Shown here in pieces: positions 1 through 64,000 of a stretch of DNA of 64,000 nt. Position numbers and translations under genes: made by a program. The stretch is taken from NCBI GenBank assembly GCA_963745835.1, contig CAVUZH010000014.1:224001-288000 (forward strand), written 5' to 3'. The DNA comes from an uncultured delta proteobacterium. Lineage in GTDB: Bacteria; Desulfobacterota; Binatia; UBA9968. The notes below the pieces were generated by a model. That model did no database searches, had not been told where the DNA came from, and saw nothing but the letters and a program-made list of their open reading frames with translations. The stretch's first letter is position 1; each line of letters opens with the position of its first letter.

Positions 1-126
1 TACATACAGAACAACCCTGTACACAATTTGGTTTGGGTGAACAGAACTGGGGGAGTTATCTAGCAATTATAGGAAAAGGCTGTATCGATCTACGTGAAAC
101 TACGAACATTTTACCCATGACGTTCA

Positions 127-142
127 TGGCAACTCTTTTGCT
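127..142 (+). promoter_or_regulatory. sigma54 (-24/-12) promoter of the 200-4943 operon
   Basis: TGGCAACTCTTTTGCT, exact GG-N10-GC spacing, about 57 bp upstream of the ORF at 200. Confidence 0.65.
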
Positions 143-199
143 TTCAATAGCTTATCCTCTACGCCTGAGAAAAGGCCAACTAGTATCTTCTGAGTTGAA

Positions 200-1501
200 A
201 TGTTGTCAGCAAAACAAGATGAAAACCGCGCGGGGTCCACGGCTTCGAGGGTAAGCTCGCCGAGCGGCGGAACCGTAGGGAAAGTAGTCAACTCCATTCA
301 AGGTCTGCAGCAGCGGCTGAACGACTACACTTTGGAAGAGGTATCCGCCGCGGAAAATAGGTCACGCACTTTATTGCTTGGTCTTTTGAACTTGCAGTCA
401 CGTGTTGGATCTCTCCTTACAATTAAGCGATCCATGACTTCGGTGTACGAAGCCCTCGAGAAAACAGCATCTGAAGATATAAAGCTAAGCGTCATCGACA
501 CCGCGGGCAAACCCATCCACCTGCGCGACATCATTCAGGCCAGTAACCTGATCAAGTTTCCGGGACTCAAACGAACTTTGCATAAGAGATCCGAACATAC
601 TGTGACTACTGCTTCCCCTTCTGGTGAGACAATCTCCGGAGCCACGGATGCATCAAAATCAATCAAAGACGTCATCAGACAAGACTCGGCCGCGGATCGC
701 CGTGAAGCAACAGATTCGCCGGAAGAGCCGGCATTCGTCTTCGGCACGACTGAAATCGAAGCAGCCTCAGGAATTCCCTCAGCGGAGTTTTCATGGGACA
801 AAGATTCCGATTCCGTCAAAACCATTGGCGATGGACTTCAGTACGAACAGGAACTCCAAACAACCGCAATACGATCGGCAAGCGAGAAAATCAACAACCC
901 ACAGTCGGATATAAGCGTTCCCGAGTTCGTCCAAACATTACCGCTGTCAGAAGAGCCGAATACACCCATATCGACAGCGCTTGTTCCAACTGGCGGCGAT
1001 TTCGATCAGCGGCTTTTAGATGATCTCATCAAAAATTACGGCGAGTTTTTCAGCTCGTCTGATTCGCCGTCGAAGGTTGTGCCGCGGGCTAATATCGACA
1101 CTGCCGAGGCGGGCAGCAAACCCATCATCCTTGAGAAGCCGGCTGTTGAAAGTCCAAAAAACAAAACAGCTCGGACTTCACCGTTGAAAAAGGAAGGCGA
1201 CATCGATCGCGAGTTGAAAAAGATCATCAAGGATTATGGAGAATACGACATTTACTCACATAACAACCGGATTAACCTAAAGTTTGCCGGGGTGGGCGCA
1301 TTCTTACTAATAGTCGCAGTTCTTTCCGGCTTCTATCTCCTGTCATCATCGAAATCACAAGAGCCATCGAACCCACCCGCAGCCGCCGAATCTGTCTCAA
1401 GAACATCGGATGAGAACACTTCCGGAATGCGCGAGTTGAAACAAGCGGCAAAAGCCAGTGAAACAAAGATAAACAGTAAGTCTCCGATTGTAAAAAAATA
1501 A
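200..1501 (+). CDS. hypothetical single-pass membrane protein (N-terminal helical region, long acidic/Ser-Pro linker, duplicated D.D..L..(L/I)IK.YGE motif, C-terminal TM)
   Basis: 433-aa ORF; TM FAGVGAFLLIVAVLSGFYLL; motifs DFDQRLLDDLIKNYGEF and DIDRELKKIIKDYGEY; start codon (TTG) uncertain. Confidence 0.75.
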   Translation: MLSAKQDENRAGSTASRVSSPSGGTVGKVVNSIQGLQQRLNDYTLEEVSAAENRSRTLLLGLLNLQSRVGSLLTIKRSMTSVYEALEKTASEDIKLSVIDTAGKPIHLRDIIQASNLIKFPGLKRTLHKRSEHTVTTASPSGETISGATDASKSIKDVIRQDSAADRREATDSPEEPAFVFGTTEIEAASGIPSAEFSWDKDSDSVKTIGDGLQYEQELQTTAIRSASEKINNPQSDISVPEFVQTLPLSEEPNTPISTALVPTGGDFDQRLLDDLIKNYGEFFSSSDSPSKVVPRANIDTAEAGSKPIILEKPAVESPKNKTARTSPLKKEGDIDRELKKIIKDYGEYDIYSHNNRINLKFAGVGAFLLIVAVLSGFYLLSSSKSQEPSNPPAAAESVSRTSDENTSGMRELKQAAKASETKINSKSPIVKK

Positions 1502-1520
1502 GAAAGAAGGCTGAACATTT

Positions 1521-1847
1521 ATGAAGAACGAACTGCAAAATCTCACTGAAGATATTTCCCGCCTATATGAAGAAATCACCCAGAAAACCGAATCGCTGGG
1601 ACAGATTGATAGCATCACTCGGCTTTATGATGAGTTACAAACTCAATTGCTCGGTATCTCGACCGAGGAGGTCGATCTCCTCCAAACACAGATTAAGTCG
1701 ACGTTGGAACAGATGGTCGGAATCAGCAAGAGCCTGGGCGTAATAAAGACGCTGAAAATCACGCTGAACAGCAACGATGAAGTCCTGGAGAGTGTAAAGA
1801 AGACCCAGACCAATACGGCTACGCGGCGTTCGTTGGAAGATCGTTAG
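1521..1847 (+). CDS. small coiled-coil hypothetical protein
   Basis: 108 aa, RBS-like GAAGG, heptad pattern, internal repeat ISRLYEEI / ITRLYDEL, co-oriented in operon. Confidence 0.75.
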   Translation: MKNELQNLTEDISRLYEEITQKTESLGQIDSITRLYDELQTQLLGISTEEVDLLQTQIKSTLEQMVGISKSLGVIKTLKITLNSNDEVLESVKKTQTNTATRRSLEDR

Positions 1848-1877
1848 ACCTTACCTTTATATATACCGGGAATAGAG

Positions 1878-2672
1878 ATGCAAGGAAACCTCTCACAAAT
1901 CAGTCTCAATGATATTTTGATGCTCGCTACCGGCGGCAAGAAGTCCGGCGTTCTTAAACTCTCTCGCGGAAAGGAGACAGTAGAAGTTTATCTCGTCGAT
2001 GGCAGCATTATTCACGCCACATGTCCGATTGGGGATGGAGAAAAGGCGCTTCTGTATCCGGTAACGTGGGGAGAAGGTAACTTCGCTTTACTGCCTGCAG
2101 GAACTCCCCCGTCGGCGACCATAAAGAAGTCGTCATCTGAAATCCTCGACGAAGTGAAGGCAATGAGTCGCGAATGGGAGAACATTCTCGAAATCATTCC
2201 GTCCGGGAAGACCATTCTTCGTATAGCTGATTTGGGTGAGGAACAAAACGGTCCGGTAACTGTTCCCCACGTTGGCTGGCGAGTGCTCAGCAAAATCGAC
2301 GGCAACCGCTCAGTTCAGGAAATCGCCGAAACTCTTAGAATCCCTTATGCCTATACGGCCAAAGTTATCTTCAACCTACAAAGGTCCGGCTTGGTTGAAA
2401 TTGTTGCACCATCGTCCCGACCGGCAACTGATTTGGTCCCGCCAACGGCAATGGGGCGCGTCGTAGGACTCCTCACTGAGATTATGGGTCCCATGGCATC
2501 GCTCGTCGTACGCGATCAAATCGAAGCACTCGGTGAAACGCAATCTCAATTCCCGGAATCCAAGCTCCATGATTTGATTGAACATGTCGCTAAGGAAATC
2601 GGCGACGTAAAGCTCCGGCAGAAGTTTGAAGACTCTGCCTATCAGGAGATCTCCAATCTCAAACGATTCTAG
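1878..2672 (+). CDS. DUF4388 (PatA-N-like) domain protein with central winged-helix and C-terminal helical domain
   Basis: MQGNLSQISLNDIL..KKSGVLKL..G.IIHA..GEKAL..W.EG.F is the DUF4388 signature; W.VLS.IDG.RSV.EIA..L is wHTH-like; C-terminal L.EIMGPMA.LVV domain. Confidence 0.85.
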   Translation: MQGNLSQISLNDILMLATGGKKSGVLKLSRGKETVEVYLVDGSIIHATCPIGDGEKALLYPVTWGEGNFALLPAGTPPSATIKKSSSEILDEVKAMSREWENILEIIPSGKTILRIADLGEEQNGPVTVPHVGWRVLSKIDGNRSVQEIAETLRIPYAYTAKVIFNLQRSGLVEIVAPSSRPATDLVPPTAMGRVVGLLTEIMGPMASLVVRDQIEALGETQSQFPESKLHDLIEHVAKEIGDVKLRQKFEDSAYQEISNLKRF

Positions 2673-2696
2673 TAATCCTGCAATCGATTCGGAGGA

Positions 2697-3482
2697 ATGA
2701 TGTCACAAGAATCCATCTCAATTGAGGCGACAAAGGTCAATAAGCCGCTGAATATATCATGGCAAGGAAGCGGCCTCAGGTGGAAGATCAGCGTTGCATT
2801 TAGCGGCTTAATTCTACTGCTCGGAGTGCTGGTCATTGGGATTGTCTATTTCTTGACGGATAAAGCTTTGCACCGACAAGTTGACCTTCGCGCGATGGCA
2901 ATCGCCACCAATTTAAGTGACGCGTCAGCGGCTTATGTATCCCGGCGGAACACCCTTGAATTGGACGTCTTAATCGCGAAATACGGTCGTCTCGATGGTG
3001 TGGCGTACGCCTATATCCAAGACCCCAAGGGAGAGATCGTCGCGACGAGTCTTCAGCCGTTCCCAGCCGAGCTAAAAGATCCAGCCGCGGTGGAACGTCG
3101 CACGGCCAATTCGCGCGTGACGAACATTCGCGGAAAATCGATTTACGACACTCGGGTTCCCCTTCTTGAAGGTCAGCTCGGCACCGTTCATGTAGGCCTT
3201 TGGGCGGATTCAGTCCAGGCAGACGTTCGTGGGACGGTATTCACAATAATTACTTTGATCGCCGGGTGCCTTGCGGTTGGTATCGTTCTCTCGCTTCTGC
3301 TCGCCGCAAAGGCGATTCGACCTCTACTGGATTTGAAGGCAAGCGCGGATGAGATTAGCCGGGGGCAGCTGGACACGCCGGTCACAATCCAATCTACAGA
3401 TGAGATCGGCGAGCTGGCGCGATCACTCGAGCGCATGAGAGCAAGCCTCAAAGCGGCAATGGTCAGATTGAATCGCGAATAG
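2697..3482 (+). CDS. membrane sensor: TM - Cache-like periplasmic domain - TM - HAMP, with no output domain
   Basis: two TM segments; HAMP IRPLLDL..ADEISRGQL..DEIGELARSLERMR; stop codon about 12 residues after the HAMP domain. Confidence 0.85.
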   Translation: MMSQESISIEATKVNKPLNISWQGSGLRWKISVAFSGLILLLGVLVIGIVYFLTDKALHRQVDLRAMAIATNLSDASAAYVSRRNTLELDVLIAKYGRLDGVAYAYIQDPKGEIVATSLQPFPAELKDPAAVERRTANSRVTNIRGKSIYDTRVPLLEGQLGTVHVGLWADSVQADVRGTVFTIITLIAGCLAVGIVLSLLLAAKAIRPLLDLKASADEISRGQLDTPVTIQSTDEIGELARSLERMRASLKAAMVRLNRE

Positions 3483-3518
3483 GTGTTCGGAGGACTCGAT
3501 AAAATGGGAGGATCCAAA

Positions 3519-4943
3519 ATGCTGCAATTTCTCAAACAGACCTTAACAAGGGTGCTTACACTGACTGCCTTGGCTGCGCTCCCTTTCGGCGCTGTGGTGA
3601 GTGATACGAACTCTGCAGAAAGTACTGCAACCCAACCGCTCAGAAAAGTGATGATCGGCTATAGCGCCATTTCACCAAGTCAAGCGCCGGCTTGGATCGC
3701 GCAGGATCAGGGATTTTTCCGCAAGTACGGGTTGGACTCACAGCTTCTTTTCGTTGAGGGAGGGAGCCGGACCGTTCAGACGCTTATATCAGGTGATGTG
3801 CTCGCTGCTCAGGTAGCAGGGTCATCTGTGCTTCAAAGCAATCTGCAAGGATCCGGAGTCGTAATGGTTGCCGGATTTCTCAATACGATGGATTACAAGT
3901 TGATCGTATCGCGTGACATTACCAGACCGGATCAACTCAAAGGCAAAATAATGGCAGTCAGTCGCATTGGCTCTTCTTCGGACTTTGCAACTCGGTATGC
4001 GCTTGAGAAATACGGATTAACGCCGGATAAGGACGTCGCTATTGTTCAGATCGGTAGTCAACCAGCCCGCTTCTCAGCCTTAGAAAGCGGCAAAATACAC
4101 GGCGTTATGATCGCTATCCCATTGACTGCTAAAGCAAAAAAGATGGGGCTGAACACTCTGGCGGACCTTCAAATGCTCGGACTTGAATACCAGCATACGG
4201 GGCTGGCCTTTAGTCAAGACACCATAAAAAAACAACCGGAGCTCGTTCGCAACGTCTTAAAAGCTTTTGTCGAGAGTATTCATTTCATGAAGACCCGGCG
4301 GCAAGAGACAATTGGAATTTTGGCGAAGTATCTGAAATCCGACGATATGGAGGCTTTAGATGAAGCCTACGATTCTGTCCTTAATTCACTGATTCCAGAA
4401 AAGCCCTATCCAACAATTAAAGGAATTCAAATCATGCTCCGCGAAATGGGTATCAAAGAACCCGCAGCTCGAAGTGCGCGCCCTGACCAGTTCGTAGATC
4501 TGTCGTTCATGAAAGAACTCGACAGTTCTGGGTTCGTTGATCATCTGTATAAGACCCAAAGCCTTGCTAAAGCGGCGCCACGCGCTATTCCTGCGCCGGT
4601 GGTAGTTGCCGCCAAGGAGAAGCCCGTAACCGTAGATACGAAGGTAAAACCGGCTGCAGTAGAGAATAAAGCTAATGAGGTCGCTAACGTCATTGCGCCA
4701 GCGCCAGAAAAGACGCAGCTCTCGGTAGCTAGTACTGCTAAGCCGCTCAAACCCGCCAGCTCTGTCGATCAGCACTACGTCGTCAAAGTCGGCGATACCC
4801 TCAGCAAATTGGCTGAGCGCTTCTACAATTCTACATCTAAATGGGAGAAGATTTTTGAAGCAAACCGAGAAAATCTCAAAAATCCTAATTACATCTACGT
4901 GGGAATGAAGCTGGTAATTCCTGCTGACGATCAGGCAAGCTAA
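3519..4943 (+). CDS. SsuA/NMT1-type solute-binding protein fused to C-terminal LysM domain
   Basis: signal peptide; G.F.KYGLD, DLKGK-like and GS.SDF motifs; Pro/Ala/Lys linker; LysM YVVKVGDTLSKLAERFY..W.KIFEAN..L.NPNYIYVG.KLVIP; start 3519 or 3504. Confidence 0.85.
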   Translation: MLQFLKQTLTRVLTLTALAALPFGAVVSDTNSAESTATQPLRKVMIGYSAISPSQAPAWIAQDQGFFRKYGLDSQLLFVEGGSRTVQTLISGDVLAAQVAGSSVLQSNLQGSGVVMVAGFLNTMDYKLIVSRDITRPDQLKGKIMAVSRIGSSSDFATRYALEKYGLTPDKDVAIVQIGSQPARFSALESGKIHGVMIAIPLTAKAKKMGLNTLADLQMLGLEYQHTGLAFSQDTIKKQPELVRNVLKAFVESIHFMKTRRQETIGILAKYLKSDDMEALDEAYDSVLNSLIPEKPYPTIKGIQIMLREMGIKEPAARSARPDQFVDLSFMKELDSSGFVDHLYKTQSLAKAAPRAIPAPVVVAAKEKPVTVDTKVKPAAVENKANEVANVIAPAPEKTQLSVASTAKPLKPASSVDQHYVVKVGDTLSKLAERFYNSTSKWEKIFEANRENLKNPNYIYVGMKLVIPADDQAS

Positions 4944-4965
4944 TTCAGCAGAAGAGCCATCGAAC

Positions 4966-5005
4966 AAAGGGGCCGAACGGATCGATACCGTTGGGCCCCT
5001 TTTTT
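4966..5005 (+). terminator. intrinsic terminator (possibly bidirectional)
   Basis: AAAGGGGCCGAACGG-loop-CCGTTGGGCCCCTTTTTT between convergent genes. Confidence 0.8.
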
Positions 5006-5091
5006 CTTTGGGCTCATAAGTTAATCTTCGGGTCTAGGTTCGGAGTACGAACTTGGCTTCGGCTCCCCGCCGCAACCTTTAGCGAGTTTTA

Positions 5092-6084
5092 CTAGGTCAA
5101 AACTTTCAGGTCCTGAAATTCCTCAATAACGCGAAAATTCTTTTGCAACCGCTCCAGGTTCTCGCCGATCTGTTCAATGCTCTCATAGTTGACGTTGCCT
5201 AGAAACTCCCCCGCTTCAGCCAAATACTTAATTTTCTTTGGTTCGATTTTCATCAACCTGGCTGCGGTCGCGTCCACGGCGACAAGATCTTCACCAAAAA
5301 TCAAAACCCCGCTATCTATTGCCTGGCCTTGTAAAGGTCCATTCCCTTCCATCCCAACGATGCCATCGACAATCGCAAACTGCCGAACCGGCAGCGAGCT
5401 ATTGATATCCAGAATGCTATTGTGAATTCCCTGCCAATGAAGAATGTTTTTGGGCCAGCCATAAACCGAGCCCGGAACCACACCGAACATGTTTTTCAAC
5501 GATAGCGTGACCCCCGCCCAATGATGTGTTTTTAACTTGGGCATCGATACTAGTAGATCGGCATTGTAGAGAGTCTCCGGCAGATAAAGCTGCTCCAATT
5601 TAGTAAAACTACTAAGCAGGCGCGTCGCCCGTACATCGTCGCTATTCAAATCAACGTAAGGAACACGGTGCTCCTTTATTACGCCGTAAATGCCAGACGC
5701 GGTGAGAAGGTACTCGTTGTCACGACGATGTCCCGGGCCTTCAGCGACCAAGACTTGTCGGGCGCCGAGCGTCCGAAAGCAATCTATGGCAGCTTCGATA
5801 ACTAACGGATTAGTATTGATAACTCCATGGGGGTCAAATTCGACAAGATTCGGCTTGAGAAGGATCGTTTTTCCTCTTACCTCCAACCCGCAAAGGCTTA
5901 CCCCTTTTGTTATGATCTCCCGCAGCGATAAGTCATAGCGCAAGGCTTGCAGAACCGCCACCTGCGATATCCTCTCTTTGCGAAATGCTTCTGCGCGCCA
6001 CCTATGACTCTGACCACAGCCGCCAACGAAAGGAGTGACAGTGGCAAGGGCTGAATACTTGAGGAAGCTTCGCCGATTTATCAT
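5092..6084 (-). CDS. DUF362 family protein with Tat signal / possible lipobox
   Basis: RRSFLK twin-arginine; VGGC; KPNLV, PKLKTHHWAGVTLSLKNMFG, DGIVGMEGNGP motifs. Confidence 0.85.
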   Translation of the reverse strand: MINRRSFLKYSALATVTPFVGGCGQSHRWRAEAFRKERISQVAVLQALRYDLSLREIITKGVSLCGLEVRGKTILLKPNLVEFDPHGVINTNPLVIEAAIDCFRTLGARQVLVAEGPGHRRDNEYLLTASGIYGVIKEHRVPYVDLNSDDVRATRLLSSFTKLEQLYLPETLYNADLLVSMPKLKTHHWAGVTLSLKNMFGVVPGSVYGWPKNILHWQGIHNSILDINSSLPVRQFAIVDGIVGMEGNGPLQGQAIDSGVLIFGEDLVAVDATAARLMKIEPKKIKYLAEAGEFLGNVNYESIEQIGENLERLQKNFRVIEEFQDLKVLT

Positions 6085-6087
6085 TGT

Positions 6088-6987
6088 CTACAATCTAAAA
6101 GCTTTGACATGATCGAGCGAGGCAACAAGGGCTAATGCAAGTGTTTTCGTTTCACCGAGAAAGCCCGTCGTTTGAAACCTTTTTTCGATTTGTCGCTTCC
6201 ATCCGGATATCTCGTCGCCATAGATAGACAAGCAGATAGTTCCCCAACATAACGCTAATCCGGAATCGGTTTCTTGCATCATCTTTCGCAGCGCACTGAC
6301 ACTCTCCTGATTAGCTTGATTGAGTTGGTGGTCTTGCAAGGCAATCAATGCCACCGCCGTCACGTCAGGATAAGGCCACAGCGCATCGCCAAAAACCTTC
6401 GAGTTACCATAGTTCCAGCCGCCGCCACTGCACATACGATCATAAATCATCATCTCGCCTTGCTGAATTCGTTCCTCTAGATTCTTGGCGGCAACATGGG
6501 TTCGTACTTGCTTCAAGGCAACAAGAGCGTAGCTGGTGGGCTCGACCCAACTAAATGTTCGCGGAACCCAAGCCCACCCTTTCAGATCCGGATTCAAAGC
6601 AACGGTATTACTATGAGTTACGAATGCCCCAATTAAGCGAGCCAGTACGCCTGGGGTCCTACCCTCCTGTTTCAACAGCCAATCAGACGCCGTTCTCGTT
6701 TTTAGCTGATATTCCCGGAATCGGTTTAGCGCTATGATCGCCAGAGCAGTCGTCCAAGAAGCCTCATTTGTAGAATCACTGAGTGGCCAACTGCCATCCG
6801 CGCGTTGACGTTGAACCAGCCAGTCCAAGCCTCGCTTTGTACTTGCCACCGGCTGCTTCGCTCCGAGACTGTCCAAAGCCAGTAAGCACAGAGATGTACA
6901 TTCCGTGTTACTGCTCTTGCCTGGCAAAAACCCCCAGCCTCCGTCTTGGTTCTGCCCGCTTAATATTCGCTCGACGAGGTCATCCAT
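6088..6987 (-). CDS. prenyltransferase/squalene-oxidase repeat (alpha-alpha toroid) protein
   Basis: QW-type repeats QNQDGGWG, QRADGSW, GGWNYG. Confidence 0.8.
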   Translation of the reverse strand: MDDLVERILSGQNQDGGWGFLPGKSSNTECTSLCLLALDSLGAKQPVASTKRGLDWLVQRQRADGSWPLSDSTNEASWTTALAIIALNRFREYQLKTRTASDWLLKQEGRTPGVLARLIGAFVTHSNTVALNPDLKGWAWVPRTFSWVEPTSYALVALKQVRTHVAAKNLEERIQQGEMMIYDRMCSGGGWNYGNSKVFGDALWPYPDVTAVALIALQDHQLNQANQESVSALRKMMQETDSGLALCWGTICLSIYGDEISGWKRQIEKRFQTTGFLGETKTLALALVASLDHVKAFRL

Positions 6988-7512
6988 CTAGAACTTCCAC
7001 TGAGTTCGTATATAAACAGCAGCAACGCATCGGCCTGTCGTACCGATAACTCAAGCTACTACCATATTATATTACGACAGCAGAATTTTGACATCACCAG
7101 AACAACCAACCGCCGGAACCGTGGGACAGGATTAAGTGGCGATCCTGTTCGAACCTCCAACATTCACTTTATTATATCTCAAGTAGAGCTTACTGCCATA
7201 AGATGCCACAAGAATGCACCGTGGAAATATCCGCACCGTTCGCGCAACGGGTGCGGAATGCGATGCGGGACCGGCACGCCGCCTACCCGTCGGAAGCCTC
7301 CTTGTCTTATACAGAAACGGTGCATAAGCGAGTATGGCTTTTCATCCATCGCTCGATGAGGTAAGAGAGCTTCAACATCCGTAACGATCACTCGTTGACC
7401 TTACGGATGGTTTCTTCGGGTATGCTTACAAATGGGCGCACGTATGATGATGTAGCATCGCCATAGCCGCACCCGATTCAGTGGTAAATAAATCAAAAGA
7501 ATGGAGTTTTCG

Positions 7513-8224
7513 ATGTCCGGATGGAAGGCCCGCATCGGCTATTTATCACCTTCGTTTTTTGAAACCCCCCTCGGACTGGGATCTGATCCTCCCAAAAGGA
7601 TTTACCATCGTCTCCTCAGGACTGAACGTCCAATCCCATACTGAGGCGGAATTCGATAAAGCCATCGACGCCTTGGGAGTGGGTCTCGGTATCTTCGCGG
7701 CCGAAGAGTGCGATGTCGTTCTCATGGGGGGTATCGCATTGGGAACCCAGCGTGGTTACGCCGCCGAGCAACAGGTGGTTGCCGAACTATCGCGACAAGT
7801 TGGTTTGCCGGTGAGCACGGCGATGAGCGCCACCGTGGAGGCGATGAAACATTTAGAAATCCGTAGCACAGTGATCGCAACAGCCTATAAAGAAACTATC
7901 AACCAGGCGGTGAAGAAATATTACGAAGACGGCGGACTCGAGGTGTTGGCTATTAAACGGTTAGAGGTTTCCAAACCCGTGGAACAGGTCAAGCTGCCGG
8001 ATTATGCCTCCTATAAAGTTGCGCGCGAGCTTTATCGGCAGCATTCAACGACTGACAGTCTGCTGATCCAAGGACGTTGACGCTCAGTCGCGTACATTCA
8101 GGAGCTCGAAGACGATACGCAAAAACCTGCGATATCGAGCACGGCGGCCTCGCTCTGGTGGGTCATGCACGTTCTTGGAATCAAAGTCCCGATCCCGCGC
8201 TTCGGCAAACTTTTGCGCGGCTAA
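7513..8224 (+). pseudogene. arylmalonate decarboxylase / maleate isomerase family, disrupted
   Basis: ATG 7513 after GGAG reads MSGWKARIGYLSPSFFETP; +1 frameshift in C6 run 7565-7570; in-frame TGA 8078-8080, then RSVAYIQELE..KPAISS..ASLWW..FGKLL to TAA 8224. Confidence 0.8.
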
Positions 8225-8256
8225 GGTCAGCAGCTCTACTAAGTTGCCCAAAGTTC

Positions 8257-8565
8257 CTAGTGATGCGCGCGTAGCTCCGCAGCGGTGAATGGTCCGACGC
8301 CCATGATCTGATGGACGTCCCATTCATAGAGTTCGTAGGCGCAAAAACCCGCTGCCGTATACGGATCGGTACTGGCAATTTCCTCGGCTTGAGCTTTGGA
8401 TCCGGCCCTGATCACATAGATGCCGAACTTTCGATCAGGTGTAGGACCTGAAAAAAGGATGGAGCCGTTATCGTGCTGTTGCTTCATCCAAACTAGGTGC
8501 TGGTCGAGATTGACTGTCCAGTCCTCGCGTGGCTTTACAGGACGACGCATAACTAAATACCACAT
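8257..8565 (-). CDS. YciI family protein
   Basis: HLVWM..G.ILFSGP..A.EIA..DPY..G motifs, 102 aa. Confidence 0.8.
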   Translation of the reverse strand: MWYLVMRRPVKPREDWTVNLDQHLVWMKQQHDNGSILFSGPTPDRKFGIYVIRAGSKAQAEEIASTDPYTAAGFCAYELYEWDVHQIMGVGPFTAAELRAHH

Positions 8566-8945
8566 AGCATACTCCTTAATCTAAATTGAATTAAATTGGT
8601 GGATCGAAACATGTTCGAACACAATTATGGATACTTCCTCTAATTGACCGTGTCAAGATCGGGCAATACCTTACCTGCCGAGTGTGATCGCAATTATACC
8701 GCCGATTACAGCAAGGTATCGAGCGAGGTCCTCCCATTGAGCTCTTCCCTGTCCGGCAGTAGCCGGTCAACAGCCCGTACGAGACACCTGCAAGTGAGAT
8801 GAGCTCAACAGGCATGGCAAAACAATGTGTTTGGGTGTACTAGACCAGCTGAATTGAGTCAAAGGTGAAGGTGAAAAGATCGTTTAACTCAGCCCGCCTT
8901 TAGCGTATACTATGCCGAATTTTAATCGAATATTCAGGAGAGATT

Positions 8946-10499
8946 ATGGGCCGACTCGTCATTGTTTTGCTGATGCTGCTTTTGGTCAATCTGGGAGCGT
9001 CCGACTTGCGGGCGCAGGACCAAATCCGTGATTTGGTCGTCAAGATTCACGCGGTTCATCACACCCCCGATGTGTTGCGTCCCTGGAGCCGAAACACACC
9101 GCAACAGATTAAGGGTTCGGGAGTGGTCATCGACGGTAACCGCATTCTCACCAACGCACACGTGGTTCGCTATGCAAGCCAGATCTACGTCCAGCCCAAT
9201 CAATCGTCGCAGCATTTACCGGCACGGGTTGATGCCATTACCCCATCGATGGACCTGGCCATCTTGAAGTTGGACGATGAAGCTTTTTTTGAGAAGCGTG
9301 GTTCGCTTCCTTTTGCCAAAGAGCTACCTCGCGTCAAAGACAACATCAACGTTTACGGCTATCCGACTGGTGGCACAGAGCTTTCAGTAACTCAAGGAAT
9401 TGTTTCGCGCATCGAATACACCGACTATTACTATCAGGCGGCAGGTCTACGCATCCAGGTCGATGCGGCGCTCAATTTCGGCAACAGCGGTGGACCCGCC
9501 GTCTCGGACGGAAAACTTGTCGGCTTGGTGTTTAGCTTGATTCAAAACGCGCAGAACATCGGCTATCTAATCCCTGTGGAGGAGATTCAACTATTTCTCG
9601 ACGATATGAAGGACGGCGTATACGACGGCAAACCACAAACGCATGATCTAATACAAACGGTAGAGAATGCAGCGCTCCGGCAGAGGCTCGGGTTGCCTAA
9701 AGAGCTAAGCGGGGTCATGGTAGCACAACCTTATCGGGACGACGATGCTTACCCTTTGAAGGAGTGGGACGTCATCACGCACATCGGCGGCACCCCAGTC
9801 GATAGCGACGGCAAAGTGGCAGTGCGCTATGATCTCCGGTTGTCAGCCTCTTATCTGGCGCAGAAATTCGCCAAAAACGGTGTGTTGCCACTGACGATCT
9901 ATCGAGACGGCAAGTTGGCTCAGATTGAATTGCCCGTTAAAACACGACGCGAGCTGGTCATTCCTTACCTTTTGAATTCGAATCCCCGCTACTTCATCTT
10001 TGGCCCATTTGTATTCTCCCAGACTACACAAGACTACCTTGAACGGCTTGGTAACCAACGCTCCTCTTCGGCTGGCAGTTTCGGACGGGCCGCCAGCCCG
10101 CTGGTCACCCGGCGTTACGATCGGCCGGCGTTTGATGATGAAGAGCTCGTCATGATTGCCTCTCCCCTGTTTCCTCATCGAATTACTCAAGGCTATGATG
10201 ACCCCAATCGAGGCGTGCTTACCGAAGTCAATAATATCCGTGTGAAGAATCTGCGACACCTCGTGGAGATACTGCGTGATTCGCGGGACCAACAAATCAG
10301 TTTCAAATTCGCCAGCGCCGGCGTGCTCACCCATGAAACAATGGTATTTAATCGATCCGATCTTATCGAAGCTACCGGCAAGATCCTCGAAGAGAACGGT
10401 ATCCGCTATCCCTACTCCGCTGACCTCCGTGCTATTTGGGAAGCTACGGAGATGCAAGCGCCCAAATCAGCTAAAGCGTTTTGTTGTAGTCCCGGGTAG
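8946..10499 (+). CDS. HtrA/Deg-type serine protease with PDZ domains (Deg2/9/10-like architecture), exported
   Basis: signal peptide; TNAHVV, DLAIL and GNSGG catalytic triad motifs. Confidence 0.9.
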   Translation: MGRLVIVLLMLLLVNLGASDLRAQDQIRDLVVKIHAVHHTPDVLRPWSRNTPQQIKGSGVVIDGNRILTNAHVVRYASQIYVQPNQSSQHLPARVDAITPSMDLAILKLDDEAFFEKRGSLPFAKELPRVKDNINVYGYPTGGTELSVTQGIVSRIEYTDYYYQAAGLRIQVDAALNFGNSGGPAVSDGKLVGLVFSLIQNAQNIGYLIPVEEIQLFLDDMKDGVYDGKPQTHDLIQTVENAALRQRLGLPKELSGVMVAQPYRDDDAYPLKEWDVITHIGGTPVDSDGKVAVRYDLRLSASYLAQKFAKNGVLPLTIYRDGKLAQIELPVKTRRELVIPYLLNSNPRYFIFGPFVFSQTTQDYLERLGNQRSSSAGSFGRAASPLVTRRYDRPAFDDEELVMIASPLFPHRITQGYDDPNRGVLTEVNNIRVKNLRHLVEILRDSRDQQISFKFASAGVLTHETMVFNRSDLIEATGKILEENGIRYPYSADLRAIWEATEMQAPKSAKAFCCSPG

Positions 10500-10765
10500 C
10501 CGCTGGATATTCCAGCAATCCCGTAGCTGAGAAAAATGCAGCTCCGGACGATCGGCTTAGCAAACCTGATCGCGGTTTTCAGTCGGACGCTGAACTGTCT
10601 TTACCTGCTCCCGAAATCTCCAGAGCCGTCCGTTGACGATTTCTGCTGTCGTCCTCCCGGGTCACCGAATCTTCACGATTCCGCAGAGGCGCCTCTTCAC
10701 AACTCTGTGCATTGGCTGATATAGCGTGGGGTCAACGCATTGTTCCGAATGAAAGGAGGTCAGCC

Positions 10766-11449
10766 ATGCGGAAAAGATTTTTTTCCTGGCTTGGCAAAGA
10801 TTTTATCGAGCTGTCGGGCGAAGCCCAATCTGCGGCAAGCGCGACCGGCGAGGCCCGGGAACTGTTCCGGCGTTTCGATCAGGAGCTCAGGGCGCATGAG
10901 CTGTCATTAGACAACACCGTGCGTACTCGGCTGTGGGGGCGCGACCGTGAAAGCCGCGATCTAGGAAGCGACGAGCGGGTCAAAGTGCTTTCCGGCAAAG
11001 CACGCTCGGCAAGCTCGAGCTATATCGCTCCCGATTATTTTGATTCTGATGCAAAGATTGCGGTGGACCTACTCGCAATGAAACCGTCCAGGCAAAACAT
11101 GCAAAAGCGCATTGTCGAATACGATCCGCCCATCGTGCCGATTCGGTTCCTGGTTTATGATTCGGTGGTGGTGCTTTCCGGAGTAACGACCGTCCTGCCC
11201 ACGCTCGAACAACAGTTTGACAATATCTTGCCGCGTATTACCGCTTCTTTGAAGGACGGCGGCAGTTCCTGGGAGAGAGTTGCGCGGATTTCCTTTTATC
11301 TGCACCGAAGCCAAACTATCGATAACTTGAAACGGCTATTCAATGACCGCATCAAAGCACCAACAGCTCAACGGGAATACTGCTTTGTCGACGGTTACTC
11401 CTCGGTTGGAAAACTATGCGAGGTCGAAGTAACGGCAACTACAGAATGA
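10766..11449 (+). CDS. tandem RidA/YjgF-like fold protein
   Basis: AGGAGG RBS before ATG 10766; two RidA-like halves (L...G.SLDNTVRTRLW; SWERVARISFYL..CEVEVTA). Confidence 0.6.
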   Translation: MRKRFFSWLGKDFIELSGEAQSAASATGEARELFRRFDQELRAHELSLDNTVRTRLWGRDRESRDLGSDERVKVLSGKARSASSSYIAPDYFDSDAKIAVDLLAMKPSRQNMQKRIVEYDPPIVPIRFLVYDSVVVLSGVTTVLPTLEQQFDNILPRITASLKDGGSSWERVARISFYLHRSQTIDNLKRLFNDRIKAPTAQREYCFVDGYSSVGKLCEVEVTATTE

Positions 11450-11519
11450 GATCGGAAAGTCCTTTGCTAAATCAACTTTCGACCGTTTATCAAGCAGTAA
11501 CCGTGTGTTGGGAGTTTCC

Positions 11520-12512
11520 ATGAGTAAACCTGAGACTAAGCGCGCTCGTATTGCTATACTCGATGATTTTGAAAAAGTCGCTGACACTGTTCCCGGCTTT
11601 GAGACACTGAAAGCCCGCGCCGACATCACGCTGTTACGAGAAAGGTTAGACACTTCCGAGAACGTTGTTCAAACCTTGCGGCCTTTCGACATAATCCTGC
11701 TGATGCGCGAGCGAACCTCGTTTACCGGCAATGAATACCGTCAACTACCCAATTTAAGATTTATCTCACAGACCGGACGCACCACCGTGCATCTCGATCT
11801 GCCCTCGGCCACCCGCCACGGCATCGCCGTGACCGGCACTTCAACGGACACCGGCGCCACCACTAAAGAGCTAACCATCGGATTGATTTTATCATTGATG
11901 CGCAAAATCCCGCAGGTCGACCGGCGCATGCGCATCGAGAGTTGGCCTCCGGTTCCGGGTTGGACACTGGAGGGCAAAACTGTCGGCGTATTCGGCTTCG
12001 GCAGAATCGGCAAAGAAGTGGCGCGGGTTATGAAAACTCTTAATACTCGGGTGTTAGGCTACTCTCGAACTCTCACGCCGGAAAGGGCGGCGGAAGTCGG
12101 CGCCGAGTGCGTCAGCATGGAAACTCTGATCCGAGAGTCTGACATCATTACCATCCACATCAATTCAAATTCGCAGACCCGAGGCATTATTGGCGATCAG
12201 GAATTTGCCATGATGAAACGCGGCGCCCTCCTAGTCAACACGGCGCGGGGACCGATCGTCTCGGAACCGGCCATGATCAGAGCACTCGAAAGCGGCCAAC
12301 TCGGCGGTGTTGGCCTTGACGTGTTTGACGTTGAACCCCTGCCGATGGATCATCCTTTACGCCGATTCGACAACGCTGTCTTGCTGTCGCATCGCGGCTA
12401 CGCCACTGTCGAGGTTCTCAGCGAGCGCTACGAACAAGCGATGGTAAACATACTCAATTATCTCGACGGCCGTCCGGTAAAGCTGTTGAATCCGGAAGTT
12501 CTTCCGAAATGA
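11520..12512 (+). CDS. D-2-hydroxyacid dehydrogenase family
   Basis: GFGRIG, NTARG, LDVFDVEP, SH motifs. Confidence 0.9.
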   Translation: MSKPETKRARIAILDDFEKVADTVPGFETLKARADITLLRERLDTSENVVQTLRPFDIILLMRERTSFTGNEYRQLPNLRFISQTGRTTVHLDLPSATRHGIAVTGTSTDTGATTKELTIGLILSLMRKIPQVDRRMRIESWPPVPGWTLEGKTVGVFGFGRIGKEVARVMKTLNTRVLGYSRTLTPERAAEVGAECVSMETLIRESDIITIHINSNSQTRGIIGDQEFAMMKRGALLVNTARGPIVSEPAMIRALESGQLGGVGLDVFDVEPLPMDHPLRRFDNAVLLSHRGYATVEVLSERYEQAMVNILNYLDGRPVKLLNPEVLPK

Positions 12513-12532
12513 AGAGTTCGAGTCCTTCCTGC

Positions 12533-12673
12533 CCGTCAAATCGTTCAAACCATCTACGCCGAGAACTGCTGAGGTATTAAAATCAAGTTGCTACTTCGCT
12601 GGGCAGGCTGCTCAATAGATCGCGGAGGCGAGATCTGCTTTCCCGCGACTTGAACGACTGGAACGGCTTTAAC
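12533..12673. repeat. degenerate copy of the GTTCCAA/TTGAAC inverted repeat family enclosing a fragment of a second REP-like repeat
   Basis: CCGTCAAATCGTTCAAACC ... TTGAACGACTGGAACGGCTTTAAC; 12605-12632 matches the reverse complement of 50980-51007 at 23/28. Confidence 0.5.
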
Positions 12674-12757
12674 CCGTGATGTCTTTATAGTTCGGCGCTG
12701 TTTATGCCGTGCTTGAATGTCGTCTCACCTGTTGCCATGATGCCATTCGGAGCGAAC

Positions 12758-13429
12758 ATGACCCGTAAGGACGCCCTAACAGAGGACGAACTCACCAAGA
12801 CATCAACGATCACTCTCGATCATTACAATCGGCACGCGGATAGTTTCTGGGAAGGCACGCGCGATCATGACGTCACACAGAATCGCGCCGCGTTGCTCGA
12901 GCATATGCCGGGTACAGGTCCTTTTCGCATTCTCGACTTCGGCTGCGGTCCGGGCCGCGACTTAAAAGCCTTCAAAGACATGGGACATGAAGTCATCGGC
13001 CTCGATGGCGCCGAACGCTTTGTCCAAATTGCCCGCGGCTTCAGCGGTTGTGAAGTCTGGCGCCAGGATTTTTTAAGACTGGAGCTGCCGGAAAGTTTTT
13101 TCGACGGTATTTTCGCCAATGCCTCGCTCTTTCATATCCCCAGTCAGGAATTGCCACGCATTTTAAAGGAGCTGTGGCAGACGTTGAAACCGCAGGGCGT
13201 GCTCTTTAGCTCCAATCCACGGGGTGATAATCAGGAAGGCTGGAATGGCAAACGCTATGGGGCCTATTACGATCTCAAACAATGGCGTAAATTCATGAAT
13301 GCAGCCAAATTCACCGAGATCACTCATTACTATCGGCCGCCGGGAGTGCCGCCGGCGGAGCAGCCATGGTTGGCCTCGCTGTGGCACAAGACGGTCGAGC
13401 GGGCTGGTTATCGCATCAATTCGAATTGA
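12758..13429 (+). CDS. class I SAM-dependent methyltransferase
   Basis: ILDFGCGPGRD motif I; FDGIFANASLFH. Confidence 0.9.
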   Translation: MTRKDALTEDELTKTSTITLDHYNRHADSFWEGTRDHDVTQNRAALLEHMPGTGPFRILDFGCGPGRDLKAFKDMGHEVIGLDGAERFVQIARGFSGCEVWRQDFLRLELPESFFDGIFANASLFHIPSQELPRILKELWQTLKPQGVLFSSNPRGDNQEGWNGKRYGAYYDLKQWRKFMNAAKFTEITHYYRPPGVPPAEQPWLASLWHKTVERAGYRINSN

Positions 13430-13504
13430 CATGTCATCGGCTTATCGAATACGGTCGGTTATAAAAGTACACGAGCAACGATTTCCTTAAGGAGGACTCA
13501 GATA

Positions 13505-14608
13505 ATGGCTATAGGAAACGGTCACGGTCAAGGTATCACTGGCGTCATCATCTCATCCGACTCCCATGTCATGGAGCCGGTGGATCTTTGGAAAAAGGGA
13601 GTCCCGGAAAAATACCGCGCTGAGGCTCCGGTCTTTCCGCCGCACAAAGTCGGCGAGGGCTTTCAACAACATGCCGGCGGTTGGGACCCGCATGCAAGAA
13701 TTCAAGAGATGGAAAAGGACGGTCTCAGCGGCGAAGTGCTGTATCCGACGTTGATGTTGGATCTGTTCGCGCTAGACGATCCGGCCATGCAGGAAGCATG
13801 TTTTCGCGTGTACAACGATTGGCTAATCGATTATTGCAGCGTCGATACCAACCGATTGATCGGCATCCCGGCCATCCCTGTCTATAACATCGACAATGGC
13901 ATTAAAGAGCTCGAACGTTGCCGCAAGGCGGGGCTGAAAGGGGCGATCATTTGGCAAGCGCCCCATCCCGATCTGCCCTTCCATTCCAGCCATTATGATA
14001 AATTTTGGGCTGCCGCTCAGGACCTCGAGTCGCCGGTCAGCCTGCACATCCTGACGGGCCACAGCTACAACAAAGACAAGAACCGCAACGGTGTCGAGCG
14101 TTACCGCGGCAGCGTCAATTTGAAGCTGATGGACATCGCCAACGCGCTTTTCGAGCTGATTTTCTATGGTGTGCTGGAGCGCTATCCTAGGCTCAAGATT
14201 GTTTCCGTCGAGAACGAAGCGGGTTGGTTGCCCTGGATCACCCAGCAATGGGATTACTATTATCGGCGTTTCCGCAATGCTAATCCGCCGCCATTCAGCA
14301 AGGATCCCAGCGAGTACTTTCGCAATCAGATCTATTCCTGCTTCTTCAACGATTCGGTGTGCGGCCACAATCTGGAGTGGTGGGGCCAGGATAATATCAT
14401 GTGGTCCAACGACTTCCCCCATCCTAATTCGACTTGGCCTAACTCGCTGAAGATTATTCAACGGGATCTTGGGCACCTGCCGGTGGAAGTTCAAACCAAA
14501 GTTCTAGCGACCAATGTCTGTAAGTTATACAACCTCGACATGTCGAAGGTGCCGGCCGGCATCGCCAAAGCGGCGCTGGCGACGCAAGCGGTTGGAGCAT
14601 CAGCTTAA
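13505..14608 (+). CDS. amidohydrolase_2 family protein
   Basis: SSDSH, SLH, WSNDFPH motifs. Confidence 0.9.
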   Translation: MAIGNGHGQGITGVIISSDSHVMEPVDLWKKGVPEKYRAEAPVFPPHKVGEGFQQHAGGWDPHARIQEMEKDGLSGEVLYPTLMLDLFALDDPAMQEACFRVYNDWLIDYCSVDTNRLIGIPAIPVYNIDNGIKELERCRKAGLKGAIIWQAPHPDLPFHSSHYDKFWAAAQDLESPVSLHILTGHSYNKDKNRNGVERYRGSVNLKLMDIANALFELIFYGVLERYPRLKIVSVENEAGWLPWITQQWDYYYRRFRNANPPPFSKDPSEYFRNQIYSCFFNDSVCGHNLEWWGQDNIMWSNDFPHPNSTWPNSLKIIQRDLGHLPVEVQTKVLATNVCKLYNLDMSKVPAGIAKAALATQAVGASA

Positions 14609-14634
14609 ACGAAGATTAGCAGGGAGAAGACATC

Positions 14635-15081
14635 GTGACAGGCATCCGCCGGATTTTGTACGCAACGGATTATTCCAAAGCATCAGGACGCGCGAGAGCG
14701 AAAGCTGTCGAGCTTGCTAAAGATTACGACGCGGAGCTCTGGGTGGTTCATGTGATTGCGCCGACAACCGCTTACCTTACCGAACAAGAATTTGGCGGCG
14801 CCGAGCTCTATATGAAACTGGAAGAGAGCGCCAAGCAGCAGGCCGAGAGTTCGATGAAGCGGCTCATGGCAACACTGGGAAAGGCGAAAATCAAAGCCAA
14901 GAGCCTGCTCCTAAGAGGATCGCCGCACGACCAGATCATCAAAGCCGCTAAAAACAAAAAAGTCGACATCATCGTGATCGGCACGCATGGTCGCACTGGG
15001 CTGTCCAAACTATTCTTGGGGAGCGTCGCGGGCCGAGTCGTGTCAGCGGCGACCTGCCCCGTGCTCACAGTCCGACAATAG
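14635..15081 (+). CDS. universal stress protein
   Basis: ILYATDYS, GTHGRTG..LFLGSVA..V...A.CPVL. Confidence 0.92.
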   Translation: MTGIRRILYATDYSKASGRARAKAVELAKDYDAELWVVHVIAPTTAYLTEQEFGGAELYMKLEESAKQQAESSMKRLMATLGKAKIKAKSLLLRGSPHDQIIKAAKNKKVDIIVIGTHGRTGLSKLFLGSVAGRVVSAATCPVLTVRQ

Positions 15082-15340
15082 AAGCATTGGGAGAGACGGC
15101 GCCAAAGCGCGAGAGTGGCGCCTTCTCTCTCGCTACTATTTTCCTAACCGCACTGCATTTCTGGTGCTGTGCGGCAAGCTCCTGGAAGGTTTTTTCCATC
15201 ACCTCAATCTCGGTGAGTTAACCCTGCTACAGCAGCCTCTCACCTGAAGCCGCAATCTGCCTCGCTTGACAGAGGCGGGTTCAGCTCTGTTATGTAAGAG
15301 AACACTGACCGATTCTGAGGAGTTCCTCTGAGGAGTTCTA

Positions 15341-16324
15341 ATGTACAACGGACAAAGCGTCGTCGATGTTCACGGTCACATGACCACCCCGGCAGGGTTT
15401 CGGCAATTTTTGGCGGAGATTGTCTCCCAAAACACGCCGGGACGAAAATTGGAAGTTACCGACGAGCAGTTGGAGAACGCGCAACAGCGTCATCTCAAAT
15501 TCATGGACGATCGCAATGTCGACGTTCAGCTCATTGGACCGAGACCGATCGCCATGTGGCACTGGATGCGCCCATTCCTACAGGAATTCTGGGCACAAAC
15601 CACCAACAATGTGATTGCGCGTATTGTCAGGCTCCACCCGGACCGGTTTCGCGGCATGGCCCAGCTGCCCCAATGCTCGACAAGCAAGGACACGCGCAAC
15701 TGTTTGCCGGAATTCGAGCGCTGCGTGGAAGAATTAGGCTTTGTCGGGGCTTATTTAAACCCTGACCCGGCGGGCGACAAACAAACTCCGGGCGTGCACG
15801 AGGAATATTGGTTTCCGTTATACGAAAAAGCCGTGGAGCTCGATGTGCCGCTGATGATCCATCCGTCGGTAAGCTACGACCGGAGACTGGAAATCATTCC
15901 GGCGAACTATCAGATGAACAACTATTTAGAAGAGTTCATCGCCATGCAGTTACTAACCCACGGCAAAGTCTTTGAGATCTTTCCAAAATTAAAAATCACC
16001 ATCTGTCACTGCGGTGGCGGCCTAAACCGCTTCATCCCGTCGGACAAGCACGTCGGACAGGGAGATTTCAGCAAGAATCTCTTCTACGACTCCTGTGTCT
16101 ACGATGTTCACTATCTCGAAGCCGCGATCAAGCAGCGCGGTGTTGATCAGATTCTTTTTGGCACCGAATCTCCCGGCTCCGGCGGCGCTATTCGTCCGGA
16201 AACCGGCATGCCATCCGACGACTTGATCCCAGTCATAGATAGCCTCGGATTCTTGACTGCTGAAGACAAGCTGAAAATTTTTCAGAAGAATCCTATGAAG
16301 GTTTTTACTAAAGTAAAGATCTAG
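15341..16324 (+). CDS. amidohydrolase_2 family, LigJ (4-oxalomesaconate hydratase)-like
   Basis: DVHGH, LNPDP, W.PLYEK..ELDVP.MIH, HCGG, FGTE. Confidence 0.8.
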   Translation: MYNGQSVVDVHGHMTTPAGFRQFLAEIVSQNTPGRKLEVTDEQLENAQQRHLKFMDDRNVDVQLIGPRPIAMWHWMRPFLQEFWAQTTNNVIARIVRLHPDRFRGMAQLPQCSTSKDTRNCLPEFERCVEELGFVGAYLNPDPAGDKQTPGVHEEYWFPLYEKAVELDVPLMIHPSVSYDRRLEIIPANYQMNNYLEEFIAMQLLTHGKVFEIFPKLKITICHCGGGLNRFIPSDKHVGQGDFSKNLFYDSCVYDVHYLEAAIKQRGVDQILFGTESPGSGGAIRPETGMPSDDLIPVIDSLGFLTAEDKLKIFQKNPMKVFTKVKI

Positions 16325-16364
16325 ATCGTCCTAGACGGTGCTAGGGTGATGCAGGTAGACGAAT

Positions 16365-16808
16365 GTGATCGAGCTTGAGTTCACCGACGTTGCCGTGGCG
16401 CACGCGATTCAGCTAGCAGTAGCGCCGGTATTTCTTCTTTCAGGAATCGGCGCGATGCTAGCGGTTATGACCAGCCGATTAGGCCGCATCATCGACCGCG
16501 CGCGCGATCTTGAGGAGCGGTTAGTCGATGCGTCTCCGGAGTTCTTTTCAAGTTTACAAATCGATCTCAGAATGCTTTCTCGGCGTGCCAAGCTCATCTA
16601 TTTGGCGATCGCTCTTTGCACGACCACGGCGTTGCTCGTGTGCGCAGTAATCGCATTCCTGTTCGTAAGCGCCTTCTTGCAGTTTGACGCTTCGGTGGTC
16701 GTCGCCCTGCTTTTCATCGCAGCCATGTCTACATTCGTTCTCGGGCTGCTATGGTTCTTGCGCGAGATCTATGTAGGTACCATCAGCCTCCGTATCGGCC
16801 CACGATAA
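16365..16808 (+). CDS. DUF2721 membrane protein
   Basis: IQLAVAPVFLLSGIG..L....RLGRIIDRAR..FLREI. Confidence 0.85.
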   Translation: MIELEFTDVAVAHAIQLAVAPVFLLSGIGAMLAVMTSRLGRIIDRARDLEERLVDASPEFFSSLQIDLRMLSRRAKLIYLAIALCTTTALLVCAVIAFLFVSAFLQFDASVVVALLFIAAMSTFVLGLLWFLREIYVGTISLRIGPR

Positions 16809-16914
16809 TGAGGCAATCCGCGCATAATCGAATGACATGGAATTGAGCTGCGGCTATCCCAAATGGCTGTGATGGATCTCGTTAAACTCCCGTTGAATTC
16901 TCGCGACCACTTCA

Positions 16915-17811
16915 TCAGACGGAGTAACGCAGTTCCATTTCCAAGAATTCCGGCAAGCGGACCAAGGCCTCATATTCCTTGAGAGAAGCCAGTCTGTGCG
17001 CATAGTTCTTAGTCGAACCCTCGTTTTTCAAAATTGTCAGCATCTCCGTGACTGCCTTGACCACCGTGTAGCGCACCGCGTTACTCCCACCCATGTTGAA
17101 ACCGATCTGTTTAAGCTCGTCCAACGTAATGTTACCGACTTGAATTGCTTCGTCCATGAACATGCAATTCACCGGCACTTTCACCGAATCGCGGATGCGC
17201 TTCAACGCGTCGAGGGTGCGTTGGCGCATGCCTTCCTTTCGGACCCAGGACATGGCAACGCCGACCATATCGATGCCGACTTCCTCGTAGGCCTTGATCC
17301 GCTTCAACGCATCATCCAAGCCATTCACCGACTCCGCATCGGTCCGGGCGCTGATGACAAAATCCGGATCCTCCTTGGCTTCAACCGCGGCCTGGAGCTT
17401 CTTCACTTGCTCTTTGATCGGCACAACCGGAGTTCCTCCCGGAATCAAGGCGCACTTTTTCGGCGTAACCTGATCTTCCATGCCGATGCCGGCGATACCG
17501 GCGCGCTCGAATTCCTTGATCGTCCGGGCGATTCCAAGAGGGCCGCCCGAATAGCCCGTATCGGCGTCAACCATCACTGGAATATCCACGGCAGCGGCCA
17601 CATTCCTGGCATGATTGGCCATCTCGTTCAATCCGATAAGACCCAGATCGGGAAGCCCAAGCAGGCTAGCACAGGTGACATTGCCCAACAGTTTGACTGC
17701 GGTGAAGCCCGTCGTTTCGGCGAGCCGCGCCGTTAGGCAATCATAAACGCCGGGTGTAATGATAATGTCATCGCCCTTCAGCAGTTCTCTAAGTTTAGTC
17801 GTAGTTTTCAT
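16915..17811 (-). CDS. isocitrate lyase/PEP mutase superfamily C-C lyase (PrpB/Dml-like)
   Basis: GVYD, DADTGY, EDQ..PKKC, ARTDA; canonical KKCGH is KKCAL here. Confidence 0.88.
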   Translation of the reverse strand: MKTTTKLRELLKGDDIIITPGVYDCLTARLAETTGFTAVKLLGNVTCASLLGLPDLGLIGLNEMANHARNVAAAVDIPVMVDADTGYSGGPLGIARTIKEFERAGIAGIGMEDQVTPKKCALIPGGTPVVPIKEQVKKLQAAVEAKEDPDFVISARTDAESVNGLDDALKRIKAYEEVGIDMVGVAMSWVRKEGMRQRTLDALKRIRDSVKVPVNCMFMDEAIQVGNITLDELKQIGFNMGGSNAVRYTVVKAVTEMLTILKNEGSTKNYAHRLASLKEYEALVRLPEFLEMELRYSV

Positions 17812-17827
17812 TGCTCCCCCTAAGAAG

Positions 17828-18301
17828 TCAAAGTCGTGTTTTCTCTTGACTGGCGATTGAGGATTTCAAGTATGGAATCAACCCCCCTTTGTCCAGAATA
17901 GTGATCGCATGATCTGAAAAAGGCGGAAACGCGAGTGAGGCCCCTTTTATAAGATTACGAACGCTGCCGGATTCCAAGTCGACTTCGATGTCCTCACCTT
18001 GGTCGACAAGGGTCGATATACCCGGGCACTCGATCGCCGGCAAGCCAAGGTTGATCAGAGTGCGGAGATAAATGTTTGAAATGGATTCGGCGAGCACGGC
18101 GGCGATGCCGGCATCGCGCAGCGACCGGGGCGCATCCTCTGCGCTCGATCCCATGCCGAAATTGATTCCCGCAACTATCAGATCGCCGGGCTTTACCTTT
18201 AGATGAAACTCGGGATCAAGGCCGGCCATTACACCTTTGATGTTCCCGGAGTCGATACAGTCGCCGAATTTCCATACTCTGCCGGTAAAAACTCGCTTCA
18301 T
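17828..18301 (-). CDS. aconitase-family hydratase small subunit (LeuD/DmdB-like)
   Basis: GRVWKFGD.ID, NFG.GSS.E, GGL. Confidence 0.88.
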   Translation of the reverse strand: MKRVFTGRVWKFGDCIDSGNIKGVMAGLDPEFHLKVKPGDLIVAGINFGMGSSAEDAPRSLRDAGIAAVLAESISNIYLRTLINLGLPAIECPGISTLVDQGEDIEVDLESGSVRNLIKGASLAFPPFSDHAITILDKGGLIPYLKSSIASQEKTRL

Positions 18302-19581
18302 GATGGCAGAAACTCCCTGGGATCGACGATCTCACCTGCGATAGCGCTGGCGGCCACCGTCGCCGGGCTACCCAAGAATATCTGGGCATCGCGGTGACCC
18401 ATGCGGCCGGGAAAGTTTCGGTTACCGGACGAGATGCAAACTTCACCGGTGGCCAGTGAAGGACGGGTGCAGATGCCGCATTCTGAAGCGGTGAGCAGCA
18501 CTTTTGATTTTTCGAAAATTTGCAGAAGTCCCTCTTCGCGTGCTTGAAAGTAAGCGGCATAGGAAGCGGGCGTAACGATCATGCGCACTCCGGGATGCAC
18601 CGTCTTGCCTTTGAGAATCTTGGCTGCGACCCGCAGATCTTCGATTCGCGAGTTGGAGCAAGTTCCGATGAAGGCCTGATTGATCTTGGTTCCGACGAAT
18701 TCGTGAACCGGCTGGCCGTTGGAGGGCACGCCGGGAGCGGCAACAAAAGGTTCCATATCGGTTAAATCGAAGCGAAGCCGCGATTCATATTCGGCATCGG
18801 CATCACTTTCAACCGCAGCAAAGGTTTCATTGCTGACTTGCTTCACGTAATCGATCGCCCGCGCATCGGGCGGGAAGACAGCATTCAGCGCCAGGCTTTC
18901 GACTGCCATATTGCACATCGAGAGACGGCTTTCGACGCTGATCTCAGCAACCGCGCTGCCGCCGTATTCGACAGTTTTATTAACTGCGCCGTTGGCTCCC
19001 ATCTCTGCCATCAGCCGCAGCGCAATATCTTTTCCCCAAATCCACTGCGGTCGCGCGCCCGTGAGCTCGACATAAATAGAGGGTGGAACTTTTAGCCAGA
19101 TCCTTCCGGTTGCCAGCACTCCGACAGTTTCCGTAAAACCTATGCCCGTGGCAAAGCAGGCCAACGCGCCGTAGGTGCAGGAATGCGAGTCGGCGCCGAC
19201 GATGAACTCGCCGGGTCTGACATGTCCCTTTTCGACCATGACATTATGACCGATGCCGCCTTGATAACCTTCGTAAATGACCGCGCCATGCTCCTCGGAA
19301 AATTGCTTGGCCCGCTCCTGACCTTCGGCGCGTCTCGTGCTGCGCGCAGGTTGCTCATCGAAATTGATGATGATCTTGTCCGCATCCCAGGCCTTGCTGA
19401 TGCCCATCTCCTTGAGGATTTCTTTGAATACACCGTAAAGGCCCTTGGGATCTTCCGCTTTCGAAAAGCGCAAGTCTTTGATGTAAAGTTTATCCACCGC
19501 CGCGTCGATCATGTCTCCGGGACGAACTTGGTCTCTCCCGGCGGCTCGCGCGCAAATCTTTTCAGTAATAGTCATTCCCAT
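18298..19581 (-). CDS. aconitase-family hydratase large subunit (LeuC/DmdA-like)
   Basis: MGMTITEKI, DSHSCT.GA, IGTCSN, CGIC, NRNFPGRMG. Confidence 0.9.
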   Translation of the reverse strand: MGMTITEKICARAAGRDQVRPGDMIDAAVDKLYIKDLRFSKAEDPKGLYGVFKEILKEMGISKAWDADKIIINFDEQPARSTRRAEGQERAKQFSEEHGAVIYEGYQGGIGHNVMVEKGHVRPGEFIVGADSHSCTYGALACFATGIGFTETVGVLATGRIWLKVPPSIYVELTGARPQWIWGKDIALRLMAEMGANGAVNKTVEYGGSAVAEISVESRLSMCNMAVESLALNAVFPPDARAIDYVKQVSNETFAAVESDADAEYESRLRFDLTDMEPFVAAPGVPSNGQPVHEFVGTKINQAFIGTCSNSRIEDLRVAAKILKGKTVHPGVRMIVTPASYAAYFQAREEGLLQIFEKSKVLLTASECGICTRPSLATGEVCISSGNRNFPGRMGHRDAQIFLGSPATVAASAIAGEIVDPREFLPS

Positions 19582-19596
19582 ATTCGTCTCATGCGA

Positions 19597-20268
19597 TTAA
19601 CGGGTTTGGATTGGCGATCGCGAATCGTACGCTGCTTGCCTGCTGTCTACAAACCGGATCACGTCGGACTGTGTAACCGTCACGTTGTAGCGGTATCCAA
19701 AACTAGCGAAAAGAGAAAATGCTTGCAGCTTCTCCTTCTCGTCTCGCTGAGCGGTGCAGTCCACCGGAACATAAACGTAATAATCACGGATGCTAAATCC
19801 TGTCACGGCGCACTGCACGCAACCGCGGGACGCTATTCCAGTGACAATGATGCGAGCGTCACCGGGGCGCATCTCTAGTCGCTCCAGGACGGACTCCATC
19901 TCGGTGCGATAAAAACAATCGTGCGTGTACTTAACCACGACCGGCTCGTCACGTTCGGGCTTTAACTCTTCCACGAACTCCGCGCCCCAAGTACCTTCGA
20001 TTTTACGGACCACGTTATGGAACAACGTAAATTCCAGCGCGTCGGGTTTGCGCACCGATTGAGTATGGACCACCAATCCCCCTGCGTTACGCACTTTACG
20101 TCGCAAGCTCGCAATTTTCGGAATAATGCCGGTGACGGCTTCGCCCCCGAAACGCTTACCCGAAGGATGCGCATCTTCATTCTCCATATCGACAATCAGG
20201 AGCAATGTCTTGCTTGCGTCCAACTCAAGAGGCACAGGGTCGGGATAGTTCAGTTCGATCTGCATCAT
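19597..20268 (-). CDS. isochorismatase-family cysteine hydrolase
   Basis: LLIVDM.N (Asp), VVK (Lys), GIASRGCV (Cys). Confidence 0.88.
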   Translation of the reverse strand: MMQIELNYPDPVPLELDASKTLLLIVDMENEDAHPSGKRFGGEAVTGIIPKIASLRRKVRNAGGLVVHTQSVRKPDALEFTLFHNVVRKIEGTWGAEFVEELKPERDEPVVVKYTHDCFYRTEMESVLERLEMRPGDARIIVTGIASRGCVQCAVTGFSIRDYYVYVPVDCTAQRDEKEKLQAFSLFASFGYRYNVTVTQSDVIRFVDSRQAAYDSRSPIQTR

Positions 20269-20319
20269 GCTCTCCTTTTAGCCTTGGCTCGGTCGATATC
20301 TAGGCGGGATCGCGATGGT

Positions 20320-21318
20320 TTATCTCTGCAGTTGATTGACCCAGCCTTCTTTGATGATCCTCTCCAACGGCCCATCATCCTTGTAGAGGCTGGTCTTTAG
20401 CAGATCCTTTTGCAGCGGCCGTCGGGATGCGAAATCCCGGACCACGACCTCGATGCCTTCTTCTGGCACATTCGGAATGGGCTTGAAAAGTTCCGCATAA
20501 GCACGAGTCACCTTGTCGGTAACCGCCGCATCGGACTCGCGATAATACTTCGCGTAAACGCGTTTCGTCAGATTCAGGTCTCTTTTGATCATGTGGATCG
20601 CTTCGATATAAGCTTTGAGAAATGCGTCCACCGTGGCTGGATTCTTTCGAATAAAAGCGCGGCTCCCGGCGACACAGGATGGCGGGTACTTGAAACCGGT
20701 TTGGGTTAAATTCACCAGTATCGGCCAGCCCCGCTCCAGAAAGGACAGCGCATTGCGGTAACTGAGGACGGCGGCGGCGATTTGTCCCTGCTGCAAAGCG
20801 ATTGCGATCTCCGGCCCGGCGCCCAATTGCAGGATCGTCATGTCTTTGTCCGCATCCATGCCCAGATGCTTAAAGGCTGAACGCAGATAAAAGTGAGTCG
20901 TCGATCCAAGTCGTGTAACGGCGGTTGCTTTGCCCTTTAGCTGCGCAGCCGACTTGATTTCCGGCCTGCTGATCAAATAAACAAGATCCAAATCCAGTGG
21001 ACACGCCAGAAGCGTAACATCTCCGCCCTCCGCTCTTGCCGCCACGACCGATTCCGCGCCGATGCCCGAGAGCTGCAGCTCACCGCTGATCACGCCCATC
21101 GTAATCAAGGCGCCGCCACGCATGAAGATTACTTCCACGTCGAGCCCGTGTTTTGAGAACAGCCCAAGATCTTTAGCAACCCAGATGGGCAGAAAATGCG
21201 GCGGAGTCGTCAAAGCAAACCGAATACGTTTGGTTTCTTGAGTTAACCCACTTTGCGCAAAAACGACGGTGACGATGAAAGCCATCATCCATATCGAAGC
21301 GGCTCCTAAATACTTCAT
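20320..21318 (-). CDS. SsuA/NMT1-type solute-binding protein
   Basis: signal peptide; WVAKDLGLF.KHGLDVE; LKGK..AVTRLGS. Confidence 0.88.
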   Translation of the reverse strand: MKYLGAASIWMMAFIVTVVFAQSGLTQETKRIRFALTTPPHFLPIWVAKDLGLFSKHGLDVEVIFMRGGALITMGVISGELQLSGIGAESVVAARAEGGDVTLLACPLDLDLVYLISRPEIKSAAQLKGKATAVTRLGSTTHFYLRSAFKHLGMDADKDMTILQLGAGPEIAIALQQGQIAAAVLSYRNALSFLERGWPILVNLTQTGFKYPPSCVAGSRAFIRKNPATVDAFLKAYIEAIHMIKRDLNLTKRVYAKYYRESDAAVTDKVTRAYAELFKPIPNVPEEGIEVVVRDFASRRPLQKDLLKTSLYKDDGPLERIIKEGWVNQLQR

Positions 21319-21445
21319 CGCAATGCCGTCAAATCTGGGTCTAACAAAAAAGAGTAAGCAGCGCCGGCTTGTTGACCAAGAATATTCGTGGCATAAGCGG
21401 CTTCTAACACGGCGCCGTTCTATCGGTCAATCCAAAGTAACAAGC

Positions 21446-22962
21446 TGTGGTAGTTCAGCGAAAATGTCACCCCAAAACTGTTCAGCGATTCTGACACCCC
21501 TTCGGGTAGGATCTTCTCCGAGAAGGAGGAGATGGGATGAGCGAAAGGGAGATGAGGGTGAGTCAGAGAGAATTACATCGACTGCATGTGGTTCGATTGA
21601 CGTTAGAGGGGCGAGAGAGCGTGGGCAAGGGGGCGAAGCTTTTGGGGATCTCGGCGCGCCAGATGAAACGGCTGCGGCGAAAGATAAAAGAGCGAGGTAG
21701 CGAAGGTCTAATGCATGGCAATCGCGGCAAAGCGGCCTGGAACAAGACGGCATCGCAAAGAATGCAGAAGGTGATCGCATTGGCACGTGGACGCTACCAG
21801 GGACTCAACGACACGCACCTGACCGAGAAGCTCAAGGAGAAAGAAAAGCTCGAGGTATCGCGCGCCACGGTGCGCCGGGTGTTGCGTGAGGCCGGGATCG
21901 CTGCGGTGCGAAAGCGCGGTGTCAAGCGCCACTACAAGCGCCGCGAGCGCAAAGCCCAGGAAGGATCTCTGTTGTTGTGGGACGGGAGTCCTCACCGCTG
22001 GTTTGGAGAGAAGTTCGGCGAGTGGAGTTTGATGGCGGCGATCGATGATGCCACGGGGAAGTTGGTGTGCGGCGTGTTTGCCCGCCAGGAGGATGCCCAG
22101 AGCTATTTGATCTGCCTCAGACAGATCGTGCTCGAGAACGGCATTCCCTTGGCCATGTACATGGATCGCCATGGGATCTTCCGTCGTAACGACGATCACT
22201 GGACCGTGCAAGAGCAGCTGGCCGGGCAACAAACGCCCACTCAAGTGACTCAGGCGCTTTTGGCTTTCGGTATAAAGCCGATCTTTGCACTCTCGCCTCA
22301 AGCCAAGGGACGTGTGGAGCGGCTGTTTAATACTTTGCAGGATCGGTTGGTCCAGGAGCTCAGGCTGGCACGGATCACCAGCCCCCAACAAGCGACGCTC
22401 TTTGTGAACGGCCCGTTCAAAACCGATTTCAACACCCGCTTTGCCAAACCGGCCAGAGAAAGCCAACCAGCCTGGCGTCCTCTGCCCAAAACAGTCGATG
22501 TCGATCGGACCTGCAGTTTTCTCTATGAAGCCACCGTCGGCAATGATAATGCAGTGCGGCTTTCAGGAATGATCCTCGACATCCCGGCGGGACCGCATCG
22601 TCGAGGATATGCCAGAGCCCGTGTCGAGATCCGTCAACTGCTCGATGGCCGTTGGCGCGTGTACTGCAAAAACGAGCTGCTCTTGGAGAGCCCTCCTCCT
22701 GCGGTGCAAGGACCATTAAGAACCTTGCGCCGGCATTATCGCTCGGTCAAAAACAGAAAACTCCTCGATTCGAGAAAACAATCTAAAAAACCACCGCCGT
22801 ATTTCGCTTATAACGCACGTTCTCGGACTGGCGGGCACCTAGGTACCCCCAAAATCAACCCTGATGGAGATCTCACAATCGAACTGAAACCTTAACACAC
22901 TACCACTCAGGGGTGACATTTTCGCTGAGCAGTTAAGGTGACATATTGGCTGAACTACAACA
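21446..22962 (+). mobile_element. IS1202-family (ISNCY) insertion sequence with 15-bp target duplication
   Basis: IRL TGTGGTAGTTCAGCGAAAATGTCACC; IRR GGTGACATATTGGCTGAACTACAACA; DR TCCAAAGTAACAAGC at 21431-21445 and 22963-22977. Confidence 0.9.
21537..22895 (+). CDS. ISNCY/IS1202 DDE transposase
   Basis: N-terminal HTH; WDGSPH, IDDAT, Y.DRHGIF, SPQAKGRVER.F.TLQDRL. Confidence 0.92.
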   Translation: MSEREMRVSQRELHRLHVVRLTLEGRESVGKGAKLLGISARQMKRLRRKIKERGSEGLMHGNRGKAAWNKTASQRMQKVIALARGRYQGLNDTHLTEKLKEKEKLEVSRATVRRVLREAGIAAVRKRGVKRHYKRRERKAQEGSLLLWDGSPHRWFGEKFGEWSLMAAIDDATGKLVCGVFARQEDAQSYLICLRQIVLENGIPLAMYMDRHGIFRRNDDHWTVQEQLAGQQTPTQVTQALLAFGIKPIFALSPQAKGRVERLFNTLQDRLVQELRLARITSPQQATLFVNGPFKTDFNTRFAKPARESQPAWRPLPKTVDVDRTCSFLYEATVGNDNAVRLSGMILDIPAGPHRRGYARARVEIRQLLDGRWRVYCKNELLLESPPPAVQGPLRTLRRHYRSVKNRKLLDSRKQSKKPPPYFAYNARSRTGGHLGTPKINPDGDLTIELKP

Positions 22963-23110
22963 TCCAAAGTAACAAGCTGCACGGCTATGTTCCTTAAGGC
23001 TCCCGGGTGCCGGCAACTCTAAAGAAATTTGCTTGTAAAAGCGCAAAACTTTTTACATAACAGACGGTATCCATCGATGACTCTCTTAAACTCGAGCGAA
23101 AGGGGAATTT

Positions 23111-24169
23111 ATGAGTAGCCAAAATAAATACCTGCGCATCGTTTACTTCTATGGGCTGCTCTTTTGCCTGCTGCCCAACGCTGCGCTATCGCAGAGCAAT
23201 TTTTATGAGGGTAAGACCGTTGCCTTGATCGCCACCACGTCGGCAGGCGGCACCGGGGATCTCCGGGTGAAAGCCATGGTGCCGTTTCTCAAGAAACATA
23301 TTCCGGGAAATCCAACGGTTGTAATCCAGTACATCGATGGCGGCGGCGGCCGCAAGGGAACGAATTATTTATACAGCAACGCTCGTCCCGATGGCCTGAC
23401 AATAGGCGCCGCGAGCGGAGCGATCATCGGCCTGGCTGTCATGGGCGAAACCGGCGTCTCTTATGACATCGACAAGTTTATTTATCTGGGTTCACCCGAA
23501 AGCGAAAACCATTATATTATTTACACTCGAAAAGAACTCGGACTCGACAATCTGGAGAAACTGGCATCCAAGCCTGGCCTCAGGATCGGGGCGCAAACGG
23601 TTGGCCATGTATCTTATGTAGCAGGGAGACTATTCGCGTACTTTCTAAACTTGAAAGAGCCAAAGTTTATTGCCGGTTACACTGCCCATGAGCTGGACGT
23701 CGCCTTGACCCAAGGCGAGCTCGACAGCAGAGCCAATAATGCAAGCTCGGTCATCCGACGAAATTCCGATTGGGTGGATAAAGGGCTGATGAATTTTCAT
23801 TCGATCATGGAGGTTCCGAAAGGTGACAAGCATCCGCGGTTGGGTCACCTTCCGGAGATCGGCAGCTTTGCCAAAAACGAACGAGAAACCAAGCTTCTTA
23901 CACTCTGGCGCGCTTTTCGATCTGTGGGATCGCCTTACATATTACCTCCCGGTACCCCCAAAGAGAGAGTGGCAACTCTCGAGGAAGCAATGCGCAAGAC
24001 CTTCAAAGACCCTGAGTTTCCTCCATATTTCAAAAAATTGGTTACCGATGACGCATCTCCGATGGAAGCGGCGGAACTAAAGAAGGTCGTCGCAGACATG
24101 CCCCGTGACGCCGAGACCATCGAGACGCTCAAAAAATTTGCTGGACCGGGTCCTCTGCCGCCGCGCTAG
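23111..24169 (+). CDS. Bug/TctC tripartite tricarboxylate transporter substrate-binding protein
   Basis: FYEGKTV..AGGTGD..IPGNP..GGGG..PDGLTI; PPGTP. Confidence 0.88.
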   Translation: MSSQNKYLRIVYFYGLLFCLLPNAALSQSNFYEGKTVALIATTSAGGTGDLRVKAMVPFLKKHIPGNPTVVIQYIDGGGGRKGTNYLYSNARPDGLTIGAASGAIIGLAVMGETGVSYDIDKFIYLGSPESENHYIIYTRKELGLDNLEKLASKPGLRIGAQTVGHVSYVAGRLFAYFLNLKEPKFIAGYTAHELDVALTQGELDSRANNASSVIRRNSDWVDKGLMNFHSIMEVPKGDKHPRLGHLPEIGSFAKNERETKLLTLWRAFRSVGSPYILPPGTPKERVATLEEAMRKTFKDPEFPPYFKKLVTDDASPMEAAELKKVVADMPRDAETIETLKKFAGPGPLPPR

Positions 24170-24327
24170 ATTTTATTTGACAGCGAGACGACGATGCCAC
24201 CGATGCATGTCTGTGATCCTTCACGAAGCAAACGAGTATTTTCAGATTAGTTGAAATGTCCTTGCTCGAATATGTTCTTTCAAGTTACATTCAAAGTCAT
24301 AGAAAACACCACAAGGAGAAGGAATAT

Positions 24328-24836
24328 ATCATCAAAAAACAATGGCTCAGGCTGGGCGTCGCTCTGCTGCCTTTGTATGCGGCGCAGGTTTGGGCAGCAC
24401 CAAATCCGGCCACCGGACTGGGTTGCGGCCTCGGTAAACTCGCTTGGGGAGAATATGGGACCAGAAGGACATCGCGCCGCAAGTGCTGCAGTCGACGACT
24501 AACGGCACATTCGGCAGCCAGACCTTCGGCATTAGCTTCGGCACTTCAGGCTGCACCAATAACGGCGTGATTATGTCGGAACATAAAACCAGCGTTTTTG
24601 CGGCGCTAAATTTTGAGAACCTTTCTCAAGATATGGCCAAGGGCGACGGTGAACACCTGAGTTCGCTGGCTGAACTGATGAACATCCCGCAGGACAATCG
24701 CGCCGAGTTCTATGCTCTCGCGCAACTGCAGTACCAGAGTATGATTCAGTTCGGGGAATCTACTCCGGCGGCGCTGCTCAAGGCTTTAACCAGCGCGATG
24801 TCATCGCACCCGCTTCTCGCCAGCAGTGTGAAATAA
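24328..24836 (+). pseudogene. DUF3015 family exported protein, frameshifted and lacking a start codon
   Basis: signal + GCGLGKLAW in one frame; QKDIAPQV..TTNGTFGSQTFGISFGTSGC..DMAKGDGEHL in another (shift near 24460); ATC where ATG is expected after AAGGAG. Confidence 0.75.
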
Positions 24837-24883
24837 TCCATTTACGAGTCCCGGCTATTGCCGGGGCTCACTTTCCCTCGTCG

Positions 24884-26779
24884 GTGATTCTCAGCATCGC
24901 GCTTCTCCTCCTGTGTCTTCTCCCAAACACAGCCCGCGGCCAAGACAGCGCTCGACCCTACCTTCAACTGCTGCTCGATCGCGCTAAGGCGATGGCTCTG
25001 CACGAGCAACGCTACTGGCATCTTCTTTTGCATTATCGCTCGGCCCTTGCCGATGGGGTTGAGAGCGAAGCCGACGAACCCGCATTCTTTCTTTCGCCGC
25101 ACGGAAAAACCGATCCGGAAACCGAGCTGCAGGCTACCCTCTCTAACTTTTTTCGACCGATTTGGTCGGCCGTTCGAGCCAGCCGGCGTGTTGCGCTTTT
25201 ATCGCGCGTTATCATTGGCTGAAGAGCGCTCTGGCCATCGACGAAAGCCGTTTGCCGCTCGCAGTCATGCGAGCGATTTCAATCATGGCTTGCCGAACTC
25301 AATCCCGCCTCGATCACCGTCATCTTTCCGTCGGCGTTTATGAATAATCCTTCTTCGATGTTCGGCCACCTGCTCTTGCGGGTTGACCAAAAGGGTCAAC
25401 CGGAGCGAACCAGCATTCTCGCCTATACAATCAATTATGCCGCCGATGTTACCACGGACAACGGTTTCTCTTTGCTATGTTGGGACTGACTGGAGGATTC
25501 AAAGGATACTTTTCGACACATCCGTATACATCAAAGCCAAGGAATACAGTGATTTTGAAAACCGAGATATTTGGGAATACCGACTCAATCTCACAGAAGA
25601 TCAGATGCAACGACTGCTAATGCACGGCTGGGGGTTGGGCAACCGCGCCTTCGATTATTTTTATTTCAACGAAAATTGCGCTTATCAGATTTTGTCTCTG
25701 CTGGACGTTGCCGATCCGGAGCTGCAACTGGCCGAGCGGTTCTGGTTCTATACCTTCCCTTCCGACGGCATCCGCATGATCGCCGACAAACCCGGTTTAG
25801 TTAAAACGTGACCTTTCGCGCCGCCCGGAGCACCAGGATTCGCCGCGGCCGTGAGGCTCTTTCAGCCGAAGAAAAGAGCTGGCTCTCGAAGATGGTCGCT
25901 GATCCGAAGCTGTCTCAGTCTGAGGCGTTCACCCGCCTGCCGCCCGAGCGCCAGGCAGCAATCCTCGAAGTCGTATCGGATTATCTTTTGTACAAGGGCG
26001 CGACGGAAGAGAACAGCGCGTCCTTCGAATCACGCAACAGGAGCATTTTGCTTGCTCGCAGCAAGCTTACGGTTAAGCCAGTTCCGATGAAGATCACGAC
26101 GATTAGCGGGGCGCTGGATCAAGGGCACAAGACCATGAGAGCAGGTCTGGGCGTCGGCTGGCGTGAGGGCGAGTTTTTCAACGAGGCGAATTTTCGCCTG
26201 GCTTTTCACGATCTGCTCGATCCGGAATACGGCTATACGCCCGTCGCGCAAATCCAGGCGTTGGGAGTGACTTTGCGGCACTACAGCCGAAGCGATCATA
26301 CCAGGATCGAAAAATTTACCCTGCTCGACATCTTGTCTCTTTCCCCTATCGACGCTCTCTTTGCGAGTCCATCCTGGAAGATCAACGCAGCGCTCGACAC
26401 GATACAGCATCACAACTGTAACTTTCGCCGCACCGGCAACCTAAATGTTGGGATCGGCCTAGCGACGGAGAGCTCCTGGTTAAACCGCGAGGTTTATTTC
26501 GGCTTGGCGGAATTTGCTACCGAAGTAGGGCGGGTCTTTCACGACAATCATCGGGTCGGCGGCGGCCTCACCGTTGGCGCCATGGCCGATATCACCGATC
26601 AATGGAAATTCGCAGTATCCGGTAGCTATATAAATTTCCCGTTAGGAGATAAATCCGAGGAGTGGAGGTTAGCGGCGCAGCAGCGCTATACTTTGAAAAG
26701 AAATTTCGCTTTGCGATTTGATTTCAATCAGCGCGCCCGGACTCAGGAGCTGCTGTTTAACCTGCTGGCATTTTTCTAA
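24884..26779 (+). pseudogene. DUF4105 (Lnb N-terminal-like) protein, multiply frameshifted
   Basis: YW.LLLHY, FFLSP.GK.DP..EL, C.F.ARY.WL, NNPSSMFGH, ENRDIWEY.L, YFYFNENCAY spread over about 5 frame changes, followed by a beta-barrel-like C-terminus. Confidence 0.8.
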
Positions 26780-27003
26780 ATACGCTTTGAACTTCATTAC
26801 CACATGATGAGTTCACCCGCTGCTTCATGCTTTTGGCCGCAGCCAAAGACCATCTCACCCTACAGTATCAAAACTCCTGCGACGTTTTCTTACGAACGAA
26901 AATCATATAAGAGGACGGCTGATTGCGTTTGCGAGTCATCGAATCGTTGAACGTTGAGCTGAAATGCCAGACCCGCACCATGTTGAATAACAGGAGGACT
27001 GCC

Positions 27004-28020
27004 ATGGCTTTTACCAGGAGAACTAATACGCTGCTTGGCGCGTTCCTATTCATCTCTACGGTCTATGTGACCACAATCGCTTACGCTCAAGAAACTTTTC
27101 GCGTGTCCTATGGCGGCTATAACGAAACAGCGGCGCCGATGTGGGTTGGGATCGATAAGGGTTTGTTCAAAAAATACGGTATCGATGCTTCTATGATTCA
27201 GGTGCGCAGCGGCGCGCTCAGCATCGCCGCGCTGGTCTCGAGAGAGGTCGAAGCGGTATGGCCTGCTCAGTCGACGATTTTGAGCACCGTGGCCGGCGGA
27301 ATCAAGTTGGGCTGCATTGCCAGCGCCACCAACAAAATCCCGCGCCAGCTCATCGCACGTAAGGAAATCAAAAGCATCGAGGAGCTACGCGGTCGCATCA
27401 TTGGGGTACAGAGCATCGGCGGCGGGTTCTGGCTGCAGACCATGATTATCCTGGACCACCTCGGCGTCGATCCAGACAAACACGGATTAAAGATGCGCGT
27501 TATCGGCGATGGACCGGTGATCGCACAAGCGTTACTGAACGGCAGCATCGATGCAGCGGCCCTGACCTACAGTTTGAGCGAAGCGCCGCTCAAGGCGGGC
27601 TTTACATCGCTGGCCGATGCCGCGGCACTGAAAGCGCCGTATCAAGGACCGAGCATTTGCGCGCTCAAAGAGGTCATCGCCAACCGACAGGATTTCTTTC
27701 TGCGCTTGACCAAAGGGTTGGTCGAAGCAACCGCTTACATTCTCGACGCCAATAACAAACCTGAGGTTATGAAAACCTTGCAAAAGCACCTTCGCCTACA
27801 GAAAGCCGATGAAGTCGAAGCCTCCTACAAAGTGCTACGATTGATGGCGACCCTCGATATCGCGCCAAATCCGGCGGCCTACAAATCGGTCCAGAGGATC
27901 GTCGCTACTGTAAATCCCAAGATCGCACAAGTTGATGTCGAGCAGATCATGGATAGCAGCTTCGTGCGCACGCTTGAGAGCGGCGGTTTTATCGCCGAAC
28001 AACGCAAGAAGGCGCGCTGA
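27004..28020 (+). CDS. SsuA/NMT1-type solute-binding protein
   Basis: AGGAGG RBS; signal peptide; APMWVG.DKGLFKKYGID. Confidence 0.88.
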   Translation: MAFTRRTNTLLGAFLFISTVYVTTIAYAQETFRVSYGGYNETAAPMWVGIDKGLFKKYGIDASMIQVRSGALSIAALVSREVEAVWPAQSTILSTVAGGIKLGCIASATNKIPRQLIARKEIKSIEELRGRIIGVQSIGGGFWLQTMIILDHLGVDPDKHGLKMRVIGDGPVIAQALLNGSIDAAALTYSLSEAPLKAGFTSLADAAALKAPYQGPSICALKEVIANRQDFFLRLTKGLVEATAYILDANNKPEVMKTLQKHLRLQKADEVEASYKVLRLMATLDIAPNPAAYKSVQRIVATVNPKIAQVDVEQIMDSSFVRTLESGGFIAEQRKKAR

Positions 28021-28481
28021 TTCTTTGTTGAGGTTTGAGCCTGGGCTAATTGCCGCGCCACCGCACTTCGGAGCACGCGGGGATTCATTCCGCCTAAAGA
28101 GCTTCGATTGTCTGTAAACTTTGCCTCTACTAACGGATCTCCACTAGAAAACATCCTTCCGCTTATCGCCGCAGCTTCCTGTCCCGCGTAAAAACGACTT
28201 CGGCAATGTGCCGCCAGCGTAACAAGTAAACTTGATACGTTCCGGAGATTTTTCAAGCCGGGATTGGCTGCGTCCATATGCAAGCACTCTCATGCAATCT
28301 TGTCCACGATTGAGCACAGATCTTACCTCCTTGATCTGATTAAGCACACGAGCTGATCCGTTCATCCGAATCGTGAGCTGTCGCAACAATTTCGGTGCAA
28401 CTCGGTAAAAATTTCATGGACACTTCCATCCCACTGCCGAACCAGCGCGGCAATATCCGCCACTTACGAGTACTGCGCTAC

Positions 28482-28497
28482 TGGCATATGCGTTGCT
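28482..28497 (+). promoter_or_regulatory. sigma54 promoter
   Basis: TGGCATATGCGTTGCT (GG-N10-GC), about 52 bp upstream of 28550. Confidence 0.65.
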
Positions 28498-28549
28498 CTA
28501 GCCTGCGTACAACACAATGCAGTCAAGCAGAAACAAGATTGGAGGCGGA

Positions 28550-28912
28550 ATGAAAGGTAATTCAAATCAGCTAAGGTCATCTCGATGGACCATTGCTCTC
28601 GGCTTTGCCGCACTCACCGCTATCGGCTGTGCCGGCGGCCCCCTGACGCCGAGGGAAAAAGGCGCCGGCATCGGCGCAGTTGGCGGAGCTGCCGCGGGCG
28701 GGCTTATCGGTGCCGCTGCGGGCCGTCCGGGATTGGGCGCCGCGATTGGTGGCGGAGTCGGGCTCGGCGCGGGCGCGCTCATCGGAGATTACATGCAAGG
28801 ACAGGACGAAGCACAGTACCAATACAATCAGCAGCAGATCCAGCAGAACCAGCGGGTCATCGAACGCAATCGTAATGAGGTCCAGACGCAGCGGCAACGA
28901 CAGGAATACTAA
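28550..28912 (+). CDS. glycine-zipper lipoprotein
   Basis: GGAGG RBS; lipobox AIGC; GAGIGAVGGAAAGGLIG..GAAIGG; Gln-rich tail. Confidence 0.85.
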   Translation: MKGNSNQLRSSRWTIALGFAALTAIGCAGGPLTPREKGAGIGAVGGAAAGGLIGAAAGRPGLGAAIGGGVGLGAGALIGDYMQGQDEAQYQYNQQQIQQNQRVIERNRNEVQTQRQRQEY

Positions 28913-28995
28913 TCGAGCATCGCATCCCGCAGTTAAGGTTAACGCCTAATTTTTTTGTGAACTAAACGGCAAGATTTGGACAAAAGGAGGGTTAA

Positions 28996-29568
28996 ATGAA
29001 ACGTTTAAGTAAAATGGTTTTAGCGGGACTTACGGGGGTGGCACTGATGCTTCCGGCGCTACCGACAACTGCCGACGCCAAAGACAATGACGGATACAAG
29101 CATAGCAGGCGCGACGGCGATTACCGGAGATTCGATGGACGGCATGGAAGAAGTAACGATCATCGCTTCAATCGCCACGGTAATTACCGTCGCGGAGAAA
29201 TGCGACACGCCCGCTTTGATGGTTCCCGCTCCCGGCGTGATGGGCACCATGGAAAATACCAGGGAAATCGAGGGCATCACAATAAACCGGTGGTTCGAGA
29301 GAAATTCAGCAACGTACGCGACGCCCGAAAAGACGTGCAGGAAGGCCGCCGCGAATTACGAGGTGACTTCAAAGAGCTGAGAAAGGATAGAGCCGAGCTT
29401 CGCCGAGATATCCGCAACGGCGCCAGCAAAGAGGAAATCTTTCGAGATCGGCAAGAGATCCGCGATGACTACAAGGAAATCGCCAGGGACAGAAGAGATC
29501 TTCGACAGGATCAAGCTGAGCTCCGAGACGCGCGCGGCGAGCTCAAGGACGCTCTGCACAAACGATAA
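28996..29568 (+). CDS. secreted, highly charged protein with heptad D-R-x-E-L-R repeats
   Basis: AGGAGG RBS; signal peptide ending ADA; R/H/G-rich region, then repeats. Confidence 0.8.
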   Translation: MKRLSKMVLAGLTGVALMLPALPTTADAKDNDGYKHSRRDGDYRRFDGRHGRSNDHRFNRHGNYRRGEMRHARFDGSRSRRDGHHGKYQGNRGHHNKPVVREKFSNVRDARKDVQEGRRELRGDFKELRKDRAELRRDIRNGASKEEIFRDRQEIRDDYKEIARDRRDLRQDQAELRDARGELKDALHKR

Positions 29569-29580
29569 CCCAACTCACGG

Positions 29581-29611
29581 CCTGACCGTCTGCGCGGCGC
29601 AGACGGTCAGG
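29581..29611. terminator. hairpin / terminator between convergent genes
   Basis: CCTGACCGTCTGCG-CGG-CGCAGACGGTCAGG perfect 14-bp stem. Confidence 0.7.
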
Positions 29612-29640
29612 CTTTCCACCCCCATCAATACTCTCCAGGT

Positions 29641-30618
29641 TTATTTCTTCTTCAACTCTTTCAATGCATCGTAGAGGTAGCTCTGGTCGATGTATTTGGC
29701 GTAATCAGATGGCCCCTTTGCTCCAGTCTGCTCCGCGTAAATCCGCAGATTGTATTTCATGCCTTCAAGATTAAGGTCACCGTCCGGATGCCAAATACGA
29801 TTCTGCGTGTAGTATTCCCACCCGCGCGCAGCATGGTTTGGCTTCAGTTGCATTTCGCGCGTGAGGAAATCGATGGCCGGTTCTTTGTTGTCGTACAGCC
29901 AACGATTGGCTTGCGCCATGCCCTTCATGAAGCGCACCATTGAGGAGCGGTTCTTTTCCGCCCAAGATCGCTTGGATGCGATTACAGTCAATTGGAAGTC
30001 CGGCACAGCATCGATTAGCCTGCCGATCACATTGAAACCTGCTTCCTCTGCCAAATAGTTAAGCGGAATCGCTACCGTGGTGGCGGCGATCTGGCCTGCT
30101 TGTAATGCCGCGAGATTGGCCGAAGAGCCGCCGGCAACCACAAGTATCTTATAATCTCTCGGGTACTCGAGTCCTTTGACCTTGAGCGCTTGCTTAAATG
30201 CCGTGACCGTGCCGCTGGTCAACGAAGAGGCGCCTAAAGTGGCGCCGCGCAGGTCCTGATACGTTTTGTAGTTTTTGCCTCCGACAATGTAATGCGTCAG
30301 CCCGTTGATGATGCCGCCAATAATCACCAAATCCAAGCCGCGCTCCGAGGCTTCGATAAACGCTTCCGGGCTGCCCGAACCGACATTGAGTGAAGCCCCG
30401 GCCAAAGCTTGAACTGTCATCGGCGTGCCGCGAAGAAGGAGAAGCTGCACGTCCAAACCTTGTTGCTCAAAAAAGCCCTTTTTCGCCGCCACCCAAAGCG
30501 GGCTGTAGCCTAGAGTTTTACTCGAGGCGCCGAGATAAAAGCGCAGCTTCTCCTGCGCCACTGCGGGAGAGACAACAAAGCCGGTTAACAGAACAGCAAC
30601 AACGATTCTAAGCAACAC
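29641..30618 (-). CDS. SsuA/NMT1-type solute-binding protein (paralog of 35705-36685)
   Basis: YLGASSKTLGYSPLWVA.KKGFFEQQGLDV; GTG start after AGGAG. Confidence 0.88.
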   Translation of the reverse strand: MLLRIVVAVLLTGFVVSPAVAQEKLRFYLGASSKTLGYSPLWVAAKKGFFEQQGLDVQLLLLRGTPMTVQALAGASLNVGSGSPEAFIEASERGLDLVIIGGIINGLTHYIVGGKNYKTYQDLRGATLGASSLTSGTVTAFKQALKVKGLEYPRDYKILVVAGGSSANLAALQAGQIAATTVAIPLNYLAEEAGFNVIGRLIDAVPDFQLTVIASKRSWAEKNRSSMVRFMKGMAQANRWLYDNKEPAIDFLTREMQLKPNHAARGWEYYTQNRIWHPDGDLNLEGMKYNLRIYAEQTGAKGPSDYAKYIDQSYLYDALKELKKK

Positions 30619-30748
30619 GATCACACTCCTACCCTTTCTCATATTCTTCGAACCGGTGACGTGCAGATCCGCCATTGGACTGTTCTCTATGGAGAGTTCT
30701 TGCCAGCTTGTTCTGTAAGATCTGCGTTTCGAGGATGCCGCTTGTCAA

Positions 30749-31852
30749 TCAAGGATGGACCGTCTCTAAAAACCAGTCGGTGGGAATCTCGTGACCCGCG
30801 CCCTCTTTCTTTGCCTCGGCCAAAACCGCGGCGCCGACGGCGGCAAACTGCAGACCGATACCGATATTGTTGAGGAAGCAAGTGGACTCTTGCGCATTTT
30901 CACGGCCTTGAGCTCGTCCAATGACGAGATCTCTTAATTCCGGTGAGGCTAACCAGAATGGATGTTCGACCTTTGTTTCGCGAGCTTGCGCCGGTCCCTT
31001 GCGAATGATGTCGATGGCATCGTGCGATTCAATGCCCTGGTCGCCAAATCCGGCAATGTAATTTTCTGGGGCATGCTGGCGCGAATGAATTACCAGGCGA
31101 TCTATCTTCTGGATCGTTTCGTCGCCCAATTCGGGAACCCGCACACAGGTCAGGTGAATGCCCGGCCTTACCCATTCAGGATTGATAACCCGGGTCAAGG
31201 AGTTGGTCGTCGCCGCAATAATATCCGCATCCCGAACCGCCTCTTCGGCGCTGTCCACTGGACGAACCTCAGCCCTCACCTTCTGGGCCATTTCTTTTAC
31301 GAATGCTTCTCGATTGGTCTTGGTCGGGCTAAAAACATTGACTCTTTTGATGCTTCGCACCGCGCACATTGCCGGCAGATGGCTGCCGGCTTGCCAGCCG
31401 GAACCAAAAATAGCCAACGTGCTCGCATCTTGACGCGCCAGATAGCGCGCCGCCAAAGCGCTGCTCGATGCCACACGCATTCGCTGAACCACGCCGTCGG
31501 GAAAAATGGCGAGCGGCTCGCCGGTTAGAGTAGAAAATAACATCACCAGCCCGACATACTTGTCCCCGGGCGCCGCGGGCACTTTGGTTTTGATCACTCG
31601 ACTGCCCTGCTGCTGCCAGCGGATGATGTCGGAATTGATGCGCATCGCCACGATAGGCGGATCATAAAGCCCCGCTTCCATCGATTTAAAAGCGTAAACA
31701 CCGCTGCCGTTCGATGAAGGCATGACCAAATCGGTGCGCGGCCGGTTTATCGCCTTGCCCTCGTCCCAACTGGCATAGGCTTTCTCCAACGCATTGATGC
31801 ACTTATCGATCGAGAGAAATGATTCGATTTCTTCGTTGCTTAAAATTAGCAT
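30749..31852 (-). CDS. ornithine cyclodeaminase/mu-crystallin family
   Basis: TGEPLA, R.A.SSALAARYLA, G.G.QA, GIGLQFAA. Confidence 0.88.
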   Translation of the reverse strand: MLILSNEEIESFLSIDKCINALEKAYASWDEGKAINRPRTDLVMPSSNGSGVYAFKSMEAGLYDPPIVAMRINSDIIRWQQQGSRVIKTKVPAAPGDKYVGLVMLFSTLTGEPLAIFPDGVVQRMRVASSSALAARYLARQDASTLAIFGSGWQAGSHLPAMCAVRSIKRVNVFSPTKTNREAFVKEMAQKVRAEVRPVDSAEEAVRDADIIAATTNSLTRVINPEWVRPGIHLTCVRVPELGDETIQKIDRLVIHSRQHAPENYIAGFGDQGIESHDAIDIIRKGPAQARETKVEHPFWLASPELRDLVIGRAQGRENAQESTCFLNNIGIGLQFAAVGAAVLAEAKKEGAGHEIPTDWFLETVHP

Positions 31853-32002
31853 GCTTGCTGGCATATCAATGCGATGGAAAGAGGTCAAGCAAGGCATGCG
31901 TTAAGCAGGTGCAACGGAGCTGGTAAGGTAGTCTGAGATCACAGCGGACGACTGCCGCTGCGACAAAGGCCTGCTTCAGCGCAAAAGGTGAAATCATTCG
32001 TT

Positions 32003-32914
32003 CTACATGGAATCGTTGGTGGCTGGGTCACTGAGCGGCCGAACAAAAACAGTCATACCGTCGGCATCGATTATTTCCACTGCGATTCCCGTTTGAATTG
32101 GCAGATCGCGCGGGATGGCAACGGCGCGCCAGAGCTCACCGCGAACGCGAATCAAACCTTCCGGCGCGAGATGACTCTCGGCCACGCCCTTACAGCCTAT
32201 AAGCGTCTTTGAGCCTGTCCGAATGGAAACCTGGTAGACGCTTCTGAGCCATGGATAGAGAATCCAATCTTTCAGCATCCAGGCAACGAAACAAATCACC
32301 GCACCTGAAAACGATATCATTTGGTAATGTCGAAGGAGCAGCAACACCAGGGCCGCCATGCACCACCCCGGAACTTGAAATAGTAAGTATCTAAACCAGG
32401 TAGGCATCGCCGGCGGACTACTCCTTGAATCCGGCGATTCGGGAGGGCGTTCTGGGCGAATACGACTTAGTTCGAACACCGGATAACGCGCGGCGATAGG
32501 CTCAAACGTCGCCAGCGGCGAATCGAAGGGCAGCGGAAAAAAGCGCCAAGCCATCCACTTGAATCGACTCAAATAAGATTGCAATACGGCAGGCTTTTCG
32601 TTGTCCGGGACTACTCGCAAGGAAAACTCCATTCGTAGTCTTCCTCGCGTTAACAATATATTTCGGCTCGCGCGGGCGTTACGCGCCCATTGCGTATTTC
32701 CGCGGGTGGCGACTAAAAACAACTTACCGTTGCTCTGCAGAAGATTCACAGGTACCGAGCGCGTCTCGCCCGTTCTCCGGCCGGGTACGGACAATAAAAA
32801 ACTGTAAGGCATGCTCAATCCACGCTTCGTCAGTGAGCCGTAGACCCGATTTATCGCGCGGGCGATCGATCCGGGACGAATGAAATGCGGCGGGGTTACT
32901 CGTGTTTGGGCCAT
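32003..32914 (-). CDS. fusion of deazaflavin(F420)-dependent nitroreductase-like domain and NfeD-like membrane/OB domain
   Basis: GRRTGETRSVPV, W.RNARA and YPVFEL (DDN-like); Pro/Ser linker; 2 TMs + LIG..GV....L.PEG.IRVRGELW.A (NfeD-C). Confidence 0.75.
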   Translation of the reverse strand: MAQTRVTPPHFIRPGSIARAINRVYGSLTKRGLSMPYSFLLSVPGRRTGETRSVPVNLLQSNGKLFLVATRGNTQWARNARASRNILLTRGRLRMEFSLRVVPDNEKPAVLQSYLSRFKWMAWRFFPLPFDSPLATFEPIAARYPVFELSRIRPERPPESPDSRSSPPAMPTWFRYLLFQVPGWCMAALVLLLLRHYQMISFSGAVICFVAWMLKDWILYPWLRSVYQVSIRTGSKTLIGCKGVAESHLAPEGLIRVRGELWRAVAIPRDLPIQTGIAVEIIDADGMTVFVRPLSDPATNDSM

Positions 32915-32954
32915 CTCTGCCGGTTGCCGCAGGCAATCACCGAACTGCGTTCGT

Positions 32955-33437
32955 TTATAACGCGAGGCGAACTCTAATGGCGCCGACGATTTCGCCGGGC
33001 CTCATGCCGGCGTCAATCTGCAGCGCAGCCTCGGGTTCCTCGAGCGTCTGAAATTGACTTCGAACCAAAGCCGGATTCATGAAGTGCCCGGTGCGGTGCT
33101 TCAAGCGATTTTCGATCAATTCGGGATTTGCTTCTAGGTGTATCAAAATCACCTCCGGGCTGATTCGAAGCATTCGCCGGTACGACTCCTTCAGGGCGGA
33201 ACACGCTATGACCGCATTCTCGCCTCGATCGATTGCCGCACGAATAGTATCCCTGATTGCTAGAAGCCAAGGGAGACGATCCTGGTCATCGAGCGGCTCG
33301 CCCCGTCTTAGTTTTTCTATATTAACCAGCGGATGAAAATCGTCGCCCTCGTAAAACTTCCAATGCAGCTCGGCGGCCAATAGCTTTCCTATGGTAGTTT
33401 TGCCGGAGCCGGTTACACCCGTGATCACAATTATCAT
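32955..33437 (-). CDS. gntK: gluconokinase
   Basis: GVTGSGKTT, EGDDFHP..N, PL.D.DR.PWL, CSALK..YR, HFM..L..SQF.TLE. Confidence 0.9.
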   Translation of the reverse strand: MIIVITGVTGSGKTTIGKLLAAELHWKFYEGDDFHPLVNIEKLRRGEPLDDQDRLPWLLAIRDTIRAAIDRGENAVIACSALKESYRRMLRISPEVILIHLEANPELIENRLKHRTGHFMNPALVRSQFQTLEEPEAALQIDAGMRPGEIVGAIRVRLAL

Positions 33438-33607
33438 GTCGATCCGATCGTAGCATCTGGTGATGGACCGAGACAATTCGAAATGGCAGGGACGGATCAG
33501 TGACACCGATCCTTGTCAGGGACGTGCGGAATAGTAGATTTTTCTAGTCGCTGTTTTGTGGAAGCGATGGCGATTTGTTTGATAGACGCGGCAGAAGAAT
33601 ATCAATG

Positions 33608-33638
33608 TGCAGAGGCCGGGCTAAACCCGGCCTCTGCA
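33608..33638 (-). terminator. hairpin terminator
   Basis: TGCAGAGGCCGGG-CTAAA-CCCGGCCTCTGCA perfect stem downstream of the 33696-34196 gene. Confidence 0.7.
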
Positions 33639-33695
33639 TGCAAGCGAGCATTGCGCGAACGCAACGTTTAACCATCTATACCTACATCCCGGTGT

Positions 33696-34196
33696 TTACC
33701 GGCTAGGCGATTTATCCGTGGAACTCCCCGCCCCACTACCGGTTGATCCTGATGACCCCGATGAGCCCGTCGCTCCCGATGAACCGCGCGACCCGCTCGC
33801 ACCTGACCCGCTGGAAGACTTACTGCTCACGCCCAAAGCCTGGGCGGTCTTTTCATCAACAGTTCCAGTCATGGTCAAGCCTTCTTTCTTTTGAAAAGCG
33901 CGAATAGCCTCACGCGTTTTATCATCCATCACACCCGAGGTTCCCGCATCGTGACCTTTCGCCTTTAAGGCTTGCTGTACCTGCTTGATCTCTGAAGATG
34001 ACATTCCTTCTGTGCCTTTCGGGACCTCCCTTCCACTGGGAGGTAACTGCTGTTCGCGACCCGGTGTGGTCGGAGTGCGCTCAAGATTCGGCGGTACGCT
34101 TTTTTCCCCGGGCGCACTCTGCGAGAATACCGGTGTTGCAGCCAACCCGACCCCAAAAATTACCGCTGCTGTTAACGCTGATTTTTTCTTTCCCAT
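33696..34196 (-). CDS. secreted peptidoglycan-binding-domain protein with Ser/Gly tail
   Basis: signal peptide; IKQVQQAL..KG..G.MD.KT.EAIRAFQKKEGL..TG.VD..T..AL (PG_binding_1). Confidence 0.85.
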   Translation of the reverse strand: MGKKKSALTAAVIFGVGLAATPVFSQSAPGEKSVPPNLERTPTTPGREQQLPPSGREVPKGTEGMSSSEIKQVQQALKAKGHDAGTSGVMDDKTREAIRAFQKKEGLTMTGTVDEKTAQALGVSSKSSSGSGASGSRGSSGATGSSGSSGSTGSGAGSSTDKSPSR

Positions 34197-34255
34197 TATC
34201 TATTTCCTCCTTTTTACGTGAACAATTTCCAGAACGTTGCGCCCACCCTAGAAAA

Positions 34256-34271
34256 CGCAACCGCTATGCCA
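34256..34271 (-). promoter_or_regulatory. sigma54 promoter
   Basis: minus strand TGGCATAGCGGTTGCG (GG-N10-GC), 60 bp upstream of 34196. Confidence 0.65.
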
Positions 34272-34623
34272 GTGACCCGCATGGGGCACAGCTGAAACGA
34301 TGCTAGATCGGAAACCTACTCCTTGCGGTGATCTCTCGATTTCTCGCGCGGTTAAAGGGTCTCCGCTGCACGCCGCCGGTGCTAGAGGTGGGACAGATGC
34401 TAGGAAGGATTTCACAATCGAGACAGCCGGGCGCTCGTTGCGATGCTAAATCGAGACATGACTCCAGTTAGGATGTCGCGTATTTCATGCACCGCTGGAT
34501 GAAGGCGGATTCATCCGGCGCTTTCTCTCACGTAATATAATTCGGGGTTACTCTACCGGGCACAATCTTCAAACGACTTGCTATGGCTGATAAAGTATCG
34601 GCTAAATATCTCCGTGCATAAAG

Positions 34624-35268
34624 ATGATAACGAGCATTATCTTTGATCTCGATGGACTCTTGGCCGATACTGAGCGCCTTCACTGTATGGCATATCAGGA
34701 GGCCCTACACGCTCACGGCGCCGCCGTCAGCGATCATGAATATGCCGAGCACTGGGTTCGCAGCGGCAGAGGAATCACCGAATGGATTAGCGAACGCGGG
34801 TTAACTTTGGATCCGATTGCGCTGCGCGCCCATAAGTCCCGCTGCTATTTGGATCTGCTGAGATCGGAGCTGCGCCCGATGGAAGGCGCGCTGGCGCTCT
34901 TAGAGCAATTGTATAGCCGAAAAAAACTGGCGCTCGCCTCATCTTCTTATCCGGATGCGGTAGAGGGTGTCTTGGCCGGTCTCGGTATCGCTCATTATTT
35001 CCAGGTAATCGTCACCGGCTTGGATGTGGCGCAGGTCAAACCAGCGCCGGATATATTCCTGGCCGCGGCCCAACGGCTTGGCGCGGCACCGTCGCAATGC
35101 CTGGTTTTGGAAGACGCCGAGAAAGGCGTAATCGCGGCAAGCCTCGCCGGCATCCGCTGCATCGCCATACCGAACCATCATACCCGCCATCATGATTTCT
35201 CGAAAGCGACTCGGGTCTGCAGTTCTCTAAAGGAAATCACTTTGGAATTGCTGGATGCACTGGAGTGA
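34624..35268 (+). CDS. HAD family phosphatase (beta-PGM/YqaB-like)
   Basis: FDLDGLLADTE, ASSS, KPAPD, LEDA..G. Confidence 0.9.
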   Translation: MITSIIFDLDGLLADTERLHCMAYQEALHAHGAAVSDHEYAEHWVRSGRGITEWISERGLTLDPIALRAHKSRCYLDLLRSELRPMEGALALLEQLYSRKKLALASSSYPDAVEGVLAGLGIAHYFQVIVTGLDVAQVKPAPDIFLAAAQRLGAAPSQCLVLEDAEKGVIAASLAGIRCIAIPNHHTRHHDFSKATRVCSSLKEITLELLDALE

Positions 35269-35284
35269 TTCGCTGGCTGCATGC

Positions 35285-35659
35285 GCGGTCATTATCCGGA
35301 CGGAGATCTATGATCGATCGCCCTTGAACGCTGGAGCCATGAGATAGTGACACTGCTCGGCGATGCACCGCACCCAATGACCCCGGATCTCGATCAAGGA
35401 GCGTGTCAGGCTCTCGAAGATGCGCCGTCCTGACCCGCTGCTTGAGAAAGCCAGCGATCCTGTTTCGGCGCTGCGCAACTACGAAAGCCGTCGCATTCGG
35501 CGCGCCAATAGTTTCGTGCGGGCATCCCGAATCTTCGGAAGAATGTTTCAGTTGAAAGGGGATCTCGCCTGCCGAGCGCGGGATCGGGTCCTCGAATCCG
35601 CGCTCTATCACCGCCTTCAGCTAAACGCCTTGCGACGCTTGGCTGAATTTGCTCCGTAG
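35285..35659 (+). pseudogene. C-terminal relic of an FAD-dependent monooxygenase
   Basis: TLLGDAPHPMTPDLDQGACQALEDA, frameshift, then ..ALRNYESRR..RA; no N-terminal GxGxxG region. Confidence 0.7.
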
Positions 35660-35704
35660 CGTTCACTGCGATGCTGAGTAGATAAAGAACAAACAACTGA
35701 ACGA

Positions 35705-36685
35705 TCACTGCTTGGGTAATTCTCTCAGTGCCTCGGATAAGTAGCTTTGATCGACGAACTTGGCGGGATCGGGCAACGGCCCTTTCATGCCAGTTTGGTC
35801 GGCATAGATACGGATGTTGTATTTCATTCCTTCGAGCGTGACCGCGCCATCGGCCGGCCAGAGATGATTCTGCGTATAGAACTCCCATCCTTTGCGCGCG
35901 TGAGTCGGTTTGAGCTGAATTTCTCGCGACAAAAACTCGATGGCCGGTTCCTTATTGTCATGCAGCCAGCGCAGCGCCTGAACAACCCCCTTCATGAAGC
36001 GCACCATAACCGGCCGATTCTTTTCCGCCCACGAGCGTCTGGTTGCGATAACGTTAGTTTGGAAATTGGGAACACCATCGATGATCCGACCGATGATATT
36101 GAAACCTGCCTCCTCCGCTGCATAATTCAGCGGCACGGCGACGGTTGTGGCGGCGATCTGCCCGGACTGCAGTGCGGCCAGGTTGGCGGAAGAGCCTCCG
36201 GCAACGATTAGCAACTTATAATCACGCGGATACTCAAGCCCCTTGACCTTCAATGCTTCGCGCAACGCGGTGATGGTGCCGCCGGTTAAAGACGCCGTGC
36301 CGAAGGTCGCGCCGCGTAAATCTTCGTAGCTTTTGTAGTTCTTGCCGGCAATGATGAATTGAGCGGTCCCGTTGATGACACCCCCGGTAATGACAAAATC
36401 GAGACCGCGCTCGGCTGCTTCAATATAAGGCTCCGGTCCTCCCGAGCCAAAATGCAACGAACCTGCCGCCAGGGCCTGGACTGTCATCGGCATTCCGCGC
36501 AAGAGAACCAGTTGAACATCGAGGCCCTGCTGCTCAAAGAAACCTTTCTTGGTGGCGACCCAGAGAGGACTATAGCCCAGCGTCTTGCTCGATGCGCCAA
36601 GATAGATTTTGGCTTTCTCTTGAGCCACCGCTGTCGAGGCCGTCAGCATGATCGCCAGCAGCGCGATACCAAGGTGGATTACCAT
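35705..36685 (-). CDS. SsuA/NMT1-type solute-binding protein (paralog of 29641-30618)
   Basis: signal peptide; many identical blocks with the 29641 protein. Confidence 0.9.
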   Translation of the reverse strand: MVIHLGIALLAIMLTASTAVAQEKAKIYLGASSKTLGYSPLWVATKKGFFEQQGLDVQLVLLRGMPMTVQALAAGSLHFGSGGPEPYIEAAERGLDFVITGGVINGTAQFIIAGKNYKSYEDLRGATFGTASLTGGTITALREALKVKGLEYPRDYKLLIVAGGSSANLAALQSGQIAATTVAVPLNYAAEEAGFNIIGRIIDGVPNFQTNVIATRRSWAEKNRPVMVRFMKGVVQALRWLHDNKEPAIEFLSREIQLKPTHARKGWEFYTQNHLWPADGAVTLEGMKYNIRIYADQTGMKGPLPDPAKFVDQSYLSEALRELPKQ

Positions 36686-36947
36686 GCAACCTCAATTCAG
36701 GAGTTATCTCCCTGAGCATCCGAGCCATTGGCTCAAACTTGATCCAAACCATTCCCCGTTTACAACGAACGGTAGGGTCAGAGCAAGTTGCGGGGCGATG
36801 GTGTTAACAGTAGAGCTCGATTCTTGACTCGCATGCTCGGCGTCGAATAGGTTAGCTTATTCACAAATGTTAGGGCATTTAAGCAAGCGCGCATATCGAT
36901 GACGGATTTTTATAACGGCTAGCGCGTTTTGTCAGTGCTCCGGAGGA

Positions 36948-37811
36948 ATGATTATGACAAATAAAACTGTTGCGCTGCTTCATCCCGGCAATATGGGAAC
37001 GACGATCGGCGTGGCTGCAGCGACCAGCGGAGCTCGCATGATCTGGGTCTCAGAAAGGCGCAGCAAGGCCAGCCAGGATCGCGCGCGGGAGTCGCGGTTG
37101 CGGGACGTCAAAACCTTAACCAATGCAGTCAATGAAAGCGATATCATTCTTTCCGTCTGCCCGCCGGATGCCGCTCTCGACCTCGCCCGCGAGGTCGCGC
37201 AACACCGGTTCAAAGGGATCTATGTTGACGCTAACGCGGTTTCTCGAGCTACCGCTCAGCAGATCTGTGAAATCGTCACTAGAGCCGGCGCCAATTTCGT
37301 TGATGGAGGGATCATCGGTTCACCGGTCAAACGGCCGGGAACAACGCGGATGTATCTGTCCGGTGAGCATGCACCCGAAATCGCCGCGCTCTTTGCTGAT
37401 AGCATGCTGGACGCAAAGACCATCGGCGCTGAGCCGGGCGAGGCTTCCGCTTTGAAAGTCGCTTATGCCGCCTGGACAAAATGCACGGATGCGCTGCTTC
37501 TGGCGATCCGAACTTTTGCGGCGTCCGAGGGGGTGGACCGGGCGCTGCTCCAGGAATGGGCCATCTCGCAACCCGACCTCGAGCGGCGTAGCGAGCGAGC
37601 CGCCGCAGTAGCAACCCCGAAGGCATGGCGCTACGTCGGTGAGATGAAAGAAATCGCCGCAACCTTCGAAGCCGCCGGCCTGCCTACGGGCTTTCACAAC
37701 GCCGCCGCTGAGCTCTGGGAGCGACTCGCGCCGTTCAAAGATCAGACCGAGCCGCTTCCGGCAATCGCGGACGTGATCGACAGCTTGCGAGCCAACGGCA
37801 AACAAAAATAA
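36948..37811 (+). CDS. NAD(P)-dependent oxidoreductase, 6PGDH/3-hydroxyisobutyrate DH-like with DUF1932
   Basis: HPGNMG, DANAVS, VDGGIIG.P, ASALK, KAWRYVGEM.EIA. Confidence 0.85.
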   Translation: MIMTNKTVALLHPGNMGTTIGVAAATSGARMIWVSERRSKASQDRARESRLRDVKTLTNAVNESDIILSVCPPDAALDLAREVAQHRFKGIYVDANAVSRATAQQICEIVTRAGANFVDGGIIGSPVKRPGTTRMYLSGEHAPEIAALFADSMLDAKTIGAEPGEASALKVAYAAWTKCTDALLLAIRTFAASEGVDRALLQEWAISQPDLERRSERAAAVATPKAWRYVGEMKEIAATFEAAGLPTGFHNAAAELWERLAPFKDQTEPLPAIADVIDSLRANGKQK

Positions 37812-37961
37812 ACAATCCTTGGCTAGCCCAGTCAGCGTTGGCACTTGGCAACCGTTGAAAGGTTGTTGACGAGCTTTAGCTCACACGGTAGTGTGCGGCA
37901 GTTTTTTGACGTACCTTCTCATTTCGAAGACGCTGGCGCGACATCAACATGGAGGTCGACA

Positions 37962-38981
37962 ATGAATCGTAGACGCAATTATCCCATTTCAGCGTTTGTA
38001 AGCCTTTCGCTGGGCGCGCTTCTCCTGTTGGGAACGGCTCACGCGCAAGAGAGCCTAGATCAATTACACAAAAAGGCGCTCCAGGAAGGCGGCTCGCTTA
38101 CCTTCTATGGGACGTTGGCGCAAATCAATGCCGAGAAGGTTCTTCCAGCATTTGAAAAGCGCTTCCCGGGTTTGAAGGTTAACCACGTTGACGCCACTGC
38201 CGACAAGCTGATCGCCCGGGCGATTACTGAAGCACGCGGCGGGAAAACTTTTGTCGATGTCTTCCAGCTGAATTTGGAGAACTTAGGGCAAGCCAACGAT
38301 CAGGGCTTGCTCGCAGATCGATTACCGCCTGAAGCGGCGGCTTATCCCGCCAACTTAAAAGGATCCTACTACGTAGCTACAGATCTCCAATTCATCATCG
38401 CAGCATGGAATATCAATCTGGTAAAAAAGGACGAAGAACCGAAACAATTTGAAGACTTCGTCGATGCGCGATGGAAAGGCCGCCTGATTGCCGAACCGCG
38501 GGATGTCGAGCTTCTCGTTGGTCTCAAGCAGAAATACGGCAGCGAAGAAAAGGCGATCGCTATTCTCAAACAGATCGCGGTGAACAACGTCGAGTTTCAT
38601 AAGGGCCATTCGGAGCTCGCCGAATTTCTTGTCGCCGGCCAAGGCGCACTGTGTGTCACCTGCTATGCTCATCATTTCCCAACCAGGATGAAGCGGGGAG
38701 CGCCTGTGAATTTCATGCTTACCGAAGGCATGGGAAATGTCATTGCAGTGGCGATGGCGAAGAATGCGCCGCATCCAAGTACGGCGTTGCTATGGTACCG
38801 CTGGGTCCTCACTGAGGAAGGACAAAAAGCCATGGCCCTGGGCGGCCGCATACCCGCACATCCGAAAGTCGAACCTACCGACAAGGTGCGACCTGAAAAG
38901 ATTTATCCCTTGACGGTTGCCGACTACAAGGAGTTCCCGAGGTACAACAAACTTTGGAAGGAAATCTTCAAGCTTCGCTAG
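37962..38981 (+). CDS. ABC extracellular solute-binding protein (Fe/thiamine/polyamine cluster)
   Basis: signal; A..EG.L.FY, FEKRFPG, WN.NLV, APHP..A.L. Confidence 0.85.
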   Translation: MNRRRNYPISAFVSLSLGALLLLGTAHAQESLDQLHKKALQEGGSLTFYGTLAQINAEKVLPAFEKRFPGLKVNHVDATADKLIARAITEARGGKTFVDVFQLNLENLGQANDQGLLADRLPPEAAAYPANLKGSYYVATDLQFIIAAWNINLVKKDEEPKQFEDFVDARWKGRLIAEPRDVELLVGLKQKYGSEEKAIAILKQIAVNNVEFHKGHSELAEFLVAGQGALCVTCYAHHFPTRMKRGAPVNFMLTEGMGNVIAVAMAKNAPHPSTALLWYRWVLTEEGQKAMALGGRIPAHPKVEPTDKVRPEKIYPLTVADYKEFPRYNKLWKEIFKLR

Positions 38982-39136
38982 ATTGATAACGCGGCCGGTA
39001 TGAGAGCTGCGGTCCGTGGGCATAGACCAGGGCTGAGAGCGAACAAGGCAGCATGATCTTTCGGATAACGTTGCCGATCGTTTCGCTGCTTTCTGCTCAG
39101 TCCGACTTAATCGAACCGTTCAAGGAGTAGCTGCGT

Positions 39137-40120
39137 ATGGGCTTAATGGTGCATGGCGAATGGCAGGACGACGATGCGATCCCGAGCGACGCGCGTGGCA
39201 ATTTCATCCGAGCCGCTTCTCGGTTCCGTCGCTGGATCACGGCCGATGGCGCAGCCGGACCCTCCGGCGACGGCGGTTTTAAAGCCGAACCTGGCCGCTA
39301 TCATCTATTCGTTTCTTACAACTGCCCCTGGGCGCATCGCGCAATCATCATGCGCAAGCTCAAGAAACTCGAAGATGTCGTTTCGATGTCTCTCGCCGAC
39401 CGACCCAAGACCGAAGGCTGGTCCTATTCCCGCGGAATAGACGATCTCCAACCATCTGCCGACGGTACTTTTCGCCTGCATCAAGTCTATAAAGCGGCTG
39501 ATGGCGATTACAGCGGCAAAGTGACCGTGCCAACCCTGTGGGACCGGGAGCGTCGCACTATCGTCAACAACGAATCATCGGAAATCATCCGCATGCTAAA
39601 TTCTGCGTTCGCCATGTGGACCGACGTGAAGTACGATTTTTATCCCGAAGGACTGCGTCACGAGATCGATTCGATCAACGATTTTGTTTACGAACACTTG
39701 AACAATGGCGTTTATCGCGCTGGCTTCGCCCGAAGCCAGCAGGCCTACGAAGAAGCGGCGCGAAAAGTATTTCACGGACTCGATACCCTGGACGAGAGAC
39801 TAGGCAGGACTCGTTATCTTGCCGGCGAACGAATCACCGAGACGGACTGGCGTGCCTTTCCCACCCTGCTGCGCTTCGATCTGGTTTACTACAGTCATTT
39901 CAAATGCAATTTGCGCCGGATTCAGGACTATCGTCATCTGGTAGAATATTTGCGCGAGCTTTATCAGTGGCCGGGAATCAGAGAGACCTTCGATCTCCAG
40001 AAGATCAAGGCCGGATACTACAGCCAGCGAAACATCAATCCCACCGGTATCGTGCCGATCGGACCCGATCTAGCTCACCTCGAACAGCCGCACAAGCGTG
40101 GATCTAACGTCTCGATTTAG
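39137..40120 (+). CDS. yqjG: glutathionyl-hydroquinone reductase (GST Xi class)
   Basis: GRYHL, CPWAHR, TVP.LWD..TIVNNESSEI, NNGVYRAGFA, INPTGIVP.GP. Confidence 0.92.
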   Translation: MGLMVHGEWQDDDAIPSDARGNFIRAASRFRRWITADGAAGPSGDGGFKAEPGRYHLFVSYNCPWAHRAIIMRKLKKLEDVVSMSLADRPKTEGWSYSRGIDDLQPSADGTFRLHQVYKAADGDYSGKVTVPTLWDRERRTIVNNESSEIIRMLNSAFAMWTDVKYDFYPEGLRHEIDSINDFVYEHLNNGVYRAGFARSQQAYEEAARKVFHGLDTLDERLGRTRYLAGERITETDWRAFPTLLRFDLVYYSHFKCNLRRIQDYRHLVEYLRELYQWPGIRETFDLQKIKAGYYSQRNINPTGIVPIGPDLAHLEQPHKRGSNVSI

Positions 40121-40231
40121 CCACCATCAAACCTCGCTCCCTCGCTTTCTCCTCTGATCTCGAGGACGGATATTCCGATAGCGCTTACCCTTAGGCTAAT
40201 CCGCGGGCTAATCCACCACGAATGGCGATGG

Positions 40232-40260
40232 TGTAAACCTTCCGCCGCAGAGCGCGTCTA
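40232..40260 (+). promoter_or_regulatory. ECF-sigma-type promoter
   Basis: TGTAAAC-N16-CGTCTA upstream of a Spy/CpxP-like gene. Confidence 0.5.
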
Positions 40261-40294
40261 ACCATTCAAATTCTTTCAACCCGAGGAGGGCTCT

Positions 40295-40822
40295 ATGAAA
40301 AAGGTTCGTTCGTTTATCGTTGGCACTGCCATTTTAACCGTGGCCACCGGCGCAGTCATGTCATCGCCATGGGCCACGTTCGCTCAGAATGAATCAGCAG
40401 GCAAAGGCGGTTTTGCGCACCGTCAGCGGATGCATCGCATGTCCGGCGCTGACGCGCCGCTGATCAGCATCGCGCTGAAGCATCGCACAGAATTGAATCT
40501 CTCGAACGAGCAAGTTGCAAGTCTGGAGAAGATCAGAGCTCACTACCAAGACCAGGGCGCTCCCCTTCAACAGCAGTTGCGAGCCTTCGAGGGCGAGATC
40601 TCGGAATTGCGCCAGCAAAGCCCGGCTAACTTGATCCAGATCAAGTTAAAGATCGAACAATCTGAGAAGCTTCGCTCGGAGCTGCGTTACCTGCGCGAAG
40701 AAGCGTTGGAAAACGGCAAATCGATCTTAACGGCAGCGCAGAAAGATCAGTTGAAGAACCTGGTCGGTTCGGATCATCGTGGGTTGCGAAAAAGACAGGG
40801 CCAAACTCCTAAACAAAGTTAA
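40295..40822 (+). CDS. Spy/CpxP-like periplasmic protein
   Basis: signal peptide; LNLSNEQ and ILTAAQ (LTXXQ) motifs. Confidence 0.82.
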   Translation: MKKVRSFIVGTAILTVATGAVMSSPWATFAQNESAGKGGFAHRQRMHRMSGADAPLISIALKHRTELNLSNEQVASLEKIRAHYQDQGAPLQQQLRAFEGEISELRQQSPANLIQIKLKIEQSEKLRSELRYLREEALENGKSILTAAQKDQLKNLVGSDHRGLRKRQGQTPKQS

Positions 40823-40837
40823 AGGTGGATCTTACAA

Positions 40838-40874
40838 GCAACCAGGCCCGAGGAAATCCCTCGGGCCTGGTTGT
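40838..40874. terminator. bidirectional hairpin terminator
   Basis: CAACCAGGCCCGAGG-AAATC-CCTCGGGCCTGGTTG between convergent genes. Confidence 0.8.
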
Positions 40875-40894
40875 TAACTCGCAATGATTCGATC

Positions 40895-41461
40895 CTAGGG
40901 AATTTGCGCCGACGTTCCAACTTTCCATAGGTACAGTGTGCGGGCATGAGTCAACTCGCCTGACGGATCCGACTTAGGATCGACATTTTCTACCTTGTTA
41001 GGGACCCATTCGTCGATATCGAAATCATGCGCGACCACCCGCGAGCCCGGCTGTAGCTGCTGCAACTTCGGCCGCATCTGATTGTTGAACCACTTGAACA
41101 TATAGAGTGTTACCACCGTCGCGTCGGAAATATCGACCGTGAGTCCATCCGCCGCACGGAACCGGACCAAGTGGCTAACATTTTCTTCGGCGGCTTTGCG
41201 GGTAGCATCCGCCACCAGCTTCGGGTTCATATCGATTCCGACTCCGCGAGCGCCATACTTCTTCGCCGCCTGAATCAGAATCCGGCCATCGCCGCTGCCC
41301 AAATCATAGATGAGGTCGTCTTTCTTCACTTCTGCGAGCTCGAGCATCCGGTCGACCACTATCATCGGCGACGGGACAAAAGGGATATCCTGCGCCCAGG
41401 CGGGGATGCACAAACCCAGAACCATAGCAGTTACAAAAACCCTCTTCACCAAGTGTTTCAT
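40895..41461 (-). CDS. exported SAM-dependent methyltransferase, FAM173/aKMT-like
   Basis: signal peptide ending AWA; PFVPSP, DLGSGDGR, VVTLY, RVVAHDF. Confidence 0.85.
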   Translation of the reverse strand: MKHLVKRVFVTAMVLGLCIPAWAQDIPFVPSPMIVVDRMLELAEVKKDDLIYDLGSGDGRILIQAAKKYGARGVGIDMNPKLVADATRKAAEENVSHLVRFRAADGLTVDISDATVVTLYMFKWFNNQMRPKLQQLQPGSRVVAHDFDIDEWVPNKVENVDPKSDPSGELTHARTLYLWKVGTSAQIP

Positions 41462-41486
41462 CGTAAGTATCTCTTTCCTTGAAGAT

Positions 41487-42587
41487 TTAGATTGCATAGA
41501 GCGCGCGGGCGTTGTCGCTGAGGATTTTACGTTTCACGTTTTCCGGCAAATCGGTTCGTTGCCTAAAGAGCTTGATCGCATCGATGTCGCTCGATATATC
41601 CGTATGGCCGTAATCGGTACCAACCACCAAGCAGTCCTCTCCCGCCTCATTTACGATATAGGGCAAATCGTCGGAGTTCTCGCAGGTCACGAACATACGA
41701 TACTCGCGCGCGATGTTGTCCCGCCATTCGCGCCCTAAAGTCTTGAAGCGGTTCTTAGCTTCGTGCAACACCCAAGGCAGCCACTGCGAACTGGCTTCGA
41801 CAAAGCCCCATCTCAGCTTGGGGAACTGGTGTGGTATTTCGCTGAGCAGTACATCATTGAAAGCCGCCACTGTCGGTATTCTAAAACGATGCAAGGTGGC
41901 GGCAATCGGCACCGGATGGCGATAGAGATCATTGAGCCAGGCGCTGCCATTGGCAATGTGAACGGCGATAGCCATGTCGAGCTTTTGCGCTTCGTCATAG
42001 ACCGGGTAGAAATAGGGATCCGCCAGCAAGCGCGTGCCTTCCACCGGGCGCATCAGTACCGCGCACGCGCCGTTCTCCTTGGCAAAGCGAATCTGATCCA
42101 GCGCGTCGGTCATGCTCAGGGTCGGCGCCATACAGGACCAGCGCAGGCGACCTTTGCCCTGGCGCCAAATATCAGCCAGCCAGCGGTTCCAACTTTTGCA
42201 CAGCGCAACCTCTACCGGAACCCGTTCAGTCGCAGACTCAATGAACATCGTGTTGTGCAGCACCTGAATGTCCACGCCGCTCTGGTCCATATAATCTATG
42301 CGCAAGTCGACATTGCCCATTTCACGAGACTCTTGGACGTCCGCAAACTTGCGACCGACCTGATGAGAACGCCGTTCCAACTCTTCGGCAGAAAAAGCCG
42401 GGAAGCGAAATCCTCTCACTTTCCCGTCGATAAGCCAGAATTGCAGCTTGACGCCGGCATCTTCGCGGCTCTCCAAAGGTTGCGGTCGATACTGCCGGTC
42501 CGATGGATCAAGATAGTCCCAGGTATGATCCGACTCGACGACGTGAGCATCGGCATCGATGATCAGATCAGTCGCAGTGCTCGCCAT
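41487..42587 (-). CDS. amidohydrolase_2 family protein
   Basis: IDADAH, AVH, GTDYGH; GGAGG RBS before ATG 42587. Confidence 0.9.
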   Translation of the reverse strand: MASTATDLIIDADAHVVESDHTWDYLDPSDRQYRPQPLESREDAGVKLQFWLIDGKVRGFRFPAFSAEELERRSHQVGRKFADVQESREMGNVDLRIDYMDQSGVDIQVLHNTMFIESATERVPVEVALCKSWNRWLADIWRQGKGRLRWSCMAPTLSMTDALDQIRFAKENGACAVLMRPVEGTRLLADPYFYPVYDEAQKLDMAIAVHIANGSAWLNDLYRHPVPIAATLHRFRIPTVAAFNDVLLSEIPHQFPKLRWGFVEASSQWLPWVLHEAKNRFKTLGREWRDNIAREYRMFVTCENSDDLPYIVNEAGEDCLVVGTDYGHTDISSDIDAIKLFRQRTDLPENVKRKILSDNARALYAI

Positions 42588-42844
42588 GTTCGTTTCCTCC
42601 GCAGGTATATTCAATCTTCGAACATATGGGATGCTGCGCGGGCATGTCAACCCGTTCACCGCGCGATGAATAAACGTGGGACCAGCAGCCGATTTCCTCC
42701 GGCCGCTCGCGATGAACCGCCTTCGGTTTACTCCTCCATCTCGTTGGAATTGATTCCACTCCGACTTTGAACAGTAGAATCTTTTACCTCTATGGCTTGC
42801 CCGGCCTTGAACGTTGAACGTTTGAATCGGTGAACGGGATTTAT

Positions 42845-43666
42845 TTATTTTGTCCGTGTCGCCTTCCAACTTCCCGACCCGCTCTTCCCTTCTATGACAT
42901 TCCCGTTGACCCGGCCGGTGTACTGATTGCCGCCGGCGGTGAAAACGATTTGATCGCCGATCATCTTGCCGTTACTGATCTGCGCAACGCTGTTGCCGGT
43001 CTTGATCGTGCCGGAAAGCATCTGAAAGGTTTGCTTCAAGCTCAGCTCTCCTTGCGGTAGTTGCCAGGCCCCTTCTACCTTGGCCGGGACAATCCATAGA
43101 AGGGCGGTGCACCAGTGATCGCACTCGCCTCCGACCGTGGCGCTTTCGTCCGCTTCCCACTCGGCCATCGTAAACGAGTTCGAGACGATGCGCGTTCCGG
43201 GCTTGAGATCGAGAATCTTTGGCCGGAGTTTCAAATTTATCTGCGGCAGAAGAAACATCGTGATCACCTGGGCTTCAGAGAAATCGCTTTCAAACAGGTC
43301 GGCTTTGACAAACGTCGCCTTGTCGCTCACGCCCGCTTTGGCGGCGTTGCTCTTCGACAGCTCGACCATGTCCGGATTGTATTCGATGCCGTGCGCGCGC
43401 AGGCCGCGCTTGGCCGCGGTGATCACGGTGCGCCCGTCACCCGAGCCCAGGTCAATCAGATAATCCTTGGGCGTCACTTTGGCCATGTCGAGCATCTTAT
43501 CGACTAATTCCTGAGGCGTCGGCACCCACACCACATCTTTACCCTGTTGGCCGACTCTGGGCTCGTAGCTTTGGCTTTTCGGCTGCGGCTGAGCACCGGC
43601 ACATGCGGCGAAAACCGAAACCCAAAGCGCCAAAAGCAACGGCCGAGACCTTCGAAAAATATTCAT
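42845..43666 (-). CDS. exported (possible lipoprotein) FAM173-like methyltransferase with C-terminal beta domain
   Basis: h-region ending FAAC; DVVWVPTP, DLGSGDGR, TMFLL, RIVSNSF; CxxxC; VPAKVEG.W beta domain. Confidence 0.88.
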   Translation of the reverse strand: MNIFRRSRPLLLALWVSVFAACAGAQPQPKSQSYEPRVGQQGKDVVWVPTPQELVDKMLDMAKVTPKDYLIDLGSGDGRTVITAAKRGLRAHGIEYNPDMVELSKSNAAKAGVSDKATFVKADLFESDFSEAQVITMFLLPQINLKLRPKILDLKPGTRIVSNSFTMAEWEADESATVGGECDHWCTALLWIVPAKVEGAWQLPQGELSLKQTFQMLSGTIKTGNSVAQISNGKMIGDQIVFTAGGNQYTGRVNGNVIEGKSGSGSWKATRTK

Positions 43667-43709
43667 GATGATCTCCTGTGTTCAGTTCGATGAATCCAAA
43701 AGCATAAGT

Positions 43710-44534
43710 TTATTTACCGGCGCGGCTGGCTTTGAAACTGCCGCCGGACTTCGAGTTTCCCTCGATGGTGTTACCGCTGATCCGGCCCTGATATTCCGTG
43801 CCGCCAGCCGAGAATCTGATCTGATCGCCGGTGATCTTGCCGTTTAGCGGTAGAACTTTGTTGCCGATCTTTAAGGTGCCCGAGACCATCTGGAACGTTT
43901 GTTTCAAAGTGAGCTCTCCCTGCGACAGCTGCCAGGTACCGTCCACTTTGGCGGGAACGATCCAGAGATATGCCGTGCAATAGGAGGCGCAGTCATTTTT
44001 GACGTTGGCAGTTTCATCCGCCTGCCATTCGCCCATGGTAAACGAATTCGAAACCACTCGAGTGCCTGATTTAAGATTGAGCAGCTTGGGACGCAACTTT
44101 AAATTGATGTCCGGCAGCAAAAACATCGTGATGACCTGCGCCTGGGAGAGATCGGCTTCGAACAAATCCGCTTTCATGAAGGCGGATTTGTCGCTAACAC
44201 CTTCCTTCGCCGCATTGCGTTTGGACAGCTCCACCATATCGGGATTGTATTCAATGCCGAGCGCTTTGGCGCCGCGCTTCGCCGCGGTGATGACGGTGCG
44301 GCCATCGCCCGAGCCAAGATCGATCACATAATCCTGCGGCGTCACCTTGGCCATGTCGAGCATCTTTTCCACCAGCTCCTGCGGCGTCGGCACCCAGATC
44401 ACGTCTTTACCCTCCTGGCCGACTTCGGGTTTGAATTCCTGCTTGGCCGGCTGCGCCTGAGCGGCGGCGCCGGCGCTCAGCGCCGCCAGAAACAGCGCGA
44501 AAAAAACTCGACGCCAGACACGCGATGCGTTCAT
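43710..44534 (-). CDS. exported FAM173-like methyltransferase, tandem paralog of 42845-43666
   Basis: signal ending AQA; same motifs, CASYC. Confidence 0.88.
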   Translation of the reverse strand: MNASRVWRRVFFALFLAALSAGAAAQAQPAKQEFKPEVGQEGKDVIWVPTPQELVEKMLDMAKVTPQDYVIDLGSGDGRTVITAAKRGAKALGIEYNPDMVELSKRNAAKEGVSDKSAFMKADLFEADLSQAQVITMFLLPDINLKLRPKLLNLKSGTRVVSNSFTMGEWQADETANVKNDCASYCTAYLWIVPAKVDGTWQLSQGELTLKQTFQMVSGTLKIGNKVLPLNGKITGDQIRFSAGGTEYQGRISGNTIEGNSKSGGSFKASRAGK

Positions 44535-44749
44535 GTGGATCTCCTGTTTTGTTTGGTAAAATTCCAAATCTGGAGAGTCGCACGCGAACGGGAAAATGTC
44601 CAGTTTGCCGCTGATTCACTTTAAGCAATGCCGTGCGGTGGACAATGATTCCTATTTGCTTCCACCATTCTTTCGATATAGAAAAATTGCTGCGAACCAG
44701 CAGCCGGTTCATCGAACCAAATCACCCAGCCACTTAGGAGGACATTCAC

Positions 44750-45904
44750 ATGCGGCAACGATCCGACTATCCGACATTTTCCGATCAGGAGGTCGCCAGC
44801 AGACATCAATCGGTTTACCGGCTCATGGAACAGGAGAACGTCGATGCGCTTCTCGTCTACGGCAGCGGGCGCTACGCCTCGGACGTCTATTGGTTAAGCG
44901 ATTGGCCGAGCAGCCGCGAAGCCTATGTGCTTTTTCAAATCGGCAAAGAGCCGGTGATCCTGATGCAGCTGTTCAACCATTTTCCAATGGCCAAAGTGAT
45001 GTCTGTGATTAAAGACGTGCGCTGGGCCGGAGCGAACACCACCATCAGCGTCCTCGAACTCATCCGTGAGCGCGGCTTGGAGTCCAAGAGGATCGGTCTC
45101 GTCGGTTCGATTCCATTTCAAGTCTATGTGAAGATCGCGGAGCAATTTCGCGGCGCCGCCTTTAGCGATCTCAGCGGCAAATTGCGGATGATGCGCACCA
45201 TCAGGAGCGCGGAGGAAATCGAGCGTATCCGCTTTGCTTCCAAGCTAACCGATGAATCGATTGAGGCATTGTCCACTGACCTCAAAGCCGGAATGCGCGA
45301 GGACGAGATTGCCGCGCTGATCGAGCCAGCTTACCTCAAGAGAGGCGGTTACGCCGGTATTCACTTTATGAGCAGCATGCCGATGCGCGATCCGGATTTC
45401 CCGGTACCGGCGCAGTTCCAGTCCAGTCGCAAGCTGCAAAAAGGTGATTGCCTGATTACCGAAATCAGCGGCGCCTATTCAGGCTACAGCGGGCAGATTC
45501 ACCGGACGTTTTCCATCGGCGAGGGGCCCACCCCGGAATGGCAGAAGATGCACGCCGCGGCCGTCGAAGCCTTCCAAGTTCTTGCCGGGGTGATTAAGGA
45601 CGGCGCCACCACCACCGAAGCCGAAGAAGCCGCGGAGATCATTCACCGGCGCGGTTACAGCACTTATGACGATCTGGTCCACGGCGTTAACCAGTATCCG
45701 CCGATCTTTCAAACCAAAACCAGAAAGCGACATGATTCGAAGGAAATGGTTTTTCGCGAAAATATGGTAATCGTCATCCAACCCAACCTCATCACCGAAG
45801 ATGAAAAGATGGGACTGCAATTCGGCGAAACCTTGGTGGTCACGAAAAAAAGCTGCGAGACTTTGAATGCCTATCCGCGAGAATGGGTTACCTGTCTGGG
45901 GTAA
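44750..45904 (+). CDS. M24 (Xaa-Pro peptidase/creatinase fold) protein with altered metal site
   Basis: R.IRS.EEI, GY.GQI.RT, HG, QP, GET. Confidence 0.85.
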   Translation: MRQRSDYPTFSDQEVASRHQSVYRLMEQENVDALLVYGSGRYASDVYWLSDWPSSREAYVLFQIGKEPVILMQLFNHFPMAKVMSVIKDVRWAGANTTISVLELIRERGLESKRIGLVGSIPFQVYVKIAEQFRGAAFSDLSGKLRMMRTIRSAEEIERIRFASKLTDESIEALSTDLKAGMREDEIAALIEPAYLKRGGYAGIHFMSSMPMRDPDFPVPAQFQSSRKLQKGDCLITEISGAYSGYSGQIHRTFSIGEGPTPEWQKMHAAAVEAFQVLAGVIKDGATTTEAEEAAEIIHRRGYSTYDDLVHGVNQYPPIFQTKTRKRHDSKEMVFRENMVIVIQPNLITEDEKMGLQFGETLVVTKKSCETLNAYPREWVTCLG

Positions 45905-45924
45905 CACGAAACGTACAGAGGAGG

Positions 45925-46803
45925 TTACGGCACCAGGGATATCGCGATCGTTCCGCCGACGACAGATAACGCGCCAGCGATGGTGCGCAAGCTTAAGCCT
46001 TCGATGCCGCGCAGGAACAGCCAGGTGCCCAATAAAATCCACAAGGGACTCGTGGCGACGATCGGCGAGACGATGACCACCGCGCCGGCGCTCAGAGCGG
46101 CAATTACCAAGACGATTCCCAAAGTTTCAAACACACCGGCGAACAAAAACGCGCCCATCGACTGCCGGTTCCAGACCGGTTGCTCTGCTCCTTGCCTGGG
46201 CAAAACGACATAGCTAGCAAGCCACGGGAGCGCGACGACACCGATTACCGCGGCGAGATACAGGGGTTCATTGGCCAGACCCAGTGCATAACGACGCAGC
46301 GGATGGCTGATCCCTGCCAGAAAAGCAGCGCCGAGCGGATAACCGATATGCCGCCAGCGAAAGGTTGTGCGTTGCGCTTCGGTTTGCCATGAGATCAATG
46401 TAATCCCACCGACGATCAGGACCGTGCCGGCGATCACCGGCACAGTCGCCTGTTCGCCAAGAAAGATGATAGCCAACGATGTGCTGAACAGTGGATGCGC
46501 GCCGCGCAAGGTCGTGCCGCGCGAGGCGCCGATGTAATGGATACCGGCGTAGGTGAACAGCCGAATGATCGGCTGAAGCGTCCCGGTAAGAGCAAACAGG
46601 AACAACACCCACCACGATACCGCGGGAATACCGCCGGTCAGCAACACGGCGGCCGACAGTGTCACTGCATGAATCGTGACCGAGACCAGGGTGACCGTGA
46701 TCGGCGTCGAGTAACGCAAGCCGCGCTTGGCGGCTATTCCCGAAGCGGCGTAAGAAAGGGATGCCGCCAGGGCGATAAGTTGAGCTGGAATGTCGAACCA
46801 CAT
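45925..46803 (-). CDS. DMT/EamA transporter
   Basis: two EamA repeats, about 10 TMs, PLFST.LA..FLGE. Confidence 0.88.
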   Translation of the reverse strand: MWFDIPAQLIALAASLSYAASGIAAKRGLRYSTPITVTLVSVTIHAVTLSAAVLLTGGIPAVSWWVLFLFALTGTLQPIIRLFTYAGIHYIGASRGTTLRGAHPLFSTSLAIIFLGEQATVPVIAGTVLIVGGITLISWQTEAQRTTFRWRHIGYPLGAAFLAGISHPLRRYALGLANEPLYLAAVIGVVALPWLASYVVLPRQGAEQPVWNRQSMGAFLFAGVFETLGIVLVIAALSAGAVVIVSPIVATSPLWILLGTWLFLRGIEGLSLRTIAGALSVVGGTIAISLVP

Positions 46804-46841
46804 TGAGCTGCGCGGAGCTGCGAGAGTGGCAAAGGCGAAGA

Positions 46842-47849
46842 TTACTTTTCCATTTCGCGGCGAATCGCATCGGCAAATTGACTGGTGCTGGCGGATCCGC
46901 CGAGATCCCGGGTCAGACACTCGCCTCGGGCTAGCACGGCGTGCAGCGCCATCCGCAGGCGGGCAGCAGCCTTCGGTTCCGAAATGTAGTCGAGCATCAT
47001 GGTGGCGGCCAATACGATCGCCGTCGGATTGGCGATGTTTTTTCCTTTGATATCCGGCGCGCTGCCGTGAACACTTTCAAAGAGCGCATGGGTATCGCCG
47101 AGATTGGCGCCGGGAACTACTCCCAGCCCGCCGACCAACCCAGCCGCCAGATCCGAGACGATGTCGCCGTAAAGATTCTCCAGCAATAGGACATCGAGAC
47201 GGGTCGGATCCAAAACCAGTTGCAGGCAGGCGTTATCGACGATTAGATCGCTAAAACCGATCTTTTTGTATTTTTGTGACATATCTCTGGCGCATTGTAA
47301 GAATAGGCCGTCGGTGAGCTTCATGATGTTGGCCTTGTGCACCGCGGCGATTTTTTTTCGGCCGTTGGCGACGGCATAATCAAAAGCAAACTTGGCGATA
47401 CGCGTAGAAGCCTTTTCGGTGATGATTTTCAGACTCTCCATCACCCCGGGCACCACTTCGTGCTCGATACCCGAATAGAGCCCCTCGGTATTCTCGCGAA
47501 CAACGATCAAATCGACATTTTCATAGCGGGCTTTGACACCGGGAAGATTTTTAATCGGCCTGAGATTGGCGTAGAGATCAAAACTCTGGCGCAGTTCGAC
47601 ATTGACGCTGGCAAAGCCTTCGCCGACCGGTGTTGTCACCGGTCCTTTGAGAGCGACTCTGTTTTTGGCAAACGAGTCCATCATCTGCTTCGGCAACGTG
47701 GTTCGGTGTTTTTTCAATGCGTCGGCGCCGGCCAGGTGGCTGTCCCATTCGATGTTAACTCCCGCGGCTTCAATCAGTTTTAAAGTGGGTTTCATTACTT
47801 CGGGGCCGATTCCGTCGCCCGGTATCAACGTGATCCTGTGTCTTTTCAC
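46842..47849 (-). CDS. isocitrate/isopropylmalate dehydrogenase family (NAD-IDH-like)
   Basis: GDGIGPEV, SVNV.LR, RENTEGLY, VHKANIMK, NLYGDIVSD, HGSAPDI. Confidence 0.9.
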   Translation of the reverse strand: MKRHRITLIPGDGIGPEVMKPTLKLIEAAGVNIEWDSHLAGADALKKHRTTLPKQMMDSFAKNRVALKGPVTTPVGEGFASVNVELRQSFDLYANLRPIKNLPGVKARYENVDLIVVRENTEGLYSGIEHEVVPGVMESLKIITEKASTRIAKFAFDYAVANGRKKIAAVHKANIMKLTDGLFLQCARDMSQKYKKIGFSDLIVDNACLQLVLDPTRLDVLLLENLYGDIVSDLAAGLVGGLGVVPGANLGDTHALFESVHGSAPDIKGKNIANPTAIVLAATMMLDYISEPKAAARLRMALHAVLARGECLTRDLGGSASTSQFADAIRREMEK

Positions 47850-47951
47850 TCGCAGTCCTTCCGTGTCATGAATGCTGCAGGCGGTAATCCTTTAATTTAT
47901 ACACGATCCGCCCGCCAAATAGCAGCGCATCGTTCTCACATGATGCAGACG

Positions 47952-47982
47952 TTGACATTATCGTTCACCGTCAGCTAGCGTG
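47952..47982 (+). promoter_or_regulatory. sigma70-like promoter overlapped by TGAC-N13-GTCA palindrome
   Basis: TTGACA..GTCAGCTAGCGT; same layout at 52458. Confidence 0.5.
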
Positions 47983-48106
47983 AAGTTGATCCAAAAGAGC
48001 ACAAAAACCAAACGATCCTTGCGCAGTTAACCGCTCCAGGGCGCGCGTCAGTTCCAAGCAACCGCGTCGTGAAGATGACTGTCGTCGGGCCGGACCATCA
48101 CACGAT

Positions 48107-49408
48107 ATGTTTGACAAAATCACGGCTCGATCCAAGGGATTTTTTTACGGCTGGTGGATGGTGGCCGTGGGTTGCGGCATGCGCATGCTCGGCGGCGGCT
48201 TTCATCTCTACGGCTTTACGATTTTTTTCTTGCCGATCACCCAAGAGTTGGGCTTGACTCGAGCGGCGACTTCCCTGGTCTTCTCGTTAGCCCGGGCTGA
48301 AGGCGCCATCGAAGGGCCGTTGGCGGGTTACTTAATCGATCGCTTCGGGCCGCGCCCGATGATGCTGGCGGGGGTGATCTTGTCAGGCGTAGGTTACATG
48401 CTGCTCGCCGGAGTCGAAACCTATTATGGCTTGATCGCGATCTATCTGGGCGTGATCTCATTATCCTTCTCGGCCGGCTTCATGCATTCTCCCATGGTCC
48501 TCGCCAATAGCTGGTTCATCCGGCGCAGGGCCTTGGCGATGACCTTGATCAGCAGCTCCATCGGTATCGGCGGTACTCTGATCACACCACTGCTGGCCTT
48601 CAGCGTCCAGACCTGGGGTTGGCGTTATGGAGCTTTTTTGTCCGGCCTCGGATTGATCCTGATCGGCGTGCCTGTGGCGCTCCTGGTCAAACGTTCACCC
48701 GAAAGCATGGGCTTGGCGCCCGACGGTGCCGCGCCGGAAGAGAAAGACGCGACGGCGGTCAAAACCACACGTAAAGCTAACCGGCACGTTAATGAGGATG
48801 AAATTGAGTTCACTCTTCGGCAAGCGATGCGCACCGCCGCCTTCTGGATCATGATCCTGGCCACCACCACGCGAGTTGGCGTGTTCAATGCGATTACGGT
48901 TCACTTCGTGCCGATCATGGTCTGGAAAGGCGCGAGCGAGCAGCGCGCCGCGGCGCTGCTGGCGACGATGGCGCTGATGAGTTTACCATCGCATTTGCTG
49001 GTCGGCTGGATTGCGGATCATGTCAGCAAACCACGGCTGATGGCGGCTTGCATGGGCGTGGGCGCGCTGTCGATTGCCTTCTTGGCCTATGGCGAAGGAG
49101 AATGGTCACTCTGGATGTTCGTTCTACTCTTTACGATCATGGAAGCAATCTTTCCGGTCGGCTGGGCAACCGTAGGCGATTTTTTTGGCCGAAAATCTTT
49201 CGCGACGATCCGCGGCACGATGAGTTTTTTCTACTTATGGGGACCTGCGCTGGGGCCTGTCATCACCGGCGCGATCTATGATCGATATCAAAGTTATGCG
49301 CCGATGATGTCGGTGTATATCGCGCTGTCGGTGATCGCGGGCTGCCTCTATGCAATGATGGCCCCGCCGAAGCGCGCTAACCTGTCGGCTGCTGAATCAG
49401 CCTCATAG
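48107..49408 (+). CDS. MFS transporter (OFA/MCT-like)
   Basis: FYGWW, G.LIDRFGPR, WF.RRRA.A, GAIYDR. Confidence 0.92.
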   Translation: MFDKITARSKGFFYGWWMVAVGCGMRMLGGGFHLYGFTIFFLPITQELGLTRAATSLVFSLARAEGAIEGPLAGYLIDRFGPRPMMLAGVILSGVGYMLLAGVETYYGLIAIYLGVISLSFSAGFMHSPMVLANSWFIRRRALAMTLISSSIGIGGTLITPLLAFSVQTWGWRYGAFLSGLGLILIGVPVALLVKRSPESMGLAPDGAAPEEKDATAVKTTRKANRHVNEDEIEFTLRQAMRTAAFWIMILATTTRVGVFNAITVHFVPIMVWKGASEQRAAALLATMALMSLPSHLLVGWIADHVSKPRLMAACMGVGALSIAFLAYGEGEWSLWMFVLLFTIMEAIFPVGWATVGDFFGRKSFATIRGTMSFFYLWGPALGPVITGAIYDRYQSYAPMMSVYIALSVIAGCLYAMMAPPKRANLSAAESAS

Positions 49409-49469
49409 GTTTCGCTGCACTCGTTCGGATCGCTTCAACGTACTGAAGCGTACGCCTTATATTACTGTA

Positions 49470-49650
49470 GTCATACTCGATGATAGATATTGCATTGTCG
49501 TCCAAGAAGCTTGCTGGTTAGAGGACCTTACGTACGCGATTCCGTTAGAGGATCTAGCTGAGACTGTCCCGACCAGCAAAAGAACGGAGTCAAAAGTTCT
49601 ATGGAAAGTTGTCCCGTCGAGGACCGATATAAGGCTAACGTTCCGTTCAC
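49470..49650 (+). ncRNA. IS110 bridge RNA
   Basis: target loop (stems TTGCTGGT/ACCAGCAA, GGAC/GTCC) with guides CGTACGC and AGCTGAG; donor loop (GAACGGA/TCCGTTC, GTCC/GGAC) with guides ATGGAAAGT and ATATAAG; exact RNA ends approximate. Confidence 0.8.
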
Positions 49651-49690
49651 AGCTATTGGAGTAAAGTAAGCAAAGAAGGAGGACAACAAA

Positions 49691-50917
49691 GTGCCACGAT
49701 ATTATCTGGGAGTAGATTGGGCAGACCGAGTACACCAGCTCTACGGTGGCGACGAGAACGGGATAAAGGTAATGGAGATGAAAGTCCAAGAGAACCCTGA
49801 AGGGCTGGCGGAGTTGGCGCATTGGCTCAATCAGAGCAGAGCTGAGCAGGTGGAGCTGTGGGCGGCGATCGAGAAGCCGCACGGGCGCATTGTGGATTTT
49901 CTTTTGGATCATGGGGTAGTGGTTTATCCGGTCAATCCCAAGGTCTTGGATCGTGCTCGGGACCGGTTTCGCATGAGTCAATCCAAGAGCGACCCCTTTG
50001 ACGCTTGGGTACTGTCGGATTTTCTTCGGACCGACCACGGTCACCTCAGGCCCCTTCGGCCAAGCTCTGAGCAGGCCCAGGAGCTTAAGCTGCTTACCCG
50101 GGATCAGCAAAGAATGGTGCGTCACAAAACGCGTTTGCTCAATCAGCTCAAGTTCACTCTCAAGGAGTACTATCCTCGACCGGTGGAGGTTTTTGGGGAT
50201 CTGGAGGCTCGTATAGCAGTAGACTTTCTCAAGCAGTATTCGACGCCAACGGCGCTCTCGAAGCTTAGCCGTAAGCAGTGGAGCCGATTTGCCCAGCAGC
50301 ATCCTCATCTTGGTAAAGCACGCAGTGCCAAGCTGTGGGAGGAGCTGAAAAAGCCGCAACTTGTGGTTCCCGATCACGTCGTCAGAGCCAAGGCGCAGTT
50401 GCTCGAAGTGCTGCTCGATCAGCTTGAGGCTTCGCTGCGAAGCATAGAGAAGTACAGCGACAAGGTCGAACGTTTTTTCGCCTCTACACCGGCCGCTAGG
50501 CTTGTGGAGAAGCTGCCGGGAGGGAAAAGCGGAACGTTGCTGCCGGCCCTTTGGGCCGAGCTGGGAGATGCCCCAGCTCGATGGGAATCCTTTAAGCACC
50601 TTCAGGCCGAAGCGGGAGCAGTCCCGGTGACCAAATCGAGTGGCAAGAGTCGCATTGTTGAGTTTCGGTTTTCTTGTAACAAACAATTGCGCTACGCCGT
50701 CTACTGGTTTGCTTTTATCTCGATAAACCGCAGCCAGTGGGCCAAGGCCTTTTATCGAGACCAACGGGCCAGAGGACACAGCCATCCCCAAGCACTTCGG
50801 GCTTTGGGAGCGAAGTGGTTGAAAATTATTTTTGTGCTGTGGAGAGATCATAAACCTTATGACGAAACCCATCACTTGGCCAACATTGCACGACAGAAAA
50901 TGCGCCAGGCAGCGTGA
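49691..50917 (+). CDS. IS110 recombinase/transposase
   Basis: DEDD RuvC (GVDW, AIE, KSDPFDA); Tnp serine in PVTKSSGK; AGGAGG RBS. Confidence 0.93.
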   Translation: MPRYYLGVDWADRVHQLYGGDENGIKVMEMKVQENPEGLAELAHWLNQSRAEQVELWAAIEKPHGRIVDFLLDHGVVVYPVNPKVLDRARDRFRMSQSKSDPFDAWVLSDFLRTDHGHLRPLRPSSEQAQELKLLTRDQQRMVRHKTRLLNQLKFTLKEYYPRPVEVFGDLEARIAVDFLKQYSTPTALSKLSRKQWSRFAQQHPHLGKARSAKLWEELKKPQLVVPDHVVRAKAQLLEVLLDQLEASLRSIEKYSDKVERFFASTPAARLVEKLPGGKSGTLLPALWAELGDAPARWESFKHLQAEAGAVPVTKSSGKSRIVEFRFSCNKQLRYAVYWFAFISINRSQWAKAFYRDQRARGHSHPQALRALGAKWLKIIFVLWRDHKPYDETHHLANIARQKMRQAA

Positions 50918-51049
50918 AATAAAATCGATGGGGCTTGACAGGGCTCATAGAAAGTCTCAGCTCATCCAACTTCGCGCGCCTTGCCTCTGAGGTCTTTTGA
51001 GCAGCCTCAGTCAAGCTCCCAGGACCTACTCTCGTCAGGTAGATTCATT

Positions 51050-52442
51050 GGTAGCGTCAAGAGTTGTGTGTAAAATCTTCGACGGGGTTTATACTCCAGT
51101 TAGTATTCAAGTGATGAAACACAGCGAAGACGATTCTTTGTAAACTCTGGGTATGAGCCATCACCCCCATGGGGCGAGTTCTTCGTCTGACTTCTCGAAA
51201 GGTCCGTTCGATTAAGTTGGTGGTCCTTAAGCGGCTCCACAGCTTAGAGTTCTTGATGGCAAAGAAGCTCAGCAGCTGATCGAAGTCTTTCTTTAAGCAA
51301 GCCACCGCTCTGGGATAAGCCTTTCTCCAACGTGAGGAAAATCGCCAGTAAGCCTGAGCCGCTTCTCGGCGATTGGCCGCATGGCTGATCCGGTTTAAAG
51401 CCGTCTTGACCGCCGGCTGGTCTTTCTTTTTCACTTTATCTAAGACGTTTCTGGTTTTGTGCGCCCAGCAGCGCTGTAGCAGGGGCTTGGGATAAATGAT
51501 CTGTAAGGCGTGATGCAGTCCCGTGCCGCCATCAGTAGCCATCAACTGGCACTGGCTCCCTTTGAGTCCTCTTCTGTAGAGATCGGCTAAGAAAGCTTCC
51601 CAGCAGGCCGCCGACTCACTGGCGGCCGGGTAAAAGTCGATCATTTCATGATGGCCTTCGACGGTGATGCCGAAGGCGCAAAGGAGGATTTTCTTTTGCA
51701 CCTTAAGCGCTCCCTTGCTCTTTAACACCACACCATCGAAGAACAGATAGCGGTAGCGATCCTGGAGCGAGCGGTCGTGATAACGACTGACCTCTTGATC
51801 CAACCCCCGCGCAATGCGTGAAATGGTCGAGGCCGAGACCTTCTCGCCCAAAACCGGCGCCAGTACCGCGGCAGCTTTGCGGGTGGACAGTCCCAAACAA
51901 AAACACGCCAACAGAACCCTATCCACTGAGCGGCAGCGCCGGGCATAGCGCTCAAAGAGCTTGGTCGGAAAACCGCCTTTGCGGCGGCGCGGCACTAACA
52001 GTTCTAAATCACCCATCTCGGTCAGCAGATGCCTTATGTAATACCCATTGCGGTAGTCCGGTCGATCCAATGCATGCTCGTAACGAGACAGCCCTAAGTA
52101 CTCGGCCATATCTTCTTCGAGCTGCTTCTGCACCAGTTCTTTGAGCACCTGGAGCGCCATCGGTTTAAAGTCTCCCTCCCAATCAAAACCGTTGATCTCA
52201 TTAAGAGCTCGCGATACATTTCTTGACGTTGCTTGATCGAGCAGCATCGGGGTGCCCTCCTCTTGTTTGTGTTGGTTGCACAACTCTGGAGTTAGCACCC
52301 CTTCTATTTTTTCCCAATCTAAAAATGACTTAGGCTTTTCCCTTAACCACCTCCCAATCCTCTCTTCTCGCCCAAATGTGAAAGTCATTTTCTCCCATCC
52401 TCTCTCCCCAATTCGAATTTACACACAGATCCATACATCACC
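51050..52442 (-). mobile_element. IS256-family element with 8-bp target duplication
   Basis: imperfect IRs GGTAGCGTCAAGAGTTGTGTGTAAA / TTTACACACAGATCCATACATCACC; DR GATTCATT at 51042-51049 and 52443-52450. Confidence 0.9.
51057..52247 (-). CDS. IS256 (Mutator) transposase
   Basis: YRNGY..R, GLSTR, FDG, TDG..GL, QRC..HK.RN, RTTN.IER.FRE.RRR. Confidence 0.93.
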   Translation of the reverse strand: MLLDQATSRNVSRALNEINGFDWEGDFKPMALQVLKELVQKQLEEDMAEYLGLSRYEHALDRPDYRNGYYIRHLLTEMGDLELLVPRRRKGGFPTKLFERYARRCRSVDRVLLACFCLGLSTRKAAAVLAPVLGEKVSASTISRIARGLDQEVSRYHDRSLQDRYRYLFFDGVVLKSKGALKVQKKILLCAFGITVEGHHEMIDFYPAASESAACWEAFLADLYRRGLKGSQCQLMATDGGTGLHHALQIIYPKPLLQRCWAHKTRNVLDKVKKKDQPAVKTALNRISHAANRREAAQAYWRFSSRWRKAYPRAVACLKKDFDQLLSFFAIKNSKLWSRLRTTNLIERTFREVRRRTRPMGVMAHTQSLQRIVFAVFHHLNTNWSINPVEDFTHNS

Positions 52443-52457
52443 GATTCATTACGCGCG

Positions 52458-52487
52458 TTGACATCATAATCATGTGTCAGCTACTTT
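52458..52487 (+). promoter_or_regulatory. sigma70-like promoter overlapped by TGAC-N13-GTCA palindrome
   Basis: TTGACATCATAATCATGTGTCAGCTACTTT. Confidence 0.5.
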
Positions 52488-52564
52488 TATGAATGCTACA
52501 AATCCCGGCTCTAACGCTCTCTGAGGCCGTCCTTCCAATATTAAGCTCTGCCTTTGATTGATCG

Positions 52565-53833
52565 ATGCTTCGCGAACTTCGCGACCGGCTGGCCGGTCTA
52601 TTTTATGGCTGGCGCATGGTCGGCGTCAGTTGCGCTATCCGCCTTCTCGGCGGCGGGCTACATGCATACGGTTTTACCGTTTTCTTTCTACCCATCACTC
52701 AAGAGTTAGGCCTCTCACGGGCCGCGACTTCGTTGGTTTTCTCTCTGGCGCGCGCTCAAGGCGCGATTGAAGGACCGGTGGCTGGCTATTGTATCGACCG
52801 GTATGGACCGCGGCCGGTAATTTTTGTCGCAACTCTTTTGGCCGGTATAGGCTATATGCTCCTGGCCGGAGTGCACAGTTATACCGCTCTGCTGATTGTC
52901 TACATGGGGATCATCTCGCTCTCCTACCAAGCCGGGTTTATGGATGCCACCATGGTGGTCGCCAACAGCTGGTTTATTCGCAAACGAGCTCTGGCCATGT
53001 CGCTCACCAGCGGTTCCATCGCGCTTGGCGGCACCCTGTTCACTCCGTTTCTCGCTTACGCCGTGCACACGTGGGGTTGGCGCAGCGCCGCGATCGGCGC
53101 CGGAGTGGCCTTTCTTCTCGGTGGTCTGCCCCTGTCCATGCTGCTGCGCCGCTCGCCGGAGAGTATGGGCTTGTTGCCGGATGGCGAGCCGTTGCCCAAA
53201 ACACCCGACGCAAAAGGATCAACCCACCCCGGTGAGGAAGCAAATTTTTCTCTGCAGCAAACCTTACGCTCGCGCCAGTTCTGGTTGCTCGCGGTCGCCA
53301 CGACGCTACGCGTAGTTTGCTCCAGCTGTGTCCTGGTCCATTTCGTGCCAATCCTGGTTTGGCGCGGTTTGACCGAGCAGCGCGCCGCCTTTTTCCTGGC
53401 GTTTATCGCTTTGCTCGGCATGCCGGCGCATCTCACAATCGGCTGGCTCGGCGATCGCCTTAACAAGCCCAGGCTAATGGCCACGTGTATGATCATTGCA
53501 AGCTTGTCGGTCTATTTGCTGTTTTCATACACCGTGGAATGGCAACTCTGGCTGGCGCTGGTGCTCTTCACCGTAGTGGAAGGGCTTTTTCCCGTTACGT
53601 GGGCGACCGTAGGCGATTTTTTTGGCCGGAATAATTTCGCCAAAGTTCGCGGCAGCATGAGCTTTCTTTACATGTGGGGTAGCGTCATAGGTCCGGTGAT
53701 GGCCGGCGCTGTGTACGATCGCACCCAAAGCTACAGTCCACTGATGTGGGCACTGATCAGTTTGTGTTGGGTGACAGCGCTCATCTATGCTGTACTGGTC
53801 AAACCGAGCTCCCGTTCTTCTTCTCTTAGCTAA
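52565..53833 (+). CDS. MFS transporter, paralog of 48107-49408
   Basis: FYGW.MV, FFLPITQELGL.RAATSLVFSLARA, WATVGDFFGR shared with the paralog. Confidence 0.92.
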   Translation: MLRELRDRLAGLFYGWRMVGVSCAIRLLGGGLHAYGFTVFFLPITQELGLSRAATSLVFSLARAQGAIEGPVAGYCIDRYGPRPVIFVATLLAGIGYMLLAGVHSYTALLIVYMGIISLSYQAGFMDATMVVANSWFIRKRALAMSLTSGSIALGGTLFTPFLAYAVHTWGWRSAAIGAGVAFLLGGLPLSMLLRRSPESMGLLPDGEPLPKTPDAKGSTHPGEEANFSLQQTLRSRQFWLLAVATTLRVVCSSCVLVHFVPILVWRGLTEQRAAFFLAFIALLGMPAHLTIGWLGDRLNKPRLMATCMIIASLSVYLLFSYTVEWQLWLALVLFTVVEGLFPVTWATVGDFFGRNNFAKVRGSMSFLYMWGSVIGPVMAGAVYDRTQSYSPLMWALISLCWVTALIYAVLVKPSSRSSSLS

Positions 53834-53836
53834 CTT

Positions 53837-54286
53837 GTGAATCAATTGAGCAAGCACAACGGCATCAAGTTCATTCATAAATGGCTACCGGTGCTCCTGT
53901 GGGCCTGCGTCATATTTTTATTTTCCACCGAGCACTTTGCAGCGCCGCAATCTTCGCGGATTTTGGGACCGCTGCTGCACTGGCTCTTCCCAGGCGTCAC
54001 TCCGGAACAAGTGTCGTTCGTGCAATTTGTCGTTCGCAAGCTCGGTCATTGGTTCGAATACTTTGTCCTAGCCGTATTGCTCTATCGCGCTTTATACGCA
54101 GAGAGTAGCGGCAAAAGTTCCATGCGCCCCGCGGTATTGACCATATTTCTTGCGCTCGTCTGGGCAATAACGGACGAGTTTCATCAGTCTCTGGTGCCAA
54201 GTCGAACCGCAAGCATTGTCGACGTTACGATCGACGGCTTCGGGGCGGTTTGTGGAACTTTTTGGAGATATCTGCGCTTCAGATGA
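53837..54286 (+). CDS. VanZ family protein
   Basis: RK.GH..EY, DEFHQ..VP.R.AS..DV.ID..G. Confidence 0.88.
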   Translation: MNQLSKHNGIKFIHKWLPVLLWACVIFLFSTEHFAAPQSSRILGPLLHWLFPGVTPEQVSFVQFVVRKLGHWFEYFVLAVLLYRALYAESSGKSSMRPAVLTIFLALVWAITDEFHQSLVPSRTASIVDVTIDGFGAVCGTFWRYLRFR

Positions 54287-54438
54287 GCGAGAGAGCCAAA
54301 TGGCGTCGTAGCGCGCCGGAGGAATTGTCTCTACGGGCCGAAAAAACTTGACAACCTAACGGTAACTATCCACGATGCTCAGGACGGTGATTTCGCCTGA
54401 AAAATCTTGATTAAGCAACTCATAATCCTCTTCTCTCG

Positions 54439-54978
54439 ATGACATTTTTAACTCGTTTGGCCGGCCTGCTCATTCTCCTTAGCCTTTCCTCTGCTTGCTC
54501 GAGCTCCGACAGCGGACCGGCAGTCACTGCCACAAACTTCATGCCGCCGGAACTCCTGAAGGGAGCCTCATATTCGCCGTCGGCTATGGAGGCGTTGAGC
54601 CGCGGCCTTGCCGTTATCACTCCTTCAGGAGCGGCGCTGCAAGACGTTTATTACGAATTTGATAGCGTCGATCTGAAAGCCGAGGCCGAGGCTATCCTCA
54701 AGAAGAATGCCGAATGGATGAAAGCCAATCCGTTGGCCCGGGTTGAAGTCGAAGGACACTGTGACGACGTCGGATCAGCCGAATATAATCTGGCGTTGGG
54801 CGCCAAACGCGCTCAAACGGCCAGGGATTTTCTTGTGCAGGAAGGCATCGCGCCCGATCGACTGGTCACGATCAGTTACGGCAAAGAAGCGCCCGCGTGT
54901 TTCGATCCGAACGAAGACTGCCGGGTCAAAAACCGCCGCGCCCGTTTTGTGACGTTTACCGAGCTGCCAACTTCGTAA
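54439..54978 (+). CDS. OmpA/Pal-like peptidoglycan-associated lipoprotein
   Basis: lipobox SSAC; VYYEFD, EGHCD..GS.EYNLALG.KRA, SYGKE.P, NRR. Confidence 0.85.
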   Translation: MTFLTRLAGLLILLSLSSACSSSDSGPAVTATNFMPPELLKGASYSPSAMEALSRGLAVITPSGAALQDVYYEFDSVDLKAEAEAILKKNAEWMKANPLARVEVEGHCDDVGSAEYNLALGAKRAQTARDFLVQEGIAPDRLVTISYGKEAPACFDPNEDCRVKNRRARFVTFTELPTS

Positions 54979-55000
54979 ATCCCAGAATGTCAGAAGACTT

Positions 55001-55195
55001 TTCACGGAAGAGGCGGAGAGAACGCAGAGGGTCGTTTCCAAAACTCCCGCAGCGCCTCCATATCGTCATGCTCGGATCTTAACACTGCAGAGAGTTCGCA
55101 CGGATTTCGTTTCGAGACTCTGCGAGTCGCCGGCCTCTGCGCCTCAGCGGTAAATAACTCTGATTCTTGCACCAGCAAAGACACAGAGTACGCAC
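55001..55195. repeat. degenerate CACxGCAGAG.../...CTCTGCG palindromic repeat element
   Basis: TTCACGGAAGAGGCGGAGAGAACGCAGAG ... CTCTGCG..CCTCTGCGCCTCAGCGGTAAA between convergent genes. Confidence 0.5.
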
Positions 55196-55215
55196 GGTTG
55201 AGATTCCTAATTCGC

Positions 55216-57795
55216 TCACTCATAACCGATGGCGGAGACGATCGGCGTGGCGGCGGCTTGTTTGGCCGGCCAATAGCCGGCTAGCAGGCAAAGAATCACA
55301 GATATAAAAATCGATAGCGCCGACAGATGATAGGGATAGTAGTATTCAAAGGTCCAACCGGTCAGTACTTTCGTGTTATAAACCACGTGATGGTAGGACA
55401 TGATGGTGCCGGCGATCAAACCCAAGAACCCGCCGATGAGACCGATCCATGCAGCCTCGAAGATAATCATCCGGCGAATTTGAGCTTGCGTCGCGCCGAT
55501 GGCGCGTAACACGCCGATCTCTCGCGCGCGATCCAGAACCGAAGCCAACAAAGTGTTGATGACGCTAAAGACCGCCACGACCACGGCAACAATTTCGACG
55601 GCATAGTTGACCACGAACGATTGCTCCATGATACGCACCACCGACTCTTTTAGCTGCCGATGTGTGCTGATGAACAGCTCGTACTGCTCGCCATAATCTT
55701 CCTTGATCTTTTCAATAACGACGCTTTGATCGGCGCCTGGTTCCAACCATATATCAAACGCGTCTACCAACTCGTCCTGCCAAAACTTCTTGTACAAACC
55801 GCGATCGATCAAGACGCTGCCGATATCGGAAGAATAATCGATGTAAACGCCCAGCACCTTGAAAGCAATGAGACCGGCCGGAGTGGCAAGCTCGATGGTG
55901 TCGTTGGCGCCCTTGCCGAACTTGCTCTGGAAGCTCTCGCTAACGATAACGCCCTTACCCGCGGCCATTTCGCTCAACGCTTTCTTGCCGTCTCCTCCGG
56001 GAGTCGGCAGACTGCGCACGCTAGCGGATTCCACCGCTGAAAACGATTCGATCAGAATCGGCATTCCATTGTACGTCGAACGGATCAAACGATAGAGATC
56101 GACGATCTTGACACCCGGCACCGATTTAAGACCTGGTAAGGGATCTTCCCTAAGCGGCACATTTTTTGGCCCCGCCGTGCGCGCGCCGGAGCTGACGATC
56201 AGGTCAGCGGTGACCATTTGATCGATCCAGGCGAGCAGGGATCCACGCACGCTGTTAACGAATGCGGCGATGGTGAAGATTGCGGCAAGGCTAATCACGA
56301 TCGTAGCCACCGTGATGCCAGATCTGATCGGGTTTTTTCGCAGGCTATCGGATGCGAGCCTGGTTTCCGCCCAGGAAAAGCCGGGAATAATTATGTCGGC
56401 GCGCCAGAACCACTTAACGCAGGAGTTGATGATCAGCGGGCAAAGAAATGCCAAGCCAAGCAGTAAAATCAGCATGCCGATCACCCCAGCGCTGAACTGT
56501 CGGATGGGGCTCTGCAGAATGGCAGCGAAAAAAATAAGCATTGGAGATAGCACAAGGCAGATTACGCCAAGGCGGGTAGCCAAGGAATTTCTACCGTGAA
56601 ATCCGGGACGCCAGGCGGCTTGCCGGGCATTTTCCAACGGACTCATGCGCACGGCTTCGAGGGCGGGATGAAGGGCAGCGAGGACGGCCACTCCGACGCC
56701 GCTGGCAACTGCCAACGCCAGCTCTTGCAAGGTCAATCCGCCGGCTGTCAGGGCAATCGACGAAAACAGATTGCGCACAGTTTCGCCGACTGCGACCAAC
56801 GCCGCCTGGGCCAGCAGCCATCCAAACACGCAGCCCGCCAGCGCGCCGACGAGAGCAAGGATTAGAGCCTCTGAGATAATCCAGCGGAGCAACTCACCGC
56901 GTCTCATGCCGATGCAGCGCAAGGCGCCGATTTCTCTTTTTCTCTGCACCACCGAAACCGATACGGTGTTGTAGATGAGAAAGAATCCGACAAACAGCGC
57001 AATCAGACTGACGAAGAATAGACCGACCCGAAAAGACGTTAATAAGGATTCGATCTGCTCGCCCCGTTTGCGCGGCCGTTCAACATCGGCCATTCCTTGC
57101 AGACGCTGACGTAATCTCTGCTGCACATCTTCGGCGGTTGCGCCTGGCTCGATGGTGAGATCGACGATATCGAGCTTTCCCTGTTTGCCGAATGCCCTCT
57201 GTGCTACCGGTAGATCCATCAAAGCAAAGTTGCCGCCGAATACTTTGGCGGTTCCTTCCTCCTTCAACAACGCGCGTACCGTATAGGTCTGCTTCCCTCG
57301 GCTGGTGATCACGGTGAGCGGAGACTCCAAGTTGAGATCGAGACGGCGGGCAAAAGTTTCAGTTACGGCAATCGAGTCAGGCGCGGCAATGAAATCAAGC
57401 GCCTGGTCGAAATCAAAGCCGGCGCCGGTAAACTGATGATCGCGGATGGCAAAATCGGTCAGCAAGTCTACGCCATAAACATAAAGGCGTTCGGCTGCCG
57501 CGCTTACAGGTAAGAAGCCATCCACGGCCGCGGCCGCATCCTGGACGCCGCGCGTATCCCGAATCACCGGGAAAAGATCTTCACGAATGCCGCTTTCACC
57601 ATTAGCGACCTGCAACACAGCCTTGCCGGCAATCTGATCGATGGTCGACTGAAACGATGTGGTCAGGGATTTATTGACGATGGCGATAGCAACGATGACC
57701 GCCACACCCAAAGCGATGCCGAGAAACGTCAAGAATGTTCTCAGCCGGTGCAGTTTCAGATGGCGCCATGAGACGGTTTCAAGCAAGCGCAACAT
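55216..57795 (-). CDS. FtsX/MacB-type ABC permease (double module)
   Basis: LRT.LT.LGIALGVA, SVVQR.REIG.LR.IG, R.REIGVLRAIGAT. Confidence 0.92.
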   Translation of the reverse strand: MLRLLETVSWRHLKLHRLRTFLTFLGIALGVAVIVAIAIVNKSLTTSFQSTIDQIAGKAVLQVANGESGIREDLFPVIRDTRGVQDAAAAVDGFLPVSAAAERLYVYGVDLLTDFAIRDHQFTGAGFDFDQALDFIAAPDSIAVTETFARRLDLNLESPLTVITSRGKQTYTVRALLKEEGTAKVFGGNFALMDLPVAQRAFGKQGKLDIVDLTIEPGATAEDVQQRLRQRLQGMADVERPRKRGEQIESLLTSFRVGLFFVSLIALFVGFFLIYNTVSVSVVQRKREIGALRCIGMRRGELLRWIISEALILALVGALAGCVFGWLLAQAALVAVGETVRNLFSSIALTAGGLTLQELALAVASGVGVAVLAALHPALEAVRMSPLENARQAAWRPGFHGRNSLATRLGVICLVLSPMLIFFAAILQSPIRQFSAGVIGMLILLLGLAFLCPLIINSCVKWFWRADIIIPGFSWAETRLASDSLRKNPIRSGITVATIVISLAAIFTIAAFVNSVRGSLLAWIDQMVTADLIVSSGARTAGPKNVPLREDPLPGLKSVPGVKIVDLYRLIRSTYNGMPILIESFSAVESASVRSLPTPGGDGKKALSEMAAGKGVIVSESFQSKFGKGANDTIELATPAGLIAFKVLGVYIDYSSDIGSVLIDRGLYKKFWQDELVDAFDIWLEPGADQSVVIEKIKEDYGEQYELFISTHRQLKESVVRIMEQSFVVNYAVEIVAVVVAVFSVINTLLASVLDRAREIGVLRAIGATQAQIRRMIIFEAAWIGLIGGFLGLIAGTIMSYHHVVYNTKVLTGWTFEYYYPYHLSALSIFISVILCLLAGYWPAKQAAATPIVSAIGYE

Positions 57796-58466
57796 CAGAA
57801 ATCTTTCTCGATGAGGCCGTCATGCAGGCAAATGGTTCGGTCGCCGACCTTGGCAGCCTCGGGGCTGTGGGTGACCATGACTATGGTACAGCGATCCTCC
57901 TGGTTGATCCGGCGCAAAAGGTTGAGAACAATCTCGCCGTTTTTTGAATCCAGGTTGCCGGTGGGTTCGTCCGCCAGGATAATCGGCGGCTCGAAGGCTA
58001 AAGCTCGAGCGATCGCCAATCGCTGGATTTCCCCACCGGACAACGCTTCAGGCAAGTGGGATCGGCGATGCGCCAAGCCAACCTTGTCGAGAAGAAACTG
58101 TGCTCGCTGAGCGGCCTTCGCTCTAGGACGGCCATCGAGCACGAAAGGCAGAGTGATGTTCTCCAGCGCCGTCAGAGTCGGCAGTAGATTAAAAAATTGA
58201 AATACAAAGCCGATCTGGGTTCGGCGGAAAAGGGTCACTTGATCATCCGCCATTTGCGATATGATCCGCTCACCCACCAGAACATCTCCAGCGCTGGGAC
58301 GATCCAGGCCGCCCATAAGATGCAACAGCGTGCTCTTCCCCGACCCGCTCGGGCCCATGATCGTCGAGAACTGACCCTGCGGAATATCGACGGTAATTCC
58401 GGATAAGACGGTAACTTCGTTATCGCCCTGGCGGTAGGTTTTGCGAACGTCGAGGCAGCGAATCAT
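57795..58466 (-). CDS. ABC transporter ATP-binding protein (LolD/MacB-like)
   Basis: GPSGSGKST, LSGGE, ADEPTGNLD. Confidence 0.95.
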   Translation of the reverse strand: MIRCLDVRKTYRQGDNEVTVLSGITVDIPQGQFSTIMGPSGSGKSTLLHLMGGLDRPSAGDVLVGERIISQMADDQVTLFRRTQIGFVFQFFNLLPTLTALENITLPFVLDGRPRAKAAQRAQFLLDKVGLAHRRSHLPEALSGGEIQRLAIARALAFEPPIILADEPTGNLDSKNGEIVLNLLRRINQEDRCTIVMVTHSPEAAKVGDRTICLHDGLIEKDF

Positions 58467-58478
58467 GCGGTGCGATGA

Positions 58479-58850
58479 TTAACTGACGCGGCAGAGTGTA
58501 GGAGCGGTGACAGCCGGAGAATCCGTCCCGCTTTTCTGAATCGTTTCCAGCTCTTCAAGATTTCGCTTGACCGCTGCGCTGAAGGAGGCCAGCTCGACGC
58601 CCAGATAGACCGGGCTGTAGGGCTCGATCTTTTCCAGTCCCATGCGCCAAAGCTTGATCGCTCCGGCGGGTACGCCTTGCTGTAATTTGAAATAACCTGC
58701 GGCGATTTGAATGATGCCTTGATAGAACTTCCGATCTTCGCCGCGCTCCTCCAACCAAAGCTCCTCCAAGGTTTCATGACACTCAAAGAAGAGCTGCTGA
58801 TTAAACTCGTCAATACCTTTTTGAAGGCGCGGATCGTCTTGTGCTTCCAT
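58479..58850 (-). CDS. DUF309 family protein
   Basis: FN..FFECHE.LE..W, QG.IQ.A. Confidence 0.88.
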   Translation of the reverse strand: MEAQDDPRLQKGIDEFNQQLFFECHETLEELWLEERGEDRKFYQGIIQIAAGYFKLQQGVPAGAIKLWRMGLEKIEPYSPVYLGVELASFSAAVKRNLEELETIQKSGTDSPAVTAPTLCRVS

Positions 58851-58954
58851 CAGATGCGTTCCCTAATCGACTAAGCAGCTCCCACAGTGGCAACATCGTC
58901 CACAGCTTGTATAGTCAGTAGAGGATCCAAGAGTCAGTTAAGATTGCGAACTTA

Positions 58955-60244
58955 ATGGTACAGACTAACGCGAAAAATGAGCTCACGCTAGATATCGACG
59001 CGCTTTCATATGGCCCGTATGGAATCGGGCGCCATCAGGGAAAGGCAGTGATGATTCCCAAGACAGCGCCCGGCGATACCGTCGCCGCGCGTATTGTCGA
59101 AGCGAAGGAGCGATATTCGGTCGGCGAAATAGTCCGGATACTAAGGCCATCATCCCTGCGTCAGGAACCGCCCTGTCCGTATGTAGCTCAGTGCGGCGGC
59201 TGTCCCTGGCAGCACGTGGGCTACGAGAGCCAGCTAGGCGCAAAGCAGAAGAGTGTTGAAGACGCGCTGCGGCGCATCGGCAAACTCGAGGGATTCGAAC
59301 TCAAACCGATCATTGCTTCCCCGCTTACCTATAACTACCGGCGACGTATTCGCTTGCAACGGGATGGATCCAAACGTCTGGGCTTCTTTACTTCGTTTTC
59401 GCACCACATGATCGAGATTGACAGGTGTTTGATCGCCGATGACAAGCTCAATGGTCTCATAGAACAGTTGCGGCGGTGGAGCGAGGAGTTGATCACCGAT
59501 ATCGAGCATCTGGAGGTTGTCACCGGCGATCAACCGAACGAAATCGTCATCGTAGGGCAATCAGCAGGCGCGTTTAACTCGCGCGACAGGTCGACCTGCG
59601 GACGCTTGCTGGAAGAAAACCAGTTGATCAATGGCTTGATTGTGCGCGGGCGTGACTGGCGCCAAAGATGGGGAGAAGTGGCGGTATCAGTAATTCCTGA
59701 AGACGGCCTGTGCGTGCGAGTCGATGGCGACGTATTTACCCAAGTCAACAGCCAAGGCAATCGACAACTTCTCAAGGAACTGTTGGCGGCGGCCGATTTC
59801 AATCGCGACGATCGCGTGCTCGAGCTATACAGCGGCGCTGGGAATTTTACCCAGTCCATCGCCACGCGAGTCGGCAACGTCGTCGCGGTGGAAGGCTATC
59901 GTCCTGGCTTGGAAAGCGGCAAGCACAGCGCGGAAGCAAAAGGGATGACCAATATTCACTGGATCTGCTCGCCGGTTCCCGCCGCACTGGGGCAACTGAA
60001 AAAGCAGCGCCAGCGCTTCTCAAAAATCGTTCTCGACCCGCCGCGCAGTGGCGCCAAAGATCTGGAAGGCGACCTGGCTGCGCTCGGCGCCGAAAAGATC
60101 CTCTACATCTCATGTAACCCGACTACGCTCGCGCGCGATCTCGCCGCCCTGACCAAACAGGGGTACTCACTGGTAACTGTCCAGCCTGTCGATCTATTTC
60201 CACACACATTCCACGTCGAGGCCATTGCAGCGCTGGTGCGATAA
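58955..60244 (+). CDS. rlmD: 23S rRNA m5U methyltransferase, TRAM domain
   Basis: TRAM; C..CGGC cluster; F.Q.N; DPPR.G; YISCNP.TLARD; D.FPHT.HVE. Confidence 0.9.
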   Translation: MVQTNAKNELTLDIDALSYGPYGIGRHQGKAVMIPKTAPGDTVAARIVEAKERYSVGEIVRILRPSSLRQEPPCPYVAQCGGCPWQHVGYESQLGAKQKSVEDALRRIGKLEGFELKPIIASPLTYNYRRRIRLQRDGSKRLGFFTSFSHHMIEIDRCLIADDKLNGLIEQLRRWSEELITDIEHLEVVTGDQPNEIVIVGQSAGAFNSRDRSTCGRLLEENQLINGLIVRGRDWRQRWGEVAVSVIPEDGLCVRVDGDVFTQVNSQGNRQLLKELLAAADFNRDDRVLELYSGAGNFTQSIATRVGNVVAVEGYRPGLESGKHSAEAKGMTNIHWICSPVPAALGQLKKQRQRFSKIVLDPPRSGAKDLEGDLAALGAEKILYISCNPTTLARDLAALTKQGYSLVTVQPVDLFPHTFHVEAIAALVR

Positions 60245-60390
60245 ATCCGCCTGAAGTCCACATTGACAATCCGGACCTGCTCCATCTATTGTCGGTACGC
60301 CGTAGGTTGCGCAAACACTTACAAAGCTCACTAATCGGATATTGAGACCTAGAAGAAGCTGCGTTCTAACTACGTGTTGAGAGAAGCACC

Positions 60391-61383
60391 ATGATCGACT
60401 GCAAAAGTCTCTGTCACCGAATCGCATCTTTGCTCATCTTTGCACTGATTTCGACTGCTGGTCATCTTCATGCGGCCGACAAGCTCGTCGGTCTTCACTC
60501 CGCTCAAGTCATGTCCCAGTCGATGCCGTGGATCGCGCAGGAAGCCGGGCTATTCAAGAAATACGATGTCGACTTCCAACTGATCTTCATTTCGTCATCC
60601 GGAGTTGCGACCGCCGCAACCCTAGGCGGTGATGCGGAGATCGCATTGACCGGCGGCATCGGCAATGTGCGCGCATACGTTCAAGGCGCCACCGATATCG
60701 TCTTTATCGGAGGCGTGAAAAACATCTTGACTCATAGTCTCCTCGGCAAAGCCGACATCAAACGACCGGAAGATCTCAAAGGTAAGAGGGTAGGCGTTGG
60801 CCGCATCGGCAGCAATACGCATTATTTCGTCGTCCAGGCGCTCAGGCGATTCGGCATGGACGCCAACAAGGATATTCAACCCATTCAAACCGGCGGCGGG
60901 CCGGAGACGCTGACGGCCCTGGTCAGCGGCGGCCTGGATGCGGCGGCGATGACGGCGCCTGCCGACGTTAGAGCGGTAGCGCAAGGCTATCGCTTCGTCA
61001 TCAATGGCCCCGAACTGCGCATTCCTTATGCGGCAACATCCTTCGTGACCCTGCGCTCCTTGCTCAACAAACGTGGCCCGGTGTTTGGACGATTCATGCG
61101 CGTGATGGCAGAGGCATCGAGAATCCTGCATACCGACAAACCGTTTGTTTACAAAGTGCTCGGCAAATATCTACGCGTTAGCGACACCAAGATTCTCGAT
61201 GCTTCTTATCAGTCAGAGATCGCGGCCCTAGAGCAGCGTCTGGAAATCCGCGAGTCAGCGCTGCAAGCAACCTTGGATGAAATAGCCCAGAGCGATCCGC
61301 GCGCCAAATCGGTTAAGCCGCAGGAACTGATCGACCGCAGATATTTGATCGAACTGGAGAAGAGTGGTGTATTTGGAAAATAA
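60391..61383 (+). CDS. SsuA/NMT1-type solute-binding protein
   Basis: signal; PWIAQEAGLFKKY, DLKGKR.GV.R.GS. Confidence 0.9.
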   Translation: MIDCKSLCHRIASLLIFALISTAGHLHAADKLVGLHSAQVMSQSMPWIAQEAGLFKKYDVDFQLIFISSSGVATAATLGGDAEIALTGGIGNVRAYVQGATDIVFIGGVKNILTHSLLGKADIKRPEDLKGKRVGVGRIGSNTHYFVVQALRRFGMDANKDIQPIQTGGGPETLTALVSGGLDAAAMTAPADVRAVAQGYRFVINGPELRIPYAATSFVTLRSLLNKRGPVFGRFMRVMAEASRILHTDKPFVYKVLGKYLRVSDTKILDASYQSEIAALEQRLEIRESALQATLDEIAQSDPRAKSVKPQELIDRRYLIELEKSGVFGK

Positions 61384-61427
61384 GCGGAGGCGATCAACCA
61401 ACGGCATAAGGCGAGAAAGAAATAGCA

Positions 61428-62423
61428 ATGCAAAACCAAGCCATCGACATTCATCATCACTATGTGCCGAAACAGCTGATCGAAGAAACCAAGCGTCACG
61501 GCAAAGCGCTCGGAGTCGACATCACTGAAGACAAGGGCAGCCACGCTCTTTCCTTTGCCGGCAGCAAACCACATAGATTGCAGCCGGCATTAATGGATGT
61601 CGAACGACGGATTGAAATCATGGACGAGGGCCAGGTTGAGCTTGCGACCCTGGAAGCCAATACAAACAGCCTTGGCTACCGGCTCACCGGCGAGCATGGG
61701 GAAACTTGGTGCAGACTTTACAACGACTGCATGCACGATTTAGTCACACAAGAACCCGACCGCTTTGCCGGCATGGCCACCGTTCCGCTCCAGGATGCGG
61801 CGCGGGCAGCCAAGGTGCTGGAGCATTCCATTATAGATATGAAATTCCGCGGCGCCTTTATCGGCACCAACGTCAATGGCCAATACTACAACACCAAAGG
61901 GTTCGATCCGTTTTGGGCTAAAGCACAGGAACTCGACGTGATGATTGTGATGCACCCGGAGCACATCGCCGGAGCCGAGCGAATGGGCGCTTTCGGGTTA
62001 AACGCCGTGTGCGGCAATCCAGCCGACTCGACGCTATCCCTTGGCTATATGTTGTACAGCGGCTTGTTCGATCGTTTTCCTGATTTAAAATTATGCGCTC
62101 TCCACGGCGGCGGCTTTTTGCCGTACCATCTCGGTCGCTTCGACAAAGAATTCGTGACCGGCCAAAATGTTCGGCCGGCGCAATCGGCCAAGCCGCCCAG
62201 CGCTTATTTAAAGAACCTCTATTTCGACACGCTGGTATACGACGTCGATACCCTGGAATACCTGAGATCCAAAGTCGGCAACGACCGTCTCATGGTCGGG
62301 ACCGACTATCCGTATACGCTCGGCGATTGGCTCGCGGTGGAGAAGGTGCAAGCCTTGAGTTGCTCCGAATCCGACAAAGACGCTATCTTGCAGGGCAACG
62401 CGCGGCGGCTACTGAAATTATAG
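61428..62423 (+). CDS. amidohydrolase_2 family (ACMSD-like decarboxylase/hydratase)
   Basis: IDIHHH, MHP, HGGG.LPY..GR, GTDYPY. Confidence 0.9.
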   Translation: MQNQAIDIHHHYVPKQLIEETKRHGKALGVDITEDKGSHALSFAGSKPHRLQPALMDVERRIEIMDEGQVELATLEANTNSLGYRLTGEHGETWCRLYNDCMHDLVTQEPDRFAGMATVPLQDAARAAKVLEHSIIDMKFRGAFIGTNVNGQYYNTKGFDPFWAKAQELDVMIVMHPEHIAGAERMGAFGLNAVCGNPADSTLSLGYMLYSGLFDRFPDLKLCALHGGGFLPYHLGRFDKEFVTGQNVRPAQSAKPPSAYLKNLYFDTLVYDVDTLEYLRSKVGNDRLMVGTDYPYTLGDWLAVEKVQALSCSESDKDAILQGNARRLLKL

Positions 62424-62429
62424 AAAATA

Positions 62430-62543
62430 CGTTCCAGCCGTTCCAATCGTTCCAGACGTTCCAACGTCGAATACCTGAATCCCTTCCTTGGTCCTTCCGT
62501 CTTAACGATTGGAACCATGGAACCGCTGGAACGATTGGAACGG
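62430..62543. repeat. inverted arrays of a 9-bp unit
   Basis: (CGTTCCAnn)x4 at 62430-62466, spacer, then about 4-5 reverse-complement units (TGGAACG..) at 62502-62543. Confidence 0.8.
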
Positions 62544-62549
62544 TCTTTC

Positions 62550-63545
62550 TTATCTGTATCGTTTTCCCATCTCTTCGAAGAATCCTTCCTTCTCGAGCTC
62601 CTGAAGAAATGTTAAATCAACAAAGTGCTCCGGTTTGGCGGTTTTCGCCTGGGGCACGTGCGGCGCCGACATGTCGATAAGATTCTGAATACCTTTCATC
62701 GTTGGATACGGCTTCTTCGGCGTTCTTTTCAGATAATGCTCATAGGAATAGTCGAGCACCTCCTGATCGCTGGTACGCATGTAGCGCGCGAGGGTTCTTA
62801 ACGTCGGTTCTTTGTTGGCAAAGACAAAGTAGATCCCCTCGACATAGGCCTTGAGCGCCGACTTGACGACTTCTCGATTGGCTTTGATGTAGCTGCGCGA
62901 GGTCGCCAACCCGCTACCCTGAACTTCAAATCCGATGTCGGCCATCTGGATGATTTCGACAAATCCCGCTTTCAAAGCTTGCGGCACTTCCGATGGGTTG
63001 AAGAAAGTCGCGTCGATACGTGCAGTGCTCATGGCGGCGAGACGCTCGGGGCCGGTGCCGGTGGGCACGAACACCACATCTTTGCTGGGTTCGAGATTGA
63101 ATTTTTTGAAAAGAATCAGCGCCGCGTTATGCGTGGCCGATCCGAAGCCGCTAATGCCGAATCTTTTGCCCTTGAGTTGTTCCATCCGCGTCATCGTTCC
63201 GGGGCGAGCGAAAACGCTTTGATCATAGGAGTTCTCCACCGAGCCTACGAGGACGATATCGTGGCCCTGCAAATTGGCGATGATGACGTTGCCGATCGTA
63301 ACCAGGGGTGGATCGCCGCCGGTGAGGGCCTGAATCGCTATCTGTCCGCCACGTAGAAATATCAGCTCGACATCGAGTCCATGCCTGCGAAAGATCCCTT
63401 CGTCTTTGGCCACCCAGAGCTGCGCCTGTCGCGAGCTGATCGAAGGATAACCGATGCGGATCTTAGGGATCGATTGAGCCTGAACGCCGGTCCAGAGAAT
63501 CAATTGAAGGAGCGCGCCAATCAAGATGATGAGCTTTAATTTCAT
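62550..63545 (-). CDS. SsuA/NMT1-type solute-binding protein
   Basis: signal; LWVAKDEGIFRRHGLDVE; LKGKRFGIS.FGS. Confidence 0.9.
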   Translation of the reverse strand: MKLKLIILIGALLQLILWTGVQAQSIPKIRIGYPSISSRQAQLWVAKDEGIFRRHGLDVELIFLRGGQIAIQALTGGDPPLVTIGNVIIANLQGHDIVLVGSVENSYDQSVFARPGTMTRMEQLKGKRFGISGFGSATHNAALILFKKFNLEPSKDVVFVPTGTGPERLAAMSTARIDATFFNPSEVPQALKAGFVEIIQMADIGFEVQGSGLATSRSYIKANREVVKSALKAYVEGIYFVFANKEPTLRTLARYMRTSDQEVLDYSYEHYLKRTPKKPYPTMKGIQNLIDMSAPHVPQAKTAKPEHFVDLTFLQELEKEGFFEEMGKRYR

Positions 63546-63652
63546 GACTGTGTGCCATGTCCTTACGACAGCCTGGCATTCGCGTCAAGCGCGATGCATC
63601 GTATGTTGACAGGTCTGTTTACCGTGTGTTTACTTGCGGGGGAGGTTGCACC

Positions 63653-64000
63653 ATGGGAATAAAGCAGACAGTTTTATTGGCCGCTACTCTGTTCATCACC
63701 ATCGCCTCGCCGGTTTCGGCGCAGTTCAAAAAGGTTCGATTCTCCGTCAGCGCGGCCTCTATCGCCGAGGTGCCGTTTAGGATCGCTCATGTAAAAGGCT
63801 TCTATCGTGACGAAGGGCTCGATGTCGAAGTAATTATGATTCGCGGCGCGGTCGGCATGCAGGCGCTGCTCGGCGGCTCAGTCGATTATACATCTTCTTC
63901 GGGTTCGACCATTGCCGCCGCTGTGCGCGGAATTCCTGTCAAGCTCGTCTTCATTGCATCCGCCAAACCTCAATTCGATCTCGTGGTACAACCGCAGATT
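63653..64000 (+). CDS. SsuA/NMT1-type solute-binding protein, partial (runs off the window)
   Basis: GGAGG RBS; MGIKQTVLLAATLFITIASPVSAQ..KGFYRDEGLDVE..QALLGGSVD. Confidence 0.85.
   Translation, partial: MGIKQTVLLAATLFITIASPVSAQFKKVRFSVSAASIAEVPFRIAHVKGFYRDEGLDVEVIMIRGAVGMQALLGGSVDYTSSSGSTIAAAVRGIPVKLVFIASAKPQFDLVVQPQI

What the first reader, a model, noticed from the sequence alone, without database searches (positions are those of the whole stretch)
49449..50962. IS110 with a fully decodable bridge RNA whose guides match its own insertion site and ends
Seen: the empty target reads CGTACGC-CT-CAGCT (49449-49457 joined to 50958-50962), and the circle junction reads ATAGAAAGT-CT-TATATT. In the left non-coding end, one internal loop carries CGTACGC (49531-49537, identical to the left target) and AGCTGAG (49556-49562, reverse complement of core + right target). 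A second loop carries ATGGAAAGT (49601-49609, left donor with 1 mismatch) and ATATAAG (49627-49633, reverse complement of core + right donor). Both loops are closed by clear stems. Circularisation builds TTGACA-N17-TATATT in front of the RNA. Established: this is the bridge-RNA mechanism described for IS621/IS110. Inference: an intact RNA-guided recombinase ortholog from a poorly sampled lineage, with unusually long (7-nt) right guides and left guides that appear not to include the core.
Basis: partly seen in the sequence, partly recalled or inferred. Interest (0 to 1): 0.8.

Follow-up and report, generated by a model that had tools for sequence, protein, structure and literature searches.

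The report
IS110 element with matching bridge RNA
This is an intact IS110-family insertion sequence whose left end encodes a bridge RNA with guides that match its own insertion site and its own ends, so it is a well-supported new example of a mechanism described in 2024, not a new mechanism.

Summary
A 1498-bp element (49458-50955) lies between two CT dinucleotides. It encodes a 408-aa IS110-family RNA-guided transposase. The genome holds three 99-100% identical copies, all in the same position of a ~125-bp palindromic repeat. Sixteen unoccupied repeats read CGTACGC-CT-CAGCT with a single CT.

The left end holds two stem-loops, each with a 12x12 internal loop. RNAalifold found this structure independently on 52 orthologues. 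Of 34 pairs, 19 show changes on both sides, and 0 of 500 shuffles reach the observed measures.

Across 51 orthologous loci the right target guide matches the right flank at 5 of 5 positions in 42 loci and at 4 of 5 in 9. None of 2000 permutations reaches this.

Handshake guides and the TTGACA-N17-TATATT junction promoter are present too.

The 7-nt right guides hold across this clade, and long right guides were already reported for some IS110s. The left donor guide never covers the core. The left target guide register varies by up to 2 nt among orthologues.

No circle junction or transcript was shown.

Verdict: a new member of a known kind, of moderate interest.

The parts
49386..49457 (+). Left half of a ~125-bp palindromic interspersed repeat, which is the target. 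It overlaps the 3' end of the MFS gene. It holds the hairpin CGCTTCA/TGAAGCG, the left target CGTACGC (49449-55) and the core CT (49456-57). The start coordinate is approximate.
49458..50955 (+). IS110-family element, 1498 bp without the cores. It has no terminal inverted repeats and is flanked by CT on both sides.
49458..49463 (+). TATATT: the -10 box of the junction promoter. Its first five bases are the right donor (TATAT, 49458-62).
49510..49580 (+). Target-binding stem-loop of the bridge RNA: outer stems 49510-19/49571-80 and 49523-26/49566-69, and inner hairpin 49538-54.
49531..49537 (+). Left target guide CGUACGC, identical to the left target top strand. It is followed by GA, not CU.
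49556..49562 (+). Right target guide AGCUGAG, the reverse complement of core CT plus CAGCT.
49563..49565 (+). Target-loop handshake guide ACU, the reverse complement of the last three donor bases AGT.
   Evidence: concept from PMC11208158
49582..49648 (+). Donor-binding stem-loop of the bridge RNA: outer stems 49582-88/49642-48 and 49595-98/49637-40, and inner hairpin 49611-24.
49601..49609 (+). Left donor guide AUGGAAAGU, which matches the left donor ATAGAAAGT apart from one G-T wobble. It is followed by U, then the stem G, so it does not cover the core.
49627..49633 (+). Right donor guide AUAUAAG, the reverse complement of core CT plus TATAT.
49634..49635 (+). Donor-loop handshake guide GC, the reverse complement of the last two left-target bases GC.
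49691..50917 (+). Recombinase gene: GTG start, 408 aa, with AAGGAGG at 49676-82 upstream. Predicted catalytic residues are D9, E61, D101, D104 and S317.
50935..50940 (+). TTGACA: the -35 box in the right end, which completes the promoter only after circularisation.
50947..50955 (+). Left donor ATAGAAAGT, the last 9 bases of the element.
50956..51007 (+). Second CT core (50956-57), right target CAGCT (50958-62) and the right half of the palindromic repeat. The end coordinate is approximate.

Best explanation
This is a recently active IS110-group insertion sequence that moves by bridge-RNA-guided recombination.

Inferred cycle, by analogy with IS621: excision joins the right and left ends at one CT. 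This creates a sigma-70 promoter, TTGACA-N17-TATATT. The promoter drives a non-coding RNA from the left end.

That RNA folds into two stem-loops, each with a 12x12 internal loop.

[quoted passage not shown] - In the second loop, the 5' strand (AUGGAAAGU) and the 3' strand (AUAUA-AG) do the same for the element's own joined ends.
- The 2-3 nt after each right guide (ACU and GC) are handshake guides. They pair with the incoming strand of the other DNA after top-strand exchange.

A tetramer of the DEDD/serine recombinase then exchanges strands at the CT. This inserts the circle into CGTACGC-CT-CAGCT, a site near the centre of a >100-copy palindromic repeat.

Shown here: the anatomy, the empty and occupied sites, the conserved structure, and the covariation between guides and flanks.

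Inferred by analogy with IS621: the RNA itself, the circle, the protein-RNA complex and the chemistry.
For: Protein. Pfam DEDD_Tnp_IS110 (7e-31) and Transposase_20 (2e-10) match. NCBIfam NF033542, 'IS110 family RNA-guided transposase', scores 149.1 bits against a cut-off of 140. The protein aligns with the IS621 and ISCro4 structures over the DxxD motif and the catalytic-serine segment. D9, E61, D101, D104 and S317 are invariant in 14 relatives.

Boundaries and target.
- There are three full copies at 99-100% identity plus an 88-bp remnant.
- All lie at the same point of a repeat whose flanks are only 70-90% alike.
- 108 of 120 BLAST pieces span the insertion point uninterrupted.
- 16 exact empty 14-mers exist, all in that repeat, and 3 sites are occupied.

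RNA structure, on 52 distinct orthologous left ends.
- 94.4% of cells are paired.
- 19 of 34 pairs carry changes on both sides.
- 0 of 500 shuffles reach any of the five measures.
- Slid controls give 28-48% paired.
- RNAalifold independently returns the same two stem-loops.

Guides.
- All four guide strings sit in the loop strands.
- Across 51 loci with both flanks (42 distinct guide pairs), the right target guide matches the right flank at 5/5 positions in 42 loci and at 4/5 in 9.
- The observed mean is 4.83, the permuted mean 2.18, and 0 of 2000 permutations reach the observed value.
- The left target guide scores 6.69 of 8 against 4.08 permuted, again 0 of 2000.
- Target-loop guides are hypervariable while donor-loop guides and element ends are conserved.

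Handshake guides.
- ACU follows the right target guide in 48 of the 52 loci listed (ACC in 3, ACA in 1). The donor ends in AGT in 50 of the same 52 (TGT and GGT once each).
- The first donor-loop handshake base pairs with the last left-target base in 50 of 52 loci.

Promoter. A TTGAC -35 motif (TTGACA in 49 of the 52 loci listed, TTGACG in 3) stands in the right end before the LE TATA-type box. No sigma-70-like site precedes the RNA in the integrated copy.
Against: There is no direct evidence of the RNA, the circle or current activity.

- Only assembled contigs of public runs could be laid, and they showed no back-joining (circle) joint.
- The one long contig from an RNA library (49450-50650, about 96% alike) carries flanking repeat sequence. 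It may be DNA carry-over or read-through from a relative.
- The single-sequence fold is not more stable than shuffles (z = -0.95).
- Rfam has no matching family. The only matches were two chance-level ones, at E = 1.7 and 6.4.
- One of the three copies is frameshifted.
- The left target guide sits 1-2 nt closer to the inner stem than in most orthologues and does not pair with the core. IS621 strongly prefers pairing to both strands of the core (PMC11208160).
Confidence: 0.93

Rival explanations
1. The element is a fossil. The guide matches are real but the element no longer moves, because the recombinase or RNA is defective or never expressed. On this reading it is a dead copy family, not a working RNA-guided recombinase.
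For: - No circle junction was seen in the contigs laid.
- One copy is frameshifted and one is reduced to 88 bp.
- No promoter precedes the RNA in the integrated state.
Against: - Two copies have open 408-aa frames with all five catalytic residues.
- They differ at only 6 of 1498 positions, and their left ends are identical.
- A 95%-identical element with the same guides sits in the same target in another genome of the genus.
- Lack of a promoter in the integrated state is the expected design. The abstract of PMC13626964 reports weak bridge RNA expression from integrated IS621.
Confidence: 0.05
2. The left-end structure is a leader (5' UTR) that regulates transposase translation or stability, and the protein alone recognises the palindromic repeat. 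The matches between loops and flanks would then be incidental.
For: - The structured region lies directly upstream of the ribosome-binding site.
- The target carries a hairpin that a protein could read.
- The ISPpu10 preprint reports that a target hairpin contributes to recognition (abstract).
Against: Loop sequences change together with the flanks across 42 distinct guide pairs, and 0 of 2000 permutations reach the observed match. The stems meanwhile stay constant or covary. A leader without guide function would not track the target sequence in this way.
Confidence: 0.02

Closest known systems
IS621 (E. coli), the reference bridge-RNA element (PMC11208160, PMC11208158)
   Same: - DEDD plus serine recombinase.
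- CT core on both sides.
[quoted passage not shown]
- Handshake guides after the right guides.
- A promoter rebuilt at the RE-LE junction.
- Insertion into a repetitive palindromic element.
   Different: - The protein is only distantly alike (phmmer E = 4e-8 over parts; 408 against 326 aa).
- The right guides are contiguous 7-mers, where IS621 has a 4-nt right target guide and a discontiguous right donor guide.
- Neither the left donor guide nor, in this copy, the left target guide pairs with the core. In IS621 all four guides include it.
- No conserved 5' stem-loop was found. The leader is 23-178 nt long and unalignable across the clade.
ISCro4 / IS622 bridge recombinase (PDB 9t56; bioRxiv 10.1101/2025.05.14.653916, search listing and abstract only)
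   Same: It is the best PDB sequence match (E = 7e-9), with the same two-domain recombinase.
   Different: The sequence relationship is distant. I did not read its bridge RNA, so guide lengths were not compared.
ISPpu10 / ISPpu9 of Pseudomonas putida (bioRxiv 10.64898/2026.03.19.712850, abstract; PMC12288879, search listing)
   Same: These are IS110 elements that insert into multi-copy intergenic palindromic repeats. For ISPpu10 a hairpin 5' of the target is reported to be required. Here a hairpin (CGCTTCA/TGAAGCG) ends inside the left target.
   Different: Whether the hairpin matters here is untested. The sequence relationship was not examined.

Membership tests
IS110 family, IS110 group (bridge-RNA elements) | N-terminal RuvC-like DEDD domain | tested here: met
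   PF01548 matches at 7e-31 over residues 6-162. D9, E61, D101 and D104 are invariant in 14 relatives. The DxxD motif aligns with that of IS621.
IS110 family, IS110 group (bridge-RNA elements) | C-terminal Tnp domain with catalytic serine | tested here: met
   PF02371 matches at 2e-10. S317 aligns with the serine of the YESG segment of the IS621 chain, which the paper numbers S241. S317 is invariant.
IS110 family, IS110 group (bridge-RNA elements) | Curated family model above its cut-off | tested here: met
   NF033542 'IS110 family RNA-guided transposase' scores 149.1 bits against a cut-off of 140.
IS110 family, IS110 group (bridge-RNA elements) | No terminal inverted repeats; element flanked by a conserved core dinucleotide that is present once in the empty site | tested here: met
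   CT lies on both sides in 3 of 3 copies, and a single CT lies in each of 16 empty sites. The ends TATATTACTG... and ...CATAGAAAGT are not inverted repeats; I read this and ran no repeat tool.
IS110 family, IS110 group (bridge-RNA elements) | Long left non-coding end carrying a structured RNA with two internal loops | tested here: met
   The left end is 233 nt and the right end 38 nt. The structure is supported by covariation in 52 sequences.
IS110 family, IS110 group (bridge-RNA elements) | Loop strands complementary to the target (loop 1) and the donor (loop 2), varying together with them across orthologues | tested here: met
IS110 family, IS110 group (bridge-RNA elements) | Core dinucleotide included in all four guide pairings, as in IS621 | tested here: not met
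   Both right guides include AG. The left target guide is followed by GA and the left donor guide by UG. The left donor guide lacks the core in 52 of 52 orthologues. This is a feature of IS621, not a definition of the family.
IS110 family, IS110 group (bridge-RNA elements) | Sigma-70 promoter rebuilt at the RE-LE junction | tested here: met
   TTGACA-17-TATATT forms in the joined sequence. The motif is conserved across the 52 loci listed (TTGACA in 49, TTGACG in 3). This is sequence evidence only.
IS110 family, IS110 group (bridge-RNA elements) | Circular intermediate and expressed bridge RNA bound by the recombinase | not testable with these tools
   Only contigs of public runs were on offer, and none showed a circle joint.
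IS1111 group | Bridge RNA in a long right end, with sub-terminal inverted repeats of 7-17 bp | tested here: not met
   The right end is only 38 nt and the RNA lies in the left end. The group description comes from PMC11208160.

The most novel reading that the evidence does not exclude
In this clade the left guides are not locked to the core. Three observations support this.

- The left donor guide is a 9-nt match to the donor alone in every orthologue.
- The scaffold around the left target guide is almost invariant, yet the guide's last target-matching base sits 2, 3 or 4 nt before the inner stem in different orthologues. The counts among 45 distinct strands are 7, 25 and 13.
- The guide accordingly covers none, one or both core bases.

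Two orthologues with the same target (L042 and L075) use different registers.

If this is real, bottom-strand recognition and cleavage in these enzymes tolerates a sliding guide and needs no core pairing. That differs from IS621, where pairing to both strands of the core is strongly preferred. These elements also carry naturally the extended 7-nt right guides and fully matched handshake guides that had to be engineered into IS621.
Probability: 0.35. Interest if true: 0.55.

Novelty: new member of a known kind. Interest (0 to 1): 0.38.

Why it matters
This element gives an independent, purely comparative confirmation of the bridge-RNA model in a distant clade of uncultured soil and groundwater bacteria (Binatia, Methylomirabilota/Rokubacteria, Nitrospirales and others).

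The clade offers dozens of natural target-loop variants on one near-constant scaffold. That makes it a ready-made data set for learning guide rules.

The natural 7-nt right guides and complete handshake guides are the features reported to raise specificity and efficiency when engineered into IS621. These orthologues are therefore reasonable candidates for bridge-editing screens.

For the host genome, the element marks a >100-copy palindromic repeat as a safe landing site.

It does not reveal a new mechanism.

Tried and rejected
- **Rfam**. No bridge-RNA family matched. The two matches (snoR121 at E = 1.7, ST7-OT3_4 at E = 6.4) are at chance level.
- **Single-sequence folding**. It was not informative (z = -0.95), and the minimum-energy fold pairs guide bases with each other.
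- **Public runs**. All 24 runs offered were Logan contigs, not raw reads. I laid 4 of them (X1, X10, X15, X18) at 90% likeness.
  - No back-joining joint, which would mark a circle, appeared.
  - The joints that skip 1500 bases (49455 to 50956, and 49458 to 50959) have sides of only 22-29 letters. They are most simply empty repeat copies of this or related organisms.
  - Contigs from RNA libraries cover parts of the element at 90-97% likeness, but they cannot show a transcript start, strand or level.
  - I draw no conclusion about expression or habitat from these.
- **A conserved 5' stem-loop** before the target loop. The leader is 23-178 nt long and does not align across the clade, and RNAalifold gave no structure.
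- **The flanking repeat as part of the element.** I rejected this because the flanks are 70-90% alike while the element is 99-100% alike, and more than 100 repeats are uninterrupted.
- **The 88-bp remnant as a guide-directed product.** Its inner end lies 8 nt past the left-target-guide DNA and joins the repeat about 5 nt past the core, with 1 nt of shared sequence. That looks like an ordinary deletion, and I did not pursue it.
- **Not done.** I built no covariance model and made no structure prediction, because the comparative evidence was already decisive.
- **Supplements.** This clade may already be catalogued there.
- **Literature.** A search for 'bridge RNA', 'IS110' and 'Binatia' from 2025 on, requiring at least two of the three terms, found 41 papers. 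None of the 15 listed contains 'Binatia'.
Full report
**What is in the sequence**

- Left side: CGTACGC (49449-55), CT (49456-57), then TATATT... begins the element.
- Right side: the element ends ...ATAGAAAGT (50947-55), followed by CT (50956-57) and CAGCT (50958-62).

Between them lies one long ORF, 49691-50917 on the + strand, with a GTG start and 408 aa. AAGGAGG lies upstream at 49676-82.
- It matches Pfam DEDD_Tnp_IS110 (7e-31) and Transposase_20 (2e-10).
- It passes the curated cut-off of NCBIfam NF033542, 'IS110 family RNA-guided transposase' (149.1 bits against 140).
- Against solved structures it gives only weak partial sequence matches, to ISCro4 (9t56, E = 7e-9) and IS621 (8wt6, E = 4e-8).
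- Those alignments place D101/D104 on the DxxD motif of IS621. They place S317 on the serine of its YESG segment, which the structure paper numbers S241 (passages read).
- D9, E61, D101, D104 and S317 are invariant in 14 relatives of 70-95% identity.

**Boundaries, copies and target**

The window's genome holds three full copies and an 88-bp left-end remnant.
- Full copies: C14:273458-274955 (this one), C3:1197591-1199088 and C16:89931-91428.
- Remnant: C14:580170-580257.
- The first 233 bases, the whole left non-coding end, are identical in all three copies.
- The C14 and C3 copies differ at 6 positions.
- The C16 copy has a 1-base deletion at element position 460 and a 1-base insertion near the stop. 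This splits its frame.

All copies sit at the same point of a repeated sequence whose flanks are only about 70-90% alike.
- I built a query from 150 bases on each side of the element. It found 120 BLAST pieces in the genome, and 108 of them cross the insertion point without interruption.
- The exact 14-mer CGTACGC-CT-CAGCT, with one CT, occurs 16 times. The expectation by chance is 0.05. All 16 lie in this repeat, and 3 more sites are occupied.
- 35 places, counting matches on either strand, match with at most one mismatch.

The repeat is about 125 bp long. It has inverted termini (...CAGGCTGCTGAAAAAG / CTTTTTGAGCAGCCTG...) and folds into one long imperfect hairpin. The insertion point lies near its apex, just after a small hairpin, CGCTTCA-ACGTAC-TGAAGCG, that ends inside the left target.

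The element boundaries, the single-CT empty site and the target specificity are therefore observed facts, not inferences.

**The RNA**

I collected relatives of the protein.
- A protein search gave 1698 proteins at E <= 1e-3 among the 8000 candidates scored. Many are exactly 408 aa, and most of the named ones come from metagenomes.
- A scan of representative genomes gave 78 distinct loci. The record titles are mostly MAGs of Candidatus Binatia, Rokubacteria/Methylomirabilota, Nitrospirales, 'Deltaproteobacteria', Verrucomicrobia and Dehalococcoidia.
- The 95%-identical element lies in a genome that the genome search places in the same genus as the window's. That genome is titled a Candidatus Binatia MAG. 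The host's class is an inference from this.

Aligning the 260 bases upstream of the ORF, and then 52 distinct RNA regions (alignment A2), shows the signature expected of a bridge RNA: a nearly constant scaffold interrupted by two hypervariable stretches.

I wrote down a structure of six helices (34 pairs) and counted it on A2.
- 94.4% of cells form standard pairs.
- 19 pairs have changes on both sides.
- 0 of 500 shuffles reach any of the five measures.
- Sliding the partners by 1-3 columns drops pairing to 28-48%.
- RNAalifold, run without my structure, returned the same two stem-loops (32 pairs, 18 with double changes).

Each stem-loop has an internal loop of about 12 x 12 nt capped by a short hairpin. 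In window coordinates the target stem-loop is 49510-49580 and the donor stem-loop is 49582-49648.

Two results count against the structure when taken alone.
- The single-sequence fold is not unusually stable (z = -0.95).
- Rfam has no matching family.

**Guides**

In this element the guides read as follows.
- Loop 1, 5' strand: ends in CGUACGC, the same as the left target.
- Loop 1, 3' strand: AGCUG-AG, the reverse complement of CT plus CAGCT.
- Loop 2, 5' strand: AUGGAAAGU. This equals the left donor except for a G where the donor has A, which would be a G-T wobble with the bottom strand.
- Loop 2, 3' strand: AUAUA-AG, the reverse complement of CT plus TATAT.

In 20000 shuffles of the left end, the four strings never occurred together. 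The product of the single frequencies is 2e-7.

The stronger test is across orthologues.
- I found the scaffold with regular expressions in 60 of the 79 sources examined (the window plus the 78 loci).
- I then located each element's ends through its own donor guides.
- 51 loci had both flanks long enough to test. These represent 42 distinct target-guide pairs. Loci without a scaffold match or with short flanks were dropped.
- The five bases after the core in the right flank match the guide at 5/5 positions in 42 loci and at 4/5 in 9.
- With one representative per guide pair, the mean is 4.83 against 2.18 when flanks are permuted among loci. None of 2000 permutations reaches the observed value.
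- For the left flank, taking the best of five registers, the mean is 6.69 of 8 against 4.08. Again none of 2000 permutations reaches it.

The donor guides and the element ends, by contrast, are conserved across the clade. This is exactly the asymmetry reported for IS110 bridge RNAs (PMC11208160, passages read).

**Handshake guides and promoter**

The structure paper (PMC11208158, passages read) describes 2-nt 'handshake guides' directly 3' of the right guides. They pair with positions 6-7 of the other DNA after top-strand exchange.
- Here the right target guide is followed by ACU, the reverse complement of the donor's last bases AGT. ACU stands there in 48 of the 52 loci listed (ACC in 3, ACA in 1), and the donor ends in AGT in 50 of the same 52.
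- The right donor guide is followed by GC, the reverse complement of the target's last two bases GC.
- Across the 52 loci listed, the first of these bases pairs with the last left-target base in 50, and the second pairs in 30. All five loci with G at the second position have C in the target.

The right end carries a TTGAC -35 motif in every locus listed, TTGACA in 49 of 52 and TTGACG in 3. In this element it lies 17 nt from TATATT across one CT, matching 11 of 12 consensus positions. No sigma-70-like site precedes the RNA in the integrated copy. This fits the junction-promoter design known for IS110 elements. It also fits the report that the bridge RNA is only weakly expressed from integrated IS621 (abstract of PMC13626964).

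**Where it differs from IS621**

(1) The right guides are contiguous 7-mers: the core plus 5 nt.
- This holds throughout the clade.
- IS621 has a 4-nt right target guide.
- Durrant et al. note that some orthologues have longer ones, and that a 7-bp guide improves specificity. So this is known variation.

(2) In IS621 the core is included in all four pairings, and pairing to both strands of the core is strongly preferred.
- Here both right guides include AG.
- The left donor guide, however, is a 9-nt match to the donor alone. It is followed by one variable base and then the invariant first G of the inner stem, in all 52 aligned orthologues.

(3) The left target guide varies in register although the scaffold is nearly invariant.
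- I measured register from the first base of the inner stem.
- The last target-matching base lies at -4 (followed by CU and one base) in 13 of 45 distinct strands.
- It lies at -3 (usually followed by C) in 25 of 45.
- It lies at -2 (no core base) in 7 of 45, and this element is one of the seven.
- Restricting to cases with at least 6 of 8 matches and a margin of 3 over the next register leaves 8, 20 and 4 strands.
- This element's register is the same as that of the donor loop.
- I cannot tell from sequence whether the left duplex really slides, or whether the stem's first pair opens.

This third point is the only part of the finding that may go beyond what is in print. I could not check it against the supplementary data of the published surveys, because supplements were closed.

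**What was not shown**

Nothing here shows the RNA, the circle or present activity.
- The public runs on offer were assembled contigs only.
- Laying four of them gave no circle joint.
- It did give short-sided joints that skip the element, which are most simply empty repeats.
- It also gave contigs from RNA libraries that cannot prove transcription.

**Verdict**

This is a young, probably functional IS110-group element with a complete bridge RNA, inserted in a multi-copy palindromic repeat of a Binatia-like genome.

It is a new member of a known kind. The standard NCBI family model already names the protein an RNA-guided transposase.

Its interest lies in two things: the large natural set of target-loop variants on one scaffold, and the core-less, register-variable left guides.

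One genome used by the tools (G012; locus L007, apparently the same contig as L021) is flagged as unpublished. It contributes one row of 52 to alignment A2, and no claim depends on it.

Noticed in passing
window 51057-52388 (-): An IS256-family (Mutator-type) transposase gene of 443 aa lies immediately beyond the right half of the target repeat. It matches PF00872 at 1.4e-87 and NF033543 at 313.8 bits. I did not look for its ends or copy number.
   Followed up: no
window 49386-49457 and 50956-51007; more than 100 places in the genome: A ~125-bp palindromic interspersed repeat with inverted termini (CAGGCTGCTGAAAAAG... / ...CTTTTTGAGCAGCCTG). 108 BLAST pieces cross its centre. The copy here overlaps the last codons of the MFS transporter gene (48107-49408). 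Only one sub-family, 16 empty and 3 occupied copies, carries the exact IS target. Most others read ...GTACGCCTCCGCTCGTCGAT.
   Followed up: partly
G000 C14:580170-580257 (locus L004): An 88-bp remnant of the element's left end, in a diverged copy of the repeat. It stops inside the target loop, 8 nt after the left-target-guide DNA. It is joined to the repeat's right half about 5 nt past the core, with 1 nt of shared sequence. It looks like a deletion that removed the rest of the element.
   Followed up: partly
G000 C16:89931-91428 (loci L003, L017, L018): The third copy has a 1-base deletion at element position 460, which splits the recombinase frame into residues 1-76 and 75-408. It also has a 1-base insertion near the stop. 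Its left end, the bridge RNA region, is intact.
   Followed up: yes
loci L068, L070, L086 (Gemmataceae, Gemmatimonadales and Rokubacteria MAG records): In these orthologues the leader between the -10 box and the target stem-loop is 169-178 nt, against 43-111 nt in most others and 51 nt here. The extra GC-rich segment looks structured. I did not examine it.
   Followed up: no
loci L042 and L075: Two orthologues inserted in the same target sequence (...CACCCTGCC-CT-CTCCC) carry left target guides that are shifted by one base relative to the inner stem.
   Followed up: partly
window 49450-50650, run X15 (RNA library), record 18: A 1253-base contig from a metatranscriptome library covers the left end and most of the gene of a ~96%-alike element, and includes 53 bases of flanking repeat. 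It may be read-through transcription or DNA carry-over. Contigs cannot tell which.
   Followed up: no
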